Virus record (IMG/VR): IMGVR_UViG_3300044514_000023
Location: 1 to 42,738 of that record
DNA: 42,738 nucleotides
Strand: one strand, 5' to 3'
Source of the DNA: a virus
Lineage: Duplodnaviria; Caudoviricetes
In this document: positions 1 through 42,738 of the stretch, one piece after another
Position numbering within the stretch: the first letter of the stretch is position 1
Layout of the letters: each line of letters starts with the position of its first letter
Translations under genes and position numbers: made by a program
Notes under the pieces: generated by a model
What the model was told of the DNA's origin: nothing
The model's database searches: none
Seen by the model: the letters and a program-made list of their open reading frames with translations, nothing else

Positions 1-143
1 TTCGCTTCCGAGGAGGTGGAGGTTCATACTTCGACCGAGATTCGGACCGCCAGATTCAGTTTAGGCTGCAGACTCGACATGGTGTAGGTGGGGTTGACTT
101 CGACCTCAACGATCAACCCAGCTTCTTGTCCCTTGGCGATGGC
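1..143. repeat. Terminal direct repeat, left copy (circular-assembly overlap)
   Basis: 1-143 matches 42596-42738 except T127 vs A42722; genes read through the junction. Confidence 0.97.
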
Positions 144-218
144 TTGCCTGAGCTCGGCGCAAGTGCGGCGGATATTGTCAGCTAGGTCCTTGCGGTTAAC
201 CATTTCTTTCTCGCTCAT
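24..218 (-). CDS. Hypothetical protein
   Basis: MSEKEMV...ISVEV; across the circular junction its stop overlaps the RNA ligase ATG (ATGA). Confidence 0.7.
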   Translation of the reverse strand: MSEKEMVNRKDLADNIRRTCAELRQAIAKGQEAGLIVEVEVNPTYTMSSLQPKLNLAVRISVEV

Positions 219-390
219 GGGTGTCAACCAGCGTCCTCATGGCGTTGATGCACCGTGCCTCGGCCCACCGTGCTCCGGCGGCGAATGCTCGGTACATATC
301 CTTGCCTCTCTGTTCATCCTCGATGCTCAAGTACTTCGGCTGCATCGCCGTCCACGAGGCCCATGCCTGTCTCGTGGCCTGTTCGTTCAC
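196..390 (-). CDS. Hypothetical protein
   Basis: GTG at 390 overlapping the upstream stop (GTGA); tight operon packing. Confidence 0.6.
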   Translation of the reverse strand: MNEQATRQAWASWTAMQPKYLSIEDEQRGKDMYRAFAAGARWAEARCINAMRTLVDTHERERNG

Positions 391-719
391 CTCAGCCCTC
401 CCAGGTACGGATGGACGGCCCAGGTGCACTCGGCATGCGTCGTGGTCGTGCCGTCGAGGTTTACGGCCACCGTGCAGGTCGCCGACATCAGCACGCCCTT
501 CGTCCCTGGTCGGTTCATGCAGAGACGGCAGCACGCCCCCTGCGTGGTATTACGGCTCGCCTCACCGCCCAGGCAGCTACCCGTCACCTCGACGCCTGGA
601 TCGCCGCCGGTGCGGATCACCGAGTCGGCGTAGACGGGAGGCGTCGGCGGGAATCCGTCGGGGCCTTCCTGGATACCACCGGCCCAGATCAAACCGAGCG
701 AGAAGATGAGTTCCAACAT
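387..719 (-). CDS. Small Cys-rich, probably exported protein
   Basis: AGGAG RBS, hydrophobic N-terminus MLELIFSLGLIWAG, 6 Cys. Confidence 0.65.
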   Translation of the reverse strand: MLELIFSLGLIWAGGIQEGPDGFPPTPPVYADSVIRTGGDPGVEVTGSCLGGEASRNTTQGACCRLCMNRPGTKGVLMSATCTVAVNLDGTTTTHAECTWAVHPYLGGLR

Positions 720-722
720 GGG

Positions 723-962
723 CTACTCCTTTCGTTCCAAGAGGACTTTCCAAAGTTTCTTGCGGAGGTCGTGCTCCGCTACCTCGGCCCTGTGCTTCCA
801 CTTGCTAGTCATGCCCTTGAGTTCGTCGTAGCCGAGCTCCAACTGCCTCTTGCGAAGCTTCAGGCTCTTGATCTGGGCCATGAGCTTGATCTGCTTCGCC
901 AGCGCCCGGTCGAGCGCCTTCGAGACCGTCTCGTAGGACTTCCGCGTCTCGCGCTCGCTCAT
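723..962 (-). CDS. Basic coiled-coil hypothetical protein
   Basis: MSERETRK start overlapping upstream stop; K/L/E heptad pattern. Confidence 0.65.
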   Translation of the reverse strand: MSERETRKSYETVSKALDRALAKQIKLMAQIKSLKLRKRQLELGYDELKGMTSKWKHRAEVAEHDLRKKLWKVLLERKE

Positions 963-1255
963 GGGGCCTTCTCCGCCGCGAGGGCGGCTGAAAACTCGCA
1001 TCTGCAATCGTCTTTCAAGTCGCCGCATAGCGGGCACGACATGCCGTGAGACCAGTTACGAAGCCTCGCCACCACCGGCTCCCACGTCGCTTTCCAGCGC
1101 TCCAGCTCGGCGAGCGCGGCTTCGCGTGCGTTCCACTCGTGGAGTAGCCTCGCCTCGTCAGGGCAGTCGGTCTCGAAGGTACAGACTTCAGCGTGCTCGT
1201 TTGGCGCAGCGGCTGTCGCATCACAACACAGGCATGCTCTCAATTCAGCCATCAC
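959..1255 (-). CDS. Zn-binding hypothetical protein
   Basis: CLCC...H...C...C and CPLC...CRC motifs, RBS. Confidence 0.65.
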   Translation of the reverse strand: MMAELRACLCCDATAAAPNEHAEVCTFETDCPDEARLLHEWNAREAALAELERWKATWEPVVARLRNWSHGMSCPLCGDLKDDCRCEFSAALAAEKAP

Positions 1256-1261
1256 CCCTCC

Positions 1262-1477
1262 TCACGGCTCCAGCATGCCGCGGGCTTCGATGGCGTCGTA
1301 GGCGCGGCGTGCGACTTTATCGGCATCCATTGCCGGTGCGAGAGTCCACACCAAGTTCAGACACCTCAAATCCTCCGTCCTAGCAGCCGCTACGGCGGCG
1401 TGCCAGAACGACCTTCCGATTACTTTGTCCGCCGGCTGGAGCAACGGATCGGTCTCGGCAAACTCCTCAAACGTCAT
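1262..1477 (-). CDS. Hypothetical protein
   Basis: GGGAG RBS, operon packing. Confidence 0.6.
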   Translation of the reverse strand: MTFEEFAETDPLLQPADKVIGRSFWHAAVAAARTEDLRCLNLVWTLAPAMDADKVARRAYDAIEARGMLEP

Positions 1478-1595
1478 CGCGCGTCTCCCTCACAGGAAGC
1501 GGCAGCGCACATCGCGCCCAGTTTATTGCCATGACGTCGCATCGCCATGCACTGGTCGATTCCAGCAAGGCACGTCTGCGCCTCCGCCTCCATCT

Positions 1596-2312
1596 TCAAG
1601 CCTCCCGCGTCACCGCGCGGCTGATCTCCGGGACGGCAGTCCATCCAGGTATCCGCATCGCCTCGCGCTGGCTACGCGCTCTTGCGTTCACCGCTGGCCT
1701 GCATGCTTCGGTCGCGCGTTCGACCATCTCGGTTTCCTCTGGGTGCTGCGCGAGCCAAGCGACGAAGGCCGCCGGGTGATTCTTCTCGGCGCGCCAGAGC
1801 GTGCGGGCGCTCACGCCGTCCACCTTCGCCAGCTCGGGCTCCACCCGTACCGGAGGCACTACCACCGGAGCCTCCAGGATCGCCTCCGCTTCCTCCGGCG
1901 CCCCCGCATCCTGCGCGGCTTGCGCTTCCGTCAGCATGCGCTCCTCTTCGTCCCGTCGCGCCTGATCTTCGAGCGCGGCCTGCGCGGCTTCCGCGATGGC
2001 TCGTTGCTCGCGCTCGTAGACGGTGAGCTTGCGGCCGACCTCGTGCTCTGCATCGCGGTAGGGAGTCAGCAACTTCGACTCGGCCGAGCAGATCGCACGA
2101 TGCGCCGCGTGGGCTTTTTGCTTCGGCTCGCGGAACAGCTCTTCGACATCGCGCTGAGCAAGTCGGAGTTTCGAAAGCACATGCTGGGCGAACGAATGGT
2201 CGAGCTTGTTGGAGATGACGAGCTTCTTCGCGTTCTCCTCCATCGGAGCGTACTGTTCGCGGATCGGCGCCGGGTCCGGTTGCAGGATCATGACCGCCGT
2301 TGCTTCGCCCAT
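1596..2312 (-). CDS. Coiled-coil protein of the recombination module (Gp157/DUF1351/Gam-like)
   Basis: Start MGEATAV at 2312 coupled to upstream stop; long A/E/Q/R helix ending RIPGWTAV; next to annealing protein and exonuclease. Confidence 0.6.
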   Translation of the reverse strand: MGEATAVMILQPDPAPIREQYAPMEENAKKLVISNKLDHSFAQHVLSKLRLAQRDVEELFREPKQKAHAAHRAICSAESKLLTPYRDAEHEVGRKLTVYEREQRAIAEAAQAALEDQARRDEEERMLTEAQAAQDAGAPEEAEAILEAPVVVPPVRVEPELAKVDGVSARTLWRAEKNHPAAFVAWLAQHPEETEMVERATEACRPAVNARARSQREAMRIPGWTAVPEISRAVTREA

Positions 2313-3334
2313 CACTCCTCCGCCGGCTGCATAGCCGCTTCGAGCGATACGAGCCGCTTGTATCCGACCCCGCCCTTCGTCCGCTCGCTGGTGTAGTGGC
2401 AGATCACTTCCTCGCCCGTGCCGGCAAAGGACTTCGCTTCGCCGGCGAGGTCGGCCTCGACGGTCGAGAACTGAGTCTTCGCGTCTCCGCAGGTTACACG
2501 GTGGACCGTGAACTCTCCCTGTTTCCTCGTCTCGACCGACGAGATTTCGCCGCGCCACATGCCGGCAGGCTTCGCTTCTGGCTCCGGCAGATCGGGCGGT
2601 TCCTGGATGCCGGCTTTGGTGTCGGGCTTGCGCTGCGGTTGCTGGACCTTGGGCCTCGGCTTCTCTGGCTCGCCTCCGACGTTGTGGTCTTCCAGGTCCT
2701 GCGTGAAGCGATCGGAGAAACCAAGGTTGAGATTCGCGGCGACAAGCGAACGCTTCTGCGCCATCTTGTCGATCGTGTTGACGACCGAGAACGTATCGTC
2801 GCTCTCTACGCGCCCGATTTCCTGCGAGACGATGGCCTCGGCATCGGACGGGAACTCCTGTCCGCAGCCGCCGCGCTTGCGCCAGCAGAACCAGCCCTGG
2901 CCTTCCTTGCGGCTCTTGAGGATCGTGGCCTTCCCGCAGCTCGGGCAGGTCCGCTCCGTGTAGCGCCAACGATAGCGGGATTCCCGCGAGTTGCAGGAGC
3001 CGATGCCTGTTGCGATCACCATCTCGCCGCCCCGCTGGCGGAGCACGCAGCGATAGCGATAGTGAAACAGTCCGGCTTCCCAATCCTCAATCTTGTCCAG
3101 GCACTCGTAATCGGGGTACAGGCCCAGCGCGTCCGTGATCTTCTCGGCACCTGGCTTGAGAAGCACCGGCTTCTCGGTGCCAGGAATCACGCCAAAGTCC
3201 GTGCCTGGCGTCAGAAGCTCGGCGACGATGCTCTCGCGCTCGCGTCGGGCTATCAGCCCACGCTGCGCGGCTCCAGTCCACGAGGTCAGAGCGATCTCGG
3301 GACGGACGATTACAGCGGTTTCATGCTCGCTCAT
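2312..3334 (-). CDS. Putative single-strand annealing/recombination protein with Zn-ribbon insertion
   Basis: DFGVIPGTEKPVLLKPGAEK, GIGSCNS.E, NTIDKMAQKRSLV motifs typical of a phage SSAP-like family; CPSC...C...C insert; adjacent to exonuclease. Confidence 0.6.
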   Translation of the reverse strand: MSEHETAVIVRPEIALTSWTGAAQRGLIARRERESIVAELLTPGTDFGVIPGTEKPVLLKPGAEKITDALGLYPDYECLDKIEDWEAGLFHYRYRCVLRQRGGEMVIATGIGSCNSRESRYRWRYTERTCPSCGKATILKSRKEGQGWFCWRKRGGCGQEFPSDAEAIVSQEIGRVESDDTFSVVNTIDKMAQKRSLVAANLNLGFSDRFTQDLEDHNVGGEPEKPRPKVQQPQRKPDTKAGIQEPPDLPEPEAKPAGMWRGEISSVETRKQGEFTVHRVTCGDAKTQFSTVEADLAGEAKSFAGTGEEVICHYTSERTKGGVGYKRLVSLEAAMQPAEE

Positions 3335-3863
3335 ACGTTTCCTCCTTGGTTGCGATCAGCCAGTGCCGCGCCCGCCACTGATAGAGACGGAGCGCGGCCA
3401 GGAAGGTCTCTCGGTCGGCGCGGTCCCTTCGTGGGATCAGCCGATAGCCAGTGTCCGTCAGCACGACGTTGTAGCGAGCGATTCCATACCGCTCATCCTT
3501 CATCGCTAGCACATACGCGGCGAGTTGAATCCCGTGCCAGGGCTCGTCCGATGGCTTGATGTCCAGGATTGTCCACTGGCGATTCAGCCAGCCGCCACGA
3601 TCCGGATGTCCGACATAGCCGAGCTGGCTTTCCACCTCCCACTCGATTTTCTCGGCCACCCAGTCAGTCTCCGCTCGAAACCGCCTCCACTGCTCCAGCT
3701 TCGCCGAGATCACTGGGTCCACCGTCGCCTCGTCGAGCGTCCCCTCATCGTAGTACCGGCACGCGAGATGCAGCGCGGACCCGCGATCCAGGTAGTAGTC
3801 ACCGGCTTGATGGCCCATCAGCCCGGCCTCGCGGATGATCTCGGTGACGGACGGGAGGCTCAC
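3321..3863 (-). CDS. PD-(D/E)xK exonuclease (Cas4/RecB-like)
   Basis: PSVTEII, RGSALH, GHPDR, ILDIK, QLAAY motifs. Confidence 0.85.
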   Translation of the reverse strand: MSLPSVTEIIREAGLMGHQAGDYYLDRGSALHLACRYYDEGTLDEATVDPVISAKLEQWRRFRAETDWVAEKIEWEVESQLGYVGHPDRGGWLNRQWTILDIKPSDEPWHGIQLAAYVLAMKDERYGIARYNVVLTDTGYRLIPRRDRADRETFLAALRLYQWRARHWLIATKEETYERA

Positions 3864-4048
3864 TCCTCCACCTTCCGCGGCCGCATCTCCCTACGGAGAT
3901 GGCCGACGAATCCGTTATAGCGGGCGATGCGGCGGCAGGGGTTGCACCATCCTGCCAGCACCAGGCGCTTCCGCCTGTCTAGCACATGCCCCGAGTGGAA
4001 CACTGCTGGACGGCGAAGGCATCGCACACAAACGGCGGTCTCTCTCAT
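3860..4048 (-). CDS. Small Zn-finger protein
   Basis: CVRC...CNPC; GGAGG RBS. Confidence 0.65.
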   Translation of the reverse strand: MRETAVCVRCLRRPAVFHSGHVLDRRKRLVLAGWCNPCRRIARYNGFVGHLRREMRPRKVEE

Positions 4049-4182
4049 GCCTCCTGCTTCCGCATGCTCGAGCCGACGATCTTCGCCTTGCCGAACTTCT
4101 CCAGCGCCGTCAAGATCAGCGCCGGGCTCGCCGTCTCGGGCTCGACCGCAATCTCGATCTTGTAGATGAGTAGCTTCTTCAT
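4045..4182 (-). CDS. Hypothetical 45-aa protein (below ORF-track cutoff)
   Basis: GAGGAGGAAACG-ATG; MKKLLIYKIEIAVEP...KQEA*, ATGA-coupled to next gene. Confidence 0.65.
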   Translation of the reverse strand: MKKLLIYKIEIAVEPETASPALILTALEKFGKAKIVGSSMRKQEA

Positions 4183-4242
4183 CGTTTCCTCCTCTTGGGT
4201 TTGGCCGTGTTCAGGACGCGAGCCACGCTTTCACGATCGGCA

Positions 4243-4554
4243 TCACAACCCGTGCTCCGCGCAGAAGCTCTTCCCAGCTTCGAACGCCTCTTCTGGTGTT
4301 GGATCGTGGCCACGTCCGAATCCTGGCCCGAAGATAGGATGGTTGCAGCCCTCGAACAGCCGGTAGAGCCTTGCCCGCTCCTCGGCGCCGAGATAGCCGA
4401 GCATGTAGCCGATGTTCTCGGACGCGTGCTTGTTCTCTTGCCTATACTCAGAGAGCATCCTGGCAGCGTCCTGAGTAGTCTCGCACGCCGTAGCCAAATC
4501 GAGTAGCGACCCTAGATTCTTCGCACGGTTGACCGCTCCTGTTTCGTAACTCAT
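4243..4554 (-). CDS. Hypothetical protein
   Basis: GGAGG RBS; ENIGYMLGY...HPIFG. Confidence 0.7.
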   Translation of the reverse strand: MSYETGAVNRAKNLGSLLDLATACETTQDAARMLSEYRQENKHASENIGYMLGYLGAEERARLYRLFEGCNHPIFGPGFGRGHDPTPEEAFEAGKSFCAEHGL

Positions 4555-4796
4555 CGCCGTCCCTCCATGCCCTCATCCTCCCTCTGCCCGTCACGCTCCC
4601 GCCTCGCGTGTTCCGCGCAGAGGCCCAGGTCCTCGGGCAGGATCTCGCCGTCGTTGCACGAATCGCAAGGCTCGACGCGCGGGTACCTGTGGCTCTTGCC
4701 GTCTCCACCGCAGGCGAAGCACACCAGCTCCCCCGCCTCCCGTAGGCACTCCTCGCAGTCGCGGCGGTCGGGCGGGTCGAGGGTGGGGTCAGTCAT
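4551..4796 (-). CDS. DnaJ-type Zn-finger small protein
   Basis: Start MTDPTLDPPD; CEEC, CFACGGDG, CDSCNDG repeats. Confidence 0.65.
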   Translation of the reverse strand: MTDPTLDPPDRRDCEECLREAGELVCFACGGDGKSHRYPRVEPCDSCNDGEILPEDLGLCAEHARRERDGQREDEGMEGRR

Positions 4797-4945
4797 CGCG
4801 TACTTTTGAAGCGCTGGCACGCGCACCGAAAGCCGCTCGACGCGATTGCTTGGCAGCCATCTGCCATATGATCCTCTCTGTCGTGCCCGCACTCGCACTC
4901 GTCCCAAGGGTCGGGCGGGTCGAGCTGGCGGGTGGGCTCACTCAT
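4793..4945 (-). CDS. Small Cys/His Zn-binding protein (50 aa, below ORF-track cutoff)
   Basis: MSEPTRQLDPPDPWDECECGHDREDH...C...CACQRF; RBS; ATGA coupling. Confidence 0.6.
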   Translation of the reverse strand: MSEPTRQLDPPDPWDECECGHDREDHMADGCQAIASSGFRCACQRFKSTR

Positions 4946-4948
4946 GGC

Positions 4949-5188
4949 TCACGCTCCTTCCCTGGGGAAAGTGATCTCCTCCAGCACCTTCTCGGCCCTT
5001 TCTACCAAGCATCCGCCGTTGTGATCGCGACCCCATACGCCGGTGAGGTGTCGGCACCACAAGCACATGGCGTCTCCCTCTTTCGAGCGGACCCTGCTTG
5101 CTGACACGAAGCCGCGTAGCACGTCGCAGGCGTCCATGCACCAATAGGCCGGAGCCTCTTCTCCGGTGTTGCGATCAATCGCTCTCAT
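4949..5188 (-). CDS. Small Zn-binding protein in a repeat-flanked cassette
   Basis: C..AC and CLWC...H...C motifs; direct repeats at 4941-4962 and 5184-5205. Confidence 0.6.
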   Translation of the reverse strand: MRAIDRNTGEEAPAYWCMDACDVLRGFVSASRVRSKEGDAMCLWCRHLTGVWGRDHNGGCLVERAEKVLEEITFPREGA

Positions 5189-5549
5189 GGCTCACGCTCC
5201 ATCCCGCCTTCTCCCAGGCGGCATAGTCGGGCAGGTCGCAGTCGGACTCGGGGTAGCGGGCGAGGCGGACGGTCCTGGGGGTCATCTGTCCGAGCGCCAT
5301 CAACCCACCGACAATCGCGGCCGAGATGGTGTCGGCCGGCCAGGCGCGTTCCTGGGCCAGCATGTGGACCGGGAACGCGCCCGACCCCCGCACGGTGAAC
5401 CGCTGCGGCTTGCGGCGTTCCTTCCGTGAGCGGCGGCCCAGGTCCCAAATGTTGGGCGAGCAGCGCGGGCAGACGCACGAGGCGGGCTCCTCTTGCGCTT
5501 CCTCGATCATCCGGTCCGTCACTCCAGGCGTTAGGTTGCTGAGTTTCAT
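5175..5549 (-). CDS. Hypothetical protein
   Basis: Start MKLSNLTPGVT with GAGG RBS; FTVRGSGAFPVHML...WPA. Confidence 0.65.
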   Translation of the reverse strand: MKLSNLTPGVTDRMIEEAQEEPASCVCPRCSPNIWDLGRRSRKERRKPQRFTVRGSGAFPVHMLAQERAWPADTISAAIVGGLMALGQMTPRTVRLARYPESDCDLPDYAAWEKAGWSVSHESD

Positions 5550-5734
5550 GCTTTCCTCTTCGGCGGATCGTCGATCACCACCTCGCCGTTGACGTGCCGG
5601 ACCATCCAGTACGGCCCTCGTGGGCTCTGCAGCCGCCGCCCGCGGAGCCGGCCGGCCTGGACCATCTTCATGAGCCACTGGCGCGATTTGCCGCTGCGCC
5701 GGGCGGCTTCTCGTATCGGGATCTCGTCTTTCAT
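5546..5734 (-). CDS. Excisionase/MerR-like HTH DNA-binding protein, first gene of early arm
   Basis: IREAARRSGKSRQWLMKMVQAGRLRG winged-HTH pattern. Confidence 0.8.
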   Translation of the reverse strand: MKDEIPIREAARRSGKSRQWLMKMVQAGRLRGRRLQSPRGPYWMVRHVNGEVVIDDPPKRKA

Positions 5735-5740
5735 GCGGCG

Positions 5741-5769
5741 AATCTATTGCAGTTGCGCCACGGTGTCAA
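5741..5769 (-). promoter_or_regulatory. Sigma70-type leftward promoter, probably leaderless transcript
   Basis: TTGACA-17 nt-TAGATT, 6 nt before ATG at 5734, no SD. Confidence 0.75.
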
Positions 5770-5785
5770 GTGGAAAGATTCCCCA

Positions 5786-5814
5786 TTGCCCGCGTCGCCT
5801 TTTCGTGGTACTCT
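5786..5814 (+). promoter_or_regulatory. Rightward promoter upstream of candidate sRNA
   Basis: TTGCCC-17 nt-TACTCT with extended TG. Confidence 0.55.
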
Positions 5815-5820
5815 CCGCTC

Positions 5821-5920
5821 AACCGGGGCCGTCGAGCATGCGGCCCCACGTTTCCTCCTTCTTGGCCTCGGGGCCGGCGACCCCTGCCCGTAGCCGAGCT
5901 GGCCCCGAGGCGCAGTTTCC
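5821..5920 (+). ncRNA. Candidate antisense (anti-SD) small RNA
   Basis: Hairpin 5825-5847, unpaired ACGUUUCCUCCUUCUU, 14-bp stem 5865-5878/5898-5911. Confidence 0.5.
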
Positions 5921-5922
5921 CG

Positions 5923-5952
5923 TTGACTCCCAGGCGGCGGTCGTGGTAGACA
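5923..5952 (+). promoter_or_regulatory. Possible promoter for replication genes
   Basis: TTGACT-18 nt-TAGACA with extended TG. Confidence 0.4.
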
Positions 5953-6050
5953 AGGGGCGCGTGGACGGCACGCAAGAAGCCCCTGCCTCGTGGCCGGCTC
6001 CGTCACCGAGAAAGCGGGGCCGGTCACAAGGCTCTTTCTCGGAGGGGAGG

Positions 6051-6839
6051 ATGCATGGATTCCTGAGAGTCGCCCACCTAGAGCGCTACCAGCACTACCG
6101 ACAACGTCGCCCGCCCTGGATCAAGTGGCACCGCTGCTGCCTGGACGATCCAGAGTTCTGCCGCTTGCAGGATGCTAGCAAGTGGCTGGCGATTGGCCTC
6201 GTTCTCCTGGCCTCGGAGACAGGCAACCGTATTCCGGCCGATGCGGAGTGGATACGGAAGCGGCTGATGATGCACGAGCCGCCAAACCTGAAGGCGTTAG
6301 TGGAGGTGGGCTTCATTGAGGATGCTAGCAACGCGCTAGCAACATGCGTGCAGTCTGCTAGCGAAGTGCTTGCCTCAGAGATCAGAGATCAGAGTTCAGA
6401 GGCTTCTGAGGGTATTCCGGCTCCGGAGGAGCTTCCGGCTGGGAAGCTAAAGCAAACAAGCCGGACTCGCGTTCGGAAACGCGACTCCGGGAATGGCGCG
6501 ATGAGCCCGGAGTTCCTGGCGCTCTGGGAGCTGAGCCCGCGGCGAAACGGCCGCCGGGTAGGGCGGGCCGAAGCGTGGCGGGAGTGGCAGGCGCAGGCGT
6601 GCCAGCCCATCGCCGCCCAGATCCTGGGAGCGATGCGCGCGGAGATCGCCAGCCGGAAGCTGGCGGAGGATCAGGAGGAATGGGTCGCCCCGCCGGTCGA
6701 CCTGCATCGCTGGATCCGCCGGCGGCGCTTCGAGGACCCGGCTGGACCTGGCTCGTGCATCCACTGCGGGTGGGAGACCGAGCCGGGAGCCGACTACTGC
6801 CCGACCTGCCGGGCAAACGGAAAGGGGGCGACCGGATGA
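6051..6839 (+). CDS. Phage replication initiator (replisome-organiser-like)
   Basis: GGAGG RBS before MHGFL; YQHY...PPWIKWH...LDD N-terminus; FLALWELSPRR...AWREW C-domain; internal repeats; precedes DnaB. Confidence 0.75.
   Translation: MHGFLRVAHLERYQHYRQRRPPWIKWHRCCLDDPEFCRLQDASKWLAIGLVLLASETGNRIPADAEWIRKRLMMHEPPNLKALVEVGFIEDASNALATCVQSASEVLASEIRDQSSEASEGIPAPEELPAGKLKQTSRTRVRKRDSGNGAMSPEFLALWELSPRRNGRRVGRAEAWREWQAQACQPIAAQILGAMRAEIASRKLAEDQEEWVAPPVDLHRWIRRRRFEDPAGPGSCIHCGWETEPGADYCPTCRANGKGATG
6323..6402. repeat. Putative replication origin (iterons inside initiator gene)
   Basis: GCTAGC-core repeats at 6323, 6335, 6356 (variant 6367), then TCAGAG(A/T/G) x4 at 6375-6402. Confidence 0.65.
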
Positions 6840-8122
6840 ACGCCGTGATGGAGCGATCCACCGAAGACCTTGAGCGCGCGCTGCTCTGCGCTCTGCTCTG
6901 CGGGGGCGGCCGGCTGGAGGACGCTCAGCCGCTCCGGGAGGATGACTTCCGCGGCTTTCACGCCCGCGCCTGGAGGGCCGTGCTCGAGCTGGCGGAACAG
7001 CGGATCCCCTACGACGATGCCGTGCTGGTAGCCCACCAGATGGGGCAGCCGGAGGACAGCCGCAGGCTCGCCGGGATCTTCGACGATTACGTCCACGGCC
7101 GGCATGCCAGGTGGTACGCGGCGAAGCTCCGAGAGCGACGGCACGCGGAGCACGTCGCGGAGGCGGACACGGCGCACCGGGAGGGCCTGAGGTTCGGCGG
7201 CCAGCCGGAGGCGCTGGAGGCGGTTCGGACTAGGCGTCTGCGCGAGCTCGAGGACCGGTACGGCATGGCCCCAACAGATCCGACCGGGCTCCGCGCGCTG
7301 ACCGGATTCTACGCGACGGCCGACGAGCACCGGATCGGCGCCGGATACGCGGAACTGGACGCCGCGGTCGGAGCGCTCCACCCGGGGATGGTCGTGACGG
7401 TGCTGGCCCGGCCCGGCACCGGAAAGAGCTGGCTCGCTCTCAACCTCGCCGCCCGATGGCTCAGCCTCGGCCCTCCGTGGTCCGTCTGCTTCGCCTCGCT
7501 GGAGATGCCGGCCTCGCTGGCTACCGACCGGCTTATGCGGATCCTGGAGGGCTGGACTTCCTCGCAGGTGCGGGATGCGGTGCTACGGCCTGGCGCGCCT
7601 CAGCCCGACCGATACGAAGAGCTGACGCGCGGGCGGTACGTGTTGCACGCCGGCACGCCCAGGCTGGACGCGATTGAGCGAACGATCCGAGAGCACCACG
7701 GCCATCCGGTCCGGGTGGTGCTGATCGACTATCTCCAGTACCTCCAGGGCGAGCGGGGGGAGTCGCCGTATGAGCGGGCCTCGAGGCTGGCCAAGGAGAT
7801 CAAACAGAGGGCCAAGACGTGGGAGGCGCTGGTGGTCCTGCTCTGTCAGCCGCGGCGGATCAAGGGCTCGCCTCATCGCTGCCCGTCGCTGGAGGACGCG
7901 CGCGACTCCGGGGTGATCGAGGAGTCGGCGGACGTGATGCTCGGCCTGTGGCGGCCGGCCGCGGATTCCCTCGAGATCCGCCTCCGGGTCCTCAAGGCCC
8001 GGGAGGCCATGGCCGGCCGTGAGATCGTGCTGGTACACGATGGGCAGACCGGGAGGATCGCCAGCGCCGCGCAGCCGCTCCCAGTACCGGACGCGGCACC
8101 GGACGCCGACCTGCCGTTCTAG
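6836..8122 (+). CDS. dnaB: Replicative DNA helicase, DnaB-like
   Basis: ARPGTGKS Walker A, SLEM, LIDYLQ, RDSGVIEESAD, LKAR. Confidence 0.93.
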   Translation: MNAVMERSTEDLERALLCALLCGGGRLEDAQPLREDDFRGFHARAWRAVLELAEQRIPYDDAVLVAHQMGQPEDSRRLAGIFDDYVHGRHARWYAAKLRERRHAEHVAEADTAHREGLRFGGQPEALEAVRTRRLRELEDRYGMAPTDPTGLRALTGFYATADEHRIGAGYAELDAAVGALHPGMVVTVLARPGTGKSWLALNLAARWLSLGPPWSVCFASLEMPASLATDRLMRILEGWTSSQVRDAVLRPGAPQPDRYEELTRGRYVLHAGTPRLDAIERTIREHHGHPVRVVLIDYLQYLQGERGESPYERASRLAKEIKQRAKTWEALVVLLCQPRRIKGSPHRCPSLEDARDSGVIEESADVMLGLWRPAADSLEIRLRVLKAREAMAGREIVLVHDGQTGRIASAAQPLPVPDAAPDADLPF

Positions 8123-8188
8123 GCTGCCCCATGACCCCCTGCCGAGGCAGACGAAGGCCCCCAGGATCGGCCTGGGGGCCGTGGTGGC

Positions 8189-8446
8189 CTACAGCCGCTC
8201 GGCTCCGCCAGTGGCTTCACCGGCGAGCGTGGCATCTTCGGGCGGCACCGGTCGCGTTCGCTTGTACATCACCCACGCCTCGCCCGTGCCGGCTACCGGC
8301 CGGACACGGACGTCAAGGCGCCCGAAAAGCTCCCGCGCCTCGAGGATCTCGACCTCAAGCGTAGGCATCGCGTCGGGCAGCAGGCCGACCGGGGTCCCGA
8401 AGTAGAACGGCAGCAGCCTGCGTTGACCGACGAGCGGGGCGGTCAT
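8189..8446 (-). CDS. Hypothetical phage protein
   Basis: VEILEARELFGRLDVRVRPVAGTGEAWV; ATGA-coupled. Confidence 0.65.
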   Translation of the reverse strand: MTAPLVGQRRLLPFYFGTPVGLLPDAMPTLEVEILEARELFGRLDVRVRPVAGTGEAWVMYKRTRPVPPEDATLAGEATGGAERL

Positions 8447-8652
8447 GACTTGCCCAGGTACAGGACGAACGGGGCGCCACGGCTGAGGTTGACGCGATGT
8501 TCGCCCATCATGATTCGGCGGACCGCCTCCCACACTTCCGAGTCGTCGCGGTTCGCTTCGAGAAACGCCTCGAAGGACGTGCGCTCCTCGGACTGATCGA
8601 TCCAGACCGTAGCGCTTGGGGTCTTCGTGTTTTTGCTGACTTCGATCTTCAT
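8443..8652 (-). CDS. Hypothetical protein
   Basis: GGGAGG RBS, operon context. Confidence 0.65.
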   Translation of the reverse strand: MKIEVSKNTKTPSATVWIDQSEERTSFEAFLEANRDDSEVWEAVRRIMMGEHRVNLSRGAPFVLYLGKS

Positions 8653-8714
8653 GCTTTCCTCCCGCGGGTCTGGCCCGCTCCGGGCGAGGCGCAGCGCGCC
8701 ACGTCCAGGCCGGG

Positions 8715-9377
8715 TCAGCCGGACCGCGGCATCACAATCCCGTCCACCTCGCCGGCCGGGCCTTTGAGGTGCAGCGTGTAGGGGCCGACGCTGGGTCCTA
8801 GGCTGGACTTCGGGTGCTCCTTGGCTATCGGGGCGCCGAACCGGACGGGCTTCGTCTCGCCGTTCCGGTAGCCGGCGGCCGCGCCCATCGTTTTGAGCAC
8901 GCGGCCCAGGATCTCGCCGTCCAGCGTGAACGCCGCATGCTTGCCGGGCTCGGCCGGCACGACGTTCCGCCAGCTCGGGAATCGGCCGTCCGGTATCGGA
9001 GCGCTCTTGACAGTCGGGCTTTCGAGGTCGGTGACCGCGCCCCAGACCTTCCCGCCCGAGACGAAGATCATGACGTTTTCGAGGATCGGCATGGCCGTTT
9101 TCTTGGGCGTGGCCTTCGCCAGCTCCGAGAGAAACCCGACCGGCACGAGGATGCTCTGCACGTCCTCCGCTTCCGGCAGGCCCGGAATGAGCGGGAAGTC
9201 CTCTGCCGGCCGGATCGGATAGCGGGCCACGACCAGCGCGTGGCCATCGGTCGCGACGGCGAGTAGCTTCTCGCCCTCGATTTCCAGGCTGATCGCCTGG
9301 AGGCTGTACCTTGGGTCATCCTTCGACGCCGCGGCTTCCACCGCGGCCGCCTGCTTCGGTACGATCCACTGTCGCAT
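8715..9377 (-). CDS. DNA polymerase III beta-clamp-like protein (partial DnaN fold)
   Basis: Start MRQWIV with GAGGAGG; R..LQAI, VATDGHAL, GRFPSWRNVVP resemble DnaN; also PILENV...TDLE. Confidence 0.7.
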   Translation of the reverse strand: MRQWIVPKQAAAVEAAASKDDPRYSLQAISLEIEGEKLLAVATDGHALVVARYPIRPAEDFPLIPGLPEAEDVQSILVPVGFLSELAKATPKKTAMPILENVMIFVSGGKVWGAVTDLESPTVKSAPIPDGRFPSWRNVVPAEPGKHAAFTLDGEILGRVLKTMGAAAGYRNGETKPVRFGAPIAKEHPKSSLGPSVGPYTLHLKGPAGEVDGIVMPRSG

Positions 9378-9441
9378 CGTTTCCTCCTCGCGGTGCCTTC
9401 TGGCCCGCTCTCCTGCGCCCCGTGAGGCGCAGAAGGCCTGG

Positions 9442-9687
9442 TCAGTGGCGGCGCGTCCCGCCCTCGCGATCCCATGGCAGGTCGTAGTCCTGCGGGTCGC
9501 CGCTGCGGATGTACGTCGCGTACTGCGCCCGCCGCTCGCGGACATACTGGACGGCCGTCCGGTAGTCCATGACGGCGCTCTCATCCCAGTAGTCCAGGCG
9601 CGGGCTGCTGCCCGTCCACACGACCCACCGCCCGCCCTGCGGCCGCCTGTGTGCTATCTCGAAGGCTCGCTGTCTCTGGGTGCTCAT
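9442..9687 (-). CDS. Hypothetical protein, first gene of accessory operon
   Basis: AGGAGG RBS directly after a good promoter. Confidence 0.65.
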   Translation of the reverse strand: MSTQRQRAFEIAHRRPQGGRWVVWTGSSPRLDYWDESAVMDYRTAVQYVRERRAQYATYIRSGDPQDYDLPWDREGGTRRH

Positions 9688-9704
9688 GTCGTTTCCTCCT
9701 ATGC

Positions 9705-9738
9705 CCTACAATGTACAGCCTGTAGGCCATAGATGCAA
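9705..9738 (-). promoter_or_regulatory. Leftward sigma70 promoter with overlapping palindromic operator
   Basis: TTGCAT-17 nt-TACATT; inverted repeat CCTACA-N10-TGTAGG at 9705-9726. Confidence 0.7.
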
Positions 9739-10066
9739 GGGGAAAGAGAGGACCGATTTGGCCTTTGTGATGACCGATCTTGTTGCACGTGGAACATCAG
9801 GCAAAAACAGCTTGACACGCCGGCCGTGCTGGTGCTTTTGCTCCTACGGGGACGCCGAGCATGACGCGCGGGCCCGCGGCGAGCCGGAGAGACAACCGGC
9901 CTCCACCGCACCGGACCCCAGGCTCGAAGCCTGCGGACATCCACCGCGCGGACTACTGGACCCGCTGGGATGGCAGAAGCGCCCCGATGGTCCAGGCCAG
10001 GCGTCGGGCGAACCAAGGTCGCCCCGGGCAAGGGGTAGTCCGCTTTCGTGATAATCTATCCAGCCG

Positions 10067-10273
10067 ATGGCGATTTGCCGCCTCTGTGCCGCTCCCGCCG
10101 ACCGCCGCATGGATGATCGCCCGGCCTGCGATGCCTGTAGGGTAGCCGTCTACCGGGCTCGGGCACTCCCTCAGGCTGAGTACGCGGCGAGCCTGCGGGC
10201 CGCTGAACTCCATCTCACCCGCCTGCTTGTCGCACGCCGTGGCCTCGCCTACCTGGGTCGAATCCGCGCCTGA
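10067..10273 (+). CDS. Small Zn-finger protein
   Basis: CRLC...CDAC; no clear RBS. Confidence 0.45.
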   Translation: MAICRLCAAPADRRMDDRPACDACRVAVYRARALPQAEYAASLRAAELHLTRLLVARRGLAYLGRIRA

Positions 10274-10336
10274 GTCGAGTAACGCCAGCGTACCAAGGTC
10301 TTGACATCTCTGCTTATCTGTGGGCTTTTTTGAGGC

Positions 10337-11731
10337 GTGGCCGCGAAAACACAACCGATGGAAACAGTTCAGCTCCGCACCGACGTGCTAGCCGGCATGG
10401 GCAGCCCGTACAACCCGCGTCGCATCTCGCCTCACGACCTAGCTTCGCTCCGTCGATCGCTCACGACCTTCGGCGTGGTCGAGCCCGTGGTGGTCAACCG
10501 CCGCACGGGACGCATCGTCGGGGGCCACCAGCGGGTCAAGGCCGCGGAGGCCTCGGGCATCGAGGAGCTTCCCGTCGTCTACGTGGATCTCGACGAGGCG
10601 CAGGAGAAGCAGCTCAACCTGGCGCTCAACCGGATCCACGGCGATTGGGATACCGAACTCCTGGCGAAGGTGCTGGCCGACCTGCAGGAGCGGGAGGCTG
10701 ACCTCGAACTCACGGGATTCTCAGAGACGGAGATCGCGGCGCTGATCGAGGTGCAGCGCCATGGCGACCCTGACGCGATCCCCGAGCCGCCGGACGAGCC
10801 GGCGACGAAGCCGCACGACATGATCGTCCTGGGCCGCCACCGTCTCCTCTGCGGCGACAGCGCGGACCCGATACTCCTGCAGCTCCTGCTCGGGGACGAG
10901 CGTGCCCACCTCATCCACACCGACCCTCCGTACAACGTGAAGGTCGAGCCCCGCTCGAACAACGCGATCGCCTCGGGCCTGAAAAGCACGAAGGGGAACG
11001 TCCCGTCCGAGCAGCTAGCCCGCGTGCGCAAGACCAAGCACCACCACCAAGGCCTGGACCTCGCCCGCCACCCCGAGAAGGCGAAGCCCACCGGGAAAAT
11101 GCGCGCCAGGGATCGAGAGCTGGAGAACGACTTTATCTCCGACGAGGCGTTCGCCGAGAAGCTCGTGGCGTGGTTCCAGCGAATGGCCGACGCGCTGGAG
11201 CCCGGTCGTGCGTTCTACGTCTGGGGCGACTACCGCAACATCGAGGCGTTCCCGCGCGCGTTGCGTGCCGCGGGCCTCTACTTCTCCCAGGCCATCATCT
11301 GGGTGAAGGAATGGCCGGTGCTGACCCGCAAGGACTTCATGGGCAACCACGAGTGGTGCTTCTACGGCTGGAAGGAGGGGGCGGCCCACTACTTCGCCCC
11401 GGGGGTCAATAACGCGACGGACGTGTGGTCGGTGAAGAAGGTCACTCCCCAGGCGATGGTGCACCTGACGGAGAAGCCGGTGGAGCTCGCCGAGCGCGCG
11501 ATGACCTACTCGTCGAGGAAGGGCGAGAACGTGCTCGATCTCTTCGGAGGCAGCGGCTCGACGCTGATCGCGGCCGAGCGGATGGGCCGGAGGGCGTTCC
11601 TGATGGAGATCGATCCGGCCTACTGCGACGTCATCGTTACCCGCTGGGAGAACTTCACCGGAAGAAAGGCCGAGGGCTGGAGGGGGAACGAAGCAGCCGA
11701 CCTTTGCCTCCACGCGCCGTCAAGGACTTAA
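10337..11731 (+). CDS. ParB-like domain + N6A/N4C DNA methyltransferase
   Basis: YNPR...FGVVEPVVVN...GGHQR (ParB-N); TDPPYN; H.TEKP; DLFGGSGST; EIDPAY. Confidence 0.93.
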   Translation: MAAKTQPMETVQLRTDVLAGMGSPYNPRRISPHDLASLRRSLTTFGVVEPVVVNRRTGRIVGGHQRVKAAEASGIEELPVVYVDLDEAQEKQLNLALNRIHGDWDTELLAKVLADLQEREADLELTGFSETEIAALIEVQRHGDPDAIPEPPDEPATKPHDMIVLGRHRLLCGDSADPILLQLLLGDERAHLIHTDPPYNVKVEPRSNNAIASGLKSTKGNVPSEQLARVRKTKHHHQGLDLARHPEKAKPTGKMRARDRELENDFISDEAFAEKLVAWFQRMADALEPGRAFYVWGDYRNIEAFPRALRAAGLYFSQAIIWVKEWPVLTRKDFMGNHEWCFYGWKEGAAHYFAPGVNNATDVWSVKKVTPQAMVHLTEKPVELAERAMTYSSRKGENVLDLFGGSGSTLIAAERMGRRAFLMEIDPAYCDVIVTRWENFTGRKAEGWRGNEAADLCLHAPSRT

Positions 11732-11736
11732 TTGAC

Positions 11737-12168
11737 ATGGCCGGTATCGGCGGAGCCGCCACGCCCGAGAAGATCGCGACGAAGGAAAAGCACCGTCGTG
11801 CCCTCGAGCTGCGAAAGGCCGGCCTGACCTACCAGGTGATCGCAGATCAGATCGGCTACCGCGGTCCTTCGACGGTGCACGCAGCGGTCATGAGAGAGTT
11901 GCGTGAGATCTGCCGCGAGCCAGCGGAGGAGCTGCGAACACTAGAGCTTGAGCGCCTGGACCGACTGTGGGCCGGCGTCTGGACGCAGGCCAAGCAGGGG
12001 CACCTAGGTTCGATTGATCGCTGTCTCCGAATTCTGGAGCGTCGAGCGCGTCTGCTCGGACTGGACGCCCCTCTCAAAGTCGAGCTGCCCGACGAGCCTA
12101 GGGAGCGCCGAGCGACGTTCGCGGATGGTTCGCCGATGGAGACCGATGCAAGCCCAGCCGAACGCTGA
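11737..12168 (+). CDS. terS: Terminase small subunit (HTH)
   Basis: ALELRKAGLTYQVIADQIGY, ERRARLLGLDAP; directly upstream of TerL. Confidence 0.75.
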   Translation: MAGIGGAATPEKIATKEKHRRALELRKAGLTYQVIADQIGYRGPSTVHAAVMRELREICREPAEELRTLELERLDRLWAGVWTQAKQGHLGSIDRCLRILERRARLLGLDAPLKVELPDEPRERRATFADGSPMETDASPAER

Positions 12169-13525
12169 CACGCTCACCCTGCCTACGCTGTACCATTACC
12201 AGCGTAGGCTCGTGGCCGATCCGGCTCGCGATGTGCCGGTCGTGTCGGCAACGCAGGTCGGCAAGACCGCCGCTCTGTCCGCTTGGCTGCTAGGCAAGAT
12301 GTGGAGCTCCACCGGGCCTCATCCTTGGTGGTGGGTCGCCCCGACCTACGTGGGGACAGTCCCTGGGCAACGGACCCTATGGCAGCTCGCGAAGTCCTCG
12401 AAGATCATCCGTGCCGGACCCTATCCTCCGTTTCGATCAGCGCCACCTCCGCCGCTCGTACTTACGAACGGGCAGGTATGCGAGTTCCGGACCTGGGACG
12501 ATCCGGCGCATCTGATGGGCCCGACTATCGCGGGCGCAGTGGTGGACGAGGCGGGGCAACTGACCGAGTATGCGCAGAGCGCGATATCGACGCGGCGCAG
12601 CGCCACGTTCGGGCCGGTTCGATACATCGGCAACCCCGGTCCACTTGGTGGCACGTTCTATCGTCTCTGCGAGCTGGCGCAGAGCCAGAGCAACGTGCTC
12701 GGAATGGACGGCCGACGACGCTACGGATTCCACCGATGGACTTGGCGGGATAAGATGGCTGCGATGAGCGCAGAGCGAGCCGCAGAGTACGGGTCGTTCA
12801 TTGAGGACGAGCGCTCGCGTCTGGCGTCTTACATGTTCCGGCAGATGTACGAGGCCGAATGGGCTGACTGGAACGACCTTCCAGTCTACACGTTCGATCG
12901 CGCGGTTCACGTCAACGCCGAGCACTCTGGCTATCAACCGGAGCTTCCTATCGAGCTGTCGTGCGACTTCAACGTGGACCCGATGTGCTGGACGTTAGGA
13001 CAGCACAAGGGAGACCTGGCCTGGGAGTTCGGCGAGATCATGATCCCAGGAAGCGCGACAACCGGCGATGCGTGCCGTGAGTTCGTACGCCGGTTTCCTC
13101 GCGAGACCGTAGTGGTTTACGGAGATGCGACCGGCAAGGCTCGTGACACGAGGAGCAAGCGCTCAGACTACGACATCATCGCGGAGATGTTGGGCGATGG
13201 TCGGCGGCGTCTTTCGTTCGACGTGCCGGCGAGAAATCCTCCAGTTACTTCGCGCGTCAACGCATTCAACTCGCTACTCAAGTCGGCGTCGGGTGACGTC
13301 CGCTACTATCTATCGCCCGACTGCAAGACGCTCGCGGACGATCTGGCCCGTGTCTCCTGGAAGCCAGGCACACGCGAGATAGACGGCCGAAACAAGCAGC
13401 TAACTCACGCGTCGAGCGCGGCCGGCTACCGGCTGTCCCGACTTTTCCCTATCGTCCTGGTTGGCCCGACCTACACGTCTAGGGCGATCCGTCACGTCGA
13501 TCCGATCATGGAGGCGGTGTTCTGA
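12146..13525 (+). CDS. terL: Terminase large subunit
   Basis: TQVGKT Walker A, VVDEAG Walker B, GNP, QMYEAEW, SCDFN and GDATG nuclease motifs. Confidence 0.92.
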   Translation: MQAQPNADTLTLPTLYHYQRRLVADPARDVPVVSATQVGKTAALSAWLLGKMWSSTGPHPWWWVAPTYVGTVPGQRTLWQLAKSSKIIRAGPYPPFRSAPPPPLVLTNGQVCEFRTWDDPAHLMGPTIAGAVVDEAGQLTEYAQSAISTRRSATFGPVRYIGNPGPLGGTFYRLCELAQSQSNVLGMDGRRRYGFHRWTWRDKMAAMSAERAAEYGSFIEDERSRLASYMFRQMYEAEWADWNDLPVYTFDRAVHVNAEHSGYQPELPIELSCDFNVDPMCWTLGQHKGDLAWEFGEIMIPGSATTGDACREFVRRFPRETVVVYGDATGKARDTRSKRSDYDIIAEMLGDGRRRLSFDVPARNPPVTSRVNAFNSLLKSASGDVRYYLSPDCKTLADDLARVSWKPGTREIDGRNKQLTHASSAAGYRLSRLFPIVLVGPTYTSRAIRHVDPIMEAVF

Positions 13526-15393
13526 TGGGCGTTCTCCGCAACATCGCGTCCTACGCTCTCCGTCAGATCCCGCTCGTGCGCGAGTTTGAACAGCGCCAGC
13601 TCGCCGCCGAGAAGATGGCGCTGCGTTACCGAGCTCAGGCTAGCGGCGTCAAGATCACTATGGGTCGGTACGAGACGGAGATCAACGAGGCGATGCGTGG
13701 GTCGAAGAAGTGGGACTCCATCGCCAGGATGGAGGCCGATCCGCACGTCAAGGGAGCGCTCCGGTTCAACTCGCTCCCGCTGCTCGCGGCCGAGTGGGTG
13801 ATCGTGCCGGCATCGGAGGACAAGCGAGACCAGGACATTGCTGAGTTCGTTGCCGCGAATCTGCTCTGCCAATCTGGAGAGACCTACGGGCAGGAGTATT
13901 GGCTACAGACCTCGTGGAGGCAGCGGCTGTTCGAGATCCTGGACATGCTCAGCTCGGGATTCTCCATGTTCGCGAAGACCACTCGCCGAGTAGGCTCGAG
14001 AGTCGTGTACGACCGGATGGCCTGGCTAGAACCAGCTAGCGTAGATCCGCACGGATGGATGCTGGACGACGAGGACCGGATCACCAGGGTCGTCCGAACC
14101 TACCAGACGCCCACGATGAGTTATCGGGTCAGGGAGGCTCTGGCGGCCGAGCAAATCTGTCTGTACGTCTGGGAGCTGAAGGGTGCTCGCTACGAGGGCA
14201 CTTCGTTCATTCGAAGCATGTGGGGCCCGTGGTTCAGAAAGGACGCGATCCTACGCTACTCCGCAATTGCGGCCCAGAAGTTCGGCTCGCCCGTGCCTAT
14301 GGGGATCTATCCGCCATCATGGTCCACCCAGCAGGACGTGCTCGACAACTGGACCGAGTTCGTCGAGAGCTTGCGAGGCACCTCACCGACCGAGGCTGTC
14401 TTCGTTGGGCCTGCCGGCGATACGCCTGAGTTGCCGAAGGTCTCCTATGCTGGCCTCGAGGTAGAGAACGTTGATCGCCTCCGCGGCCTGATCGACGGCG
14501 AGAACGCAGAGATCGCGCACGCCGGCGGCACGAAGGCGATGCTGCTAGGCGAGACCGCGACCGGAGCTAAGGCGGTAGCGGAACCCATCTCCGCAATCGA
14601 GCTGATGTTCCTGCGGGCGATTGCGACCGCCATCGAGGAGTTCGCCAACATCGGCGCCGCGAATCTCAAGGGTGAGGTGCAAGAACTCGTGGACTGGAAC
14701 TACGGCGGGGTGCAACGGTATCCGCGGCTCAAGTGTGCGAACGTTCATCCGGCGGAGAGGCTTTCGAAGATGCCAGGGCTCATCGCCGCAGTTGGCGCCG
14801 GGATAGTGCCGAAGCATCCCGAGCTCCGGAAGCAGGTGACGGAGCTGTACGGGTTCCATCTTCCCGACGATGCCTACGAGCCAGAGCCCATCCCTGGCAT
14901 CCGGCCAGGTGGCAACGGAGGTTTCGAGGGTGGGCAAGCTGGCGAGGATATAGAGGGCGAGAACGGCAATGGTAAATCAGCGGAAGAACGCGCCCTCTCT
15001 CTCGCTTCGTATCGTCAGCGTGTCGAGGACCTGCTGCGCCCAGCAGAGGAGGACGCGCCCGCCAAGGGCGCCCGGTTTCGTCGCCGCACCGTCCTAGAGG
15101 CCAAGCATGTCAACCTCGCAGCCGTCCAGGAGTCGTTTGACAAAGGAGACCGGGATCTGTTACTCGTTCTTCGGGACACGCATTGGCGGATGTTGGAGGA
15201 GATCATGCGGCGGGTAGCGAGCGGCAAGATCAACGCGCGCAATCTAGAGAGCCAGCGGAGGAGCAAGTTCCGCGGCGTGGAGAAGGCGTCGCAGGCGATC
15301 ACCAAGGCGCTCGAGGACGTAGGCGAGCGCGGGTCTGATCATGCTAGCCAGGAGATCACGAGCCAGACGGAGGCAGGACGTGACGCTGCCTAG
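13525..15393 (+). CDS. Portal protein (DUF935/Mu gp29-like) with ~150-aa C-terminal extension
   Basis: Follows TerL; DPHV, GFSMF, YEGTSFIR..W..W, KFGSPVP. Confidence 0.85.
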   Translation: MGVLRNIASYALRQIPLVREFEQRQLAAEKMALRYRAQASGVKITMGRYETEINEAMRGSKKWDSIARMEADPHVKGALRFNSLPLLAAEWVIVPASEDKRDQDIAEFVAANLLCQSGETYGQEYWLQTSWRQRLFEILDMLSSGFSMFAKTTRRVGSRVVYDRMAWLEPASVDPHGWMLDDEDRITRVVRTYQTPTMSYRVREALAAEQICLYVWELKGARYEGTSFIRSMWGPWFRKDAILRYSAIAAQKFGSPVPMGIYPPSWSTQQDVLDNWTEFVESLRGTSPTEAVFVGPAGDTPELPKVSYAGLEVENVDRLRGLIDGENAEIAHAGGTKAMLLGETATGAKAVAEPISAIELMFLRAIATAIEEFANIGAANLKGEVQELVDWNYGGVQRYPRLKCANVHPAERLSKMPGLIAAVGAGIVPKHPELRKQVTELYGFHLPDDAYEPEPIPGIRPGGNGGFEGGQAGEDIEGENGNGKSAEERALSLASYRQRVEDLLRPAEEDAPAKGARFRRRTVLEAKHVNLAAVQESFDKGDRDLLLVLRDTHWRMLEEIMRRVASGKINARNLESQRRSKFRGVEKASQAITKALEDVGERGSDHASQEITSQTEAGRDAA

Positions 15394-15838
15394 GAAATAC
15401 GCTTCCGCCTTCGCCGAGGAAGCCCAGGTCGTGGCGACTCTCGACATCTCCGCGATGTGGGATCGGCTGATGGGCGAGGCGCTCACCGAGTGGGCCCGGC
15501 TCAACCGAGAGGGCGTGACCGGTGAGGCGCTGGGGAGGGCGATGCGGGCGCGGCTCGAAGGGCTATCGGAGAAGCCGCTCGACGACCTGGCTCGCAAGAG
15601 CACGAGCGTGGCGTACAACCAGGGTCGCTCGGCGGAGATCCAGTGGCAGGCCGACCTTGGGCGCGTCGAGCAGGTCGTTCGGAGCGAAATCCTAGACGAC
15701 CGGACGTGCGAGGTGTGTGTCACGCTGGACGGTGCGGTGGTAGACGTTGATTCGGAGGACTATCACCGGCTGATGCCGCCAGCGCTGTGCCAGGGAGGCG
15801 AGCGGTGCAGGGGGTTTTACGTGGGGGTCGCGGCATGA
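15380..15838 (+). CDS. MuF/SPP1 gp7-like minor head protein (short form)
   Basis: AYNQGR, LDDRTCEVC..LDG, PP...RCRG. Confidence 0.8.
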   Translation: MTLPRKYASAFAEEAQVVATLDISAMWDRLMGEALTEWARLNREGVTGEALGRAMRARLEGLSEKPLDDLARKSTSVAYNQGRSAEIQWQADLGRVEQVVRSEILDDRTCEVCVTLDGAVVDVDSEDYHRLMPPALCQGGERCRGFYVGVAA

Positions 15839-16065
15839 GCATGATCCGCACGCTCTCCCGCCAGATCCACGCCGAGCACTGGGAAGAGCGTCGGCAGCAT
15901 CGGGCTCAGGTCAAGCTGGAGCGCGAGAGGCGCAAGGTGCGAAGAGGAGAGCAGGCCGTGGCCGCCGTGTCAGCTCCAGCCCAGGTCGCAACCAAGTCGC
16001 CTCGCCTCGGCCCTCTGGCTGGCCGAATCCCCAGGAGGATCAGCAGGAGGGGTACAGACCGATGA
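15835..16065 (+). CDS. Arg-rich hypothetical protein
   Basis: ATGA-coupled at both ends. Confidence 0.5.
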   Translation: MSMIRTLSRQIHAEHWEERRQHRAQVKLERERRKVRRGEQAVAAVSAPAQVATKSPRLGPLAGRIPRRISRRGTDR

Positions 16066-16349
16066 ACAACATGCCGGTCGGAGATCGAAAGACCGTGATG
16101 ATCAATCTCGACGACCACCAGCAACTCGCCAGGACTTGCCTCAACCTTGCGACCGGATGCGGCGCGCAGTCGGAGAAGATTCGTAAGGCGATTGCCGATC
16201 CGTCTATACCAGGGCACGCCGTGTTTCTGGAGGCGCTACAGGTCATCACCGACGCGGTCGCCATGGTGCTCATCTCAATCGCTTCGGTTCAGCGCGAGCG
16301 GGCGAAGATGGTCAAGCCTGCTGGCTTGGTTCTGCCGATGAGGAGTTGA
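16062..16349 (+). CDS. Hypothetical protein
   Basis: GGAGG RBS, coupled. Confidence 0.6.
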   Translation: MNNMPVGDRKTVMINLDDHQQLARTCLNLATGCGAQSEKIRKAIADPSIPGHAVFLEALQVITDAVAMVLISIASVQRERAKMVKPAGLVLPMRS

Positions 16350-17761
16350 TGCCAGGGAAGCTCCATCAATGCGTTGAGAAGGCGATGGCCAGGGGCCATA
16401 GCGAGCAGAGCGCTTACGCGATCTGCAACGCGAACCTGGCTTCGCTCTCAGACCACATGACCGACGAGGAAGTGGATCGCATGATGGGAGCGACCCCGAT
16501 AGCCATGAGCCTCGCCACTCTGCGAGCGGTCCCGTTCCGGATAGTCCGAGAGAATGCCGATGGGAGTGGGGTTGTCGAGATCCCGATCATGAAGGTAGGA
16601 GAGATCGACTTAAGCAAGACAGCGAAACCGGTCAACAAGACCTGGAAGATAACCCCGGAGATTCTGTCCGAGGTGGTCTCGAACTTCGGTCGTTACGGGA
16701 GTCCAATCCCGGTTGGTGTCCATCCTCACGCCGCAACGCTAGGCGACACAGCCGGACCGATGCCGGCGTTTTTCAACTCCATGGATGTTCGCGGAGATTC
16801 CATTTGGGCTTCTGTTTTCGCCACGCCAATGTTGTTCCATGAGATCAGGTCTGGAGCGTGGAGAAGTTTCTCTCCCGATGTTGGCTTGAACGTGGAATGG
16901 CCTTCGATCACACTCAAGGGATGGAGTGTGTACGGAGGCGTGTTCACCAACCGACCAGCCCAGGAACTCCAATTCGGGCCACCTCATGCTATCGCCGCAG
17001 CGTTCATGCCAACTAGGGTTCAGACGTCGATAAGGATTCAACTCAGCCTCGAGGAGAGGCAGGAGGGCAAGATGCCAGAAGACAAGACGATCAGCCTCGC
17101 CACTCACGAGGCCGCGGTTGCGGATTTCAACAGCAAGATCGCGCTCGCGAACGACAAGATAACGCGCCTGGAGACCAATCAGGCCGGATACACCTCGGAG
17201 ATCGCCACCTTGCGAAAGGCGGTATCTGACGGTGATGCCGCGCTCACCGCAGCGCTGAACGACAAGACCCTAGCGGTTTCATCGGCCAACCGTCTGGAGG
17301 CGCAATCGAAGGCCCAGGGCGAAACGATTCGCCAGCTCGAGACTGCGAAGACAGAGCTTGAGCTGAAGGTCAAGAAGCAGGACCGTGAGACTAGCGACCA
17401 CTCGATCAAGCTCACGATCACGGAAGCGGTGGAGAAGGGTCTTGCCCCGGCGCTGTTCGACGGATGGGAACCCGACCCGACCGCGTGGATGGAGAAGAAC
17501 TTTGCCTCGCTCGCGGCGTTCCAGTCGCACGTCCGCGTGCTGACCGGCGTCGGCCCGAAGATTTCGCTGGGTTCTGGGACCGTGAAGAGCGGCCACGACC
17601 CGGCGAAGGCGGCCGATCCCGAGAAGGTCACGCTGACGGCCGAGGAGGAAGCCCAGATGAAGAAGCTGGGACTCGGCATCGACTTCGTGGGCGTCACGAC
17701 CGAGGAGCAGGCGCGCGCCGTGATGGAGGCGCGGAAGACGGCGGCGGCCGCGAAGAAGTAG
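16349..17761 (+). CDS. Prohead protease-scaffold fusion (Mu gpI-like)
   Basis: H...PA...W...I.SG.W..FSP...FTNRPA protease core, then coiled-coil; internal RBS+ATG at 17072. Confidence 0.8.
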   Translation: MPGKLHQCVEKAMARGHSEQSAYAICNANLASLSDHMTDEEVDRMMGATPIAMSLATLRAVPFRIVRENADGSGVVEIPIMKVGEIDLSKTAKPVNKTWKITPEILSEVVSNFGRYGSPIPVGVHPHAATLGDTAGPMPAFFNSMDVRGDSIWASVFATPMLFHEIRSGAWRSFSPDVGLNVEWPSITLKGWSVYGGVFTNRPAQELQFGPPHAIAAAFMPTRVQTSIRIQLSLEERQEGKMPEDKTISLATHEAAVADFNSKIALANDKITRLETNQAGYTSEIATLRKAVSDGDAALTAALNDKTLAVSSANRLEAQSKAQGETIRQLETAKTELELKVKKQDRETSDHSIKLTITEAVEKGLAPALFDGWEPDPTAWMEKNFASLAAFQSHVRVLTGVGPKISLGSGTVKSGHDPAKAADPEKVTLTAEEEAQMKKLGLGIDFVGVTTEEQARAVMEARKTAAAAKK

Positions 17762-17806
17762 CCGCAGCCCTCTTGACCCCGCGGCCTCATGAACCGCGGG
17801 GAGCGT

Positions 17807-17860
17807 AGGCCGACTCCCTTTCCCCGTACGGGGGGAGACGGGAAGTCGGCCTTTTCGTTT
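17807..17860 (+). terminator. Intrinsic terminator-like hairpin
   Basis: AGGCCGACT...AGTCGGCCT followed by TTTCGTTT. Confidence 0.65.
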
Positions 17861-17957
17861 GTTGGGCGTCCGCTCGGCCCGGCGGGAAGGGCCGGGCCAA
17901 GCGGGCTCCCGGTTCGGCGGTCTCCTTCCCAGGCCCGCCCAGAAGGAGACCGATCCT

Positions 17958-18458
17958 ATGGCAGCTCTTGCAGCGGATACCAACGGGTCAATCGTTGGCA
18001 CTCCGGTAATCGCCAAGTTCAGCGCGAACGCGGCCGACACGTTCTACCGAGGGGCCATCGTCTACATCGACACGGCCGGAGGCGCGCAGGTCACTTACGC
18101 GACCGGAGACCGCCCACTCGGCATCTCACCTAAGAATCAAGTCATCGCCGCGGCCGCCGACGAAGTCGAGGTCCTCATCGAGGGACTCGTGTGGCTCCCA
18201 GTAGGCGCCGCGGTAGCGGCGGCCGATGAGGGTGAGTTGCTGATAGCCGACGTATCTGCGACCCCCACGGACAATCCGGCCGACATGGTGTCCTTCGGAG
18301 ACACCGTGGCGTCCGACGTTCTGGCCGACAACGACGCGGTTGTAGGCCGGATCCTACGCGTGACAGCCACGCAGATGCTCGTTCGCATCGGCGGCGGCTG
18401 GACTGGCGCGCTCTACATCAACATCGCAACCACGCCGGCCTCCGGCTACTTCGCATAG
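17958..18458 (+). CDS. Capsid cement/decoration protein
   Basis: AAGGAG RBS; FYRGAIVYID...LGI...V.V..EG; immediately before the capsid gene. Confidence 0.7.
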   Translation: MAALAADTNGSIVGTPVIAKFSANAADTFYRGAIVYIDTAGGAQVTYATGDRPLGISPKNQVIAAAADEVEVLIEGLVWLPVGAAVAAADEGELLIADVSATPTDNPADMVSFGDTVASDVLADNDAVVGRILRVTATQMLVRIGGGWTGALYINIATTPASGYFA

Positions 18459-18467
18459 GAGGATGAG

Positions 18468-19403
18468 ATGCTAACCAGCGGAATCGCCCTCCTACTCAAG
18501 ACCGCCCAACAGAGTTTCTGGAACACGTACTACGCGATTCCAGACCCGTTCTCTGGCCTCGTCTACATGAGGCAATCAACGCAGAAGACCGACACCTACG
18601 CCTGGCTCGGCGGCGCGCCGATGCCAGAAGAGTGGGCCGGCGATGGCAACGTGAAGGTCGCCAACGAGTACAGCTACACTGGGAAGAACAAGGCGTGGAA
18701 GTCAGGAGTTCGCATCGACAAGGAGCTCATCAAGTTCCAGCAGTGGGACGAGATCGCCAGGCTGACCGGAAACCTGGGCGAGAAGGCCCGGGCGCACAAG
18801 ACGAAGAAGCTTAGCGATCTGCTCAACGCCGGCGTTACCACGCTCGGACCGGACGGGCAGCTCTTTTTCGACACCGATCACGCCTGGAGCGGCGCCGAGT
18901 ACACGACCTCGCAGGACAACGATCTAACCGGCACGGCTGCGACCGGAGCGACCCCGACCGACCTTGAGATGGCGACCGCGATCCGTGCTCAGTTCGACAA
19001 GCTGTTCAGCTACAAGGACGACCGAGGGGACCCGATGTATCCGCCGAGCGATGACCCTGCGAACTTCATTGTGATGGTTCCACCGGACTACCGATCCATC
19101 GCGATGCGGGTCCTCAAGGCGGACGCTCTCACTGGCCCGGTCGGTAACGACCTGCAAGGCACGTTCACCGTACGGGTCAACCCGTTCCTGACCGCCCCTG
19201 GCGCGACCGGCGCGTTCTACATGCTGTACGCCGGGAGCGGGCACAAGCCTCTGGTGATCCAGGAAGCTGGAGCACTCGACTTCGGGAACAACCTCGAAGG
19301 AGACGAGTTCCGTTCGTCTGGTAACGCCGTGTTCGACGCCTCCTGGTGGGGCGAGACGATCTACGGCCAGTGGGCAACGGCCGTCAGCTACATCTTCACC
19401 TAG
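18468..19403 (+). CDS. Major capsid protein (Mu-like gpT family)
   Basis: YAWLG..P...EW, N..W...V.I, DGQLFFDTDH, VPP, WATAV. Confidence 0.9.
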   Translation: MLTSGIALLLKTAQQSFWNTYYAIPDPFSGLVYMRQSTQKTDTYAWLGGAPMPEEWAGDGNVKVANEYSYTGKNKAWKSGVRIDKELIKFQQWDEIARLTGNLGEKARAHKTKKLSDLLNAGVTTLGPDGQLFFDTDHAWSGAEYTTSQDNDLTGTAATGATPTDLEMATAIRAQFDKLFSYKDDRGDPMYPPSDDPANFIVMVPPDYRSIAMRVLKADALTGPVGNDLQGTFTVRVNPFLTAPGATGAFYMLYAGSGHKPLVIQEAGALDFGNNLEGDEFRSSGNAVFDASWWGETIYGQWATAVSYIFT

Positions 19404-19451
19404 TCATCCCGGGGCGGGGGTAACGGCGCTCCCGCCCCTCACGAGGAGAGC

Positions 19452-19751
19452 ATGAGATTCCGAAACGACACCGACCTGGACGCTGCGCCGTTCGGCATCC
19501 ACCTAGCGAAGGGCTCGACCGTGGAGGTAGCGGACACGCTCGACCAGGCGAAGCTCGAATATCTCAGGCGCAACTTCACGGTCGTTTGGGAAAAGTCCGA
19601 GGCGGTCACGGAGGAGATGCCGTCGGTCCCGCGATCACTGGGTGAGTTGACGCTGCTTACCCTCCGGGACATCGCGAGAGAGCGCGGCTTGACCGGCATC
19701 TACCAGATGAGCAAGGGCGAGCTGATCGAGGCGCTAGAGGCGGCAGGATAG
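19452..19751 (+). CDS. Rho-N/HeH-domain head-associated protein
   Basis: LTLLTLRDIARERGLTGIYQMSKGELIEAL. Confidence 0.75.
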   Translation: MRFRNDTDLDAAPFGIHLAKGSTVEVADTLDQAKLEYLRRNFTVVWEKSEAVTEEMPSVPRSLGELTLLTLRDIARERGLTGIYQMSKGELIEALEAAG

Positions 19752-20222
19752 ATGGCCTACGACGACGCCGATGCCTTCTGCGCTCAAACCGACGTGGAGG
19801 CCCATGTAGGTAGAGGCGCATACACCGCGACCACGCAGCCCACAGGCCCCGAGGTACTAGATTTTATGGCCGAGCGGGCTGGGCAGATTCAGGCACGTCT
19901 GTCGGCCGTAGGCTACGCGGCCACCCCGGCCTCTGGATCCGCGCCGATCTCAACAGCGAGCGACGACGGGAAGGCCCTGGAACGCCTGGTCAGGAAGGTG
20001 AACGCGATGCTCGCCGCTGGTGACGTGGTGGCAGCGCACGACACGAGAGACGACCCGGAGGCCCCGCCGCCCGCCAAGGCGCTGTGGGAAGAGGGCTACA
20101 GGGTCTTGGGTGAGCTTCTGGCGTTCGCGGCCGGTGTACTCGCCGTGGCCCTTCGATCGAAGGTGAATAGCCCGCAGGAACTCGAAGTGGAAGACCTGAT
20201 TCACGTCACGCAGAAGTGGTGA
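19752..20222 (+). CDS. Head-tail adaptor (Mu gp36-like)
   Basis: FC...DV...I.ARL...GY..P pattern; position. Confidence 0.65.
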   Translation: MAYDDADAFCAQTDVEAHVGRGAYTATTQPTGPEVLDFMAERAGQIQARLSAVGYAATPASGSAPISTASDDGKALERLVRKVNAMLAAGDVVAAHDTRDDPEAPPPAKALWEEGYRVLGELLAFAAGVLAVALRSKVNSPQELEVEDLIHVTQKW

Positions 20223-20235
20223 CGGGGAGGAGTAG

Positions 20236-20583
20236 ATGCCCAGGACGAACGTTCCGGTCACGAGCACGAGTCGCACGAAGTTCCTGCTGGGGGCGTCCGG
20301 CACGGAAGTCAGCGGCGACTCGGCCAACAATCACGACTTCGCCAACGATGGCAAGACGCTGCTGTTGCTCCGCAACTCCGGCGTGACGACTCGCGTCTGC
20401 ACCGTCATAACCCAACCGACCGTTGACGGGGAGGCCGTGGCGGACAAAAGCGTCAGCCTGCTGAACGGCGAGCACGCCGTGGTGGGGCCGTTCCCTCCGA
20501 ACGTCTACGACTCGGCCGGCCGCGTGCAGGTGGACGTGCCACACGCGGAGGTCAAGCTCCAGGCGATCTCGCTCGGGACCTAG
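20236..20583 (+). CDS. Small beta-rich virion protein
   Basis: NDGKTLLLLRN...VGPFPPNVY; position. Confidence 0.6.
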   Translation: MPRTNVPVTSTSRTKFLLGASGTEVSGDSANNHDFANDGKTLLLLRNSGVTTRVCTVITQPTVDGEAVADKSVSLLNGEHAVVGPFPPNVYDSAGRVQVDVPHAEVKLQAISLGT

Positions 20584-20585
20584 CC

Positions 20586-21212
20586 GTGTTTGACGCCCGC
20601 TTGACGGTCGAGGGCCTGCGGGAGGCGCAAAGCGTCTTCGGCAGGATCCAGCAGGAGGCGGCAAGGTCGCAGCGCACCAGGGATCTGTCCGGAGCGCTTG
20701 CGCTAGACCTCGCAGCAGCTCTCGACGCCGGCAAGGCGCTGGACGCCGGCTTCCGGATCGCGGAGGAGCGGCTGTTCCAGACCGAGGGAGCGTCCGGAGC
20801 GGGCAAGTGGGCTCCGCTGTCGCCTCGGCACAAGAGGCGCAAGGATCTCCTTTTCGCGGGCTCGGTCAGGACGAAGAAGCCTCGAGGCTTCCTCGCGTCT
20901 ATTGGCGGAAAGTCCGTTCGGCTCCGGCAGAACCGGATACTCACTCTCACCGGTAGGCTCCGCGAGTCGCTAGCCAAGGAAGGCCCGGAGCACATCCGGG
21001 ATGTTTTCCGACTAGGCGGACGCTGGTACGTGCGGATGGGTACGAGTGTTCCTTACGCGCTCTTCCACCATCGGGGCGGTCGCCATCTGCCTGTCCGTGA
21101 CCCCATAGGTCTCGGCAGTCGCGACCTGGACGAGATGGCGGCGCGCGGGACGAAGGCGCTCCGACCTCATGTCCTGCGTCGCGTTCGGCTGCTAACGAGG
21201 ACGGGCCGATGA
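20586..21212 (+). CDS. Virion morphogenesis/neck protein (Mu gpG-like)
   Basis: F..EG...WAPLSP, LTLTGRLRES, GTSVPYALFHHRGG. Confidence 0.8.
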   Translation: MFDARLTVEGLREAQSVFGRIQQEAARSQRTRDLSGALALDLAAALDAGKALDAGFRIAEERLFQTEGASGAGKWAPLSPRHKRRKDLLFAGSVRTKKPRGFLASIGGKSVRLRQNRILTLTGRLRESLAKEGPEHIRDVFRLGGRWYVRMGTSVPYALFHHRGGRHLPVRDPIGLGSRDLDEMAARGTKALRPHVLRRVRLLTRTGR

Positions 21213-22133
21213 ATGCTGCCGATCATCGACATCGTGACGAATGGCGACCTAGAGGACGGCGTGGCTCCGTTCGAGCTGGAAGGCTCGGCTGTCTACACGA
21301 ACGCGAAGGCGTACGACGGTTCCTTCTCGGTGGAGCTGATCCGCTCCGCCGGACTTGGTCTGCCGGCCATCCGCTACGAGAACCTGACGCCGCTCGTGGC
21401 CGGCTGGGAGGCGACGCTCGGTTTCGCCGCGCACGACGGGGACGCGGTCCAGCCGCTGGTCGTTCAGATCGACTTCGGAGACGGCTCCCTCGTCAACTAT
21501 CACTCGGTGACCAAAGTCGGGTCGAGCTGGAGGCTGTTCTCCATCCCGTTCACGCCGATAGCCCCAGTCTGCCGGTTCAGGCTGCTCACTACCGGACCGA
21601 ACCTGAAAGGCTGGTACGTGGACGCATTCTCTTGCCTGACGCCTTCGAGGGTACTGATGGCCACTGAACTGCAGGCGCTCGAAAAGCTGAGCTTGGCGCT
21701 CCAGGAGATCAACGGCCCGCCTCAGTACAACTTCTCGCTCGGCGGCGTCCACATGGAGCACCGCCGGCCGAAGGAACGGAAGGGATGGAAGCTCCCTTAC
21801 CTATGCCTGCCACAAGCCGGCGAGGTTACGGCGCCGAAGATTTTCGAGCGCGGTCTCGTGGAACTCACTCTGAAGCAATCCATCGTCGGATACGTAGAGG
21901 ACACGGTCCTACAGGGCCACGACAGTCAACTCGTCATGATCGCCACGCTTCTCCGTCAAGACATCTGGAACGCTCTGCTGGGAGACCTGCGTCTAGGTGG
22001 CGCGGTCCACGATCTCAAAGTCGCGAGCGTCCGCAGCGAAGCAGGGACCGACCCGGAGCAACGGCACGCGGAGGTCTGGTTCGTGCTGGACCTGAACATC
22101 GCGTTTCAGCGGAGCGACCTGCCTCCGCAGTAG
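21213..22133 (+). CDS. Carbohydrate-binding-like domain fused to probable tail terminator
   Basis: NGDLEDG...AYDGSFS...W..FSIPFT...WYVDAF (CBM4/9-like), then a terminator-sized domain from M at 21657. Confidence 0.55.
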   Translation: MLPIIDIVTNGDLEDGVAPFELEGSAVYTNAKAYDGSFSVELIRSAGLGLPAIRYENLTPLVAGWEATLGFAAHDGDAVQPLVVQIDFGDGSLVNYHSVTKVGSSWRLFSIPFTPIAPVCRFRLLTTGPNLKGWYVDAFSCLTPSRVLMATELQALEKLSLALQEINGPPQYNFSLGGVHMEHRRPKERKGWKLPYLCLPQAGEVTAPKIFERGLVELTLKQSIVGYVEDTVLQGHDSQLVMIATLLRQDIWNALLGDLRLGGAVHDLKVASVRSEAGTDPEQRHAEVWFVLDLNIAFQRSDLPPQ

Positions 22134-22141
22134 AGGTCAGG

Positions 22142-22534
22142 ATGGCAAAGTTTCTCGTCTTTTCGGGCATACGCGCTCCAAGCCGAACCTGGTTCGAGAC
22201 GCGGCGCTCGAAGAACGTGCTCGACACGCTGGAGTTCTATGAGGGGCAGCCGATTCCCGACGAGGTTGTGCATGAGTTCCAGGCGCTCAGGGCCGATTCG
22301 ACGCGCGCGACGATTGCTCCTAACGGAGGCTGGATAGCTACCTCGGACTTCGAACTTCGGCGCGTCGAGACCATAGGTGGGGACATCGTCGCGGCCCACC
22401 CTGGCCAGGCGTTCCCTCTCGCCTACGTATCGGACGAACACATTGCCTACCACATCGGCAACGGAAACGCACGGATCACCGAAACGGCGCCTAGCGCGCC
22501 TACAGCGCCAACCGAAGAGATCGAGGAGCCATAA
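22142..22534 (+). CDS. Hypothetical protein
   Basis: GAGG RBS; between neck and tail tube genes. Confidence 0.6.
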   Translation: MAKFLVFSGIRAPSRTWFETRRSKNVLDTLEFYEGQPIPDEVVHEFQALRADSTRATIAPNGGWIATSDFELRRVETIGGDIVAAHPGQAFPLAYVSDEHIAYHIGNGNARITETAPSAPTAPTEEIEEP

Positions 22535-22567
22535 CGCCCGGCAGGCCGGGACAGAAAAGGAGAGACC

Positions 22568-23092
22568 ATGGCGACTGACAGCACTCTACTCCAGATCGGC
22601 CCGGCCATCGTGTCGGTCGGAGCGTACGTCACGGCTGGTGGGGCCGGTACGCTTGTCGACGCGGGGCACACCTCGGAGCCGGTGGAGATACCGTACGCGC
22701 TGGAGACTATCGACCGCACGTCGGAGAGGTCTCTTGGCGTCATCGCCACGAAGATCACCGGGCAGGTCATCTCGATCAACATCCCGACGCTCGAGTGTAA
22801 GCCAGAGCACGTACGGATCTTCATGGCGCAGCCAGCCGCGAACCTCACGGGAGGAACCCTCGAGGTCGGCGACGCGGTCACGCAGTACCATCAGATCCAG
22901 CTCGTGCAGAATGAAGACGTGGCCGCTCCGTACACCTCGCTGACGATCACGCTCTGGCGCTGCCAGCTCGCGGAGTTCCAGCCGCTACGGTTCGGCAAGG
23001 GCGAGTGGACGATCCTGCGCGGCGTCTTCCGCGTGCTTCGCGACGACTCTGTGGCCGCGGCAGGCAAGTACATGAAGGCCGTCTGGGCATAG
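22568..23092 (+). CDS. Major tail tube protein
   Basis: AGGAG RBS; LQIGPA...GHT...; size and position. Confidence 0.7.
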   Translation: MATDSTLLQIGPAIVSVGAYVTAGGAGTLVDAGHTSEPVEIPYALETIDRTSERSLGVIATKITGQVISINIPTLECKPEHVRIFMAQPAANLTGGTLEVGDAVTQYHQIQLVQNEDVAAPYTSLTITLWRCQLAEFQPLRFGKGEWTILRGVFRVLRDDSVAAAGKYMKAVWA

Positions 23093-23096
23093 GGCC

Positions 23097-23681
23097 ATGT
23101 TCGCCGACCTCATCAGTCGGCGGCGAGTCGTCCAGCACCGAGGCCGCCGCTACACGGTTCTGGCGCCGACGCTCGCCACGCTCTGGACGTTTCTCGATCG
23201 CTACGGCGGCGCCTTGGCTGGGCTAGAGTCGGGCTTTCGCGACGACCCGGCGCTGGTCCCATCGTCGGAGGCGTGCGCCCAGGCGCTTCTGCTGGGCGTG
23301 CTTCTCGCCGATCTGGACGGAGCGGAGGAAGTGCTCGGCACCTGCACGGAGGACGACCCGGAGGATGCGGCTGTGCCCGACTGCGTGCGCGCCATGGTCT
23401 CGCTGCTGGCCGTTCTGTCGGTCGCGCGCTCGCTGCAGCGGTCCTACCGGAGGTCCTCCGGGATGGGAGAGGACGGGCTCTTCCTCGTCTCGGTCGAGCT
23501 TGCTGAGCGGTTCGGCGTCTCTCCGATGGAGGTCGCGAACGGCTGGCCTCTGGCGGCGGTCGTGGCGCTGACGGAGGTCAGGCGCGACCAAGGGTCAGCG
23601 ATCAAGGCGACGCCGCTCTCCATGGCCTCCATTCCTGGATTCGCCGGTATCGGGGTGAAGAAGCGACCGCTGGTGAACTAG
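23097..23681 (+). CDS. Tail assembly chaperone
   Basis: Between tube and tape measure; LAERFGVSPMEV...W. Confidence 0.6.
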   Translation: MFADLISRRRVVQHRGRRYTVLAPTLATLWTFLDRYGGALAGLESGFRDDPALVPSSEACAQALLLGVLLADLDGAEEVLGTCTEDDPEDAAVPDCVRAMVSLLAVLSVARSLQRSYRRSSGMGEDGLFLVSVELAERFGVSPMEVANGWPLAAVVALTEVRRDQGSAIKATPLSMASIPGFAGIGVKKRPLVN

Positions 23682-26600
23682 ATGGCCGAAGAACTTACCA
23701 TCCGCGCGGCAATCGAGATCCTCATGAAGGGCGATGGAGGGGCCCGCGCATCCGCCGCTCTCAAGCGGATCGAGGAGGAGGCCAAGAAGGCCGGCGTCGA
23801 GGTCGGAGCGCTCGGCGCGAAGGCGGGCGGGGCCGCCAAGGGTGTTGATCAGGTAGGCCAAGCTGGCGAGAAGACCGGGCAGGCGCTAGGGACAGCATCT
23901 GAGGAGGCGCAGCGGCTAGGGCAGGCGCTTCGAGGAGCGACCGAGGAGGACCGCCGGCAGGCCGCGCAGCAGCTCGCCGAGTCGTTCGGCCGTCTTGGCG
24001 AGGAACTGAAACGGACTGGCGAGGGCGCTCAGGGCCTTCAGCTCGCCGACCGTTTCACCCGACAACTCGCCGAGTCCGGCGGGCCGATCCAGCAGCAACT
24101 CGTCCCGGCGGTCACCCGCTTCCTGGGGATCACCAGGGAGCTTCCAGGCTCGCTCGCGGCGGTCAAGCTGTCGGTGGATCTGTCGAAGGAAGCGAACGTG
24201 TCCTTCGCAGACGCGGCCCGGGGAGTTGCGGCGGTCCTCAAGGGAGATGTGCGGGTCGCGGCCGAAGCTCTGGGGGTAGCACTCCGCAATCAGAACGGTC
24301 AACTCCGGCAGGAAGCGGAGATACTGGCCGAGCTGAGAGGCAAGTATGGGGACCTTGCAAGCCGCGCCCAGGGAGCGCGCGCGGAGGTAGATCGGTTCTC
24401 GCGTGCGACGACGGAAGCTACTCGCACACAGGGCCGTATGGCCGAAAGCCTCAAGACGCTCGGCCGTCAACTGCTCGGGTTCTTCGGGCTGTTCCAGGCG
24501 CTCCGGTTTGGTCGGGAAGCGGTTCGAGAATTCGCGGCAATCGAGCGCGGCTTCAACGCCATCCGCATCGTCATGCGGAATCTTGGGCTCGATGCCGAGA
24601 AGGAGCTTCCAAAGGTAGAAGACCGGTTGAGAGCAATCCAGGACGCCGGCGATGGTCTGCTTCGCGAGACCATCCCTGTTTTCCAGAAGTTCATCGGCAT
24701 CACTAGGGACACCGACGCCGCGCTGGCCGCGACCGGGCTCGCCGCGAACATCGCCGAGTCTGGCTTCGTGGACGTTGGTACGGCCGCGCAGGCGCTCGCG
24801 TTGGTGATACAAGGGCAGGGAGTCCGAGCGCTAAGCAGTCTCGGGATTCAGCTTCGAGGAGTCAACGCGGAAACAGCTACGAACGCCGAGATTGTCGAGG
24901 CTCTGTTTGCTCAGTATGGCAACCTGGCGGACTCGCTCAAGGACACCACGGACGCGATAGACAGGCAGGCAGCGGCGTGGTCGAACCTCAAGGAGTTGGT
25001 TGGCTCCGCTCTCGCTCCGGCCGTGACGGTCACGTCTGGCGCTCTGTCAGCGCTCATCAAGGGATTCCAGGGGCTAGGCGCGATCATCGGGACGGACATT
25101 GGGGTAATCATCGCCGCGTTCGAGAATCTTGGGAGCGTGCTGGCTGCGACGTTCGACTTCCGGAAGCTGTTCGTGGAAGGTCCGGCCAAGTACCGCGCGG
25201 AGTTGACGCGCGTGCTCGCCGAGGCGGCTGCTGACGTGTCCGCCGCCTTGGAGGGTGGCCTATCTGAGCTGGATAGCATCTACCGCAAGCGCGGACAAGT
25301 GAGCGCTACCGCCGAAGCCGAGGCACGCAAGACTTTAGAGGACATCGCGCGCCGAAAGGCAGCCGAGGAGGACGCCAAGGAGGCGGCGAAGCTGGCCGAG
25401 CAACGGAAGGACTTCGAGCGCGACCTCGCGGCCGACCTGGCGGCGATCCGCGCGGAAGGCGCACAGACCGGCACGCGCGAGCGGCTGGACGCCGAGCTGT
25501 CGGCGCTGGAGATCGAGCGGACAGCCAGGCTGGAAGAGGCGAAGAAGCTGCACGCGGATCTGGCGAAGGTCAACGAGGCGTTCGACGCCGAGCGGGTCCG
25601 GAGGCTGGACGATTTCAACCGCACGCGCGCAGAGCGGGCCAGAGAGGCTGAGATCGCCGTCCTGGAGGCACAGATCGCGACAGCCGAGGAGGGGAGCCAG
25701 CGACGGCTCGACCTGGAGCTGGAGCTGCTGGACCGGGAGTACGATGCGAAGATCGCGGCGGCCGAGGCGGCCGAGGAGGACATCACCGCCCTACAGCTCG
25801 CGCACGCTCTGGCCAGGGCGGACAAGGCCGCAATTTTCGCAGAGGCCGGGGCGCAGGCTGAGATAGATTCGCTGCGCTCTCTAGGCGAGGCCAGGGCCGA
25901 CGCCGAGGCGGCCGATCTAGAATTGAGGATCGCCAGCGCGAAGATCGCTCACGAGCAGACGCTAGGACTCGACCGAGAGCTGATTCAGCTCGAAGCGGAC
26001 GAACGCAAGCGCGCGATCCTGGCGGAGGAAGAAGACGACATTGCTCGCGTAGAACACAAGCGCGACCTGGCGATAGAGCAGATCGAGATTGCGAAGCAGA
26101 TCGGAATAGCGAACCTACGCGCCTCTCTGGCCAGTGATGAGCAGATAGCCGAAGCTTCGGCTGAGTTCGAGAGTCAAAAGGTAGAGCTTCGAGAAGAGAC
26201 AGACAAGCAAATCACCCGCGTTCATGAGCGCACATCTGCTAGGCTACAGGCGGTCACCTCGCGGACCAACAAGGCCATCATCGAGCTGGAGAAGGCGACC
26301 GCTGAGGCTCGTAAGCAGCAATTCATCCAATCGGCCAACACGATACTCGGTGCGCTGACGACGCTCTTCCCCAAGAGCAAGGCGATCGCCATCGCGCTGG
26401 CGCTAATCAACACATACGAAGCGGTTACCAAGGCGTTTGCCCAGGGCGGCATCTTCGGATTGATCACCGGGGCGATCATGCTCGCGGCTGGACTCAAGCA
26501 GGTGGCGAACATTCAGAAGACCAACATCGGGACCTCCTCTGGTGGTGCGAGTGTAGGCGGGCAAGCCCAGGCTCCGGCGAGCTCGGCGGTTCCGGCTGCG

Positions 26601-27002
26601 GTCGTGCGTGGCGGTGAATCCGCGCCAGGGACCAGGCCTACTCGACAGGAACCGGAAACACCGGAGCGACGGCGCCAGACCGTACCGCTCAGGCTCACAC
26701 GTGGCGGCTTCGATGAACCAGAGAGTGACGAGCTGGCTCGGCGCACGGGCCGTCGCTGGGCCGACGACTTGCTACGCGAGGTCGGGCGCGGAATGTTCGC
26801 TAGGTTGCAGGAGACGCGCCTACAGCCGCCCTCTAACGCCATCACGAACGACAACCGAAGTAGCACAAGCAACGCGTTCGACCAGCGTGAGGAGTTCCAC
26901 TTCCACGGCCTGACGGTGCTTGGCAAGCGCTCGGAGTTCCGTCGGGCCGTCCGTGAGATCCAGCGTGAGTCAGTCCGAGACCAACCGAGGAGGATGAGGT
27001 AA
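23682..27002 (+). CDS. Tape measure protein
   Basis: 1106 aa, A/E/R-rich helical, hydrophobic segments, KAIAIALALINTYEAVTKA. Confidence 0.9.
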   Translation: MAEELTIRAAIEILMKGDGGARASAALKRIEEEAKKAGVEVGALGAKAGGAAKGVDQVGQAGEKTGQALGTASEEAQRLGQALRGATEEDRRQAAQQLAESFGRLGEELKRTGEGAQGLQLADRFTRQLAESGGPIQQQLVPAVTRFLGITRELPGSLAAVKLSVDLSKEANVSFADAARGVAAVLKGDVRVAAEALGVALRNQNGQLRQEAEILAELRGKYGDLASRAQGARAEVDRFSRATTEATRTQGRMAESLKTLGRQLLGFFGLFQALRFGREAVREFAAIERGFNAIRIVMRNLGLDAEKELPKVEDRLRAIQDAGDGLLRETIPVFQKFIGITRDTDAALAATGLAANIAESGFVDVGTAAQALALVIQGQGVRALSSLGIQLRGVNAETATNAEIVEALFAQYGNLADSLKDTTDAIDRQAAAWSNLKELVGSALAPAVTVTSGALSALIKGFQGLGAIIGTDIGVIIAAFENLGSVLAATFDFRKLFVEGPAKYRAELTRVLAEAAADVSAALEGGLSELDSIYRKRGQVSATAEAEARKTLEDIARRKAAEEDAKEAAKLAEQRKDFERDLAADLAAIRAEGAQTGTRERLDAELSALEIERTARLEEAKKLHADLAKVNEAFDAERVRRLDDFNRTRAERAREAEIAVLEAQIATAEEGSQRRLDLELELLDREYDAKIAAAEAAEEDITALQLAHALARADKAAIFAEAGAQAEIDSLRSLGEARADAEAADLELRIASAKIAHEQTLGLDRELIQLEADERKRAILAEEEDDIARVEHKRDLAIEQIEIAKQIGIANLRASLASDEQIAEASAEFESQKVELREETDKQITRVHERTSARLQAVTSRTNKAIIELEKATAEARKQQFIQSANTILGALTTLFPKSKAIAIALALINTYEAVTKAFAQGGIFGLITGAIMLAAGLKQVANIQKTNIGTSSGGASVGGQAQAPASSAVPAAVVRGGESAPGTRPTRQEPETPERRRQTVPLRLTRGGFDEPESDELARRTGRRWADDLLREVGRGMFARLQETRLQPPSNAITNDNRSSTSNAFDQREEFHFHGLTVLGKRSEFRRAVREIQRESVRDQPRRMR

Positions 27003-27388
27003 TGGCTGTCCAATCTCTAGCCCTGCAAGCGAGCGCAACGCAGACCGCGACCGGGAACGGCGCCTGGTTCGCGGCCAACACCGCGACTATGCTCTCGCTG
27101 CTCGCGGACATCACGGCTGGCGTGGCGATCACCGACTTCGACCTCTGGCTCGAGGGGACGAACGACAAGAGCCAGGCCGCCGGCTACCCAATCCAGGCCG
27201 ATCAGGTCTGCGGTCCCGGCAGGACCGCATCGACGAACAACCGGATAGAGGTGGTGCTAAACAAGAGCACGACCACGGCCGAGAAGTTCTCCGCGCTGTT
27301 CAAACACCTACCGTGGGCCTTCGTCCGGGTCGCCTGGGCGTTGACCGGTACGTCCGTGACCTTCTCGGCCACCGCGACCGTGAAGTGA
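27002..27388 (+). CDS. Small beta-sandwich virion protein
   Basis: T/A-rich, FVRVAWALTGTSVTFS; GAGGT RBS. Confidence 0.6.
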   Translation: MAVQSLALQASATQTATGNGAWFAANTATMLSLLADITAGVAITDFDLWLEGTNDKSQAAGYPIQADQVCGPGRTASTNNRIEVVLNKSTTTAEKFSALFKHLPWAFVRVAWALTGTSVTFSATATVK

Positions 27389-27391
27389 GCG

Positions 27392-29506
27392 ATGCTCCAG
27401 GAGATTCAGGTCGTTCTGACAGCTCCTGACGGTTCCGAGCTGGACCTGACGGAGCGGCTTTCGTCCATAGACGATCTCTCGCAGGCCATCGAGGAGGACC
27501 TGCTTGAGTTCGTACACGACGACATCTCGCTCGAGCTGGACGACCGGGACGGTGATCTGGAGGCTCTGCTGGCGAACGCGACTGCGGACGACATCTACGA
27601 GATGAGGATCTGGCGGACGCTAGAGAGGCGGCGCGCCAAACGGCAGCTACTCTTCGCTGGCATGCTGGATCTGCCATGGTCGCTCAGCTACGACCGCAAG
27701 GAGCGAACGGCCTCGATCCAACTGTTTGCCTACTCGAAGCTGTTGGAGAAGGCGTCGGCGGAGAATGTCAAAAGGGACATAGGAGCTCAGACCGGGAGCG
27801 TAACCGGAGGAACGAAGGTCGTCACGTTATCCAGCAGCGGTCAACTCGTTGTGGGCGACGAGATCAGGCTCACAGGCCCCACGGCCGAAGAGAGTCAGGA
27901 GATCGCTACGGTAGACAGCTCTACTCAGGTGACGACGGTCGAGAATTGGACCAACACGATCACTAGCGGAGAGCTGACCCTGATAACTCCATATTACCGC
28001 AACCGGACGGTCGAGGCTCTGGCCGCCGATCTGTTTACAGAAGCAGGCATCTCGGATTATCAGATCCAGGAAGATGCCATCTCGGCCTACCCCGTAGCAA
28101 CCGAGATAAACAAGACTGGACTGCCGGTCGGGAATCCCCTAAGCATCGTGGACCAGGTCGGAGCCATCACGGCCACATTTCCTCCGGCCGTTACGACCAA
28201 GCGCAAGACCTCGATAGATCCACAGGGCGAGTGGTCCGACGGCGCCACTTCAAACGCGACTCAGGGAGACTGGAGGCCCTATCTGCTCACCGAGCCTGCC
28301 AGCATCCTAGCTTTCGGAACCGGCGTCTATCCTGACGACGGTGGATTCGGTACCGGCTTCGCTTGGGATCACGCCGGCTCCCACCGATACCAGATGGTCC
28401 TTGACCTCGGAACGTTCCCCGATACGCGGCTCAGCCTGGAGAAGGACGGTGCGACCATCGCGAGCCTTACTGCTCAGGGTCCATCCATCAAGCACGGGAA
28501 GTGCGAGTATGAGCCGACCCAGGATGAGGTGTGGATCGCTTGGGACGACGGAGGCGTCAACCAATCCTCTCAAGTCCGTACGTCGGCTGGTGTCCTAATC
28601 TCTACGCTCTCGCAGTTTCAAGGCGGGGCCTTCCGTTGTATGCGCGATCTCGGGGTGATCCTCCACCATTCCGGAACAACCCTTTCGGTCATAGACCCAG
28701 CCACACGGGCGACGGTGAAGAGCGTGACGACACCGGCCGATGTTCGCATCTGGACCGCTCGCTACCTCAACGGTTTCGTGCTTGCGATGTACACCGAACG
28801 CGGCAAAACTAGGATGATCGTCTGGGATTCCGTGTGGACCCAATTGACAACCTACGAGCTATCTGACCAGACCTGGCGCCTTTTGCAAACGGTGTTCGAG
28901 GTGGCCGATGGTAGGCTCGTGTTGGTTGGGTATGCCGGAGACCGGTGGTTTGTTGCCTCAACCGAGTTTGCCGGCGTGATCCCATATGCCGACTTCCATG
29001 GCAAGAGCTGCTCGGCTGCCCTCAGAGATCTCGCTCTCGCTTCTCTGTCGGTCGTGACCGTTGACCACTTTCGAGTCGGCTACTTCCTGTCCAGACAGAC
29101 GCAGCTATCACAAGGCCCCGGGCCGTTCGAGCTGGATACGCCTCTCTCTCGTGAGACGCGGCAGCTCAGCGAGCAATTCCGAACCTCCGTGAAGGTGACT
29201 GGCAAGACCGAGCAAGGCGAGGACATCGAGATCATCGGCGGCGACACCGGGGAATCGCAGCGTCGGCTCGAGCTGGACAGCGATCTTATCACCACCTCGT
29301 CGCTCGCGCAGGCGGTGGCTGAAGCCTACTCGGCATTCCTGTCGAGGATACGACGGGAGGAACAGGTAACAATCCAGGAGGACGGTGAGTTGCTAGCTCC
29401 GCTCCGGTGGGTCGTGCTGGACGGCATCGAGTACCAGGTGATGGAGGCCGAGACCGACGTTCTGGAGAGAGTTCAGGACCTACGTCTCATCGAGGTCGTG
29501 ACGTGA
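27392..29506 (+). CDS. Tail tip/hub protein with inserted beta-rich domains
   Basis: 704 aa after TMP; N- and C-terminal hub-like segments. Confidence 0.6.
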   Translation: MLQEIQVVLTAPDGSELDLTERLSSIDDLSQAIEEDLLEFVHDDISLELDDRDGDLEALLANATADDIYEMRIWRTLERRRAKRQLLFAGMLDLPWSLSYDRKERTASIQLFAYSKLLEKASAENVKRDIGAQTGSVTGGTKVVTLSSSGQLVVGDEIRLTGPTAEESQEIATVDSSTQVTTVENWTNTITSGELTLITPYYRNRTVEALAADLFTEAGISDYQIQEDAISAYPVATEINKTGLPVGNPLSIVDQVGAITATFPPAVTTKRKTSIDPQGEWSDGATSNATQGDWRPYLLTEPASILAFGTGVYPDDGGFGTGFAWDHAGSHRYQMVLDLGTFPDTRLSLEKDGATIASLTAQGPSIKHGKCEYEPTQDEVWIAWDDGGVNQSSQVRTSAGVLISTLSQFQGGAFRCMRDLGVILHHSGTTLSVIDPATRATVKSVTTPADVRIWTARYLNGFVLAMYTERGKTRMIVWDSVWTQLTTYELSDQTWRLLQTVFEVADGRLVLVGYAGDRWFVASTEFAGVIPYADFHGKSCSAALRDLALASLSVVTVDHFRVGYFLSRQTQLSQGPGPFELDTPLSRETRQLSEQFRTSVKVTGKTEQGEDIEIIGGDTGESQRRLELDSDLITTSSLAQAVAEAYSAFLSRIRREEQVTIQEDGELLAPLRWVVLDGIEYQVMEAETDVLERVQDLRLIEVVT

Positions 29507-30132
29507 GCGACGGGTACTCCAGGTACGCGCTCCTCCGGGAGACTCCGCTGAACGGAGCGGAGGTCATCGTAGACCTGATGACTGCCCTCACGGACCTAGG
29601 CGGCCCCGAGAGGATGCGCGAGTCGCACGAGCTGATCCAGTCGAGGACCGAGGACGTGAACAGGCGTCGGAGGACTCGGCGGGACGGCCTTCGCTACCAG
29701 GTGGACATGGCCATCTCAATCACCACCATGAACGATCAGGCAACCGTCGCGGACATCGTGAACAAGTGGGAGGACCGCGGGGAAGAGTGGTCTTTCGAGC
29801 TGTCTATGGACGGCGGCATCAACTACATCCCGGTAGGTCTCTTGAACTACACCGGCCCTGTTCCGATACGCGACAAGACGGTGATCGGCGCGGACTACCG
29901 GATGGTTTGGGAGAGCCTGGACCTGCTCTATGAAGTTCCGTTCATCACCGCGTCCGCCGCTCCGGCCATCAGCTCGCCGGTGCTCCCCAGGGTGTACGAG
30001 TTCCCGACGAACCCATCTCCAGGACAGGTAGCGCGGATCAAGCTGCTCAACCAGCCCGAGCAGATTGCTTGGTGGATCTCCGACGCAGCAGACGTGTTTG
30101 GCTGGGTGGTGGTGGCTACCGGAGGGACTTAG
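29503..30132 (+). CDS. Distal tail-like protein with C-terminal fibre-anchor-like segment
   Basis: GTGA-coupled; ends FPTNPSPGQ...WVVVATGGT. Confidence 0.55.
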   Translation: MSDGYSRYALLRETPLNGAEVIVDLMTALTDLGGPERMRESHELIQSRTEDVNRRRRTRRDGLRYQVDMAISITTMNDQATVADIVNKWEDRGEEWSFELSMDGGINYIPVGLLNYTGPVPIRDKTVIGADYRMVWESLDLLYEVPFITASAAPAISSPVLPRVYEFPTNPSPGQVARIKLLNQPEQIAWWISDAADVFGWVVVATGGT

Positions 30133-30133
30133 G

Positions 30134-33100
30134 ATGCGCAGACTTGCCGCTCTTATCCTGGCCGTGTTTTCGTGGAGGAGCGTACAAGCCCAGACGGTGA
30201 TCCCGCGCCCCGTCACGTCTACCGGGTCGGCGCCGACCGGGGGCTGCCAGGGACTCCTCGGTCAGTCGAAGAAGGTCACGGTCGGCGTCGACCTCGGCAA
30301 GACCTTTTGCTGTGTGGACCAGGGCGGAGGCGTTCTCCAGTGGCAGCAATGCGATGTTGGCGGCGGTGCTGGCAATCCGGCCGGCTCGAACACGCAGCTC
30401 CAGTTCAATCAGGGCGGTGTTTTCGGCGGTGCCGTTGAGGCCACATACAACACGAGTACACAGCGGACGACAGTGCGTTCCCTCGTGACCGAAGATCATC
30501 CGAGCTTCGATGTGCTGTCTTTTGGCGCGCTGTGCGACGGCACCGGCGACGATCAGCCGGAGATCCAGGCGGCGGCGGACGCGGCGGCGGCCGTGGGCGG
30601 AGGTACTGTGCTGCTGCCCTCGTCACGCGTCATCGGCACGAACAACCAATGCATGGTCGGAAACGAGATCAGCCTGGGTACCAGAGTCGTACTCCGTGGC
30701 GCGGCCAAGGGAGGAGGTGGTCTTACGACCGGCGGCGGCGCTCGGCTCCGTGCGACCGGCGGCTTCCCTTGGGATGGCACTAAGGCGATGGTCAAGCTCG
30801 CGGGCGGAGAAGGTACGCGCGCCGAGAACATGTCGCTCGCCTGCGTGGATGGCGCGAACAGCATCGGTGTGAGGAGCGTCGATTCCGAAGAGAACGGCGG
30901 GCTCCGGGACGTTAACGTCACCGACTGCGTCAAGTACGGAGTCTGGGTGGACAACAGCGACGGCGTGAGTCCCTTCTCGCGCAACCATTCCTACGAGCGC
31001 GTGTCTATCCTCATGTCCGACAGCTCGGACTCCACATCCACGGGGTTCCGCGTGGACGGCGGCACGTCCGGGAACATTCCGGCCGGCCGCTTCCTCTCCG
31101 ACATCACGATCCACGGCTCCACGGCTGGCGGTGCGGTCGGGACGTGCCTGTCCCTGGACAACGTGGAGGGTATCGCGGCCAAGAATCTACACGTCGAGTT
31201 CTGCACGACCGGAGTAAAGATAGGAGCTACCGGGATGGTCCGAGGATTCGATCTGTCAGGGCTCACGGCGGCCGGCGGCTCTTCGATCACCGACCTGGTG
31301 CAGATCAGCAGCGCGACCTCCAGCACGAACATCAACCTGTCGGCGATCAAGTGCGACTCCACGGTCTGCACGAACCTGGTTAACGACCAGGTTGGCGGCA
31401 AGACCATTGCGACCTCGGCTCAGGAGACGCTGGCTACCTACGTTCTGGGCGATCCGGATACCGTGGGGATCAACCGAACGCTCGGCCGCGTCGAGGGCGT
31501 GCTCGACTCAGGGGCTCACGGGAGTCCCGCCGTCGCTACGCGGAACAACGGCGACACCACGGCCGACAGGCGAAGCGACATCGGTTTCATGCACGAAGGG
31601 AACGTGAACGCCAGGATCACGTCCACTCGGGACAGCGGAACCTCTTCGGGTGGCGATCTGTCCCTGGATACGGCCGATACCAGTGGCGCGCTCACCGCAC
31701 GGGTGCGAGTCACGAAAGACGGCAGCGTTAGAATCGTCTCTCCGAGCATGTTGGGCGTTAACGTAGCTCCGACCGTGCCATTTCAGGTAGCCGGCACGAC
31801 CAAGCTTGATGTGCCTACCGGCTGCCTCCAATCCACCTCTGGCGTGATCTCCAGCACCGGCGTGTCCTGCGGCTCCGGCACGGGCGACGTGAGCGGCCCC
31901 GCCTCTGCGGTGGACAACCAGGTCGTGCGCTTCGACGGCACGACCGGGAAGATGATCCAGGCTGGGACAAATGCTCCTAGCTACGACGATGCTGGTGCTG
32001 TCACCGTGTGGGATCAGCTCGCATTCGGGGACACGACCGAGGGCTACGAGATCCGCTGGCCGACACGCGACGGCCCAGGCACGGTGGACCCGCCGGCTAC
32101 TCGGTGGAGCTTCGATACCAACTTTTCCGATGTGTCGGTCAGGACATGCAACGGAGGCTCGCGCGCGGGCTCTCCGTGCGGGTCGGACTCCCACTGTCCG
32201 GCAAGCGCGTGTTCCGCTAGCCCAAACGGAACCTACCGGGACCATCTGATGAGCTGGGGGTACAACCAGGCCCAGGGAGCCAGAATCGACACGACCGAGC
32301 ATTCGTTCGCGCAGGCGATGGAGGCGACGTTTTGGAACGGGAGCACCGCCGAGCTGTTCGAGGTGAATTGGGATTTTACCTCCTCCTCCGGGTCCTCGTT
32401 CCGTCCGTTCGCGTTCGCTATCAACACCGGTTTCGACGGTGCAAGCACTGGCACGGCGGCGTGGGAATTCATCACCCATCCGGGCGCGGCCACCGTGCGA
32501 ATCGATGACGACAGCACGAGCGGCGGCGGCAACGGCGCTACCGTCTCGATCAACCAGGGTGCGGAGTCTCCGTTCGGCACGCTCCAGGTGTACCAGATCG
32601 CGGACGACGCGGCGGTGCCGGCTCAGCGCTCCGCCATCTACGGAAAGTTCTCTGAGCGCCATACCGTCACGACCGTCAACCCCAACACCTTCCTTGGTCT
32701 CCGTTTCGACGCCGATTGTTCGAGTACGACCGCGTCAGCCGATTGCGGGAGCGTGACCGCGTCAGAGCTGAACGCCTCCTGGACCGGCGCCGGCAACACG
32801 AAGGTGCTCGGAAACCTGCATGGGCTCGACGTGAACGTCGATCTGAACCCAACCGGTACCGGCAACACATTCACCGGTGCTGGCGGGATCGACGTGGACG
32901 TGAACTACTCGACGACCGCGGCCAACTTGGACCCGGCGGATGCGAGCGTGACGGGCTACGGGATCCTCGTCGAATCTCCGGCCGGCGATCTGTCAGCAAC
33001 TCGCTACCACTATGGGGAGAAAATCCAGGACCAGCGCGGCATGGGCTCGGACGGTAACGCGGCGCTGCTCATTGACCCTCAGAGCGGAGGCTCCGGTGAA

Positions 33101-33565
33101 GGCAACCTCCACTTTGGCGGCGGCAACTTCTCCAACGGCCACATTACGTTTTACGACGGCTGGGTCCACCTGTGGGCGGAGGCCGGGGCGGACCCTCCTA
33201 TCCTGCGGATCAACGACGGGCTGGCGAATCCTCCTGATTCCGAGCCTGACGGCCCGTCGCTAGTGGTGGCGATGAGCGAGACCGCCAATGTCAGGACGGA
33301 GATCCGGGCCGGCAACGTCTCGATGGACCCGCCGAACATCGACCCCACTGTTGCCAACACCGGGACCGCTACAGCGACGGTGACTGGACTGGCCGCTAAC
33401 GACGTCTGCGAATGCGTCCCGCGCACGGACTTCCACGACGACCTTGGGCTCAAGGGCTGCTTCGGCACGGCCAACACGCTGAACCTGCGGCTCCTCAACA
33501 TCAACACCGTGACGGCCATCGACGCGGCGGCGCAGACCGTTGATTACTCGTGCGTTCGGAAGTAG
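30134..33565 (+). CDS. Tail fibre/tailspike (pectate-lyase-like beta-helix) with N-terminal signal peptide
   Basis: GGAGG RBS; MRRLAALILAVFSWRSVQA|Q; FGA.CDG..DD...IQAA.D...GGGTV.LP; fibre motifs PAGSNTQLQFN and GDVSGPASAVDNQVVRFDGTTGK; 24 Cys. Confidence 0.8.
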   Translation: MRRLAALILAVFSWRSVQAQTVIPRPVTSTGSAPTGGCQGLLGQSKKVTVGVDLGKTFCCVDQGGGVLQWQQCDVGGGAGNPAGSNTQLQFNQGGVFGGAVEATYNTSTQRTTVRSLVTEDHPSFDVLSFGALCDGTGDDQPEIQAAADAAAAVGGGTVLLPSSRVIGTNNQCMVGNEISLGTRVVLRGAAKGGGGLTTGGGARLRATGGFPWDGTKAMVKLAGGEGTRAENMSLACVDGANSIGVRSVDSEENGGLRDVNVTDCVKYGVWVDNSDGVSPFSRNHSYERVSILMSDSSDSTSTGFRVDGGTSGNIPAGRFLSDITIHGSTAGGAVGTCLSLDNVEGIAAKNLHVEFCTTGVKIGATGMVRGFDLSGLTAAGGSSITDLVQISSATSSTNINLSAIKCDSTVCTNLVNDQVGGKTIATSAQETLATYVLGDPDTVGINRTLGRVEGVLDSGAHGSPAVATRNNGDTTADRRSDIGFMHEGNVNARITSTRDSGTSSGGDLSLDTADTSGALTARVRVTKDGSVRIVSPSMLGVNVAPTVPFQVAGTTKLDVPTGCLQSTSGVISSTGVSCGSGTGDVSGPASAVDNQVVRFDGTTGKMIQAGTNAPSYDDAGAVTVWDQLAFGDTTEGYEIRWPTRDGPGTVDPPATRWSFDTNFSDVSVRTCNGGSRAGSPCGSDSHCPASACSASPNGTYRDHLMSWGYNQAQGARIDTTEHSFAQAMEATFWNGSTAELFEVNWDFTSSSGSSFRPFAFAINTGFDGASTGTAAWEFITHPGAATVRIDDDSTSGGGNGATVSINQGAESPFGTLQVYQIADDAAVPAQRSAIYGKFSERHTVTTVNPNTFLGLRFDADCSSTTASADCGSVTASELNASWTGAGNTKVLGNLHGLDVNVDLNPTGTGNTFTGAGGIDVDVNYSTTAANLDPADASVTGYGILVESPAGDLSATRYHYGEKIQDQRGMGSDGNAALLIDPQSGGSGEGNLHFGGGNFSNGHITFYDGWVHLWAEAGADPPILRINDGLANPPDSEPDGPSLVVAMSETANVRTEIRAGNVSMDPPNIDPTVANTGTATATVTGLAANDVCECVPRTDFHDDLGLKGCFGTANTLNLRLLNINTVTAIDAAAQTVDYSCVRK

Positions 33566-33569
33566 AGAG

Positions 33570-33905
33570 ATGTACGAATACCGCGCCTGGGTCGTCAGCG
33601 TCCACGACGGCGATACCGTCACGGTGGACCTGGACCTCGGCTGTCACGTCTGGCTCAAGGGCGAGCGCATCCGGCTACTCGGGATCAACGCACCGGAAAT
33701 CACTGGCGAGACCAAGTACTCCGGTCTCGCCTCGCGCGATGCGTTGGCGGCGGTCGTGCTGGGAAAGATGGTCGAGCTGGAGACCGTCCGTGACAAGCGC
33801 GAGAAGTACGGCCGCTACCTTGGCATCCTGCGAGCCGAGATTGACGGGCAGGTCCGATCTGTGAATGATTGGCTGGTCGAGCAGGGCCACGCGGCCCGCT
33901 CGTAG
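33570..33905 (+). CDS. Thermonuclease (SNase-like)
   Basis: VHDGDT, IRLLGINAPE, KYGRYLG, VN..LV..GHA. Confidence 0.92.
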   Translation: MYEYRAWVVSVHDGDTVTVDLDLGCHVWLKGERIRLLGINAPEITGETKYSGLASRDALAAVVLGKMVELETVRDKREKYGRYLGILRAEIDGQVRSVNDWLVEQGHAARS

Positions 33906-33915
33906 GAGGTGCCTC

Positions 33916-34290
33916 ATGAACGCTCGAAGCAAGGTTCGGCTGGCCTGGATTCTCGGGTTGCTGTTTCTCGTTGGCGCGGTGTGGATCTTCTGTCAGGCTG
34001 GGTCCGATGAATCCCTCACTGTGGACATGAGGATTCCGACAGACGCCGCTAAGCTCGTGGTCCTGCAAGTAGCATTCAGGGACGTGCGTCCAGGCTCTGT
34101 GTGCCCAGACGGCGCGAAAGTGTCTCTAGTCTGGCAAGACGATAGGATAGTGACTGAGATCACTGGCTGTCCAGGGGTGAACGAGGCGGATAGTATTGAT
34201 GCGGCGGCCGAGCAGTTCTTCGAATACTTGAGGAGCCAGACCGAAGAGTGGGTACGGCAGACTATTTGCGAAGAGGAGGTCAAACCATGA
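33916..34290 (+). CDS. Exported/membrane-anchored hypothetical protein
   Basis: AGGAGGT RBS; basic N-region followed by LAWILGLLFLVGAVWIF. Confidence 0.7.
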   Translation: MNARSKVRLAWILGLLFLVGAVWIFCQAGSDESLTVDMRIPTDAAKLVVLQVAFRDVRPGSVCPDGAKVSLVWQDDRIVTEITGCPGVNEADSIDAAAEQFFEYLRSQTEEWVRQTICEEEVKP

Positions 34291-35378
34291 GGCGACTTCT
34301 CCCGATTTTCCTCCTCTCCTGTCTCGCTGAGGCCGGCGAGATCCCGCTCCAGTGGAGCCGGGTGACTGTACCCTCTGGAGTCGTGTTGCTCGGGTACGAG
34401 GTCTACCGGGGCTCTCAGCCAGGAGTCTACGGTCCTCCGACCTTCGTCAGGCTCTGCTCGGGAGCGATCGGCGAGATCCCGGCAACGAACTGCATCGTTG
34501 CTGCGGCGCCGCGGTACAACGTGGACGTGGCGGACTGCCTGGGCCACTTCGTAGCCGTCAAGACCCGGGGGCTCAACTGCGTGACCACGGGGGCGACCTG
34601 CTCGAGCTCGAGCTTCTCGAACGAACTCGCGGACCAGTGGCCCTCGGTGACTGTGAGCTCCGTGACCCCCGATCGCTGGCCAGCCGGGCAGAGCACTGGC
34701 GCCCGCGTCATCGGCTCGAACTTCCGTACTCCGATGACGGTTGCGGAGACCTCGACGGACGTGACGCTCTCTGGGCTCCAGGTGGTCTCCTGCTCCGAGC
34801 TGATGTACTCCGCCGCGGTCGCGTCTGTCTTCACGGCCGGCCTCGTCCCCATCGAGTATCGCAACGCGGACGGCAGCTCCGTGGTCCGTGGCGTCGAGCT
34901 GTTCTCGGGCGGCGTGGTCCTGCCGGCGCCTACGGATCTCGGCAGGGTGGACGTGAGGCCGGGGGAGCCGACGGGGCCCACGGAGGTCGTCGTCAATGAC
35001 GGCGATCCTGGGACGAGCAAGACCGGCACATGGAGCGCAACGACGCCGGGCACCGTCAGCCCTGGAGCCTGGCAGGGGGATTGGGAGTTTTCGAGCGCGA
35101 CGGGCGCGACGTACACGTTCAGCGCTGGTCCGCTCTCTGGAACCTATGAGGTTTTCGAACAGCACGAGGCGAGGTCAAGCAGGGCCGCTGCGGTCATGGT
35201 GTTGGTAGCAGACGGTCCTGAAGTTCTCTCGACTCCGACTGTGAATCATCAAATCAACGGGGGTCGCTGGAACAGTCTTGGAACGTTTGCGTTCACTGGC
35301 GAGGCTAGGGTTGGATTATCACGCCTGAGCACCTCCGGCTCCGTCTGCGCCGACGCCATCCGCTTCGTGAGACAGTAA
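34287..35378 (+). CDS. Secreted FN3/Ig-like + C-terminal CBM (golvesin/xanthan-lyase-C-like) protein
   Basis: MRRLLPIFLLSCLAEA|G; W...GYEVYRG...VAV...SNE (FN3); GTYEVF, NGGRWNSLGTF.F, ADAIRF. Confidence 0.75.
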   Translation: MRRLLPIFLLSCLAEAGEIPLQWSRVTVPSGVVLLGYEVYRGSQPGVYGPPTFVRLCSGAIGEIPATNCIVAAAPRYNVDVADCLGHFVAVKTRGLNCVTTGATCSSSSFSNELADQWPSVTVSSVTPDRWPAGQSTGARVIGSNFRTPMTVAETSTDVTLSGLQVVSCSELMYSAAVASVFTAGLVPIEYRNADGSSVVRGVELFSGGVVLPAPTDLGRVDVRPGEPTGPTEVVVNDGDPGTSKTGTWSATTPGTVSPGAWQGDWEFSSATGATYTFSAGPLSGTYEVFEQHEARSSRAAAVMVLVADGPEVLSTPTVNHQINGGRWNSLGTFAFTGEARVGLSRLSTSGSVCADAIRFVRQ

Positions 35379-35422
35379 ACAAACCGCGCCCGTCCGGCTG
35401 CGGGAGCAGAAAGGCCCTCACT

Positions 35423-35767
35423 GTGAAAACAGGCACCGCAAAACCCCGTACCACGATACCGGACCCCGGCGAGCCGGCGCCGGGGCCGCAGCTCGCCCGA
35501 GAGCGCTTCCTCGAGTTCGTCGCATTTTGTGAACGTGAACGGCGATTCAACGAGAGTCTGTTAGACACGGGGCGGAGGCTCATGGTGACGCTGGCCTATG
35601 CGGAGTGCGGCAAGCAGAGACTAGTAGCCAGGATACTTCGACTGAGTACAAGGATGGTCAACTATCATCTCGAGCAGGCTGGTGTACTGAGGCCGACGGA
35701 CCGTGGTGAGCGCAAGAGAATCGCGTACAATCCGCGCAAGAAGCTGCGGATAGCGAGGTCGGCGTGA
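35423..35767 (+). CDS. HTH DNA-binding protein
   Basis: QRLVARILRLSTRMVNYHL; start codon uncertain. Confidence 0.6.
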   Translation: MKTGTAKPRTTIPDPGEPAPGPQLARERFLEFVAFCERERRFNESLLDTGRRLMVTLAYAECGKQRLVARILRLSTRMVNYHLEQAGVLRPTDRGERKRIAYNPRKKLRIARSA

Positions 35768-36219
35768 CTCATCCTCTCCTCGGACGAGCCGTCAAGTCCG
35801 AGCGCGAGCTGACGCCGGTTCGCTCGGGTGGCTTTACCGGTAAGGTCGGCAGCTTCGGGCCCACGAGGGTCCACGCCGACGGTTCACCGAAGATGCACAA
35901 GGGTGTGGACCTGCTCTGTCCCGAGAGATGGCCGGTGTTCGCGGCGCACGGCGGGACGGTCGAGCGTGCCGGCTGGGAGCATCAGGTCTATCACACGCAA
36001 GGGTACGGGATGCGCGTCCGGCTCGTGGGTAAAGAGGCGGTCACGGTGTACGCTCATCTTTCCGAGTTATTCGTCGTGCAGGACCAGGTCGTGGCCGAGG
36101 GGGACGTGATCGGCCGCGCTGGTAGAACAGGCAACATCGAACCGTCAACGCCGACGCACCTGCACTTCGAGCTGCATCTCGCTGGCGGCCCTGTGGATCC
36201 TGAGGCGAATCTAGTCTAG
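35764..36219 (+). CDS. M23 peptidase, probable endolysin
   Basis: HKGVD, YAHL, GRTGN, HLHFE, VDP. Confidence 0.92.
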   Translation: MTHPLLGRAVKSERELTPVRSGGFTGKVGSFGPTRVHADGSPKMHKGVDLLCPERWPVFAAHGGTVERAGWEHQVYHTQGYGMRVRLVGKEAVTVYAHLSELFVVQDQVVAEGDVIGRAGRTGNIEPSTPTHLHFELHLAGGPVDPEANLV

Positions 36220-36226
36220 GGGTGGC

Positions 36227-36580
36227 GTGGTGAAAATATTGGACAAGCTGAACGGAGCCGCGAAGTGGCTCGCCCCATCCATCGCGGCGGTCATTGCGTT
36301 TGCGGCGATGACGGCGGTGCAGCAATGCACGGCCGATCGCGAGGCCATCGCGTGGGTGAAGGCGCACAAGAGGGACTCCGATGAGCTGGTGGCGCCTGTA
36401 CGCGCGCACCTCAGCGACAGCAGGTCTCATCTGTACGACACCGAGGAGGCGATGATCGTCACGAGTCCGGCCTGGCGTGAGGATGTCAACCGGCGGCTGA
36501 CCTCCATCGAGGGCCAGCTCCGGGATCTTAACGGCTACCTGATGACGGGGCGCGCGCCCGCGCGGAAGTACCTGGAATGA
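36227..36580 (+). CDS. Single-TM + coiled-coil protein (lysis accessory candidate)
   Basis: WLAPSIAAVIAFAAMTAV then RRLTSIEGQLRDL; follows endolysin. Confidence 0.55.
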   Translation: MVKILDKLNGAAKWLAPSIAAVIAFAAMTAVQQCTADREAIAWVKAHKRDSDELVAPVRAHLSDSRSHLYDTEEAMIVTSPAWREDVNRRLTSIEGQLRDLNGYLMTGRAPARKYLE

Positions 36581-36813
36581 AGACAGCCGTTCTCTCCTTC
36601 CCTTCCCACGAGCACGAGGCGGATTCGGTCTGCCTGGTGTGCAGCAACCTACGTGGCGGCGAGAAGCCGCTGAAGATCGAGCCTGGAATCTGGCAGAAGC
36701 GGTGCACGAGCTGCGGGAATACGATCCTGTACCGCACGAGCCATTACACACAAGAAGACTTCGAGGACGCCAAGAAGCGATCCGACCTACTCAAAGAGAA
36801 GTTGAACTGGTGA
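36577..36813 (+). CDS. Zn-ribbon protein
   Basis: CLVC...CTSCG. Confidence 0.6.
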   Translation: MKTAVLSFPSHEHEADSVCLVCSNLRGGEKPLKIEPGIWQKRCTSCGNTILYRTSHYTQEDFEDAKKRSDLLKEKLNW

Positions 36814-37052
36814 AGCCCTACCGCGTCCAGACCTGGAAGCGCTCTGAGACCTGGCGGCACTATTGCTCTTTCGAGGGCCTGGTCACTGCCGCGAAGGTGG
36901 CGAGCCGGCTCGTGGGGGTCGCCCCGGCCTACTGCCACAGGGCCAGGGTACTTGACAGGAGGGACCGGGTCGTGGCGGAATACCCACGAACTCCTGCCCA
37001 CAACGGGCAGCGCGTCGCTTCGGCCATGATGGGCTGCGCGGCAGAGCGGTAG
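36810..37052 (+). CDS. Hypothetical protein
   Basis: GTGA-coupled start VKPYRVQ. Confidence 0.5.
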   Translation: MKPYRVQTWKRSETWRHYCSFEGLVTAAKVASRLVGVAPAYCHRARVLDRRDRVVAEYPRTPAHNGQRVASAMMGCAAER

Positions 37053-37256
37053 TCACAAGCCCTCCCGTCCCGCCGTTGCGGGGGCCGGCCTGGAGGGCCA
37101 GCAGGAGGCATGAGTTCCCGTCAGACAGCGCTCGATGTCCAAGGGACCCCAAGTAGGCCGGGTAGCCGGCGCCCGGCGAATGAACAGCTCAACGGGGAAC
37201 GCCGCCCCATGAGATAGGCGTGACGGCCGGGAGAGACCGGCGCCAAGGGAGATACG

Positions 37257-37502
37257 GTGAAACACCTCATTCTCGTCTTTCTCCTCCTTCTCCTCCCTGC
37301 CTGCACGGACACCGACATCATCGTCTCGAACGAATGCGAGCGCGTGAAGCTAGCGTGCCAGCAATGCGAGGCGCTGGAGGCGAGGACAGGGCAGCCTTGC
37401 GAGGACTGCCCGGCGATGATCGCAGAGGCGTGTCACGAGGACCAGCCCGACTGCGACCGCAGAGGCAAGGGGCATTGCAAGGAGGGGAATCCGCATGGGT
37501 AA
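37257..37502 (+). CDS. Cys-rich lipoprotein
   Basis: MKHLILVFLLLLLPA|C lipobox plus 8 more Cys. Confidence 0.75.
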   Translation: MKHLILVFLLLLLPACTDTDIIVSNECERVKLACQQCEALEARTGQPCEDCPAMIAEACHEDQPDCDRRGKGHCKEGNPHG

Positions 37503-37854
37503 CCTGATCGGCTACGTGCTAGGCGTTATCCTCCACGGCGTGCAGAAGTACGCGGACTTCAAGCGCGAGAAGTCCGAGGGCTGGTATCTGACTGCCAAGC
37601 TCTGGGACAACCTAGGCTCCGCGGTGATCGCGGTCGTCTGCTTCGGGTTGTGGGACGCCGGGTGGATCGCACTCGCCCTGGAGGCCGTTGTCCGTGGCGT
37701 CTACAACGGTCTCGGAGGAGCTTCCGAACTCCCTCGCCTGCCTATCAACGTCTACACGTCGCTGCTGGCCGGATACGTGATGGACTCGGCAGGTCGTCGA
37801 GCGGTCGGCATGGTCGAGCGGCGATTCAACGGAGGCGGCGATGCGGCGAAGTGA
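37495..37854 (+). CDS. Multi-TM membrane protein, holin candidate
   Basis: About 3 hydrophobic segments, LLAGYVMDS, charged C-tail. Confidence 0.6.
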   Translation: MGNLIGYVLGVILHGVQKYADFKREKSEGWYLTAKLWDNLGSAVIAVVCFGLWDAGWIALALEAVVRGVYNGLGGASELPRLPINVYTSLLAGYVMDSAGRRAVGMVERRFNGGGDAAK

Positions 37855-38110
37855 GGCGGTCGCCTGCGCGTTCCTAGTCGGCATAGCGTTGATGGGCGTT
37901 GCGGTTCTCGTGGACGTGTGGGCCGGCGCGCCACCAAGGGATTGCGGCTGTGCGAAGCTCGACTTCCTGGCCGAGGAGGTCGAACAAGCGGTCGAGACAG
38001 CGCACCGCGGGGACGTGCCGGACGCCGGCCGGCTGGAGAAGGCTCTCTCCTACGTGGTCGGCCCGTGCGACTGGCGAGAGCAGGACTTGGTGTGCAGTGG
38101 CTCGCGTTGA
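37841..38110 (+). CDS. N-terminal TM/signal hypothetical protein
   Basis: GGAGG RBS; AVACAFLVGIALMGVAVLV. Confidence 0.55.
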   Translation: MRRSEAVACAFLVGIALMGVAVLVDVWAGAPPRDCGCAKLDFLAEEVEQAVETAHRGDVPDAGRLEKALSYVVGPCDWREQDLVCSGSR

Positions 38111-38327
38111 CTGGAAGTCCCCGCTGGTCGTCATCGGCCTGTTGCTCTCCGCGCTCCTCGCCGCGAATGCCTGGTACCTCAGCGGCGTCCGCGAGGAGAT
38201 CGCCGGGTACAGGCTGGAGCTGATCGCGAACGCGAAGGAGACCGCTAGGCTGAGCGCGGATGTACGGTTGCTACTCGGAATCGAGGACAAGCGCGCGGGC
38301 GGCGACCCGTTGAAGGTGACGCCATGA
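38097..38327 (+). CDS. Single-TM + coiled-coil protein
   Basis: LVVIGLLLSALLAANAWYL then a helix. Confidence 0.55.
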   Translation: MARVDWKSPLVVIGLLLSALLAANAWYLSGVREEIAGYRLELIANAKETARLSADVRLLLGIEDKRAGGDPLKVTP

Positions 38328-38515
38328 TCTACGCGTGCTCGACGTGCGGTTCCAAGATCCTTCTACCGCAGGTCTGCCCAACTGACATCCACGCAGAGCG
38401 CGGGCATCTGTGGCACCGGCCATGCGCTTCTATCGTGGACGGCAAGCTCGCTGAGTTTCCGTCGGAGGGCAAGCTCATCCCGGAGACGATCCTGACGCCG
38501 CTGGAGGTCGCATGA
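38324..38515 (+). CDS. Small Zn-binding protein
   Basis: CSTCG...H..C; ATGA-coupled. Confidence 0.55.
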   Translation: MIYACSTCGSKILLPQVCPTDIHAERGHLWHRPCASIVDGKLAEFPSEGKLIPETILTPLEVA

Positions 38516-38628
38516 CCCGTCAGATCCACACCGACACCACGGCGGACGTGCCGAGGTGCTCCGGCTGTGGGGAGTGTGCGGAGTGCCTGGCCCGCGAGGA
38601 GCTGGCGCGGTGGAAGGCCGAGCGATGA
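38512..38628 (+). CDS. 38-aa Cys-rich peptide
   Basis: GGAGG RBS, CSGCGECAEC, coupled both sides. Confidence 0.45.
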   Translation: MTRQIHTDTTADVPRCSGCGECAECLAREELARWKAER

Positions 38629-38972
38629 TCCGCATGACCGCGAAGCAGTACGCCAAGCTGAAGGGAGGTGCCTCGTGCCGGGAGCGTCGTCCCATGACTA
38701 CCCTCTCCCCTACGAGCCGCGCCGCCCCGAGTGAGGCCTGGGCGGTACGTGAAAGCTCGTCCGACATCGCCCCCCTCTGCCACCGTTGCGGCCGCAAGCA
38801 CGGGAGTAAGGGCGGGCCGGCGAGCGGGCACTGGCTGACACCGGGGCGGGCCGGCGAGCTGTGGGAGTGCATGCATTGCTGGGCAGCGCGGGAGACCGTG
38901 GAGGAGACTCGCCGCCGCATCCGCGTAGAGTACGGAGAGGACGGCCTGCCGGAGAGGATGGTGCTACGTTGA
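38625..38972 (+). CDS. Zn-ribbon hypothetical protein
   Basis: CHRCG...WECMHC. Confidence 0.55.
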   Translation: MIRMTAKQYAKLKGGASCRERRPMTTLSPTSRAAPSEAWAVRESSSDIAPLCHRCGRKHGSKGGPASGHWLTPGRAGELWECMHCWAARETVEETRRRIRVEYGEDGLPERMVLR

Positions 38973-39760
38973 GCACGCGCCGTGGAGCAGGGCAAGCCGG
39001 CGACCTTGTGCTCAGCCTCTTCCCCGGTATCGGGCTGCTCGACATGGCCCTCGAGGAGGAGGGCTTCTGCGTCGTGCGCGGGCCTGATCTGCTCTGGGGC
39101 GGTGACATCCGCCGCTTCTATCCGCCGGCGGGGAAGTTCAATGGGGTGATCGGTGGGACTCCCTGCCAAGCCTTTTCCCCGTTGCGGAAGCTCGTGGAGC
39201 ATGCGCATCTTCCCGTGGCCGCTGACCTGATCCCCGAGTTTGAGCGGTGTGTCTGTGAAGCTGGCCCAGAGTGGTTCCTGATGGAGAACGTTCCGGGGGC
39301 TCCACTACCCACTGTCCCGGGTTATATCGTGAAGGATCAACTCATCCGAGACGTAGCGGTCGGCGGCGAAACCAACAGGCTCAGGCGATTTTCTTTCGGT
39401 ACCGTCACGGGATTGACGCTGTCCATCGAATGGGCCGCCCTACATCGTACCGATCCGGCGCCGACCGTCTTGGCCTCTGGTGGCTATGCCGTCGGAGTGA
39501 AACGAGGGGAGGCCGTTCGGAAGTGGCGCAAGGGAGCCTCCGCCGCAGGCTTCAAGACCAAGAGTGTGTGGGAATACTCTCGCCGCCTTCAGGGGTTGCC
39601 CAATGATTTCTTGGCTGACGCGCCCTTCACCGTGGCCGGCAAGATCAAGGCAGTCGGAAACGGCGTCCCCCTCGCCATGGGGAGGGCGGTGGCGAGGGCG
39701 GTCAAGGCGGCTCTAGCATTGGGAAGAGAGCCACGAAACAGCCTTGGGATCTTAGCGTGA
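38969..39760 (+). CDS. C5 cytosine DNA methyltransferase
   Basis: SLFPGIG (I), GGTPCQAFS (IV), ENV (VI), R.R (VIII), RLQG (IX), GNGV (X). Confidence 0.92.
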   Translation: MSTRRGAGQAGDLVLSLFPGIGLLDMALEEEGFCVVRGPDLLWGGDIRRFYPPAGKFNGVIGGTPCQAFSPLRKLVEHAHLPVAADLIPEFERCVCEAGPEWFLMENVPGAPLPTVPGYIVKDQLIRDVAVGGETNRLRRFSFGTVTGLTLSIEWAALHRTDPAPTVLASGGYAVGVKRGEAVRKWRKGASAAGFKTKSVWEYSRRLQGLPNDFLADAPFTVAGKIKAVGNGVPLAMGRAVARAVKAALALGREPRNSLGILA

Positions 39761-40407
39761 AGGCCAAGCTCATCCTCTGGGCGCTCCTGGCCGTCCTGGC
39801 CGCCGCGGCTGTCCAGCGGGCCCGCGGGAAGGCGGCGGAGGCGGAACGCCAGCTCGAGGCGGCCCGGGCTGAGCAGGCCGGGGCCATCGTCGCCCAGCAG
39901 ATCGCCCAGGAGGCCCTCGACGCCTCTCTCGACAGGGAGGCCGGGCTGACCGCCCAGCTCGACCGGGTGGCCCAGGTGGCCCCCAAGACTACCGTCCGTG
40001 AGATCGTCCGCTGGCGGTCGGGCGAGATTGAGGTTGCGGCCGAAACGCTTTGCCCTGAGCCGGGAACAACCCCACAGGCACAGCCCGCACCTATTCCTAT
40101 TCGGTTCCGTATTGCCGGAGTAGAGGCGAGGCTAGAAAGCCAGAAGGGCAACCTTTTTGCCGTTGGTTCCGTGGAGTTGTGGCGCACCTCACCGCTGCCA
40201 GAGGAAATGCTTGGGAGGGCTCCGTGGAAATCCGGTGAACTCCTGGCACCGAAGGTCGAGCTCGGGGCCAGCTTATCTCGGTTCGCGTGGGGTCCACGTC
40301 GCCCCAAGCATTGGCGGACTGGGTGGTTCGCTGGACCGGCTATTCTCTCGGCTACCGATGGTCGGCTGACCGCCGGCATTGCCCTGGGGTGGGGCTTACA
40401 GTTCTGA
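39757..40407 (+). CDS. TM + coiled-coil + C-terminal beta-strand protein, candidate one-piece spanin
   Basis: LILWALLAVLAAAAV, long A/E/Q helix, ends GIALGWGLQF. Confidence 0.6.
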   Translation: MKAKLILWALLAVLAAAAVQRARGKAAEAERQLEAARAEQAGAIVAQQIAQEALDASLDREAGLTAQLDRVAQVAPKTTVREIVRWRSGEIEVAAETLCPEPGTTPQAQPAPIPIRFRIAGVEARLESQKGNLFAVGSVELWRTSPLPEEMLGRAPWKSGELLAPKVELGASLSRFAWGPRRPKHWRTGWFAGPAILSATDGRLTAGIALGWGLQF

Positions 40408-40427
40408 CAAGCACCGACACGTTCCAC

Positions 40428-40456
40428 TAGACAAAATGCGTCCAACGCGTTACTAT
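40428..40456 (+). promoter_or_regulatory. Promoter of HNH cassette (probably leaderless)
   Basis: TAGACA-17 nt-TACTAT, 7 nt before ATG 40464. Confidence 0.65.
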
Positions 40457-40463
40457 GAGGGCC

Positions 40464-40955
40464 ATGGCCCAGGTAACGTGCCCAGTCTGCTTCGGTCTGT
40501 TTGCTCCAGTCAGGACATGGCAACGCTTCTGTTCACCGAAGTGCCGGCATGTCGCATGGAAGGACCAGGATCTAGCCCGCAGGTTCTCGGAGTTTGTCTG
40601 CGCCTACTGCGGTGAATCGGCGGACACGCTTGACCACGTCCCGCCGCTGTGCACCAGAACGAAGATCACGGAAATGGGTCTCGGCGTCCAGTATCCGTCC
40701 TTCGAGGTTAGATGTTGCCGGGAATGCAATTGTGCTCTTGGGAGTCGGGCTATCTGGACGCTTCGCCAGCGTCGGAAGTTCATCGGTGCCTACTTGAAGA
40801 AGCGATACGCTAGGTACCTGAAGATTCCGAACTGGACGCGAGACGAAATGGGCCCGCTGGGGAGGACCCTATCGAAATACGTTCTGCGGGGGCTGGCCGA
40901 GAAGGAGCGAGCAGAGGCGAGGATAACGTTCACCTCGAGACATGGTCTGTCATGA
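40464..40955 (+). CDS. Free-standing HNH endonuclease (PacI-like Zn-bound) with N-terminal Zn finger
   Basis: CPVC...FCSPKC; CAYCG...DHVPP...CCRECN. Confidence 0.85.
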   Translation: MAQVTCPVCFGLFAPVRTWQRFCSPKCRHVAWKDQDLARRFSEFVCAYCGESADTLDHVPPLCTRTKITEMGLGVQYPSFEVRCCRECNCALGSRAIWTLRQRRKFIGAYLKKRYARYLKIPNWTRDEMGPLGRTLSKYVLRGLAEKERAEARITFTSRHGLS

Positions 40956-40961
40956 TTCCCC

Positions 40962-41183
40962 ATCGCGCCACCACCGGAAACGCTGCTCGGGACCGCCCCG
41001 TGGGAGTCGGCGGAGCTACTGGTCTCGCCGGCCGTGCTGGAGCCTGCCACCCCGCGGGTCGCCTGGGCGCCCAGGAGGCTGAGACACTGGCGGGTGGGGT
41101 GGTTTGCCGGGCCGGCCGTGGTCTACGCGGCGGACGGCAGGGTCACCGGAGGCGTCGTCGTGGGCCTAGGGATCCAGTTCTAG
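40962..41183 (+). pseudogene. Orphaned second copy of the last 73 codons of 39757..40407
   Basis: IAPPPETLLG...GLGIQF* aligns ungapped with 40186-40407 (39/73 identical by manual count); no start codon. Confidence 0.88.
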
Positions 41184-41467
41184 GCAGTACTACCATCGGG
41201 CTTGAGCGACCATAGGTTGTCAAGGACTTTCTCACAGTAAATGGTCTACTAGTACCAGTATGGCTTGAACTGTCAGATACAGATGGTATCATGGAGGCCA
41301 TGGAAGACACACCGACACCCAGAGTTTGGACGGGTCCCTGGGCATGCGTGAGCGCTTTAGCATACCCACAAAGCTACATGGCTTCTTGGCCGATGGCAAG
41401 GGGAAATCGCAAACCCTATAAATCCATCTTGACTCCATAGGTGTCTCCGGGGTAGGAAAGGGGCCGG

Positions 41468-41671
41468 ATGTCTGACTATCTGTTTGCGAGACCTTCGTTT
41501 TTGGCGGGAATGGCCAGAGTCGCTGATCTCGGTGGCGCGCTCGATTCGTACAACGATAGCCCGACCGAGGCATACGCCGACGCCAACGCCCTTTTCATGG
41601 ATTTTTGGGCCGTTGGCAAAGACCTTTATGATGCCTATGTAAGGGCTGCCGAAGAGGCGATCAAGAAGTAG
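41468..41671 (+). CDS. Small conserved-looking hypothetical protein on a lower-GC insert
   Basis: LFARPSFLAGMARVADLGG...YN...AD..A...D..AVG.D; oriented against the early arm. Confidence 0.7.
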   Translation: MSDYLFARPSFLAGMARVADLGGALDSYNDSPTEAYADANALFMDFWAVGKDLYDAYVRAAEEAIKK

Positions 41672-41797
41672 TACGATCTTGCGGCACGGTCCACCGATCT
41701 GCCCAGACCCTGGCCTCCGTCTGGAGTAGTGCCGATCCGCCAAAGATAGCGCTTCTGGATCGCATTGGTTCCGCAGGATCCAACCGTCAATCAGCAC
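41669..41797 (-). pseudogene. Truncated 5' part of a phage protein (DP...LADRHYSR family, possibly Mom/GNAT-like)
   Basis: DPEALSLADRHYSRRRPGSGQIGGPCRKIVLL; the frame then runs antisense into 41468..41671. Confidence 0.5.
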
Positions 41798-41801
41798 GGT
41801 G

Positions 41802-41990
41802 CTATCCCACTGCCCACAGCGCCAGCGCGCAGACCGCCGCGGCTGTCCCCGCGCCGAGCCACCAGCCAACCATCAGGGACCGAGGGTCGTACCGTCGCTC
41901 CCGGTTGATCGCGCGCAGGAACCTGTCGCCGCGGTTGTAGCACGGCCCTTCGTGCGGGCCGCCGCGTGAGCTGAGGAGGTGGAGGTTCAT
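41802..41990 (-). CDS. Small protein with C-terminal TM helix
   Basis: LMVGWWLGAGTAAAVCALALWAV; shares MNLHLL start with the ligase. Confidence 0.6.
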   Translation of the reverse strand: MNLHLLSSRGGPHEGPCYNRGDRFLRAINRERRYDPRSLMVGWWLGAGTAAAVCALALWAVG

Positions 41991-42622
41991 CAGAAATCTT
42001 TCGTCTTGATCTTCACGATCAACCTAGCGCCTTTCTTGTCAAATAGCGTTTCGGCCGGACGCCCAACCAGACCTTCCGCCATGGCCGCTCCGTTGTTCAA
42101 CAGCGACGGAAATCCGGCCTGCACCATCACCGTCGCTTCTTCGAGTGTCATCTCGCCAACGAACGGGACCACGTCAAGGCCGATCTTGGCAGCCACGTCG
42201 CATGTGTTCTCCCAGCTCAACCACCACTTGCCGTCCACTAGTACGTCGAAGACGATGAGCTTCTTTGTGAGGGAATAGTTTCCGCCCTTCTGGATTCCAG
42301 CGCCGTAGCCTTCCCCGTAAATAACGACGTTGCCTTCTGGAAAGACGTTGGACATTGTCGAGGTCGGCACGTTTTCGTACAGCCACCTCACGAGGTCTGC
42401 GTGGATCTGGGCGTTGTCAGTTTTTCCACCGAATCTGAGGATGCCGTTCTCCCAAATGCAACGGATGTTCGTTCCGTCGATTTTCTCGGTCCAGATCCAC
42501 GACTTGACGAGAGAGTACGTGCGATTCTTGAGTCGCGATGGGTCCACCTTGTGAGTTATCTCATCTCGGACGTACAGTGTTTCGATCTTGTGATATTCGC
42601 TTCCGAGGAGGTGGAGGTTCAT
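41990..42622 (-). CDS. RNA ligase (Rnl2-like nucleotidyltransferase domain)
   Basis: YHKI, TEKIDGTN (motif I), YGEGYG, FDV, EGLV, KIK. Confidence 0.9.
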   Translation of the reverse strand: MNLHLLGSEYHKIETLYVRDEITHKVDPSRLKNRTYSLVKSWIWTEKIDGTNIRCIWENGILRFGGKTDNAQIHADLVRWLYENVPTSTMSNVFPEGNVVIYGEGYGAGIQKGGNYSLTKKLIVFDVLVDGKWWLSWENTCDVAAKIGLDVVPFVGEMTLEEATVMVQAGFPSLLNNGAAMAEGLVGRPAETLFDKKGARLIVKIKTKDF

Positions 42623-42738
42623 ACTTCGACCGAGATTCGGACCGCCAGATTCAGTTTAGGCTGCAGACTCGACATGGTGTAGGTGGGGTTGACTTCGACC
42701 TCAACGATCAACCCAGCTTCTAGTCCCTTGGCGATGGC
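42596..42738. repeat. Terminal direct repeat, right copy
   Basis: Matches 1-143 with one mismatch. Confidence 0.97.

What the first reader, a model, noticed from the sequence alone, without database searches (positions are those of the whole stretch)
5786..5920. Candidate multi-target anti-Shine-Dalgarno sRNA in place of a repressor
Seen: a rightward promoter precedes hairpin / unpaired ACGUUUCCUCCUUCUU (5848-5863) / long hairpin. The linker is antisense to the RBS next to the start of leftward genes: 13/13 at 3335-3347 (annealing protein), and 11/11 at 4183-4193, 9378-9388 and 9690-9700, with shorter matches near 8655 and 5552. Its 3' GAGGCGCAG (5907-5915) recurs in the leaders at 8686 and 9424. 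It sits in the divergent control region, and no CI-like gene is recognisable. Inference: an RNA-based switch loosely analogous to the P1 C4 and P4 CI antisense RNAs.
Basis: partly seen in the sequence, partly recalled or inferred. Interest (0 to 1): 0.72.

Follow-up and report, generated by a model that had tools for sequence, protein, structure and literature searches.

The report
Phage RNA mirroring early-gene ribosome sites
An uncultured sediment phage has, behind a promoter-like site, a short stretch predicted to fold into two hairpins around an exact mirror of the ribosome-binding sequence shared by four of its early genes, so it likely makes a small RNA that would turn those genes down together, though no transcript and no relative has been seen.

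Summary
An 11-base motif (AGGAGGAAACG) occurs 5 times, against 0.05 expected. Four copies are ribosome-binding sites of leftward early genes. The fifth lies in the divergent control gap, 35 bases behind a rightward promoter-like site. Read rightward, it is a predicted open linker between two hairpins. The 27-codon ORF alternative is weak: short spacing, non-coding codon score and no leftward promoter found. The 3' GAGGCGCAG match is real, but it sits in a stem and is not predicted to pair in trans. It suggests the RNA gene arose from a copy of a target leader. Best reading (0.55): a ~98-nt antisense RNA that blocks initiation at several early genes. It works like P1 c4 but is not a c4 or P4 CI member. 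'In place of a repressor' is not supported: no integrase or CI was found, so a lysogeny switch may not be needed, and a 62-residue HTH gene sits at the same switch. No homolog was found in 277 loci, no RNA run was listed, and covariation could not be tested. This scan noted eight analogous phage RNAs on other DNA before (unchecked notes).

The parts
5786..5814 (+). Rightward promoter-like site TTGCCC-17-TACTCT with TG extension; predicted start about 5821
   Evidence: Relaxed scan; missed by the strict scan; shares TCGTGGTA with the next site at 5941
5821..5918 (+). Candidate small RNA, about 98 nt; ends inferred, 3' U-tract only UUU
   Evidence: Fold z -2.8, 0 of 200 shuffles as good; no Rfam family
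5825..5847 (+). Hairpin 1, 8 bp with one U.G pair
5848..5863 (+). Open linker, antisense to the extended ribosome-binding motif (predicted seed)
   Evidence: Opening energy 0.9 kcal/mol; matches
5865..5911 (+). Hairpin 2, 14-bp stem with one G.U pair; its 3' arm and tail (5899-5915) carry the two blocks shared with two leaders
3335..3347 (-). Predicted target: RBS of the 340-aa gene next to the exonuclease (13/13)
   Evidence: linker duplex -21.3 kcal/mol
4183..4193 (-). Predicted target: RBS of the 45-aa gene that heads an overlapping block ending in the exonuclease (11/11)
   Evidence: duplex -20.5, gene overlaps of -4
9378..9445 (-). Leader cassette and predicted target (11/11) of the beta-clamp-like gene 8715-9377
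   Evidence: duplex -20.4
9690..9700 (-). Predicted target: RBS of the first gene of the second leftward operon (11/11)
   Evidence: duplex -19.0
8653..8718 (-). Leader cassette homologous to 9378-9445; weaker predicted target (8 nt)
   Evidence: duplex -13.8
5552..5558 (-). Weak match (7 nt) at the RBS of the gene after the HTH gene
   Evidence: duplex -11.2, no better than late genes
5741..5769 (-). Leftward promoter-like site TTGACA-17-TAGATT; predicted +1 falls on the ATG at 5734
5546..5734 (-). 62-aa HTH_17/excisionase-like gene, predicted leaderless; candidate protein regulator
   Evidence: Pfam HTH_17 E 0.006, below cut-off; Atlas feature score 0.94 to HTH_17 clusters; no sequence relative
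5766..5849 (-). 27-codon ORF overlapping the RNA; probably not a gene
   Evidence: Spacing 4 against 5-7 nt, codon score -8.1 bits; flat GC by codon position
5923..5952 (+). Second rightward promoter-like site TTGACT-18-TAGACA, ahead of the replication gene
6051..6839 (+). Replication initiator gene, followed by a DnaB-like helicase gene (6836-8122)
   Evidence: PHROG 26426 and PHROG 19
9710..9738 (-). Promoter-like site TTGCAT-17-TACATT of the second leftward operon
   Evidence: Read by eye; below the threshold
8156..8180 (.). 10-bp hairpin between converging dnaB and the second leftward operon; likely limits leftward read-through towards the RNA locus
   Evidence: terminator role inferred

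Best explanation
The stretch 5821-5918 is likely a small RNA gene whose predicted open linker would pair with the extended ribosome-binding motif that four leftward early genes share, and so would likely block their translation together. Shown: the motif, its restriction to leftward genes, and the exact complement. Predicted: the promoter, the fold, the open linker and the pairing energies. Inferred: the RNA is made from the rightward site at 5786 alongside the replication genes. It builds up and shuts down the two leftward early operons at their main entry points, with overlap-coupled genes downstream falling silent too. It would act as a timer in a phage with no recognisable integrase, not as a lysogeny repressor. 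The A-rich spacer bases (AAACG) lie 3' of the Shine-Dalgarno core and would give selectivity over late and host genes. The collinear three-block likeness to the leaders at 8653-8718 and 9378-9445 suggests that the RNA gene arose from a copy of such a leader that came to be read from the other strand.
For: Motif 5 times against 0.05. The extended motif is at 6 of 20 hand-picked leftward starts and 0 of 34 rightward starts, p 0.0015. The four best linker duplexes among 51 starts are the four motif genes, -19.0 to -21.3 kcal/mol; the next is -16.3 and the best rightward one -15.6. Whole-RNA cofolding gains are -14 to -20 kcal/mol at those four; 398 random 96-nt windows gave a mean of -5.1 and a first percentile of -15.1. 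The linker opens at 0.9 kcal/mol. A promoter-like site points into the RNA, a second one lies directly behind it for the replication gene, and no leftward site was found between 5860 and 8200. Both stems hold a G.U pair on the + strand that would be an A.C mismatch on the - strand. Among 199 loci screened, 22 had a repeated start motif and only this window had an exposed gene-less copy, so such copies are not common by-products; the filter was written with this window in view. Motif genes head overlapping blocks.
Against: No transcript evidence and no homolog, so no covariation: nhmmer over 277 loci gave nothing better than E 9.5. The arrangement is absent from the fetched relatives of the neighbouring replication gene. 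21 other loci carry repeated start motifs with no exposed copy in the DNA held, so such repeats do not need an RNA. The 3' end has only UUU and no terminator was called, so the RNA could be a leader of the replication mRNA. The - strand folds almost as well. The relaxed promoter scan is not above chance genome-wide and misses the likely promoter at 9710-9738. An unrelated phage has 21 identical bases as an apparent ordinary RBS, so the motif is a favoured RBS type. Two of the six motif genes pair no better than late genes. One random window reached -19.1.
Confidence: 0.55

Rival explanations
1. The stretch is a third copy of the leftward leader cassette, either a relic whose gene was lost or the real leader of a 27-residue peptide. 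The antisense match is then only the other strand of an RBS.
For: Three blocks lie in the same order and on the same strand as in the leaders at 8653-8718 and 9378-9445. Repeated start cassettes are common: 22 of 199 loci, and another one lies at 4941 and 5184 in this window. A GTG follows the motif and the - strand folds with z -2.1.
Against: The spacing is 4 nt against 5-7 at the six real starts. The codon score is -8.1 bits; 0 of 356 in-sample gene windows are as low, although two probable small genes also score below zero. GC at codon positions is flat, 0.65/0.62/0.65, against 0.80-0.93 at third positions of six leftward genes. The stop codon is part of the -35 box of the leftward promoter-like site. 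No leftward promoter was found upstream. A relic would not be expected to keep a perfect 11-mer, two clean stems and an opposing promoter-like site.
Confidence: 0.2
2. The stretch is the structured 5' leader of a longer rightward replication mRNA and acts in cis, or it yields a general anti-Shine-Dalgarno decoy that dampens host and phage translation without selecting the early genes.
For: There is no strong terminator at 5918. An ATG at 5838 is in frame with the replication gene (frame 5589-6839 is open). The linker can pair with the replication gene's own RBS (duplex -15.3) and with several late RBSs at -13 to -15.6.
Against: The net gain at the replication RBS is only -7.8 kcal/mol. The in-frame extension scores as non-coding (-12.0 bits) and its ATG sits at the loop end of hairpin 1. 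A second promoter-like site serves the replication gene. The non-SD bases of the linker match leftward genes only.
Confidence: 0.14
3. The shared blocks are binding sites for a protein, for example the 62-aa HTH protein, like the operator-bearing extended start-associated sequences of cluster K mycobacteriophages. The hairpins are incidental inverted repeats.
For: The 9-nt block is kept in sequence while its structural context differs between the two leaders. ESAS elements hold promoters and inverted repeats (PMC11373665, passages).
Against: The inverted-repeat geometry differs among the three copies. No promoter-like site was found in the two leaders. This does not explain the exposed 11-13 nt complement.
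Confidence: 0.08
4. Chance: a pyrimidine run in a non-coding gap.
For: The motif resembles a favoured RBS type.
Against: The 11-mer appears in 22 of 200,000 gap shuffles, and the independent two-block match occurs 3 times against 0.01 expected.
Confidence: 0.03

Closest known systems
c4 antisense RNA of phages P1 and P7 (PMC5320573 passages; PMC12197685 passage)
   Same: A phage-encoded structured RNA acting in trans on the phage's own mRNA and covering a ribosome-binding site.
   Different: c4 is a three-stem RNA of about 77 nt cut by RNase P. It uses two loops (a', b') and targets the antirepressor operon of a temperate phage. Here there are two hairpins with one linker, four to six unrelated genes in two operons on the other strand, no Rfam match and no recognisable lysogeny module.
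CI RNA of satellite phage P4 (PMC4825925 passage)
   Same: RNA-based control placed upstream of replication genes, possibly cut from a longer transcript.
   Different: CI pairs with seqA and seqC on its own transcript and causes premature termination. Here the strong complements are all on oppositely transcribed mRNAs and overlap start sites.
Start-associated sequences (SAS/ESAS) of cluster K mycobacteriophages and Microbacterium cluster EF phages (PMC3203893 section 15 part 1 and passages; PMC7302621 passages; PMC11373665 passages)
   Same: An over-conserved, extended RBS repeated before non-structural genes only, some copies with an upstream cassette. The papers call the function unknown and leave open an RNA or protein partner.
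   Different: The motif is different and there are 4-6 copies against 10-19. The cassette here has no 17-bp inverted repeat or promoter. This phage carries a gene-less copy in a predicted open linker behind an opposing promoter-like site.
C/U-rich anti-Shine-Dalgarno bacterial sRNAs such as S. aureus RNAIII and RsaE (names taken from earlier scan notes and from recall; no paper read)
   Same: An unpaired pyrimidine-rich seed against several RBSs.
   Different: Those are host RNAs with short generic seeds. Here the seed extends into a spacer motif private to the phage's early genes.

Membership tests
P1/P7 c4 antisense RNA | Match to the Rfam C4 family models | tested here: not met
   No Rfam hit at gathering score in the window; for 5500-6200 the only match up to E 10 is an unrelated miRNA model at E 5.3
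P1/P7 c4 antisense RNA | Three stem-loops with the two pairing elements a' and b' in loops | tested here: not met
   Predicted two hairpins; the seed is a linker and the second block is paired
P1/P7 c4 antisense RNA | Target covers a ribosome-binding site | tested here: met
   Complement to SD and spacer of four starts; pairing is predicted only
P1/P7 c4 antisense RNA | Target is an antirepressor operon in a temperate immunity region | tested here: not met
   No antirepressor, CI or integrase family among 116 ORFs by Pfam or 40 by PHROGs
P1/P7 c4 antisense RNA | RNase P processing from a precursor | not testable with these tools
   No RNA data
P4 CI RNA | Complementary sites upstream and downstream on its own transcript | tested here: not met
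   No match of 8 nt or more to rightward sequence near the locus; net -7.8 kcal/mol at the downstream RBS
P4 CI RNA | Acts by premature transcription termination | not testable with these tools
   Needs transcript mapping
Start-associated sequences (SAS), as a class | Repeat at the RBS position, conserved beyond the SD core, one orientation, non-structural genes only | tested here: met
   4 exact and 2 partial copies, all before leftward genes, 0 of 34 rightward starts
Cluster K SAS/ESAS, as a sequence family | 13-bp cluster K consensus and 17-bp inverted repeats holding a promoter | tested here: not met
   Different motif; no promoter-like site in the two leaders
Trans-acting sRNA gene | Discrete transcript with defined ends | not testable with these tools
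   No RNA holder listed
Trans-acting sRNA gene | Structure and seed conserved or covarying in relatives | tested here: inconclusive
   No homolog of the element among 277 loci; the relatives found are distant (at most 60% identity over the best segment of the replication protein)

The most novel reading that the evidence does not exclude
Start-associated sequences are address tags for a phage-made master antisense RNA. A phage stamps one extended RBS on the entry genes of its early operons and then evolves the off-switch by copying a tagged leader and reading it from the other strand. This locus would be such a switch caught soon after birth, still collinear with its targets. The gene-less reverse SAS of cluster K1 mycobacteriophages, found here in the loop of a covarying hairpin, would be an independent case and would make the open SAS question testable in a cultured phage.
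Probability: 0.25. Interest if true: 0.8.

Novelty: new variant of a known kind. Interest (0 to 1): 0.5.

Why it matters
How phages without a repressor or their own sigma factor switch early genes off is poorly understood. Over-conserved start motifs (SAS) were called unexplained in 2011 and again in 2024 (PMC3203893, PMC11373665). One small RNA that reads a private RBS tag would explain both. It would also show a simple route by which such regulators arise, from a duplicated leader. The design is easy to test with reporters. This locus alone is a singleton with no transcript, so it is a supporting case for a pattern this scan has noted on other phages, not the strongest example of it.

Tried and rejected
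Rfam: nothing at gathering score or by E-value. Exact DNA patterns in viral contigs: one unrelated RBS and two blanks. blastn against GenBank phages: only a 72% piece of a replication gene. Relatives by single proteins: none for the replication protein or terminase in viral contigs; 24 distant loci for the 340-aa gene, none with the element; GenBank terminase relatives under 30% in the rows shown. One search screened the 80 viral loci and found no second case. One search examined 141 loci; six others passed a loose structure filter (L033, L048, L059, L093, L094, L122) and were not followed up, and two of them lie before leftward ORFs. One search examined 199 loci of 4 kb or more; shorter ones were left out. 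Sequencing runs: no RNA holder listed, which says nothing about expression; laid contigs showed no variants in the element. Pairing of the 3' blocks in trans was rejected: forced complexes scored -79.0 and -76.5 against -109.8 and -97.8 kcal/mol for the free optimum, although the forced forms lacked target-internal pairs. An N-terminal extension of the replication protein from ATG 5838 was rejected on codon score. The -16.9 score for the HTH start uses upstream DNA that a leaderless mRNA would lack and was set aside. The 9687 target scored -7.7 for the same reason and -14.4 when trimmed. Four starts and one were off register; none carries the motif. Covariation of the cluster K loop with its SAS was looked for and not found. 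Paper searches for a phage RNA against the shared RBS of its own early genes gave 0 papers with all terms and no such title in the listings. The library lacks most subscription papers, and no supplements were opened; Fig. S3 of PMC3203893 may bear on the cluster K side finding.

Full report
Setting. The window is a whole phage contig with a 143-base terminal repeat, 142 of 143 bases identical, so it is probably a complete circular genome. An identical contig lies in a sediment metagenome that may be its source. Short identical contigs lie in runs of other studies; one covers 5745-5895 without a difference. A leftward early operon starts at 5734 (HTH gene, small genes, exonuclease, a 340-aa gene of a PHROG family without function, and an RNA ligase across the join). 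A replication initiator and a DnaB-like helicase run rightward from 6051. A second leftward operon, 9687 to 8189, holds a beta-clamp-like gene. Morphogenesis genes run rightward after that. No integrase, CI-type repressor, antirepressor or ParA family was found among 116 ORFs by Pfam or 40 by PHROGs.

Observation. AGGAGGAAACG occurs five times, all on the - strand, against 0.05 expected. Four copies sit 0-2 bases before the ATG of leftward genes (9687, 9377, 4182, 3334), and variants precede 8652 and 5549. The extended motif is at 6 of 20 hand-picked leftward starts and 0 of 34 rightward starts (p 0.0015). The fifth exact copy lies at 5849-5859 in the 316-base gap between the divergent operons; 22 of 200,000 shuffles of that gap contain it. 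On the + strand, 5821-5918 folds as an 8-bp hairpin, an open linker and a 14-bp hairpin, with z -2.8 and 0 of 200 shuffles as stable. The linker costs 0.9 kcal/mol to open. The - strand folds almost as well (z -2.1), but each stem has a G.U pair on the + strand that would be a mismatch on the other.

Which strand is read. A relaxed scan finds three promoter-like sites in the gap. One is leftward at 5769-5741, with predicted +1 on the ATG of the HTH gene. One is rightward at 5786-5814, just before the fold. One is rightward at 5923-5952, just after it. The scan is not above chance genome-wide (20 against 18.2) and misses a likely promoter at 9710-9738 that I read by eye. Still, 3 of 20 sites in 316 bases is unlikely (expected 0.15), and the two rightward sites share eight bases at the -10 edge. 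No leftward site was found between 5860 and 8200, and a 10-bp hairpin separates dnaB from the second leftward operon. The strict scan finds only the leftward site and no terminator at 5918, so the 3' end is uncertain.

The 27-codon ORF. Its GTG lies 4 bases from the SD core, against 5-7 at the six real starts. Its codon score is -8.1 bits, lower than all 356 in-sample gene windows, although two probable small genes also score below zero. GC content is flat across codon positions, and its stop codon is part of the leftward -35 box. It is probably not a gene, but this is not excluded.

Targets. Among 51 starts, the four best linker duplexes are the four exact-motif genes (-19.0 to -21.3 kcal/mol). 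The next is -16.3 and the best rightward start is -15.6. This partly restates the sequence match, but it shows a margin of about 3 kcal/mol over ordinary strong RBSs. Whole-molecule gains are -14 to -20 kcal/mol; 398 random windows gave a mean of -5.1 and a minimum of -19.1. The partial sites at 8652 and 5549 pair no better than late genes. Motif genes head overlapping blocks: 4182-4048-3863, 3334-2315, 8652-8446 and 5549-5188. Blocking a few entries could therefore silence much of both operons (inference).

The 3' match. The two leaders at 8653-8718 and 9378-9445 are homologous cassettes from stop codon to start codon. The candidate shares two of their blocks besides the RBS, in the same order; the two-block pattern occurs 3 times against 0.01 expected. 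In the RNA these blocks form the 3' arm of the long stem. Complexes forced to use them score 21-31 kcal/mol worse than the free optimum, though the forced forms lacked target-internal pairs. I read them as a trace of origin: the locus descends from a leader cassette. This fits both a relic and an RNA gene born from its target. The intact 11-mer, the clean stems and the opposing promoter-like site favour the second reading.

Relatives. None was found. DNA patterns and blastn gave nothing homologous. nhmmer over 277 fetched loci (240 by the replication protein, 24 by the 340-aa gene, 13 others) gave no hit better than E 9.5. In 199 loci of 4 kb or more, 22 had a repeated start motif and only this window had an exposed gene-less copy. 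The filter was written with this window in view, and the loci are partial genomes. Such copies are therefore not routine by-products, but the system is not tied to this replication gene family, and covariation could not be tested. No RNA run was listed.

The repressor claim. No lysogeny genes were recognised, so nothing shows that a repressor is needed. The first leftward gene is a 62-residue HTH_17-like protein (Pfam E 0.006, below cut-off; Atlas score 0.94) with a predicted leaderless mRNA. From my own knowledge, this arrangement is typical of small phage regulators. It is a candidate protein regulator at the same switch. The RNA is better seen as a delayed off-switch co-expressed with replication genes.

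Known systems. P1/P7 c4 covers an RBS with one loop and gains specificity from a second loop (PMC5320573, passages; PMC12197685, first part and one passage). P4 CI pairs with two sites on its own transcript to terminate it (PMC4825925, passage). The candidate works like c4 but fails its family tests. The repeated motif fits the class of start-associated sequences, whose role is called unknown (PMC3203893, section 15 part 1 and passages; PMC7302621 and PMC11373665, passages; PMC4351075 passages, describe a different repeat). Searches for a phage RNA aimed at a shared early RBS found no paper with all terms and no such title. Eight earlier notes of this scan describe analogous RNAs in other phages. 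I did not check them, and they are not counted as support. No look-alike of this sequence is on record there.

A side test. PMC3203893 mentions one reverse-oriented, gene-less SAS in four K1 phages. In Anaya it lies in the predicted loop of a long hairpin within a non-coding gap. That gap has blastn matches in 193 mycobacteriophage records. In an alignment of 10 chosen genomes, 16 of 67 predicted pairs show a change on both sides. The loop is a perfect 11-base complement of the SAS in 4 of 10, a degenerate C/U run in 3, and missing or replaced in 3. The SAS is unchanged in the two degenerate-loop genomes I checked and in Pixie, which lacks the loop. This is a suggestive parallel without covariation.

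Verdict. The feature is real and non-random. It is most likely a multi-target anti-RBS RNA (0.55), with a relic or small-ORF leader (0.20) and a cis leader or general decoy (0.14) as the main rivals. It is a new variant of a known kind. Interest is 0.5 because it is a singleton without transcript or covariation.

Noticed in passing
L186:34730-35070 (Anaya, JF704106, gap between gp96 and gp97); L188-L195; L187:34730-35108: Conserved structured non-coding region near the right end of cluster K mycobacteriophages, with no Rfam family (4 loci tested). Stems show compensatory changes. One hairpin loop is the exact complement of the SAS in 4 of 10 aligned genomes, degenerate in 3 and absent in 3. 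It is a candidate anti-SAS RNA in cultured phages.
   Followed up: partly
window 4941-4957 and 5184-5200: A second start-associated repeat of 17 bases spans RBS and start codon of two neighbouring leftward genes; it is not matched by the candidate RNA.
   Followed up: no
window 5732-5739 and 5837-5844: Eight bases of hairpin 1 are complementary to the bases around the HTH gene's start codon. They are relevant only if that mRNA is not leaderless, and may be chance.
   Followed up: partly
window 41973-41990 and 42605-42622: An 18-base direct repeat covers the first six codons of the RNA ligase gene and of the frame that starts just after it, as if the ligase gene had been inserted with a duplicated start.
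   Followed up: no
window 9705-9726: An inverted repeat (CCTACA..TGTAGG) overlaps the -10 box of the likely promoter of the second leftward operon; it is a possible operator.
   Followed up: no
window 5985-6032: A long hairpin lies in the leader of the replication gene, just upstream of its RBS.
   Followed up: no
window 8715-9377: A 220-aa gene with one DNA polymerase III beta-clamp central domain (Pfam E 2.5e-8) and three similar-length distant relatives lies in a leftward operon inserted between replication and packaging genes.
   Followed up: partly
window 41180-41671: An A+T-richer island with two small rightward ORFs (41291, 41468), each behind its own promoter-like site; it looks like a moron.
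   Followed up: no
window 1-143 and 42596-42738: Terminal repeat of 143 bases with one difference: circular assembly overlap.
   Followed up: yes

Follow-up and report, generated by a model that had tools for sequence, protein, structure and literature searches.

Tailed phages normally assemble their fibres, like all virion parts, in the reducing cytoplasm and without signal peptides. The fibre encoded here departs from that leaderless textbook fibre in carrying a predicted and conserved leader, which raises the question of where it folds and whether it reaches the virion. The window, meaning the whole stretch of 42.7 kb analyzed, is a complete, siphovirus-like phage genome with 143-nt terminal repeats, and its relatives reside as prophages in Ca. 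Polarisedimenticolia (Acidobacteriota). The fibre gene lies in the late operon directly after the tail-tip genes:

27392..29506, + strand: tail hub/tip protein, 704 aa, leaderless, 3 Cys; 3′ of the tape measure gene
29503..30132, + strand: hub+1 protein, 209 aa, leaderless, no Cys
about 29950-30132, + strand: ~60-aa C-terminal extension of hub+1, a candidate cytoplasmic docking knob for an exported fibre
30121..30125, + strand: Shine-Dalgarno GGAGG of the fibre gene, 8 nt upstream of the start
30134..33565, + strand: tail fibre/tailspike-like protein, 1143 aa, 24 Cys, leader-bearing; sole fibre-like gene of the genome
30134..30190, + strand: predicted Sec/SPI signal peptide, aa 1-19 (V-Q-A before Q), a heuristic call on the sequence

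The open reading frame agreed with a preliminary description of this DNA in its length of 1143 aa, its GGAGG ribosome-binding site and its N-terminus, MRRLAALILAVFSWRSVQA followed by Q; the start codon lies 1 nt past the stop of the preceding gene. Signal peptides were called by our own rule, for which 3% of 3000 internal windows came out as false positives. By this heuristic the fibre leader is tripartite, with a basic n-region, a hydrophobic h-region and a small-x-small site predicted to be cleaved after aa 19. A true start further downstream was also looked for, and the in-frame alternatives at aa 11, 22 and 61 all lack a Shine-Dalgarno sequence.

Related phages were gathered using the tail hub (27392..29506) as a marker. 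Single-protein searches of viral contigs with the fibre or the hub as query gave no matches, and profile searches were needed to reach related loci, one prophage being recovered with an alignment of the anchor domain described below. Hub homologues, 30-40% identical, were found in 24 viral or metagenome loci and in 3 of 119 host-class genomes. By tblastn, neither the fibre nor the anchor domain matched any cultured phage; ESM Atlas matches were all <0.9, and the 55-aa members of the fibre's cluster were set aside as unrelated to it. A leader was present two genes past the hub (hub+2) in 15 of the 16 readable loci, against none of 12 hubs and none of 17 hub+1 genes, so that the conservation at issue in the preliminary description was borne out. 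These leaders are kept by position while their sequences diverge, and the fibre gene is coupled to the tail-tip genes in all loci, with gaps of -10 to +10 nt.

These data bear on the reading that the N-terminus is no working export signal, or that an internal start yields a leaderless isoform which builds the virion fibre in the cytoplasm, with the cysteines oxidizing only after lysis. Such a reading is favoured by the heuristic nature of the leader prediction, by four loci in which the full leader requires accepting a GTA start, and by the disulfide networks known in the tailed virions of Milano and 7-7-1, as described in the part of the report available (PMC12796354). However, unrelated leaders recur at this one gene position and never on the hub or hub+1, no conserved Shine-Dalgarno-led internal start follows the leader in 14 fibres, and the core structural proteins here are Cys-poor. 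We regard this reading as very improbable.

Cysteine density in the window fibre is 21 per 1000 aa, compared with 4.8 in 13 other late or structural proteins (24 Cys over 5046 aa in all, with a major capsid protein free of Cys; Fisher p 5e-7). The contrast first noted, 24 Cys in the fibre against 3 in the hub, stands. The local pairing claimed alongside it is only borderline in the window fibre by itself, at p 0.058, and six relatives range over p 0.001-0.11. An even number of Cys was discarded as evidence, since it was found in 11 of 18 fibres with a leader, a share that chance alone would give. Within the anchor-domain family, the median was 19.9 Cys per 1000 aa in 15 leader-bearing members and 3.4 in 5 leaderless ones (p 6e-5, on rows that are not independent). 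Among the best 150 phmmer matches to the fibre, the 30 leader-positive proteins had a median of 16.7 and the 120 negative ones 3.3. Position by position, Cys occupied 84 of 192 cells in leader-bearing rows and 26 of 847 in leaderless rows, figures that are only indicative given loose alignments and hand-assigned groups.

The predicted leader and the Cys richness together suggest that the fibre is likely folded with disulfides outside the cytoplasm. Moreover, since the hub+2 leader is conserved, Cys content tracks the leader and the anchor domain also occurs leaderless in other phages, export with oxidative folding is very likely. Taken singly, export with cleavage of the leader is highly probable, and the fibre is in good likelihood disulfide-bonded. 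Among the host-class genomes, 118 of 119 carry DSBA-family genes and 42 of 119 VKOR; a search for DsbB and VKOR in G004, an incomplete MAG, found neither. The Sec export and oxidative folding first proposed are strongly supported by leader position, by Cys following the leader and by host DsbA-like and VKOR genes, and the proposed virion attachment is supported indirectly, as discussed below.

The mature fibre can be divided as follows:

30245..30352, + strand: N-terminal four-cysteine knob (C38, C59, C60, C73), from Cys alignment
30497..31468, + strand: pectate-lyase-like right-handed beta-helix, aa ~122-445, a putative glycan-binding or depolymerase head
31856..32023, + strand: fibre-shaft repeat, aa ~575-630, common to many mostly leaderless, Cys-poor proteins
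32210..33283, + strand: C-terminal half, common to secreted chromosomal proteins of the host class
33299..33562, + strand: tip domain, aa ~1056-1143, with conserved Cys (alignment A4)

The phage fibre motifs recognized at the outset are real, as the majority of the top 150 among 895 phmmer matches cover aa ~575-630 or ~40-120. The beta-helix start is real as well but weak: PF12708 scored E 2.4e-5, under the Pfam cut-off, the AlgE epimerases 5lw3/2pyg in the PDB gave E 3e-6 to 5e-6, and phmmer matches span aa 122-445. All four knob cysteines are invariant in the window, L016, L045 and P0132. Of the six tip Cys in alignment A4, the window fibre lacks two, with Ala and Ser standing where the other 6 rows have Cys; this joint loss is the pattern that would be expected of a disulfide pair. 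A full-fibre AlphaFold monomer model, built from the single sequence without an alignment, reached pLDDT 35; the fibre would presumably form a trimer.

Behind the leader, the fibres of most relatives have a domain predicted as a transthyretin-like beta-sandwich, the anchor domain, which also occurs leaderless in other phages; leaders were judged by eye to be present in 11 of the 16 family matches and absent from 5. Its model has pLDDT 85-95 over aa 1-100, and its best structural matches in 48,161 chains are virion neck and tail-tip parts, namely, the cyanophage A-1(L) neck fibre (Z 9.1, rmsd 2.5, 93 aligned) and the Ur-lambda tail-tip chain Ta (Z 8.2, rmsd 2.6, 89 aligned), followed by the XM1 neck, the Bxb1 tail tip and the DEV collar. 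The fold is also common in cell-surface proteins (pilin, CnaB and SusC N-terminal domains, Z 5.6-7), and the model's top Z of 8-9 is just modestly above this background. A BFVD search returned 25 matches at E<=1e-3, including tail-fibre and minor tail proteins, and Foldseek against the PDB returned none at E<=1e-3. The DEV collar is described, in the text available, as an N-terminal barrel attaching fibre gp53 to the virion (PMC11445570). A search of the 119 host-class genomes found the anchor domain in just 2, once in the L047 prophage and once on a phage-like contig, so it is not a general host module.

The anchor domain is absent from the window, L016 and L045 fibres, and the window fibre has the four-Cys knob in its place. 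The layouts compare as follows:

Most relatives: leader-anchor-fibre
Window and L016: hub+1-knob, then leader-knob-fibre
L045: anchor-knob, then leader-knob-fibre, the anchor gene being leaderless, stand-alone and upstream of the fibre
L042: split, anchor-knob, then head
P0042: fused leaderless anchor and head

Most hub+1 homologues are ~150 aa long and without the C-terminal extension, and extensions resembling that of the window are present in L016, the L045 anchor gene and L042. The adaptor knob and the fibre knob are alike only by eye, with an HHalign probability of 0.2%, not significant. The window and L016 are sister lineages, so the split layout amounts to about two independent cases.

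The route towards which we lean, with modest confidence, is that the fibre would be Sec-exported to the host periplasm during late infection, would fold there with disulfide bonds, and would dock on completed virions once lysis brings the two compartments together, serving as an accessory glycan-binding appendage. In most relatives, docking would use the exported fibre's own N-terminal transthyretin-like beta-sandwich, of a type that virion necks and tail tips also carry. In the window, L016 and L045, the C-terminal knob of a leaderless upstream protein would receive the fibre's four-Cys knob, a pairing that we put forward tentatively. The interface would then be cut in different places, with either the whole anchor behind the leader or a cytoplasmic knob meeting an exported four-Cys knob. 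Attachment to the virion, which we hold to be somewhat favoured, is indirectly supported by gene position and coupling, by the lack of any leaderless fibre in the window or G126, and by the docking-type fold in relatives. In T4, fibres are added last during assembly, according to the text available (PMC3185693). More broadly, there is perhaps an even chance that such phages use a second assembly compartment, with the particle built in the cytoplasm and the fibres in the periplasm, the two meeting only at lysis through a variously cut docking interface that would let phages adopt disulfide-dependent adhesin heads of their hosts.

Complete relatives are informative about the fibre's role. In G126, the sole fibre-like gene is the leader-bearing one, as in the window. 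G124 and G125, rated 100% complete, lack both the anchor domain and any fibre-like ORF, and carry just short leader-bearing Cys-rich proteins at the fibre slot, showing that the long fibre is dispensable in this clade. Because it is missing from these two complete relatives, the fibre probably serves as an accessory appendage, with receptor binding not resting on it alone. Alternatively, it could be exported late and freed at lysis as a soluble depolymerase or decoy, without stable virion binding, in keeping with a late-operon position adjoining the lysis genes, the beta-helix and SGNH-like heads of the family and the window fibre's lack of an anchor domain. Long shafts and the docking-type N-terminal domain kept in most relatives would, however, be superfluous for a freely released protein, and a leaderless stand-alone anchor gene precedes the L045 fibre, making this reading quite unlikely.

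The exported, disulfide-folded fibre might instead stay on the host as a prophage adhesin or receptor mask (lysogenic conversion), an alternative already raised in the preliminary description. It gains real support from the host class itself, where 8 of 119 genomes encode the fibre's C-terminal half in chromosomal secreted proteins in non-phage neighbourhoods. Such proteins (L072, L073, L077; P0085, P0093, P0178) share the leader, Cys pairs and a homologous C-terminal half or tip with the fibre, but lie on the chromosome among housekeeping genes and have other N-terminal domains. The window's relatives are proviruses, and the absence of the fibre from two complete ones would also fit a host-surface role. 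Morons of the lom/bor type have their own promoter and terminator, atypical base composition and a membrane anchor (transmembrane helix, lipobox or barrel). Around the fibre gene, however, a scan restricted to the sigma-70 consensus found promoter and terminator sites at chance level, GC content shows no shift, and the mature fibre has no membrane-spanning segment (maximum 19-residue hydropathy 1.19), no Cys at +1 and no match to a barrel family in Pfam. The coupling to tail-tip genes in all loci and the phage-linked distribution of the anchor domain speak against residence on the host too, as does a comparable leader-bearing, Cys-rich fibre in cultured Bcep781, a virulent phage. On balance, we consider this alternative rather unlikely.

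That fibre, Bcep781 gp49 (NP_705672.2) of a cultured Burkholderia tailed phage, is annotated in GenBank as 'possible tail fiber; possible signal peptide domain'. Like the window fibre, it has a leader, a mature N-terminal Gln and a beta-helix-like head, with 14 mature Cys, although the two phages differ in tail type and host. BLASTP found no similarity at E<0.01 between gp49 and 11 fibres of the window family, and we found no paper testing its export or virion presence. As Bcep781 is cultured and its gp49 bears the same signature, the question is testable now.

Several known systems share part of this arrangement. The docking fibres of DEV, A-1(L) and Ur-lambda are cytoplasmic and are not known to carry leaders, and the Ur-lambda chain 9E7M_Ta is the Stf N-terminus. 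The DEV gp53 barrel (PDB 9COD), the A-1(L) neck fibre (8KEG) and 9E7M_Ta show the fold predicted in the relatives' fibre N-termini, and these fibres have the late tail-operon position and the shaft repeats plus head of the window family. In contrast, a Sec-type leader precedes the domain here, Cys content is about six-fold higher, and the window fibre has its four-Cys knob where the docking domain would be. Filamentous phage pIII is a Sec-exported, disulfide-bonded receptor-binding protein, as proposed for the fibre, but it is membrane-anchored and assembled during extrusion, in a phage that is not tailed and does not lyse its host. Bdellovibrio bacteriovorus MAT fibres are reported to combine a signal peptide, a conserved beta-rich N-terminal domain, a mosaic phage-like fibre and variable tips, and as phage-like trimeric fibres exported by bacteria they lend weight to a host-surface role (PMC10769870). 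They are chromosomal adhesins of the predator surface, whereas the window-family genes lie in phage tail operons; an S74 chaperone ends 13 of 21 MAT fibres, and Pfam finds none in the window. The MAT-type N-terminal domain is described there as ~130 aa. Agrobacterium phages Milano and 7-7-1 also have disulfides in tailed-phage structural proteins, but their capsid proteins and whole proteome are Cys-rich, whereas in the window just the leader-bearing proteins are; the searched text of these reports contains neither 'signal peptide' nor 'periplasm' (PMC10811340, PMC12796354). Phage A1002 gp41, of which 30 N-terminal residues are missing in cryo-EM according to the text available (PMC13730344), was rejected as a precedent because its KPP25 counterpart, equal in length and position, is leaderless. 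The main text of the Tunturi virus paper mentions neither 'signal peptide' nor 'tail fiber'.

No account of an exported tailed-phage fibre route was found in the literature searched. If correct, the route would represent an undescribed assembly step and would make infectivity depend on the host's Sec and Dsb systems. A path for adhesin-domain exchange between phage fibres and host secreted proteins, which share the C-terminal half here, would likewise be opened, and cytoplasmic expression would leave receptor-binding proteins of this type misfolded. During annotation, the leaders of such fibres may be trimmed or misread.

Downstream of the fibre lie the following genes:

33570..33905, + strand: SNase-like nuclease (PF00565, E 1.2e-7), leaderless, inside the block
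33916..34290, + strand: 124-aa singleton with 4 Cys; hydrophobic N-terminus, signal peptide or membrane anchor
34287..35378, + strand: 363-aa leader-bearing protein with a Golvesin-C domain (PF25275, E 5.7e-16), 7 mature Cys
35764..36219, + strand: M23 peptidase, probable endolysin (PF01551, E 8.7e-23), start of the lysis region

Export signals had been claimed for both 33916 and 34287. The leader of 34287 is clear, with heuristic cleavage after aa 16, and is kept in the L016 homologue, whereas the long hydrophobic N-terminus of 33916 could be an uncleaved anchor. Neighbours such as 34287 resemble ordinary secreted surface proteins, which again favours a fibre retained on the host. The N-terminal part of 34287 is Fn3- and IPT/TIG-like, a lead only, as its Atlas neighbours fall under the bar. 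The leaderless SNase-like gene lies within the interval first singled out for its exported proteins.

The fibre gene (30134-33565) encodes a protein of 1143 aa and starts 1 nt past the stop of the preceding gene, with GGAGG 8 nt upstream. The 24 Cys announced in the preliminary description were confirmed, as was, with weak matches, the beta-helix; the fibre and the gene behind it are laid out as follows.

Fibre aa 1-19: leader (predicted Sec-type N-terminal signal)
Fibre aa 38-73: four-Cys knob
Fibre, between four-Cys knob and beta-helix: shaft motif
Fibre aa ~122-445: beta-helix (PF12708, E 2.4e-5; AlgE, E 3e-6)
Fibre aa ~575-630: shaft repeat
Fibre, after the shaft repeat: C-terminal half, then a Cys-containing tip
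Window 33570-33905: leaderless SNase-like nuclease, between the fibre gene and gene 33916, among exported genes

Export signals had also been assigned to both neighbours; gene 34287 indeed carries a leader and a Golvesin-C domain, whereas gene 33916, a singleton, may start with an anchor.

The leader recurs at the same gene position across the relatives. The slot two places after the 704-aa hub was read in 16 loci, including near copies (L028/L030) and three loci close to each other (L031/L032/L034), with duplicates (L024, L037, L017) and loci ending before the slot left out. A leader was predicted in 15 of them (L032 read in the correct frame); the lone exception, L023, holds a second hub+1-like gene cut by the contig end. 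Leaders were called by our own heuristic rather than SignalP, a rule that gives 94 calls among 3000 internal windows but none in 12 hubs or 17 hub+1 genes, and in four loci the leader is complete only if translation begins at a GTA that follows a strong SD. A true start further downstream would have left the fibre leaderless, and no conserved SD-led internal start was found behind the leader in 14 fibres. In most loci, more leader-bearing genes come after the fibre (9 of the 10 later genes tested).

GTA starts were seen in at least 10 genes of prophage L017/L047, among them those for protease, capsid, tape measure, hub, hub+1 and fibre, and also in the fibre gene of each of three closely related loci:

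L047: 2503, 3610, 5208, 7123, 9421, 9896, 15356, 15647
L017: 1182, 2511
Fibre genes of relatives: L031 12665; L032 12648; L034 4233

Most lie 6-8 nt behind an SD-like motif, the preceding base is nearly always T, and the homologues open at ATG or GTG. Judged from phage genes, this is probably routine initiation in one phage or host lineage.

The window is the entire virus record, with 143-nt terminal direct repeats (1-143 and 42596-42738, 99% identical). Its genes include a terminase, a Mu-type portal, a gpT-like capsid protein, a 1106-aa tape measure, the hub and an M23 peptidase; no sheath gene was seen among them, suggesting a siphovirus-like phage. No integrase was found among the window ORFs scanned; relatives are nevertheless proviruses. 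A hub profile search returned 6 viral and 18 metagenome loci, one of which (L017, the same as L047) belongs to a Ca. Polarisedimenticolia MAG, where its contig measures 161 kb. The hub was found in 3 of the 119 genomes of this class, in which, going by these relatives, the window phage probably has its host. A Nannocystaceae MAG contains, on a contig of 45 kb (L046), a different phage whose fibre is similar.

Cys density in the fibre reached 21 per 1000, whereas 13 other proteins of the late region had 4.8 (p 5e-7). The best 150 phmmer hits divided into 30 with a leader, at a median Cys density of 16.7 per 1000, and 120 without, at 3.3, both groups including some visibly wrong calls or fragments. 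Within the family that shares the ~110-aa N-terminal anchor domain of most relatives' fibres, the medians were 19.9 (15 leader-bearing) versus 3.4 (5 leaderless), p 6e-5 with kinship ignored. The proposed arrangement in local pairs or quartets was borderline within the fibre alone (p 0.058), and parity was uninformative. All 4 aligned rows keep the four Cys of the knob unchanged, and all 7 rows of the tip alignment keep four; two other tip Cys are lost together in the window protein, as a disulfide pair would be. DSBA-family genes occur in 118 of 119 host-class genomes and VKOR in 42 of 119, tallies that take in the unpublished genomes G070 and G040, which enter no other statement here; neither DsbB nor VKOR was found in G004, an incomplete MAG. 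With leaders kept by position and a Cys excess that tracks the leader, Sec export and oxidative folding, as originally proposed, are predicted to be very likely. Two proteins from 44-kb, phage-sized contigs (P0005/P0017) are leader-bearing fibres with an SGNH esterase head and 4 Cys only, that is, a leader without Cys enrichment.

In most relatives, the anchor domain stands directly behind the leader. Without a leader, it fronts Cys-poor fibres (5 of 16 hits) or makes up a gene of its own, as in the tail regions of both L042 and L045. Its structure model was confident over aa 1-100, and its best matches among 48,161 chains were the A-1(L) neck fibre (Z 9.1) and an Ur-lambda tail-tip chain (Z 8.2), followed at lower scores by the XM1 neck, Bxb1 tail tip and DEV collar; BFVD matches included tail-fibre and minor tail proteins. 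The DEV domain joins fibre gp53 to the particle, according to PMC11445570. The sole fibre-like ORF in the window genome, and in complete genome G126, is the leader-bearing gene. The attachment to virions at or after lysis put forward in the preliminary description is favoured by the modelled docking-type fold of the relatives' anchor and by this lack of any other fibre-like ORF, while G124 and G125, which have no long fibre, count against it.

The alternative of display on the host surface draws on the fibre's C-terminal half, which has matches among secreted proteins of the host class (8 of 119 genomes). Of the eight neighbourhoods read, several contain leader-bearing proteins amid housekeeping genes, so the host appears already to export fibres of this kind. 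That would agree both with a role on the host surface and with capture of domains by the phage. Structure comparison also found the anchor fold frequently in surface proteins. Against display, the anchor domain occurs in just 2 of 119 host-class genomes, both in phage-like contexts, and nothing pointed to a transcription unit of the fibre gene's own or to a membrane anchor in the protein. The best single explanation is attachment to virions at lysis, with a slightly better than even chance; host-surface display is unlikely, release of the fibre in free form more so, and a fibre that is not exported highly improbable. In four host-class chromosomes (L071, L072, L073, L076), many secreted proteins have similar short C-termini whose last residues are Cys-Pro; these may be a sorting or anchoring signal of the class that is so far undescribed.

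The window fibre has no anchor domain. The hub+1 proteins of the window and L016 are extended at the C-terminus by a stretch free of Cys. The phage of L045 has a different hub, and there a similar extension closes a leaderless anchor gene; the next gene encodes a leader-bearing fibre that shares the four-Cys knob. The architecture series also includes P0042 (fused) and L042 (split, leaderless). Virion attachment in the window, L016 and L045 might thus proceed through an adaptor extension that receives the fibre knob, a docking mode we put forward tentatively because HHalign between the two knob alignments found no link and the hub+1 tree places the window and L016 next to each other as sisters.

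G124 and G125, both rated 100% complete, were read over 40,000 of 42,375 and 39,271 of 39,271 bases, where neither an anchor match nor a fibre-like ORF turned up. Their hubs are longer and their slots hold short leader-bearing Cys-rich proteins only, suggesting an accessory role for the long fibre. In five loci, its place is taken, or the position after it filled, by short proteins that have a leader and 4-13 Cys and look Fn3-like by eye:

L015 12612-13046
L020 12646-13209
L027 3577-4584
L041 13069-13560
L028 17819-18136

Four of the five were scanned, without Pfam or PHROG matches. Extensions resembling carbohydrate-binding modules by eye were seen on leaderless proteins, namely the window tail terminator (21213-22133), the L015, L020 and L027 hubs and the L019 hub+1 protein; folded in the cytoplasm, they may serve host recognition in phages that lack the long fibre.

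To our knowledge, classical tail fibres are leaderless; pIII of filamentous phages is exported. Full-text searches of mostly open literature, judged by listings and abstract openings, brought up no tailed-phage fibre described as Sec-exported. The GenBank entry of Bcep781 gp49 reads 'possible tail fiber; possible signal peptide domain'; this protein has 14 Cys in its mature form and no BLAST similarity to the present family. A1002 gp41 failed as a precedent for an exported phage protein. In Bdellovibrio, MAT fibres have a signal peptide followed by a conserved beta-rich domain, as PMC10769870 describes. The window fibre would work like a tail fibre yet bypass textbook cytoplasmic biogenesis, and virion attachment, if shown, would represent a new assembly route for tailed phages.

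The window also encodes an RNA ligase (41990-42622, minus strand), a ParB-fused N6/N4 DNA methylase (10337-11731) and a C5 methylase (38861-39760). An 81-aa probable lipoprotein in the lysis region (37257-37502), with Cys16 behind a hydrophobic leader and 8 more Cys, is a possible outer spanin or exclusion protein. Finally, a late-operon family of ~130 aa, alike by eye, was found at:

Window 27002-27388
L016 5090-5488
L017 726-1172
L022 2404-2805
L056 1626-2021

Its position in the late operon differs widely between phages, which suggests a decoration protein.

Follow-up and report, generated by a model that had tools for sequence, protein, structure and literature searches.

Endonuclease genes that bring a replacement 3' end for the gene they invade have been described in yeast and in fungal mitochondria. 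In the WHO elements of yeast, which are located at FBA1 and whose anatomy has been proven to home (PMC7282813; bioRxiv 10.64898/2026.08.13.744650), an intact host gene is followed by an endonuclease gene and then by a 3' piece of the host gene that lacks a start (PMC7282813). The element consists of the nuclease with an alternative 3' half and works without splicing, and the stranded 3' fragment starts near the cut site; in the WHO model, this orphan fragment gives the right-hand homology (PMC7282813). Among homing elements, those of the WHO type have been placed in a third category, described as rare (bioRxiv 10.64898/2026.08.13.744650). In the mORFs of fungal mitochondria, the insert comprises a foreign C-terminus and an endonuclease, and the native C-terminus is stranded downstream (PMC3630166; PMC6279837), as in atp6 of Allomyces macrogynus and atp6, atp9, cox2, and nad3 of Glomus (PMC3630166). 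Intronless homing in phage T4 proceeds via the seg and mob genes, in which the nuclease gene lies beside its target, the cut site is hundreds of bases away, and the DNA between is co-converted (PMC2988022). There, however, two-sided homology swaps in the donor allele and leaves no duplicated gene end, and none is mentioned in the available part of that account (PMC2988022).

The phage locus described here has the 3'-replacement layout: the host gene ends at 40407, an HNH gene starts at 40464, and a start-less fragment of the host gene lies behind it, starting at a conserved site. By analogy, the cassette is probably a phage counterpart of the WHO and mORF elements. A preliminary description of the sequence had invoked the fungal mitochondrial precedent for a foreign 3' gene end arriving with a free-standing endonuclease, and that precedent is real (PMC3630166). 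Inserted and native ends of mORFs are 64 to 81% identical, a range similar to that of the phage pair (PMC3630166). However, mORFs encode LAGLIDADG or GIY-YIG nucleases, and their native end was proven by a close relative, whereas the native end here is identified by codon composition only (PMC3630166). The yeast WHO elements are a still closer precedent (PMC7282813). They combine a LAGLIDADG nuclease and a zinc finger with the essential target FBA1, clusters of up to 9, proven allele-specific cleavage, and alleles that are ∼85% identical. In contrast, the phage cassette has an HNH nuclease of predicted activity, a spanin-like phage gene, a single copy, and ends that are 59% identical. The HNH nuclease, the phage gene, and the single copy rule out assignment to the WHO elements proper. 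As far as the available parts of the sources go, and in literature drawn mostly from outside subscription journals, we found no phage in which a nuclease gene lies between two copies of a gene end (PMC10448857, PMC2248197, PMC12724721, PMC2988022, PMC2993671).

Genome setting and the two copies of the gene end

The window (the whole stretch of DNA analyzed, 42,738 nt) is the entire circular genome of an uncultured sediment phage. The contig is complete and circular, as seen from the 143-nt terminal repeat (bases 1 to 143 and 42596 to 42738), in which one base differs. Genes in the window include those for terminase, portal, major head, helicase, and methyltransferase proteins, as well as an M23 peptidase at 35764. 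Sequencing runs that contain sequence from this region were three sediment metagenomes only (X1, X2, and X3). The features of the cassette are listed below with the number of G/C third positions, which here and throughout leave out Met and Trp codons.

39757 to 40407, + strand: host gene, 216 amino acids, now chimeric; product predicted to be spanin-like/DUF6808-like
39757 to 40023, + strand: resident 5' part of the host gene; G/C third positions, 80/86
40024 to 40185, + strand: donor-type middle, a putative co-converted tract; G/C third positions, 29/53
40186 to 40407, + strand: in-use 3' end, 73 codons and TGA, putatively foreign; G/C third positions, 42/67
40428 to 40456, + strand: promoter-like TAGACA-17-TACTAT; −10 box 7 nt ahead of the ATG at 40464
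40464 to 40955, + strand: free-standing HNH nuclease gene, 163 amino acids, phrog_36777 family; longest open reading frame from 40455
40956 to 40961, + strand: right junction, 6 nt, between the HNH stop and the first orphan codon; the HNH stop is overlapped by an ATG at 40952
40962 to 41183, + strand: start-less orphan 3' end, 73 codons and TAG, intact, putatively resident; G/C third positions, 60/69

The preliminary description had reported that the last 73 codons of the host gene recur behind the HNH gene as a start-less frame, and this was borne out. Codons 144 to 216 were found again at 40962 to 41183, and in an ungapped alignment of 40186 to 40404 with 40962 to 41180, 39 of 73 amino acids were identical, as were 132 of 222 nucleotides (59%) when the stop codons were included. 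The best of 20,000 shuffles of the tail against the orphan gave 18 identities. With the 143-nt terminal repeat set aside, this pair is the sole internal protein-level duplication in the window.

Mismatches between the in-use tail and the orphan were concentrated at third codon positions (46/74, compared to 23/74 at first and 21/74 at second positions), and the NG86 estimates were 0.35 for dN and 2.4 for dS (dN/dS, ∼0.15). The low ratio and the third-position excess indicate that both ends diverged as working alleles or orthologues. Thus, the pattern of substitution identifies the pair as two alleles or orthologues rather than a copy and its decaying twin. Duplication of the 3' end in place, with later insertion of the HNH gene and drift of one copy, would explain why the copies are collinear and of equal length. 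However, saturated synonymous sites and a dN/dS of ∼0.15 indicate selection on both copies, which is impossible for a start-less one, and it would be left unexplained why the codon composition changes 160 nt before the duplicated part begins. In-place duplication is therefore highly improbable.

The metagenomic origin of the sequence and its low read depth (∼8) are compatible with an assembly chimera of two phage strains. However, a single 1,782-nt contig of run X1 spans the cassette (39572 to 41353) without joints or mismatched letters. This contig counts against misassembly, although it is not independent, since X1 may be the source sample. In addition, the longest identical run between the in-use tail and the orphan is 8 nt, leaving nothing longer to mislead an assembler. 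A chimeric assembly is scarcely credible. Runs X2 and X3 contained short exact pieces only (39630 to 39903 and 39570 to 39720, respectively) and no sequence across the cassette, at depths too shallow to be informative.

The orphan has no start codon, no internal stop, and no frameshift or indel, and it keeps its own TAG. This intactness suggests that the event was probably recent. The orphan is also in frame with the HNH gene, two codons past the HNH TGA, which raises the question of whether it is still used. It might be expressed by readthrough of the TGA as an HNH-tail fusion, or as a free tail peptide either by a +1 shift from the ATG at 40952 or from an internal GTG at 41034, which opens a 49-amino-acid frame, or it might serve as a reservoir for tail switching. 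The shared frame, the lack of stops and indels, the retained stop codon, and the high variability of tails in the host family are all compatible with use, but a recent event would account for the intactness. For tail switching, 59% shared bases with a longest run of 8 nt are too little for efficiency, and no inverted repeats or recombinase sites were found flanking the cassette. Continued use of the orphan is improbable.

Codon composition was compared across the cassette in order to determine which end is native. In addition to the counts listed above (the 5' part being counted from 39760), G/C third positions made up 106/156 in the HNH gene. When the 5' part and the orphan were grouped (140/155, 90%) and compared to the stretch between them, including the HNH gene (177/276, 64%), the P value was 8e-10, for a grouping that was picked after the data were seen. 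The orphan differed from the in-use tail (P = 0.0014), whereas the 5' part (39760 to 40008) was similar to the orphan (P = 0.28) and the in-use tail was similar to the HNH gene (P = 0.44). The step persisted after correction for amino acid content (z scores: 5' part, +3.5; in-use tail, −2.6; HNH gene, −2.9; orphan, +2.4). Where the two copies encode the same amino acid with codons of differing G/C class, the G/C codon was in the orphan 13 times and in the in-use copy 4 times. The best composition change point was at 40024 to 40027, a fit reached by 0 of 2,000 permutations, with alternative optima near 39985. The counts and the change point agree with the earlier observation that the orphan resembles the 5' part of the gene, whereas the in-use copy from about 40025 and the HNH gene use more A/T-ending codons.

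Among 19 reference open reading frames, 18 had a G/C third-position fraction of 0.72 to 0.88, and the remaining one (21785 to 22534), at 0.55, may be in the wrong frame. In the adjacent methyltransferase gene the value was 61 to 80%, so that 60 to 70% is not foreign to this genome and the direction of replacement rests on the step within the gene and on the rise back to high values in the orphan. Just upstream of the C5 methyltransferase gene, there is a 16-nt direct repeat with copies 34 nt apart (38809 to 38860) and a third partial copy at 38989.

The composition data suggest that a G/C-rich resident gene was likely split by ∼935 bp of other DNA, comprising a foreign 3' half, a promoter, and the HNH gene, and that the resident 3' end was displaced. 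We infer that the in-use 3' end is foreign and the orphan is native, a direction favored by the codon composition, the dN/dS, and the position of the junction in a conserved motif of the host family. The replaced end would be unusually long, with 73 codons and ∼54 co-converted codons, and both breakpoints can be read from the codon composition. The first 6 codons of the orphan, 3 of which are G/C-ending compared to 57/63 in the remainder, are possibly a trace of an older donor fragment, but six codons are too few to rely on.

The interrupted gene and its family

A HMMER search of 1.84 billion representatives with the host protein yielded 70 proteins, self included, and 67 homologues were analyzed after the query and two long repetitive proteins were dropped. 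An N-terminal hydrophobic segment was present in 58 of the 67, and a lipobox-like motif was present in 2. The structure model of the host protein (mean pLDDT, 82) consists of a helix (residues 2 to 74), a beta domain (79 to 159), a low-confidence linker, and a C-terminal hairpin (187 to 215), the last of these being a beta hairpin that ends in Phe; a membrane helix is predicted at the N-terminus. This N-terminal membrane helix and a long periplasmic-type helix are shared with i-spanins such as lambda Rz and with DUF6808 proteins (PMC6139136), and the gene lies ∼3.5 kb after the M23 peptidase gene. What sets the host protein apart is an additional beta domain together with an amphipathic hairpin at the C-terminus, and we identified no o-spanin partner.

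Pfam and NCBIfam searches with the host protein gave nothing useful, and the protein itself had no PHROG match. Weak matches to PHROGs of Rz-like spanins were seen among family members, in no more than 3 of 30 for any one PHROG family (best E value, 0.0017). DUF6808 look-alikes were weakly indicated by the Atlas (0.89 to 0.90) and by Foldseek (E value, 0.012), but membership in DUF6808 was rejected, as PF20647 was matched by 0 of 30 family members. Foldseek against the PDB gave no match at an E value of ≤0.001. A u-spanin of the T1 gp11 type was also rejected, given the low frequency of the lipobox-like motif and a C-terminus that is a predicted beta hairpin rather than a membrane helix (PMC6139136). 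We infer a putative spanin-like role in lysis for the host protein.

The host protein and its relatives (P0002 and P0004 to P0071) constitute an unnamed phage protein family of ∼68 clusters, with an N-terminal membrane helix, a long helix, a conserved beta domain, and variable beta tails that often end in an aromatic residue, and may represent a candidate spanin-like type.

The best-conserved 15-residue window in the 67 homologues, jointly ranked, was residues 135 to 149 (mean, 0.58), with R143 at 82%, P146 at 93%, and P148 at 84%. The right junction, at codons 143/144, falls inside this window at an ELWR-x-x-PPPE motif, as would be expected for a homing target. The break is positioned at the end of a modeled core strand (133 to 145), and according to the model, a plain insertion at codon 143/144 would remove the core strand and the C-terminal hairpin and so destroy the domain. 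The left breakpoint (∼40024) lies in or just after another conserved patch, around W86, a likely place for recombination if the donor was divergent.

Tails in the host family are highly variable, with a mean identity of 0.20 after residue 165 compared to 0.35 at residues 113 to 143, and all between-segment rank correlations involving the tail were 0.11 to 0.13, which is uninformative as to 5'/3' discordance. When the first 20 residues of the two ends were scored against the 67 homologues, the orphan scored higher with 41, the in-use end scored higher with 22, and 4 were ties. P0046, which alone among the homologues shares this tail type, scored 111 against the in-use tail and 89 against the orphan, and so speaks against the proposed direction.

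The preliminary description had predicted that related phages without the HNH gene would join sequence near 40185 to sequence like that at 40962, but no close relative with an empty allele emerged from IMG/VR, GenBank phages, JGI metagenomes, or protein searches. Because the tract from 40024 to 40185 is donor-type, joining 40185 to 40962 would give a chimera and not the lost empty allele. Scans of IMG/VR with the host gene gave no match in 24 and 37 candidate stretches, and GenBank phages had no host-gene match. Two of 88 stretches in JGI metagenomes were retrieved, one of which (L005) was spurious. The other (L004), a true distant relative, is uninterrupted through the conserved motif and has no HNH gene within 208 nt past its stop. 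Of its 48 bases after the junction, 29 match the orphan and 22 match the in-use copy, which indicates that the orphan is an authentic continuation of the gene, not which end is native. A protein search with the host protein found 1 relative among 4703 candidates. Overall, the best homologue was 44 to 45% identical over the N-terminal 160 residues. When a two-tail profile was compared with longer proteins, the gene itself was the sole match among 4301 candidates, a result that the tool rates as weak evidence.

The HNH nuclease and loci with related nucleases

The HNH protein matched phrog_36777 (E value, 1e-15) and, weakly, endonuclease VII/HNH PHROGs. The match to Pfam HNH_5 (E value, 0.006; 16.9 bits) was below the gathering score of 27.5, and a profile of the protein matched a solved HNH endonuclease (PDB 4h9d; E value, 0.0009). 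The protein comprises an N-terminal Cys4 module, a CxxC-D-H...CxxC-N core, and C-terminal helices. D60, H61, N92, and both CxxC pairs were invariant in all four aligned sequences (the HNH protein and three GenBank relatives), so the catalytic residues (D-H...N) look intact. The Cys4 module, a candidate for a separate DNA-binding module, has no counterpart in the three GenBank relatives and matched HNH-associated PHROGs weakly.

A −10 box 7 nt ahead of an ATG may mark a leaderless transcript. The HNH gene probably starts at the ATG at 40464 (163 amino acids) rather than at 40455, since the ATG at 40455 lies within the −10 box, and a probable leaderless promoter is predicted at 40428 to 40456. 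The earlier proposal that the gene has its own promoter is thus favored by the −10/ATG geometry, which occurs only three times in the genome, but gains little from the bare motif match: the promoter scan found 2 sites compared to 0.9 expected by chance. One recurrence of the geometry, with a near-identical spacer, is at 41287; in that stretch (41265 to 41440, + strand), a promoter-like site precedes a 46-codon open reading frame without a family match.

A direct scan of IMG/VR for relatives of the HNH gene gave 0 of 110, and a protein search found only the protein itself among 30 candidates. An alignment scan yielded 31 HNH-related loci, which together with 3 from GenBank made 34 loci (22 groups at 90% identity, 19 with at least 500 nt on both sides); L032 to L036 may be generic HNH genes. 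A duplicated or replaced upstream gene end was found at 0 of the 34 loci. Comparison of upstream with downstream sequence gave short matches only (E values, 0.001 to 0.009), compared to 4e-17 for the window. Judging from these alignments, the layout belongs to this insertion and is not a habit of the HNH family.

Just upstream of terL, cyanophages S-CBP4 and S-RIP1 carry relatives of the HNH gene. No such gene is present at that position in S-CBP3 and S-CBP1, the two negatives inspected, whose terL genes are 85 to 86% identical. Such patchy presence is as expected for homing genes. In cyanopodoviruses with a related HNH gene (L001 at 2902, L003 at 2887, and L018 to L020), the terL frame apparently begins ∼10 to 16 codons earlier than in the HNH-less S-CBP3 and S-CBP1 (L037 and L038 at 1489); the sequence ahead of the HNH gene showed no stranded terL start.

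Routes by which the arrangement may have arisen

We consider it reasonably probable that the HNH cassette entered as a homing element that cleaved the resident gene near codon 143 and replaced its 3' half with a cut-resistant one, as in the yeast WHO elements. During co-infection, the HNH nuclease would introduce a nick or a cut into the resident allele, either within the conserved ELWR-x-x-PPPE codons or close to them. On the left, ∼160 nt would be resected, and recombination with the donor in the next conserved patch (∼40024) would copy in donor DNA from the middle of the gene through its 3' end and the promoter to the HNH gene. The right end would then rejoin 6 nt past the HNH stop, where the donor DNA stops. 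This join could be made by microhomology in a one-sided repair, which would be the birth event, or by recombination with an orphan already in the donor, which would represent an ongoing cycle. The gene would be kept whole while the target was split and recoded, and the orphan, probably silent, could provide the right-hand homology arm for later homing.

The distance from the junction to the HNH ATG is 279 nt. In T4 homing, one-sided illegitimate break repair with microhomology joins, distant cleavage sites, and co-conversion have all been documented (PMC2988022). By analogy, repair of the T4 type would give exactly this layout from an ordinary free-standing nuclease if donor and recipient differed downstream. 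The preliminary description had proposed that an intron-free 3'-replacement strategy operates here. The anatomy and the direction (codon composition, dN/dS, and the junction in a conserved motif) agree with that proposal, while HNH cleavage at the junction and homing are conjectural. Points against an HNH-driven origin are that the databases searched yielded no close empty allele, that P0046 is closer to the in-use tail, that the layout was found at none of the 34 related loci, that the Pfam HNH match is below the gathering score, and that the composition of the insert is not unusual for the genome.

Ordinary phage mosaicism would require neither cleavage nor homing: a segment from a related phage, with a 3' half and a promoter-bearing HNH gene, would have entered by a homologous left crossover and a chance illegitimate right join, with the HNH gene as a passenger. 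Mosaicism predicts the same composition step and an intact orphan, and it is consistent with the finding of the layout at no other locus of the HNH family. The ATG at 40952, which overlaps the HNH stop, resembles the start of the next gene in several relatives, so the donor segment may end a few bases into such a gene; furthermore, a similar promoter precedes an unrelated short open reading frame at 41300. However, two coincidences would be required, in that the join lies 6 nt past the HNH stop and also inside the best-conserved motif. The patchy, homing-gene-like distribution of the HNH relatives also argues against a passenger. By our own estimate, a random break across codons 90 to 216 would perhaps hit the conserved block about 1 in 4 times, which counts against the homing reading. 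Mosaicism alone, the main rival, is unlikely, though by no means negligible.

If phage HNH genes share the strategy of the WHO elements, then viruses came to it independently and by means of another kind of nuclease. Homing of this kind would also explain how mosaic boundaries come to lie within phage genes, and the cut sites of uncharacterized nucleases could be located from a simple footprint, an orphan gene end that follows the nuclease gene. A more far-reaching proposal, which we regard as quite doubtful, is that phages hold an undescribed, widespread third class of homing elements, HNH nucleases that need neither intron nor intein to home and swap in their own gene end. In that case, the target here would be the conserved core of an uncharacterized lysis protein, an inverted one-piece spanin anchored by a membrane helix at its N-terminus and by a beta hairpin at its C-terminus. 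The tail variability of the family would then be driven by repeated homing.

Two further observations were made in the region that follows the cassette. At ∼41663 to 41782 (− strand), the sequence has a match to phrog_24928 (E value, 6e-8) that is confined to positions 1 to 42 of 157. This fragment is cut off by a 67-amino-acid gene on the opposite strand (41468 to 41671) and is probably another truncated gene. Further downstream, a perfect 18-nt direct repeat (41973 to 41990 and 42605 to 42622) flanks a gene for an Rnl2-like RNA ligase (41990 to 42622, − strand). The ligase frame and the next small open reading frame open with the same six codons, which suggests insertion of the ligase gene at a gene start with target duplication.
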